From an uncultured archaeon (GTDB lineage Archaea > Asgardarchaeota > Heimdallarchaeia > Heimdallarchaeales > Heimdallarchaeaceae): a DNA stretch of 12,490 bases. The translations under genes and the position numbers were made by a program. Shown here piece after piece: positions 1 to 12,490 of the stretch; positions within the stretch are counted from its first letter, which is position 1, and each line of letters starts with the position of its first letter. The stretch covers positions 1 through 12,490 of the forward strand of contig CAZJUB010000075.1 in the NCBI GenBank assembly GCA_964549075.1, read 5' to 3'. Below the pieces are notes generated by a model, which was not told where the DNA came from, ran no database searches, and saw only the letters and a list, made by a program, of their open reading frames with translations.

Positions 1-275
1 TCACTCATCCCGAAAAAACCTAATATCTCCTCACTCTCATGTATTAGTTCATGTAGTTTTTTTAATTCTATCTCTCTCCCTAATTCGTCAGTAAATGCTA
101 TCTCATATTTCCACGCTCTCTTCTCCTTCCTCTCTATTAACCATCCTTTCTGTTCTTCATAGAAATTTTTCAGGAAGAATTTTAGTCCATCAACTGTTGT
201 TATCTTGTATCTTGTTAATTCTACTTTTCCTTCTTTTCCTTCTACATATATCTTGAAGATCATTCGCCAAGTCAT
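1..275 (-). CDS. Hypothetical protein, 3'-truncated by the window edge (not in the ORF track)
   Basis: Manual translation from ATG at 275: MTWRMIFKIYVEGKEGKVELTRYKITTVDGLKFFLKNFYEEQKGWLIERKEKRAWKYEIAFTDELGREIELKKLHELIHESEEILGFFGMS..., 91 codons with no stop. The coding strand is purine-rich and the composition is protein-like. An alternative ATG lies at 263. Confidence 0.8.
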   Translation of the reverse strand, partial: MTWRMIFKIYVEGKEGKVELTRYKITTVDGLKFFLKNFYEEQKGWLIERKEKRAWKYEIAFTDELGREIELKKLHELIHESEEILGFFGMS

Positions 276-315
276 AGTCGTTCTTTTCTCTTTTTCTAGC
301 TAATGATTCCTTTGG

Positions 316-323
316 TATTTAAA
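316..323 (-). promoter_or_regulatory. Putative archaeal TATA box (TTTAAATA) for the 1-275 gene
   Basis: Minus strand reads cccgccTTTAAATAcc about 40 nt upstream of ATG 275. The AT-rich background lowers specificity. Confidence 0.4.
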
Positions 324-369
324 GGCGGGAAAGATTTTCTCGAGTTTATAAATCAATTTAAGTATTATA

Positions 370-448
370 GATTGAAGCTGGCTAAATTGTATTTATTTCA
401 ACTTCTATAACTCATCAGCATCTTCTTTTTCAGTAGCTAGCTTCAATC
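370..448. repeat. 15-bp inverted repeat enclosing 49 nt
   Basis: GATTGAAGCTGGCTA (370-384) and TAGCTAGCTTCAATC (434-448) are complementary at 14/15 positions. The single mismatch would be a G-U pair in a plus-strand RNA. Confidence 0.75.
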
Positions 449-502
449 CACTCTTTCTCTCATTTAATCTTAAAACAAGTTATTAGTAATAGACTTGAAA
501 GA

Positions 503-583
503 TATATGAAATATAATTAAAAAAATACTCTATATTTCACAAATTATATGAAATATTGTTTATTATATGATGTATATTTTCAC
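503..583. promoter_or_regulatory. Two ~42-bp tandem units, each an inverted half-site pair (putative operator array)
   Basis: TATATGAAATAT occurs at 503-514 and 545-556. TATATTTCAC is at 531-540 and TATATTTTCAC at 573-583. TGAAATATA (507-515) is the exact reverse complement of TATATTTCA (531-539). Confidence 0.5.
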
Positions 584-692
584 TTATATTTGCTATATGT
601 TAAACGTTAAAAAAGCTGATTAGAAAGCCTTAAAAGGCATTTTTCGAAAATAAATTTGTGAACAGAATAGTAATCATTGTCATTAACTTACA

Positions 693-2105
693 ATGATCTA
701 TATTATTAACTCCAAAAATACTATAATACTCATTGACTTGAGGAGATGGGAATTGAACAGAGAAGAAATTGATTTGAGTAATAACAAAGATAAGAATCTC
801 TTAACAATTTTATTACAACTATTGTTATCTCCACTACTCATGGTTATTTTTAGTTGTACCTTAGTTAGCTTAATTATTATCGGCACTTTGCAGAATATCT
901 TTATCCTTCTAACTTGCAAAAAAAATCAATTATTATCAACGTGGTCTGAAATCTGTATAAGGAAGTTTTCTAACTATGTCTTCAATTCATTATTGTTAGA
1001 GGAAGAAAAAAAACTTGAAAATGTACAAGTAAATTCAGCTTTAGAAAATGACACTCAAAATTATCAGATATTGGATGTCTTAAAGAGAATTCCCTTCCTT
1101 GTTATTTTATTCATTGTTTGGATTTTCTACTCTATAGGTTTTTATTTTTATTTCTATGCCATTCATTTAAAATATATCACTAAAAAATATCCAACAGGAT
1201 CGATAAAAAATGCAAAAATCATAATTTCTGATTTGGTACGATTAACTAACTTCCTTGTCTACAATACCGAATCTTCCCAAAAAATGAATTGGTTGTATGA
1301 AAATGAATGGAAATCTCTTATTTTTATTTTATGTATCTCATTTTTTTTCTCGCTAAATGTACTAAGATATAACTCATTTTATTTCTCCCCTCTTATTGTT
1401 CTTTTGATCTTTTTAGGGATATTTGTTGTTTTAATACCAATTTATCTCAAAATGCCATCTGATGATGTTTCTCCTTCATTTAAAGAAATTCTAACCAATA
1501 TTGGATTTAAATTATCTAAAAGTGTAATAAAAGACACTTTAATAGCCTTCACTATTGTTTCCTTCATATTACTCCTAATTTACAGTTTTCTTCTTCTGTT
1601 TTTTTATGATTTTAGTGACATTGTAACTTATGGAAGGGATACTTGGTATTATATTATTCAAGGACTATATCCAGGAATTACAGAAGAAATTATTTTTAGG
1701 GGATATGTGATGAGAATATTTAGAAGAAAAAATAGTGTTAGAAAAACCATTATCATTTCTAGTGTCGTTTTTGGACTAATACATCTTATTGGAGCTACTC
1801 TTGATTCATATGGATTTTCTATTCTTCAAGTAATATTTGCAACACTTTTTGGTATAATTTTAGCATTTTTCAGAGTCGTCTCAAATTCCTTACTTGGTCC
1901 CATTATAATTCATTCTACGTATGATTGTGTTATCTATTCTGTTTTATTGGTTAATGATAATGTTCCTCCATTTGTCGATTATATAACCTATATTATTGCT
2001 ATAGTGACTCTAATTCTATCCTTGTTGTTGTTTGTTCCTTTTCTTAAATGGGCTTATAATAGAAAAAATCTATACTTATTACGAAAGAAAGAAATAAAAT
2101 CATAA
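693..2105 (+). CDS. CPBP family (Abi/CAAX type II) intramembrane glutamic endopeptidase with N-terminal tandem DUF4389-like membrane repeats
   Basis: CPBP motifs are EEIIFRG (aa331-337), FGLIH (H364) and HSTYD (aa407-411), and the protein has many TM segments. Two N-terminal blocks resemble DUF4389. The real start may be the in-frame TTG at 753, which is preceded by AGGAG at 741-745. Confidence 0.85.
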   Translation: MIYIINSKNTIILIDLRRWELNREEIDLSNNKDKNLLTILLQLLLSPLLMVIFSCTLVSLIIIGTLQNIFILLTCKKNQLLSTWSEICIRKFSNYVFNSLLLEEEKKLENVQVNSALENDTQNYQILDVLKRIPFLVILFIVWIFYSIGFYFYFYAIHLKYITKKYPTGSIKNAKIIISDLVRLTNFLVYNTESSQKMNWLYENEWKSLIFILCISFFFSLNVLRYNSFYFSPLIVLLIFLGIFVVLIPIYLKMPSDDVSPSFKEILTNIGFKLSKSVIKDTLIAFTIVSFILLLIYSFLLLFFYDFSDIVTYGRDTWYYIIQGLYPGITEEIIFRGYVMRIFRRKNSVRKTIIISSVVFGLIHLIGATLDSYGFSILQVIFATLFGIILAFFRVVSNSLLGPIIIHSTYDCVIYSVLLVNDNVPPFVDYITYIIAIVTLILSLLLFVPFLKWAYNRKNLYLLRKKEIKS

Positions 2106-2242
2106 TCTTGCTTTACCATTTGAATTTAAAAACAATTGACTACTAAATTTCATCTAATTTTATTTTTGTGTCTAATATAAATAGTCAAAAATTTTACATA
2201 ATCGTAAGAAGTTATTATAGTTTGATAGGTTAGTGAATAACA

Positions 2243-4228
2243 ATGTTCTCTCAGAAACAAGAAAAGGAAGAATACCAATTTCTAATAAACGAAATTAATT
2301 CATTAGATTATGAGCATACTCTTGAAAAATACAACGAACTAAAACCAAAAATTGAGAGATTCTTCAAGAATGCTAAAGATGTTATAAATCTAGACATACT
2401 TAAGGATAAAATTACTAGTATTCCAGTTTTTCGAACAAAAGAAGCTGATATTGGATTCTTCTTAGAATTCATATCAGATTTGAAAGGAGTAGCAAATAGG
2501 TGTGTTTGGGAAATTCTTTTCACAAAATTATGGTACCACAAATTTGATGAAAAGAAAGAAAATATAGAAGCTAATCAAGAAAACGACCTTGGAACTAGAA
2601 TTATAGCATCTCTTAGATGTTCAGATAAAATGCTAACAAAAATCTACTTATATCGTAAATATACTACACTTTTTTCCTTTTCTGAGTGGTATTATATTTT
2701 TGGTGATAAAACCATCATAAATCTGCACAAGATAAAAATAAGTAACACTAAAGATTTAGTCAATGCGACACTTTCATTCTTTAGGTCAGAAAAATTATCA
2801 CTTGAAGATTTGTATGAAGAAATAACGAAAATAATTGAACAAATGAAAAATCAAGAAGATGAAAATATTCTCAAAAACATGAAAAATTGGCTTGCTGAAT
2901 TACTTTCTTTATGGGGATTTCCACCAGAAAATGAAATAATTAAATTGTTTGATTCTTTTATGGATGTAGAAAAGGATCTAGTTAATGTACTTGGAGTTGG
3001 TTACTATGAACATATTTTACATTCCTTAAGAGTATTTCTTCTTGGCTTTCAATTAATTGCAATTATTAGAGATTATGAGAATCGCTTTGATAAGAATCAA
3101 TTTAAAATCGATATATTGGGATGGGTCATAGCTTCTTTCTTTCATGACTTAGGTTATGGAGTTGAAAAAATCAATAAATTAACATCAAGCATTCAGAGAA
3201 GTTATACAAATTTTGGAAAAGTAGATGCATCTTCATTTATAATCTCAGAATCAGGAAGAATAATTGCTGAAAAATTGATGAATTCTATGGAAAAGATAAT
3301 AAAACTTGATAATTCAGAATATTCTTTTCTTCCAGATGAATTTGAACATTTAAAAATCAATCCTATTTTAAAAAGCTGGGATGAGAAAAACCATGGTATT
3401 ATAAGTTCAGTTGTATTTTGGCAATCACTTATAGATTTAGTGGCAAGAGATTATACATTTTACCTTAAGCACCAAAGAAATTGGAATGATATTTTTTATA
3501 GAGTATTATTAGCTATGACATTGCATTCAATGAATCCAGATCACGCATATTACTTCAATTTTGATGTTCCAAAAAAAAATGAAGAAGGATTATCCCCTTC
3601 TTATGATATTAACGAACATCCTCTGCTAATCTCATTCATTCTTCTTTTATTTGATACAATAGAATACATAGAAAGAAGAACATTTACAGGTAAAACTTAC
3701 TTAGATGTCGCTCAACCTAATATAGACCTTGAACTAGAAATTGATTTTAACTACTCTTTAAAGAGATATATAGAGGTTAATATTTCTGCTATATATGACA
3801 ATATGAATGAAAATGAAATTGTTGAAATAGCTGACAAAATTCTTCCAAAATTTTATGGTTTCTCCTCATATAATTATGGTGTTAATATGAGCTTACAAAA
3901 TAAAGGAAGTTCAAAGAAGGTAATATTCCCACTTTTAAGGAGCGAATATGAAAGATTTGATGCATACACTAAAGACAATAATATTAAAACTGAAATTAAA
4001 GAAATTGAAGAATTACATGAATTATATAAGAGTTATTTTTTTGTTATATTAACTGAGAATGGATATAATGAGCAAGAAATAGAAACGATTGTTAGAGAAA
4101 AAGATTTGAAACACCTAATTCCAAAGAGAGTTAGCTTTCAAATATATTGTTTTGCATCTATGAAAAAAAAATTCATGCGAAATTTTGATAGATTTAAGGC
4201 AGATGAGAAATTCTTAGAATTAATTTAA
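2243..4228 (+). CDS. HD-superfamily metal-dependent phosphohydrolase with a long helical N-terminal region
   Basis: Motif series: EHILHSLRVFLLG (H257/H260), FFHDLGY (H301-D302), NHGIISS (H384), LHS (H428) and LLFDTIE (D471). This is the H...HD...H...H...D order of HD domains. Confidence 0.8.
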   Translation: MFSQKQEKEEYQFLINEINSLDYEHTLEKYNELKPKIERFFKNAKDVINLDILKDKITSIPVFRTKEADIGFFLEFISDLKGVANRCVWEILFTKLWYHKFDEKKENIEANQENDLGTRIIASLRCSDKMLTKIYLYRKYTTLFSFSEWYYIFGDKTIINLHKIKISNTKDLVNATLSFFRSEKLSLEDLYEEITKIIEQMKNQEDENILKNMKNWLAELLSLWGFPPENEIIKLFDSFMDVEKDLVNVLGVGYYEHILHSLRVFLLGFQLIAIIRDYENRFDKNQFKIDILGWVIASFFHDLGYGVEKINKLTSSIQRSYTNFGKVDASSFIISESGRIIAEKLMNSMEKIIKLDNSEYSFLPDEFEHLKINPILKSWDEKNHGIISSVVFWQSLIDLVARDYTFYLKHQRNWNDIFYRVLLAMTLHSMNPDHAYYFNFDVPKKNEEGLSPSYDINEHPLLISFILLLFDTIEYIERRTFTGKTYLDVAQPNIDLELEIDFNYSLKRYIEVNISAIYDNMNENEIVEIADKILPKFYGFSSYNYGVNMSLQNKGSSKKVIFPLLRSEYERFDAYTKDNNIKTEIKEIEELHELYKSYFFVILTENGYNEQEIETIVREKDLKHLIPKRVSFQIYCFASMKKKFMRNFDRFKADEKFLELI

Positions 4229-4397
4229 GAGTAAAAAAACGCTACTTTTAATATTTTTGAGGAACCTGATGAAGCAATACAAATACTTAATTTTACTTCT
4301 AGATTTACTAAACTAATATATTTCTAAGAGTGGAGAGAATTTTCTGGTTTTTTAAATTTAAGCAACAATCTTTAATTTTTAAATAATATATAATAAA

Positions 4398-4430
4398 TTT
4401 ATATACACAAATCTAGATTATATCTGGGAG
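4398..4430 (+). promoter_or_regulatory. Putative TATA box and SD-like motif for the STAND-TPR gene
   Basis: TTTATATA at 4398-4405 and GGGAG at 4426-4430, upstream of ATG 4440. A palindrome AATCTAGATT (4410-4419) lies between them. Confidence 0.4.
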
Positions 4431-4439
4431 AAGAGAAAG

Positions 4440-7400
4440 ATGATAGAATGGCTATTACAGAATTCTCGGAATATTGTTTTTTGGTTTATCTTAGTTTTGA
4501 TAGAAATCCCAATCACTACATTAATTCAAATCTATCTTAATCTATCTTGGTATAATTTACTAATTCTTTCTGTTTCCTTATTCATCTTTTTCTTCATTCT
4601 TGATAAATGGTTTTTTTATATTCTTAAAATATCCACATATATTTATGATTTGATAAAAGAATTCAAAGAGTCAACTCCAGGTTCCTATATAGATTCAGAG
4701 GAGTTCTTAGTCTCAAATAGGTTAGTGAAACCTTTTGATAAAGAAAATTTCTCAATTCCTTCTGTTAGCCCCGAGTTTATGCAATATCAAAATTATTTAT
4801 TCGAGGTAGAAGATGTTAAATTAACAGCTGAAAAGACATTTCTTACAGATGTTATTGAAAATCATTCACAAATTTTACTCTGTAGTTCTGGTGGAATGGG
4901 AAAAACAACTTCTTTATTTCAGATAGGTTATAATTCATTAGAATACTTAGAGAAAGTATTTCCAACGGATAGATTTTATATTTTATTCTTTAAAATCCTT
5001 ATCAGATCAATTAGATTTAGAAAAAATAAAAACCTTAAGTTGTTATACCTTCCATTATTATTTAATTTTAATAAACAAAAAACAAAAGTAAATCAAATAT
5101 TTCCAGATAATTCTTCTCTCCACAGTTGTAAAAAAATCGTTAAAATGAGTAAAAAGCTGTATAGATTAAAAGTAAGTTTTCTATTATTATTTGACAATTT
5201 TATCCCTCATCCTGATGACTTAAATCAACTTGAAACTAAATTTGAAGAAATCAAACAGTTTTCAAGTAAAATAATATGTACTACTAGTTTAGCTATATTA
5301 CAAAGTCACAAAGTGCAAAATGCATTACGAAGTAAGAATTTCGCAATTTATATTCTGGATTATTTAGATTTTTCAGATGTTAATAATTTTCTTAATCATC
5401 TAGAATCGAATGTTCAAAGAGAAGAGAAAGTAGAACCACTCTTATATGAAATAGGTATCAAACCATTTGAACCATGGTTACAAACTAGATTGATGAATTT
5501 ACTTCGACATCCATTATACATGTACTTTTACAGAAAGATCTCATCTAGTTCTATTAATGAAGATATAATGGCTATGGAACTATTCGAAAAATATTTTTCA
5601 CTTCTCAAAGAAGAAATTGAAGAAAAAATAGGATATAAGTATTTTATTAATACGGAAGAATTCATTAATAATATAACTTTGTGGTTTTTAAATGAGAAAT
5701 TTGGTTCATTTATACCTATTTCTGATCGTTTCCTTTTATATAAGAACCAGTTACTAGAAGATAATATTATCATCAGACAAGAATCCAGCTTTTTTTGGCA
5801 TTCTGAACTAGATGCTTATATTATTTATTTAATAGTTACAAAAGAGTTGTATAAGAAAGCTAAAGAAGAATATATGGCTTATGAACCTATTATTTTCTTC
5901 TTAGAAACCCTAGTAGAGAGAGACGAGTGGTTTCTATTATATCTTCCTAAATTCTTAGAGCTTCTTACTCTTTCTACTAATTCAAATCTTCTACAAGCTT
6001 TCTTTCAGCAATTTATCCAGCTTAATATAAGTCAAAAATTAATTGATAAAGGACGTGATTTTGAAATTCAACAGTATTTATTTGATGATTTAGCATATAT
6101 TTTGTCAATTGTTCATAAAAAATATGAGGAAGCTAATATTTTCTTCGATTTTTCAGAAAAATTAGGAGAAACAACTATTCACCATTATAATTTACGTATC
6201 AACAATGAACTAAATTTCGGAAATACTCAAAAAATGAAATTATATGCAGAAAAAATAATTGAAATTGATCCATATAATTCATCAGCATATGGCACACTAG
6301 GAGTAAGTGAAATGTTAAATAGGAACTTTGTGAGTGCAATAAAAATTCTATCTGAAGGAATAGGTAAACATCCAAAGGATAGATTCTTAGCTAAGAATCT
6401 AGCTATAGCTCAGAATTTTGGTCTTCATTATAAAGAATCTTTACATACAATTGAACAATTCTTTCCTGATACAATTATTTGGAAAAATGTCAAGCAAAAT
6501 AAGAAATATTTTGGTTTAGATCTTGCTTATCTTAAGGCAATGGATTTCTTTCAGATTAAAGATGTAGATAGAAGTATCAAAATATTAAAAGATGTTATTA
6601 TTTTAGGTTCAAAAGAAGCTAGATTTAGGCAATCTCTAGCTTATATATACGCAGTTAAAAAGAATTATACAGATTCACTCAATTTGTTTGAAGAGATTCA
6701 TTCTGTTCTTAACCTATATTATCCTGAACTTTATTTTGGATGGATAATTGTCATGATAGAATCAGGTAGACTGGATAGATTGTCTGAAATCTTAGATGAG
6801 TTTGAATCTAAATATCCAAATGAATCTAGATTACTATTCCTTAAAGGAAGATTATCAGAATTTAGGAATGAGGATGATAAAGCAATCAACTATTATAAAG
6901 AGGTTTTAGATCAACGAGTTGTTCAAAAAGAAGCATTAAAGCGACTAATGAATATTTATTATAAGGAAGGAAGAACTGAAGAAGCATCATCTATTTTAAA
7001 GCAAGCTATAGAGAAATTCCCTAAAGAACAATATTTTCAGTATTTAAAAACAGATATTTTAAAAGAGAGAGACAGGATAAAACAAATCAAATCAAAGGTT
7101 CAAGAATTTCAGAACAAGGAGGATGATAATCAAGACATAAAAATAGAGAATGTAGTTAATATGATAGATAATAAAATAACTCTTGATCCAGAATCTATTG
7201 AAGCACTAACCTTACTAGGTACCGGTGAGCTTAATTCTGTTGAACTTAGTATAAAGATTCTTAAGAAAAAACTTCCAAATATAAATGTAAACAAAATCGA
7301 AAGAGTTCATGATTTGATAGAACTAGTAGTACAAACCTTTAGCTTTAACCAATTTTTATCAAATTTAATAGGAGGTAAAATTCCAGAAGAAGTTCAGAAT

Positions 7401-7610
7401 ACTATTATGAGTGATTTGGATATTTTTTTAATTGCATCAAAAGACAAAGAATATTTGCTTGAAGGATTGGTTGGTTCTCTTATATTCATTGAAAAATACA
7501 TTTTTAGACTCAGAATATTAAATTTAATCACAGACACTTTTAAACAGTTAGGCAAAGATGAATTAGCAGAAAGATTTAGTAAGTGGATAAAGAATATAAT
7601 TGAAAATTGA
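4440..7610 (+). CDS. Membrane-anchored STAND (NACHT-like) NTPase with C-terminal TPR repeats
   Basis: Two N-terminal hydrophobic helices (aa ~12-62). Walker A ILLCSSGGMGKTT (K155), Walker B-like LLLFDNF (D252), sensor-1-like IICTTS and the STAND xPL motif LRHPLYM. TPR-like repeats from ~aa590-875, e.g. IEIDPYNSSAYGTLG, KHPKDRFLAKNLA, KYPNESRLLFLKG...AINYYKEVL, GRTEEASSILKQAIEKFP. Confidence 0.8.
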   Translation: MIEWLLQNSRNIVFWFILVLIEIPITTLIQIYLNLSWYNLLILSVSLFIFFFILDKWFFYILKISTYIYDLIKEFKESTPGSYIDSEEFLVSNRLVKPFDKENFSIPSVSPEFMQYQNYLFEVEDVKLTAEKTFLTDVIENHSQILLCSSGGMGKTTSLFQIGYNSLEYLEKVFPTDRFYILFFKILIRSIRFRKNKNLKLLYLPLLFNFNKQKTKVNQIFPDNSSLHSCKKIVKMSKKLYRLKVSFLLLFDNFIPHPDDLNQLETKFEEIKQFSSKIICTTSLAILQSHKVQNALRSKNFAIYILDYLDFSDVNNFLNHLESNVQREEKVEPLLYEIGIKPFEPWLQTRLMNLLRHPLYMYFYRKISSSSINEDIMAMELFEKYFSLLKEEIEEKIGYKYFINTEEFINNITLWFLNEKFGSFIPISDRFLLYKNQLLEDNIIIRQESSFFWHSELDAYIIYLIVTKELYKKAKEEYMAYEPIIFFLETLVERDEWFLLYLPKFLELLTLSTNSNLLQAFFQQFIQLNISQKLIDKGRDFEIQQYLFDDLAYILSIVHKKYEEANIFFDFSEKLGETTIHHYNLRINNELNFGNTQKMKLYAEKIIEIDPYNSSAYGTLGVSEMLNRNFVSAIKILSEGIGKHPKDRFLAKNLAIAQNFGLHYKESLHTIEQFFPDTIIWKNVKQNKKYFGLDLAYLKAMDFFQIKDVDRSIKILKDVIILGSKEARFRQSLAYIYAVKKNYTDSLNLFEEIHSVLNLYYPELYFGWIIVMIESGRLDRLSEILDEFESKYPNESRLLFLKGRLSEFRNEDDKAINYYKEVLDQRVVQKEALKRLMNIYYKEGRTEEASSILKQAIEKFPKEQYFQYLKTDILKERDRIKQIKSKVQEFQNKEDDNQDIKIENVVNMIDNKITLDPESIEALTLLGTGELNSVELSIKILKKKLPNINVNKIERVHDLIELVVQTFSFNQFLSNLIGGKIPEEVQNTIMSDLDIFLIASKDKEYLLEGLVGSLIFIEKYIFRLRILNLITDTFKQLGKDELAERFSKWIKNIIEN

Positions 7611-7722
7611 AAGTTTCCATGGATAAAGTATTCTGTTTTTATTAAATGATTTAAGTTACATTTATATATTTGATTCCTTAGTAGTCAACTACCTACCTTA
7701 TTTTACCCACTTTATGTAGTAG

Positions 7723-10311
7723 GTGTATAAAGTGGAAAACATAGTTAAGAAATGCATAATTTCTTTATCTCTAATCGTTATTGTAACTAGTACAATTGTT
7801 CCTATTTTACTCTCACAGGATACTAAATGTCAGAACTGTACTAATATTGATGATTCTAACACTCTCATCAAATCCAAGTGGGATAATATCTCTTTTATCC
7901 TAATTAATGATAGTCTACGAACTGTCAGTGATTTCTCTGGGAAGACACTTCTTTTGGAGTTTTCCTCTTCTACTTGTCCTGATTGTATTAACCAACTTCC
8001 TGCTTTGAGAGATTTTTATGATTTGATGATTGATAATGATTCTTTCGTTCTTCTCACGCTCTTCCTTGATCTCTCCTCTCAAAGCGAACTTCTTGATTAT
8101 TCTATTTTCAACAATATCTCTTGGTTTGTAGGTTCTATTAATTCTGCTAATTACTCTTCTCTTGATCTTTTCTCTATCCCCAGTTTTCATCTCTTCAATT
8201 CTACAAGTCACGAAATCAAAACTGCACAACATTCAATGTCTTTTGGAAGTTTGGTTGATTTCGTTGGCTACACTCTTCCTCCTTACTTTAATCTAGGTGG
8301 GAAAATCTATCATGAACACAAATCTACTCTACCAACCTATTCTCCCTTTTCTTCTGATTTTCTCTTCAGAATTTTCACTTCTAACACCTATTCTCTAGGA
8401 GACACTCGCAATTTTTACTGTCTTTCAACTGGAACAACTTATCGAACACTTTCTGCACAAGTTGTTAATATCACAGACCATGCTTATTTTTTTACTGAAT
8501 CAGCTATTATCACTAGTCTTGGTCTAGGCAATGTTGTTGAAAGAATTTCTTCTGATGTAGAACGTTTCGATAGTGATATTTATTCTATCGAAACAACAGT
8601 CTTTGGTTCTGTTGAAGGTTCCTTTGGAAATATAGGGGATGGAAAGGTTATTGTTCTTTACGCTGTTCTTCCTACTGGTTGGGCAGGATATTTCGATCCC
8701 TATAATGAGTATCCTCAAGAAGTCCTTGATGGTTACTTTTCTAACGAATGGGAGATGGTTTATCTTGATTATATTGATAGTTTTGAAACTACTCTCGCTC
8801 ACGAGTTCCAACATCTCATCCATTTCAATCACGACCCTCATGAGTCCATTTGGTTCGATGAAGGATGTTCAGAGTTAGCTGGTTTCTTAACTCATTCTAT
8901 ACCTGAAGAATGGGAAAATATTACTTCATTTGTTCTACAATTCAGTTTCAGTTATGATGATTCTCTTATTTTCTGGAACTATTTCAGTGATGGTGGGAGA
9001 GATGTGAGAATCGATTATGGAGGAGCTTATCTTTTCCTTCTTTACTTCTATGAACAATTCAACACTTCTGCCTTATCATTACTTGTTCAAGATACTCAAA
9101 CAGCTGTTATTAGTCTTACAGCTTTTCTTGCTTCCTATAATATGACGTTTAATGAGTTCTTTCTCAACTGGCAAACTGCTTTGATTGTGCATGAATTTAC
9201 ATGTAAAGAATATGTTTTAGAGAGCACTTTTCTCAGATTAAATTCTCTCAAAACTCTCTCAACTGAGAAAGTGGAGCAGATTTCTGTACCATATTATGGT
9301 TCATATGGAATTACGATAAACTTGGTTGAGCAGTTTGAGATAACCATCAGTAATCCTTACAGCTCTCATTTAGGAGTTGTAATTCTCACTTATTCAAATA
9401 CTACTCTTGTTAATATAGACCATCTAGAGATCTGTAATCAAAGTCTAACATTGAATACCCCAGAAGTCTGTTCCCACATACAAATTATATTTTCCAAACT
9501 TGATGTTAACCATCCCTCTATTTCCAGTGGACTTGGTTTAGGTCCTTCAGCTACACTTTATGTTAGCACTATTAATCCATTCAAATTATCTATCAATCAA
9601 CCTATCATCAATCAGAACTCTACTTCTTTAACTATCTCTGCTTTGAGCATTTACTTTATCAATGGAACTGACATTTTCTTTTCTTCAGCAGAGGATTGTG
9701 TTAAAATTAGAGTATATTCTGAAAAAGTCGAATGTGATTATTTTCTGGAGTTTAATCCTTCTTTATTCAGAGGATGGGGAATAATCATCAATCTTTCTGA
9801 CTACTCTCCGGGTACATATAATTTGGAACTAATAGTAAATTCTTCCTCTTTCTATAACATTTCTCAATACTTGACTTCATTTGATATCAGTTTAGATTTA
9901 GAGCTTTCTTTTCCTAACTTCGGATATGATTCGTCTAACTCCTCTATCCAGATTAGTATTGACATATATTCTTCCTTTACTAATAGAGTTCTCATTTCTG
10001 AGCTTTTAGTTATTGCGTATGTTTTTTCAATAGATAAAAAATTCTATAATTCGTTTCAACTTTTCAGTCAAGACTATTTTACGTGGAATATCTCTTTATC
10101 TCTTGAATCTTTTGAGAAAAATTATTATTATGTTGTCATCTTCGCAACCTTTGAGACACAAGAATTCCATTCTTTACCATCAGATTTATTGTTTATTGAT
10201 TTACTCCCCACTTCTCAATCAAACTTCACCGTTATTCCTCTCTTTCCTTTCTTCATTATTTTCACTGTAAGATTTATAATTGAAAGACGATATAGGAGTA
10301 AGATAGTATGA
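7723..10311 (+). CDS. Secreted, membrane-anchored thioredoxin-like (TlpA-type) + HExxH zinc metallopeptidase (gluzincin, M30-like) fusion
   Basis: N-terminal signal or TM segment. DFSGKTLLLEFSSSTCPDC (C85/C88) plus an SIPSF cis-Pro motif indicate a TlpA-like fold. TLAHEFQHLIH (aa360-364), WFDEGCSE (E380) and DYGGAYLF indicate a gluzincin peptidase. A beta-rich C-terminal region ends in a hydrophobic stretch and basic tail. The start is GTG 7723 (alternatively GTG 7732), with TTTATATA at 7661-7668. Confidence 0.8.
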   Translation: MYKVENIVKKCIISLSLIVIVTSTIVPILLSQDTKCQNCTNIDDSNTLIKSKWDNISFILINDSLRTVSDFSGKTLLLEFSSSTCPDCINQLPALRDFYDLMIDNDSFVLLTLFLDLSSQSELLDYSIFNNISWFVGSINSANYSSLDLFSIPSFHLFNSTSHEIKTAQHSMSFGSLVDFVGYTLPPYFNLGGKIYHEHKSTLPTYSPFSSDFLFRIFTSNTYSLGDTRNFYCLSTGTTYRTLSAQVVNITDHAYFFTESAIITSLGLGNVVERISSDVERFDSDIYSIETTVFGSVEGSFGNIGDGKVIVLYAVLPTGWAGYFDPYNEYPQEVLDGYFSNEWEMVYLDYIDSFETTLAHEFQHLIHFNHDPHESIWFDEGCSELAGFLTHSIPEEWENITSFVLQFSFSYDDSLIFWNYFSDGGRDVRIDYGGAYLFLLYFYEQFNTSALSLLVQDTQTAVISLTAFLASYNMTFNEFFLNWQTALIVHEFTCKEYVLESTFLRLNSLKTLSTEKVEQISVPYYGSYGITINLVEQFEITISNPYSSHLGVVILTYSNTTLVNIDHLEICNQSLTLNTPEVCSHIQIIFSKLDVNHPSISSGLGLGPSATLYVSTINPFKLSINQPIINQNSTSLTISALSIYFINGTDIFFSSAEDCVKIRVYSEKVECDYFLEFNPSLFRGWGIIINLSDYSPGTYNLELIVNSSSFYNISQYLTSFDISLDLELSFPNFGYDSSNSSIQISIDIYSSFTNRVLISELLVIAYVFSIDKKFYNSFQLFSQDYFTWNISLSLESFEKNYYYVVIFATFETQEFHSLPSDLLFIDLLPTSQSNFTVIPLFPFFIIFTVRFIIERRYRSKIV

Positions 10312-10964
10312 AGAGCCAGAGATATGTAGTCTTTCTCATCATTCTTTTCTCACTACCTTTAGCTGTCTCTCCTTTCCTTTCTGAAGCTAAGGTTTTTGTT
10401 GGTGATATTGCTTCAACAGATAATGATAATTTATTTGAACTGAGTATTTCAGTTGACCTTTATTGGCATTCTGGTTATAATACCATCAATACAACTGTTA
10501 CTCTTCTTCATCTTGATTCCCAATGCAGTAAAGTAACTTATTTCAGACTCTATTTTCGAATAGGGAAAAGAACCGAGTATTATAGTAATCCAGGAACTTT
10601 AGATTCTGTCGGTTCTTCTTGTTTTCTTTCTACTGCAGTTTTTTACAAACCTCTTTATGGCAGAGAACAACTGAGTTTTTACTGTAAACATACTTTGGTT
10701 TACAAAGACAGTTCTACTGAACGATGGGGAACTGAATGGAATAAACTTACTCACATTAACGCTGATACTTTCTTTGGCCATTATGGGTATATTCTATACA
10801 CTCTTTTCGCAGTTGTGGGGCTCTCTGGAGTCTATCTTGTCTATTGGTTTCGTCACAGAATATTTCGAAAATCCCATGTGCAAATCTTAAAATGCTCAGA
10901 ATGTGGATATGAAATTCAAGCAGATGATAATTTTTGTGCTGAGTGTGGAACAAAAGTAGGATAA
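10308..10964 (+). CDS. Single-pass membrane protein with signal peptide and cytoplasmic C-terminal zinc ribbon
   Basis: Signal peptide (MKSQRYVVFLIILFSLPLAV...AK), a TM helix at ~aa160-181, and C-terminal CSECG...FCAECG. ATGA overlap with the upstream stop codon (10308-10311). Confidence 0.85.
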   Translation: MKSQRYVVFLIILFSLPLAVSPFLSEAKVFVGDIASTDNDNLFELSISVDLYWHSGYNTINTTVTLLHLDSQCSKVTYFRLYFRIGKRTEYYSNPGTLDSVGSSCFLSTAVFYKPLYGREQLSFYCKHTLVYKDSSTERWGTEWNKLTHINADTFFGHYGYILYTLFAVVGLSGVYLVYWFRHRIFRKSHVQILKCSECGYEIQADDNFCAECGTKVG

Positions 10965-11183
10965 TTAGTGATTTGTAGCAAGATAAAAATCATTACTATT
11001 TTTCCATGTTGTTATATTGATATTTATTCAGTTACAATTCATTTTTGTTTAATATTTTCTAATTCACTGACTAGTAATTTCTTCTTCATTGACTTTATGT
11101 AGCAATAAATGAGGAGATTGTTAAAAGTATAATATAAATCTACATAAAATATAATGAAATTTTTGTATTCATATCTGTTTTTG

Positions 11184-11194
11184 AAAATAAAAAA
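11184..11194 (-). terminator. Possible oligo-T terminator for the 11224-11751 gene
   Basis: Minus strand reads TTTTTTATTTT about 30 nt after the stop codon. T-runs are common here. Confidence 0.25.
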
Positions 11195-11223
11195 CCGAAC
11201 TATAGAATGTTAATTTTTTTCTT

Positions 11224-11751
11224 CTATTTTTGTCTTTTTTTTCCAAATCCTCTATTCCTTCTTGAATTCATTATTATATTCATTATAGTATATAAATTTT
11301 CGATTAGTTCTCTAATCTCATTACTTATATCGCTCTTGTCTTTTGTTTGTGTACTAACAACGTTGTGGATTATTAGTCCTGTTAATTTTGCCCAACCATC
11401 AAATATCTTATCAATCTTAATAATATCTGAATGATTTGGTTTTAATTGTATGAGAATTTTGTTTTTAAGTATATCAAGTGAAATTTTTAACTCAGAACAT
11501 GAATTTAGAAGTTTTCTTCTGATACTTTCAATTTCTTTGTCTTCTAGATTATCTGCAATAATCCAGTCTTCCCATATGTCTGATAAACTTCCAATACTCA
11601 ACATAAGTTTGCTTGTTTCTCGTATCAGGTTTTCCTTTGTTTTTGTGAAAATTCGTTTTTCTTGCCATCTATTTGCAAACCATCCGGCTAATATTATACC
11701 TAAAATAGTGAATGAACCTGCTATGACACTTGATAACCAATCATTTGACAT
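11224..11751 (-). CDS. Hypothetical protein with a single N-terminal TM helix and helical soluble domain
   Basis: 175-aa ORF with hydrophobic SVIAGSFTILGIILAGWFA followed by amphipathic helices and a basic tail. SD-like AGTGAT precedes the ATG. Confidence 0.75.
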   Translation of the reverse strand: MSNDWLSSVIAGSFTILGIILAGWFANRWQEKRIFTKTKENLIRETSKLMLSIGSLSDIWEDWIIADNLEDKEIESIRRKLLNSCSELKISLDILKNKILIQLKPNHSDIIKIDKIFDGWAKLTGLIIHNVVSTQTKDKSDISNEIRELIENLYTIMNIIMNSRRNRGFGKKRQK

Positions 11752-11817
11752 TTTATCACTTTATTATATAATATGGTTTTAAAAACTTATGCAGGAAATT
11801 GTAAGTTCTCTGCAAAG

Positions 11818-11825
11818 TATATATA
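11818..11825 (+). promoter_or_regulatory. Putative BRE-TATA promoter, probably giving a leaderless transcript
   Basis: gcaaagTATATATA ends 22 nt before ATG 11848, and no SD motif is visible in between. Confidence 0.5.
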
Positions 11826-11847
11826 ATGGTTCATATTATTTGTTTTT

Positions 11848-12372
11848 ATGTCATCTTCGAAAATAGCAATTTTACAGGAATTCATCGAAAAGATCCAAGA
11901 GACATCAAAAAAAGAACAGGAAGTATTTATTTCTCAAGAACAACTTGAGAAAAAACCAAGATTCTTTAAAAATAGAAGAGCTGATTTCTTCATGATAATT
12001 GATGAAAGTGGTTTGCCAATATCTAGTGCAGGGGAATTACCTTCTGGTTTTGATCTTTCATTAGCTTCTGGATTTTTTGTAGCTTTGACCACTTTTAGCA
12101 GCGAAGTCTTCTCAATAAATAATGATATGGAATACATGATTTCATGTGATTCATCCATAATATTCCTACGTTTTAAAACATATCATTTCATTGCTGTCAT
12201 AAGAAATTCAAACAGAACCGTTCTAAAAAGAATTAGAAAAAAAATTGAAAAATTTGCTTACCAATTTCACATTAATTATGAAGGTTCATTCAATGAAAAT
12301 GTAGTATTTACTATAGATGAAAATGAATTAGAACCTTTTCTTAGGAAATTTTCGTTTGTTAAAGGATATTAA
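11848..12372 (+). CDS. Longin/roadblock-like (profilin-like fold) small protein
   Basis: Pattern FFMIIDESGLPI...LASGFFVALTTFSSEV...beta strands...long C-terminal helix, typical of the longin/roadblock-like domains expanded in Asgard archaea. A charged N-terminal helix precedes it. Confidence 0.7.
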   Translation: MSSSKIAILQEFIEKIQETSKKEQEVFISQEQLEKKPRFFKNRRADFFMIIDESGLPISSAGELPSGFDLSLASGFFVALTTFSSEVFSINNDMEYMISCDSSIIFLRFKTYHFIAVIRNSNRTVLKRIRKKIEKFAYQFHINYEGSFNENVVFTIDENELEPFLRKFSFVKGY

Positions 12373-12490
12373 TATATTTTTTAAAACTTTAACAATATGA
12401 GATGCTCTTTTATAAAACCATGTTCTAAGTATATATTTCGCCAATATTGCACACGGTAACTCCTCTGTCATCGGTACCAAACTTGCTTTG

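Follow-up and report, generated by a model that had tools for sequence, protein, structure and literature searches.

A putative HD-fold phosphohydrolase gene next to a membrane-anchored STAND-like gene in a low-GC island of a Heimdall-type archaeon

The locus and its setting

The question raised by this locus is whether two neighbouring genes work together as a sensor and a separately encoded effector, as had been proposed in an earlier note on the same DNA. The first gene, p2 (2243..4228, + strand), encodes an HD-superfamily protein of 661 aa and of an unnamed family, as judged from the ORF, an AF2 model and matches to the HD fold. The second, p3 (4440..7610, + strand), encodes a putative STAND-like NTPase of 1056 aa that is anchored in the membrane and carries a TPR array, an architecture read from the ORF and found again in its homologue P0006. 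The window, meaning the whole stretch of 12,490 nucleotides that was analysed, contains both ORFs exactly at the positions and on the strand given in the earlier note, and the domain order proposed there, an HD enzyme followed by a protein with TM, P-loop/STAND-like and TPR parts, was right in substance. The assignment to an Asgard-like archaeon fits as well, since P0011, a partial p2 homologue with 58% identity, carries a source label of Candidatus Heimdallarchaeaceae MAG. The junction between p2 and p3 is bridged without differences by contigs of three sequencing runs (X1 covering 390-12465, X2 3465-5746 and X4 4103-4953), and their adjacency is no assembly artefact. Nine DNA sequencing runs, labelled salt marsh metagenome, are listed for the stretch, with no RNA run among them.

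Upstream of p2 lies p1 (693..2105, + strand), encoding a CPBP/Rce1-like intramembrane protease of 470 aa (Pfam Rce1-like, E 6.4e-21), a multi-pass membrane protein with about eight or more hydrophobic segments that is matched at E<=1e-10 in four of 24 other genomes of the same genus, with a best identity of 31%. It is the first gene of a low-GC stretch and is given here as context. The GC content of p1, p2 and p3 is 0.270, 0.272 and 0.268, respectively, while 2-kb windows of the genome have a mean of 0.323 (sd 0.021) and only 1.1% of them lie at or below 0.27. The three genes form a low-GC island (0.27 versus the genome mean of 0.323), which points to an accessory, conflict-type role. Their common strand, co-location and shared atypical GC are compatible with a joint acquisition, and hence with a functional unit too. 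The orthologue of p4 in genome G005 and the homologue of p1 in G014 have entirely different neighbours, with p2 and p3 not beside them. No tRNA genes were found in the window and no integration scars were seen there, the repeats being short low-identity matches of the kind expected in AT-rich DNA, and none of p1-p4, p6 and p7 could be assigned to a viral family with PHROGs.

When analysing the spacer of 211 nt between p2 and p3 (4229..4439), T-runs after the p2 stop codon, a TATA-like box (TTTATATA, 4398-4405) and a purine-rich stretch (GGGAGAAG) before the ATG of p3 could be identified. Candidates for the TATA and SD elements mentioned in the earlier note are present and a separate p3 promoter is plausible; a promoter-pattern scan gave 76 sites against 71 expected, such motifs being common in DNA of 27% GC. 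Read in this way, the spacer probably carries a promoter of its own for p3.

The HD-fold protein p2 and its relatives

p2 is most likely a metal-dependent phosphodiesterase or phosphohydrolase with an HD fold, of an unnamed family and with a predicted activity of the dinuclear type. The protein is made up of an N-terminal all-helical domain (aa 1-165, 2243..2737, + strand), an HD catalytic domain (aa ~170-480, 2750..3682, + strand) with the ligands H257/H260, H301-D302, H384, H428 and D471, and a C-terminal alpha/beta domain (aa ~495-661, 3725..4225, + strand). In the AF2 model (pLDDT 81, pTM 0.87) the last domain shows strands 496-505, 509-518, 545-553 and 559-563 plus helices, and it is kept in the close orthologues and in the paralogue clade, as aligned in A1; P0011 is 58% identical to p2 over 451-657. 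In an alignment of 23 p2 relatives no sequence departs from H257, H260, H301, D302, H384 or H428, and D471 is kept in 90% or more of them; in the five-sequence alignment A1 H257, H260, H301, D302 and D471 are all invariant. H301/D302 (codons at 3143..3148, + strand), invariant in 23 of the 23 aligned sequences, is the true HD dyad, as the earlier note had it.

Both the H..HD..D metal-ligand motif and the all-alpha HD fold were found in p2. When VIA-align was run on the p2 model all 24 of the 24 top rows were HD-type enzymes, and the best structural matches of the model are cyclic-nucleotide phosphodiesterases. A two-metal site is predicted because six ligands, H260 (or H257), H301, D302, H384, H428 and D471, form the extended set; according to excerpts of PMC8177086 the extended H..HD..H..H..D motif is diagnostic of a dinuclear site, and in p2 the two extra histidines H384 and H428 are located between HD and D. 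The enzyme would act on nucleic acids or nucleotides, cleaving a phosphodiester or phosphoanhydride bond, and the N-terminal helical and C-terminal alpha/beta domains would target or regulate it. Searches with p2, P0003 and P0004 gave no Pfam family at E<=0.1, the HD, HD_3 and HD-CE models included, and p2 has no PADLOC, NCBIfam or PHROG family match. When the p2 model was compared with PDB structures by Foldseek, nothing matched at E<=0.001, and sequence and profile (A2) searches of PDB chains yielded nothing meaningful. As far as sequence can tell, p2 is a new kind of HD enzyme, of a family without any curated model. About 20 loci of this HD clade were collected, sharing the invariant core H-x2-H...W...HD-x-G...H...H...D, and the clade merits a family model of its own.

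When 83 genomes of the class and 400 of the phylum were searched, full-length p2 was found in its own genome (G000) alone, together with a decayed p2 tail with unrelated flanks in a congeneric genome (G002). Close orthologues in the protein collections are P0002/P0008, P0003 and P0004 (53.6-kb contig) together with P0011, the closest of all, on a contig of 25.6 kb; P0011 is cut at its 5' end and the 25.6 kb of contig therefore lies downstream. There is also a p2 paralogue on contig C133 of the same genome, with a NosD-like beta-helix gene upstream (C133/L009), while an HSDR_N-like gene is located upstream of the HD relative in L008, and in the metagenomic locus L011 a gene for a rhomboid intramembrane protease precedes the p2 relative by 174 nt. 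Remote HD relatives were found in a QatC-like/HD/TatD locus (L030; PADLOC QatC 9.5e-18), in ParB_N/HD/radical-SAM triads, in a ParB_N/HD/DNA methylase locus (L038) and in a SPASM/UDG/HD/Nmad2 locus (L037), and these loci, with the HSDR_N-like/HD locus L008, point to an accessory, conflict-type role. Another remote relative follows a response-regulator gene (L036). Searches for relatives of A1 and A5 found none among the pattern matches in genome contigs (0 of 73 and 0 of 110) and none among those in viral contigs (0 of 119 and 0 of 548).

The membrane-anchored protein p3

p3 is most likely a self-contained NLR-like STAND protein in which a membrane hairpin is followed by a P-loop NTPase and this by a long TPR array, the STAND assignment itself being a soft one. 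The N-terminal hydrophobic hairpin (aa 10-65, 4467..4634, + strand), a candidate effector or anchor, has two or perhaps three TM segments (10-35 with 2.18 and 33-65 with 2.15 on the Kyte-Doolittle scale at a window of 19), and the same hydrophobic segments are present in P0006 at 28-87. The P-loop NTPase core (aa ~140-330, 4857..5429, + strand) was recognised from its motifs, from columns common to P0006 and from the beta-alpha-beta order in the model. It contains a Walker A sequence GGMGKTT at 151-157, whose lysine is K155 in agreement with the earlier note, and a Walker B sequence LLLFD252, a motif pair common to P0006, with the sensor-1 position at T281-T282-S283. Since N253 and S283 stand where P0006 has D and R, the NTPase may be impaired. 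A conserved HPLYMYFY (aa 357-364, 5508..5531, + strand), also common to P0006, presumably lies where STAND proteins have the 'PLxL' motif of their winged helix.

The helical-repeat/TPR sensor array covers aa ~453-912 (5796..7175, + strand). Pfam TPR families were found over about 601-912 (TPR_19, E 4.5e-12; TPR_14, 1.8e-11; TPR_2 and others), the array has consensus-TPR matches in the PDB, and VIA gave TPR-like matches for fragment residues 362-509, corresponding to p3 ~453-600, in the repeat part only. The C-terminal region (aa 913-1056, 7176..7607, + strand) has no Pfam match and aligns with P0006. With the TPR at 601-912 and the TM hairpin at the N-terminus, p3 has the multidomain STAND layout with a C-terminal repeat sensor.

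The earlier designation of the protein as NACHT-like is loosely supported. In its favour, the nearest ESM-Atlas clusters, at 0.93 and with 171-181 features in common, carry NACHT, nSTAND or NPHP3_N, and Foldseek of the poor NTPase model (pLDDT 48) placed the SIR2-STAND protein EfAvs5 first (E 4.4e-4), followed by SAMD9, ORC/Cdc6 and Avs4 (E 0.13). Against it, no STAND model reached its cut-off, the best Pfam match on the NTPase being nSTAND_NTPase5 with E 0.024 and 14.9 bits against a cut-off of 34, in the P-loop only; no NACHT or NB-ARC match was found in Pfam, and a search of PDB sequences with the NTPase segment gave only a designed TIM barrel. A KAP/Tmn-type TM NTPase was rejected for p3, as its TM segments precede the P-loop domain instead of interrupting it in the KAP manner and PADLOC gave no match. 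By analogy with Avs and bNACHT proteins, binding of a ligand to the TPRs would drive nucleotide-dependent oligomerisation, by which the hairpins would be brought together and the membrane perturbed.

The first 600 aa of p3 have one true homologue, P0006 (E 1.9e-27), among 1.84 billion representatives and only the self-match in 5.8 billion 90% clusters. P0006, from a 5.6-kb contig, is the only full-length homologue, with 25% identity over 999 aa (E 2e-64) and the same layout. P0007, a kinase + STAND protein matching p3 in the P-loop at E 5.1e-4, was ruled out as a true homologue, the similarity extending over only 40 P-loop columns (hhalign probability 83.6%). The N-terminal half was matched in two of the 400 phylum genomes, by p3 itself and by a helicase, and tblastn of p3 against loci L001-L025 found only itself and an SF1 helicase.

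The p2-p3 pairing and its relation to known systems

The proposal that p3 is a sensor and p2 its separately encoded effector is not supported: neither conserved adjacency nor a defence context was found, as far as these are testable. When the flanks of HD relatives were read (C133 of G000; L008, L009/L010 and L011; the remote L013-L023, L025, L027 and L030-L038), no readable locus had a P-loop/STAND neighbour. In the protein collections there is no p3-like protein from the source of P0011, though 25.6 kb lies downstream, and no p2 fragment was found from the source of P0006. The contigs of P0004 and P0011 encode no recognisable p3 relative, because p3 aa 1-600 match only P0006; for P0002/P0008, P0003, P0004, P0011 and P0006 the absence of adjacency is indirect, as it assumes that all genes of their contigs are in the protein collections. 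Recent origin or rarity of the p2-p3 pairing could also account for the lack of a second example, p3 having one homologue.

A defence context was likewise sought with PADLOC, which gave nothing for p1-p5 and p7 and a weak match for p6; the component models of PADLOC-DB 2.0 had no matches in p2, p3, P0004 or P0006. No defence island was seen on the probable flanking contigs C57 and C209, which contain HEAT-repeat giants, a HAD hydrolase and a formate-THF ligase and gave only repeat-driven HEAT matches and a weak generic 'Hydrolase' match (2.6e-5) on the HAD hydrolase. In the part of PMC13581612 used here, an association with defence is given for only 198 of the 589 clades of prokaryotic STAND proteins. 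We therefore lean, by a modest preference, towards p2 and p3 being two separate lineage-restricted accessory genes that share a low-GC variable island with p1, not a dedicated sensor-effector pair. A conflict or defence role would suit both genes, and they would be transcribed separately. On present evidence we would not list the proposed pair among candidate defence systems.

It is improbable that p3 as sensor and p2 as HD effector or regulator (e.g. a signal-degrading phosphodiesterase) are the two genes of a new NLR-like immune module in a Heimdall-type archaeon. The genes are adjacent and co-directional across the bridged junction, they lie in the same low-GC island and are both restricted to this genome among 400 of the phylum, the HD clade has remote members in conflict-type loci of several genes, and HD domains are among the effector domains of STAND/conflict systems (PMC8195603, in excerpt); yet no second pairing turned up in readable loci or, indirectly, in the collections, the gap of 211 nt contains T-runs and a TATA-like box, p3 already has a candidate effector of its own in the N-terminal TM hairpin, and among p2, p3 and the other window genes only p6 was matched by PADLOC, weakly. 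It is unlikely, with a somewhat better case, that neither gene is immune, p3 being a membrane-anchored STAND/TPR signalling or scaffold protein and p2 a housekeeping or second-messenger phosphodiesterase, brought together by chance in a variable region. Such a reading agrees with the lack of defence-model matches, with flanks C57 and C209 without defence systems, with the excerpted finding that most STAND clades are not defence-associated (PMC13581612), with the cyclic-nucleotide phosphodiesterases as best structural matches of p2 and with the response-regulator gene in L036. Housekeeping genes are, however, not normally confined to one of 83 genomes of a class with a decayed copy in a congener, nor usually found in the lowest ~1% of GC, and many remote HD relatives are placed beside ParB_N, radical-SAM, QatC, TatD, UDG, Nmad2 and methylase genes.

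It is very improbable that the partner of p2 is the upstream protease p1 and not p3. p1 and p2 share strand and GC and are 137 nt apart, and the rhomboid gene of L011 has a similar place, but these are two different protease families in two of about five readable paralogue-type loci, NosD-like and HSDR_N-like genes are found upstream instead in C133/L009 and L008, and the best p1 homologue (G014) has no adjoining HD gene. The whole p1-p3 island could also be a recently acquired and so far unique membrane-associated immune module, with the TM-STAND-TPR protein sensing an invader and p2 as a soluble nucleic-acid- or nucleotide-cleaving effector or off-switch, an idea that we regard as quite improbable. 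If true, the archaeal lineage closest to eukaryotes would possess an NLR-type sensor whose HD partner is encoded in trans. According to the excerpted text of PMC11291487, recognisable defence systems are reported to be fewer in Heimdallarchaeia than in other Asgard groups, which is read there as a sign of undiscovered systems. Such a gap could be filled by a gene like p3, encoding a membrane-anchored NLR-like protein without close relatives, and likewise by an HD family that curated models do not cover and that has remote members in loci of the Qat-like and ParB_N/radical-SAM types; the two are of interest for the ancestry of eukaryotic NLR-type immunity.

With p2 and p3 taken as separate accessory genes, each can be compared with known systems on its own. 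Dinuclear HD enzymes comprise class I cyclic-nucleotide phosphodiesterases, YqeK, PgpH and the Cas3 HD (PMC8177086, in part); p2 differs from these phosphodiesterases and diphosphatases in having no sequence-level match to a Pfam HD model or PDB chain, an extra invariant H257 and large N-terminal helical and C-terminal alpha/beta domains. Nucleotide depletion of the SAMHD1/dGTPase type, suggested in the earlier note, is not favoured, as the ligand set is of the extended six-residue type and phosphodiesterases outscore SAMHD1 in structure. SAMHD1/dGTPase-type enzymes are listed as mononuclear H..HD..D in the same excerpts, whereas p2 keeps two further histidines, and p2 has no PADLOC, Pfam or NCBIfam match to such enzymes. 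Likeness to HD-CE (PF24391) is limited to a sub-threshold match of the p2 relative in L011, whose 16.1 bits (E 0.0095) fall short of the cut-off of 27, and an HD-CE cluster that ranks 22nd among the ESM-Atlas matches with a score of 0.80; p2 itself has no match at E<=0.1 and stays below the gathering cut-off of 27 bits. No description of the HD-CE family was found under that abbreviation in the literature searched, the papers listed being unrelated medical uses. HD proteins of the Qat-like and ParB_N/radical-SAM loci have an HD core with the same invariant residues as p2, but with only 14-23% identity; they are shorter (392-615 aa), are without the terminal domains of p2 and have different partners, none of them STAND. 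p3 differs from Avs (AVAST) and bNACHT proteins in that no PADLOC, Pfam or NCBIfam STAND model matches at threshold, in the bare two-TM hairpin at its N-terminus, in its archaeal host and in having a single homologue in the collections. It resembles them in its N-terminal candidate effector, central P-loop NTPase and C-terminal TPR-like sensor, TPR-like repeats being the sensors most often found in STANDs of prokaryotes (PMC13581612, in excerpt), and in that EfAvs5 is the best Foldseek match of its poor NTPase model, with Avs4 also present.

Gene organisation and genomic setting

The window is one entire contig (C75, 12,490 nt) of the draft genome G000 (3.23 Mb, 32% GC, 217 contigs) and contains seven substantial ORFs. 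The first, p1 (693–2105, + strand), encodes a CPBP/Rce1-like protease (Pfam, 6.4e-21) of the intramembrane, multi-pass type and is followed on the same strand by the HD gene p2 (2243–4228, 661 aa) and the STAND-like gene p3 (4440–7610, 1056 aa). Further downstream are p4 (7723–10311, +), encoding an 862 aa membrane or secreted protein with TM segments at both ends and weak thioredoxin-like and MXAN_6640-type HExxH signals, p5 (10308–10964, +), whose product is a membrane protein bearing a zinc ribbon at its C-terminus and whose start overlaps the end of p4 by 4 nt, and the ORFs p6 (11224–11751, -) and p7 (11848–12372, +). Genes resembling p4 belong to a family with multiple copies that occurs in 22 of the 24 other genomes of the genus. 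The positions of p2 and p3 and the 211-nt gap between them (4229–4439) are exactly as reported in the earlier note, and the junction is no assembly artefact, being spanned without differences by contigs of three sequencing runs (X1 390–12465, X2 3465–5746, X4 4103–4953); X1–X3 may stem from the source sample, and a single campaign may account for all the runs.

Exact 55-nt end overlaps join the left end of the window to contig C57 (16,955 nt) and its right end to C209 (1,629 nt), giving a sum of about 31 kb, close to the 32,476-nt contig bearing both proteins in another assembly. On C57 lie genes for four unknowns and, at 4636–16300 (L059), for an HNH-repeat protein (778 aa) and three consecutive HEAT-repeat proteins of 1730, 1000 and 270 aa; C209 encodes a HAD hydrolase and a formate-THF ligase. 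The HEAT-repeat protein of 1000 aa carries a TrmB-like wHTH close to its N-terminus, and one of the unknowns (533 aa, 2666–4267) contains a Walker A motif, GIYGSGKT. When the seven window proteins were run through PADLOC no defence component was found, the sole exception being a weak match of p6 (PDC-M43B, 8.4e-4); the matches on the C57 HEAT proteins (HEAT-ARM_XIII and similar) are repeat-driven and the HAD hydrolase gave one weak match (2.6e-5) to the generic 'Hydrolase' model. Because PADLOC yields only weak or repeat-driven matches on all three contigs, the window and its probable flanks are not a recognisable defence island.

The GC content of p1, p2 and p3 is 0.270, 0.272 and 0.268, as against a mean of 0.323 (sd 0.021) in 2-kb windows of G000, 1.1% of which lie at or below 0.27; p4 (0.335), p5 (0.352) and the C57 genes (0.29–0.37) are typical. 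The distribution of p1 is patchy, with a match in four of the 24 other same-genus genomes, and homologues of p4 and p1 elsewhere have different neighbours. Taken together, the low GC, the patchiness of p1 and the differing neighbours indicate that p1–p3 form a compositionally foreign, variable island (693–7610), for which no tRNA, integrase or flanking repeats were found within the window. This fits joint acquisition; joint function does not follow from it.

The HD protein and its wider clade

Searches with p2 revealed no matching model in Pfam, PADLOC, NCBIfam or PHROG and no match among PDB chains, by sequence or by profile. Its relatives in protein collections are very few: three orthologue clusters of 51–53% identity (P0002/P0008, P0003 and P0004) and a partial protein, P0011, 58% identical and labelled as coming from a Candidatus Heimdallarchaeaceae MAG. 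A paralogue (625 aa, 27% identity) is located on contig C133 of G000, relatives of the paralogue type occur at five metagenome loci (L008–L012) and remote relatives are scattered. Among 83 class genomes and 400 phylum genomes, full-length p2-type genes were found in G000 only; any match at 1e-5 was seen in 3 of the 83, and 11 of the 400 gave matches, those outside G000 being remote HD cores. In the same-genus genome G002, 49 codons left over from a p2-type C-terminus (…NFQIYCYHSTKE…; L028, contig C89, 738–884), flanked by two unrelated ORFs without homologue in G000, look like a decayed p2-type copy.

An alignment of 23 HD relatives (A2) showed H257, H260, G268, W294, H301, D302, G304, H384, H428 and L467 to be invariant and E243, S388, D471 and R478 to be conserved in at least 90%. 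The residues H301 and D302, singled out in the earlier note, are therefore the true HD dyad. The ligands follow the extended pattern H..HD..H..H..D, by which, according to a review of the HD superfamily (PMC8177086), a dinuclear site is recognised in sequence; the review also warns that substrate and reaction are not readable from sequence. The end domains are all-helical (N-terminal, 1–165) and alpha/beta (C-terminal, about 495–661). With respect to HD-CE, p2 falls below the Pfam threshold, the relative at L011 has a sub-threshold match (E 0.0095) and the family appears as a low-ranked lead in ESM-Atlas (0.80).

Remote members of the clade share the invariant core and are only 14–23% identical to p2. 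In an Asgard-phylum genome (L030, G182:C69:41127–44861) a 392 aa HD relative (1126–2301, -) lies between genes for a QatC/QueC-like protein (2307–3734, -; PADLOC QatC, 9.5e-18) and a TatD DNase (332–1117, -; Pfam, 4.8e-49), making up a Qat-like variant. On metagenome contigs the HD gene is found in conserved ParB_N / HD / radical-SAM triads (L013:4899–8581, L015:5624–9245, L016:7025–10647, L017:460–4081, L018:1821–5442, L019:8321–11943, L022:8315–11944 and L023:849–4478; partial in L020, L021 and L025). The triad proteins measure ~340, ~500 and ~366 aa, the HD protein being of the same clade as p2, and the gene ends usually abut or overlap. PADLOC gave no match for the triads bar one weak PDC-S02, and the arrangement has the look of a system for nucleic-acid modification or conflict that is as yet undescribed. 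The genome G298 has two HD relatives, one flanked by genes for a ParB_N protein and an N6_N4 DNA methylase (L038, contig C50) and one preceded by SPASM and UDG (uracil-DNA-glycosylase superfamily) genes with an Nmad2 gene nearby (L037, contig C14); elsewhere HD is paired with DUF2284 (L031, L033) or preceded by a response regulator (L036). This company suggests that the HD clade acts on nucleic acids or nucleotides in systems of the conflict type.

The STAND-like protein

Hydropathy suggests two N-terminal membrane segments in p3 (10–35 and 33–65), followed by a Walker A motif (G151-G-M-G-K155-T-T), a Walker B motif (LLLFD252) and, at ~601–912, TPR families (Pfam TPR_19 4.5e-12, TPR_14 1.8e-11); all PDB sequence matches are TPR proteins. 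No NACHT, NB-ARC or nSTAND model in Pfam reached threshold for the NTPase, the best being nSTAND_NTPase5 (E 0.024, P-loop only). The AF2 model of residues 92–600, built on a two-sequence alignment, is poor (pLDDT 48), with the strand-helix order of a P-loop ASCE fold; Foldseek with this model placed EfAvs5 (SIR2-STAND) first (E 4.4e-4), then SAMD9, ORC/Cdc6 and Avs4. VIA-align matches were confined to helical repeats (fragment 362–509), which places the start of TPR-like repeats near residue 453. In an ESM-Atlas feature search residues 95–560 matched clusters with NACHT, nSTAND_NTPase4, nSTAND3 or NPHP3_N (0.93, 171–181 shared features). All evidence combined, p3 comes out as a STAND-like NTPase that is anchored in the membrane and carries a TPR array as sensor; of the earlier TM-NACHT-like-TPR description the TM, STAND-like and TPR parts hold, while 'NACHT-like' is plausible and unproven.

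When residues 1–600 were compared with 5.8 billion 90% clusters only p3 itself was retrieved, and HMMER, run in full on 1.84 billion representatives, added two proteins. P0006 (1109 aa, E 1.9e-27, 25% identity over 999 residues) has the same TM, P-loop and TPR layout and, as the only full-length homologue, keeps the sequence HPLYMYFY (p3 357–364); P0007 is a kinase-STAND whose likeness is limited to 40 P-loop columns. Of 61 relatives and 400 phylum genomes searched in six frames with the N-half, two in each set matched: G000, by p3 itself, and G041, by an SF1 helicase. P0006 has D where p3 carries N253, just behind the Walker B aspartate at the second acidic position of that motif (window 5196–5201), and R where p3 carries S283 at the sensor-1 position (window 5286–5288), so that judging from these residues the NTPase may bind but hydrolyse weakly. 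No sequence model of a named family includes p2 or p3, each being a new and divergent member of a known superfamily.

Relation between p2 and p3

The earlier note was largely right in its domains, an HD gene followed by a TM-STAND-like-TPR gene, and this observation is confirmed, whereas a p2–p3 'system' is unproven. That p3 acts as sensor for p2 as effector in a two-gene immune module seems improbable, no conserved adjacency having been found and no STAND neighbour standing beside the readable HD relatives. On C133 a NosD-like beta-helix gene precedes the paralogue of p2 (G000:C133:738–3586, -) and a conserved 231-aa ORF without family comes after it, an order repeated at L009 and L010. L009 further encodes a 1637-aa ORF without Pfam match. 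An HSDR_N/type-I-restriction-like fragment lies upstream of the relative at L008 and a rhomboid protease gene (466–1302) upstream of that at L011. Intramembrane proteases of two kinds, CPBP/Rce1-like (window 693–2105) and rhomboid (L011), thus stand directly upstream of p2-type genes, possibly by coincidence, and a functional unit of p1 and p2 is very hard to credit. Searching loci L001–L025 by tblastn with p3 gave p3 itself and the helicase only, and no remote HD relative scanned has a P-loop neighbour; the nearest to an exception is L018, where a partial TPR+HEAT protein in which no P-loop was detected lies upstream of the triad.

The alignment of P0011 starts at its first residue and covers p2 451–657, so its gene is truncated 5' and the remainder of the 25.6-kb contig lies downstream, the side where p3 stands in the window; P0004 is on a 53.6-kb contig. 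A co-diverged p3 relative on these contigs would be expected in the collections and easily detected; the collections contain none, which counts indirectly against pairing. The contig of P0007 (44.2 kb) matches neither of them in length, and the source of P0006, a protein on a contig of just 5.6 kb, yielded no p2 fragment. On this negative, partly indirect sequence evidence a p2–p3 pairing is not supported. The p2–p3 spacer contains T-runs past the p2 stop, a TTTATATA box (4398–4405) 35–42 nt before the p3 ATG and GGGAGAAG; elements like the TATA and SD noted earlier are present and fit separate transcription of p3, though such motifs are frequent in 27% GC DNA.

We somewhat favour p2 and p3 as two independent accessory genes, an HD enzyme and a self-contained NLR-like sensor. 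Non-immune signalling or housekeeping roles for both are rather unlikely, though they gain from the figure of only 198 defence-associated clades out of 589 STAND clades in PMC13581612. As independent genes, p2 would encode a phosphodiesterase or nuclease-like enzyme of the dinuclear HD type whose end domains are regulatory, and in p3 a trigger would bind the TPRs, the NTPase would drive oligomerisation and the N-terminal hairpin would provide a membrane-acting output, all steps being inferred by analogy with Avs/bNACHT proteins (PMC13581612, PMC8195603). In working terms p2 resembles the dinuclear HD phosphodiesterases and p3 the Avs/bNACHT sensors.
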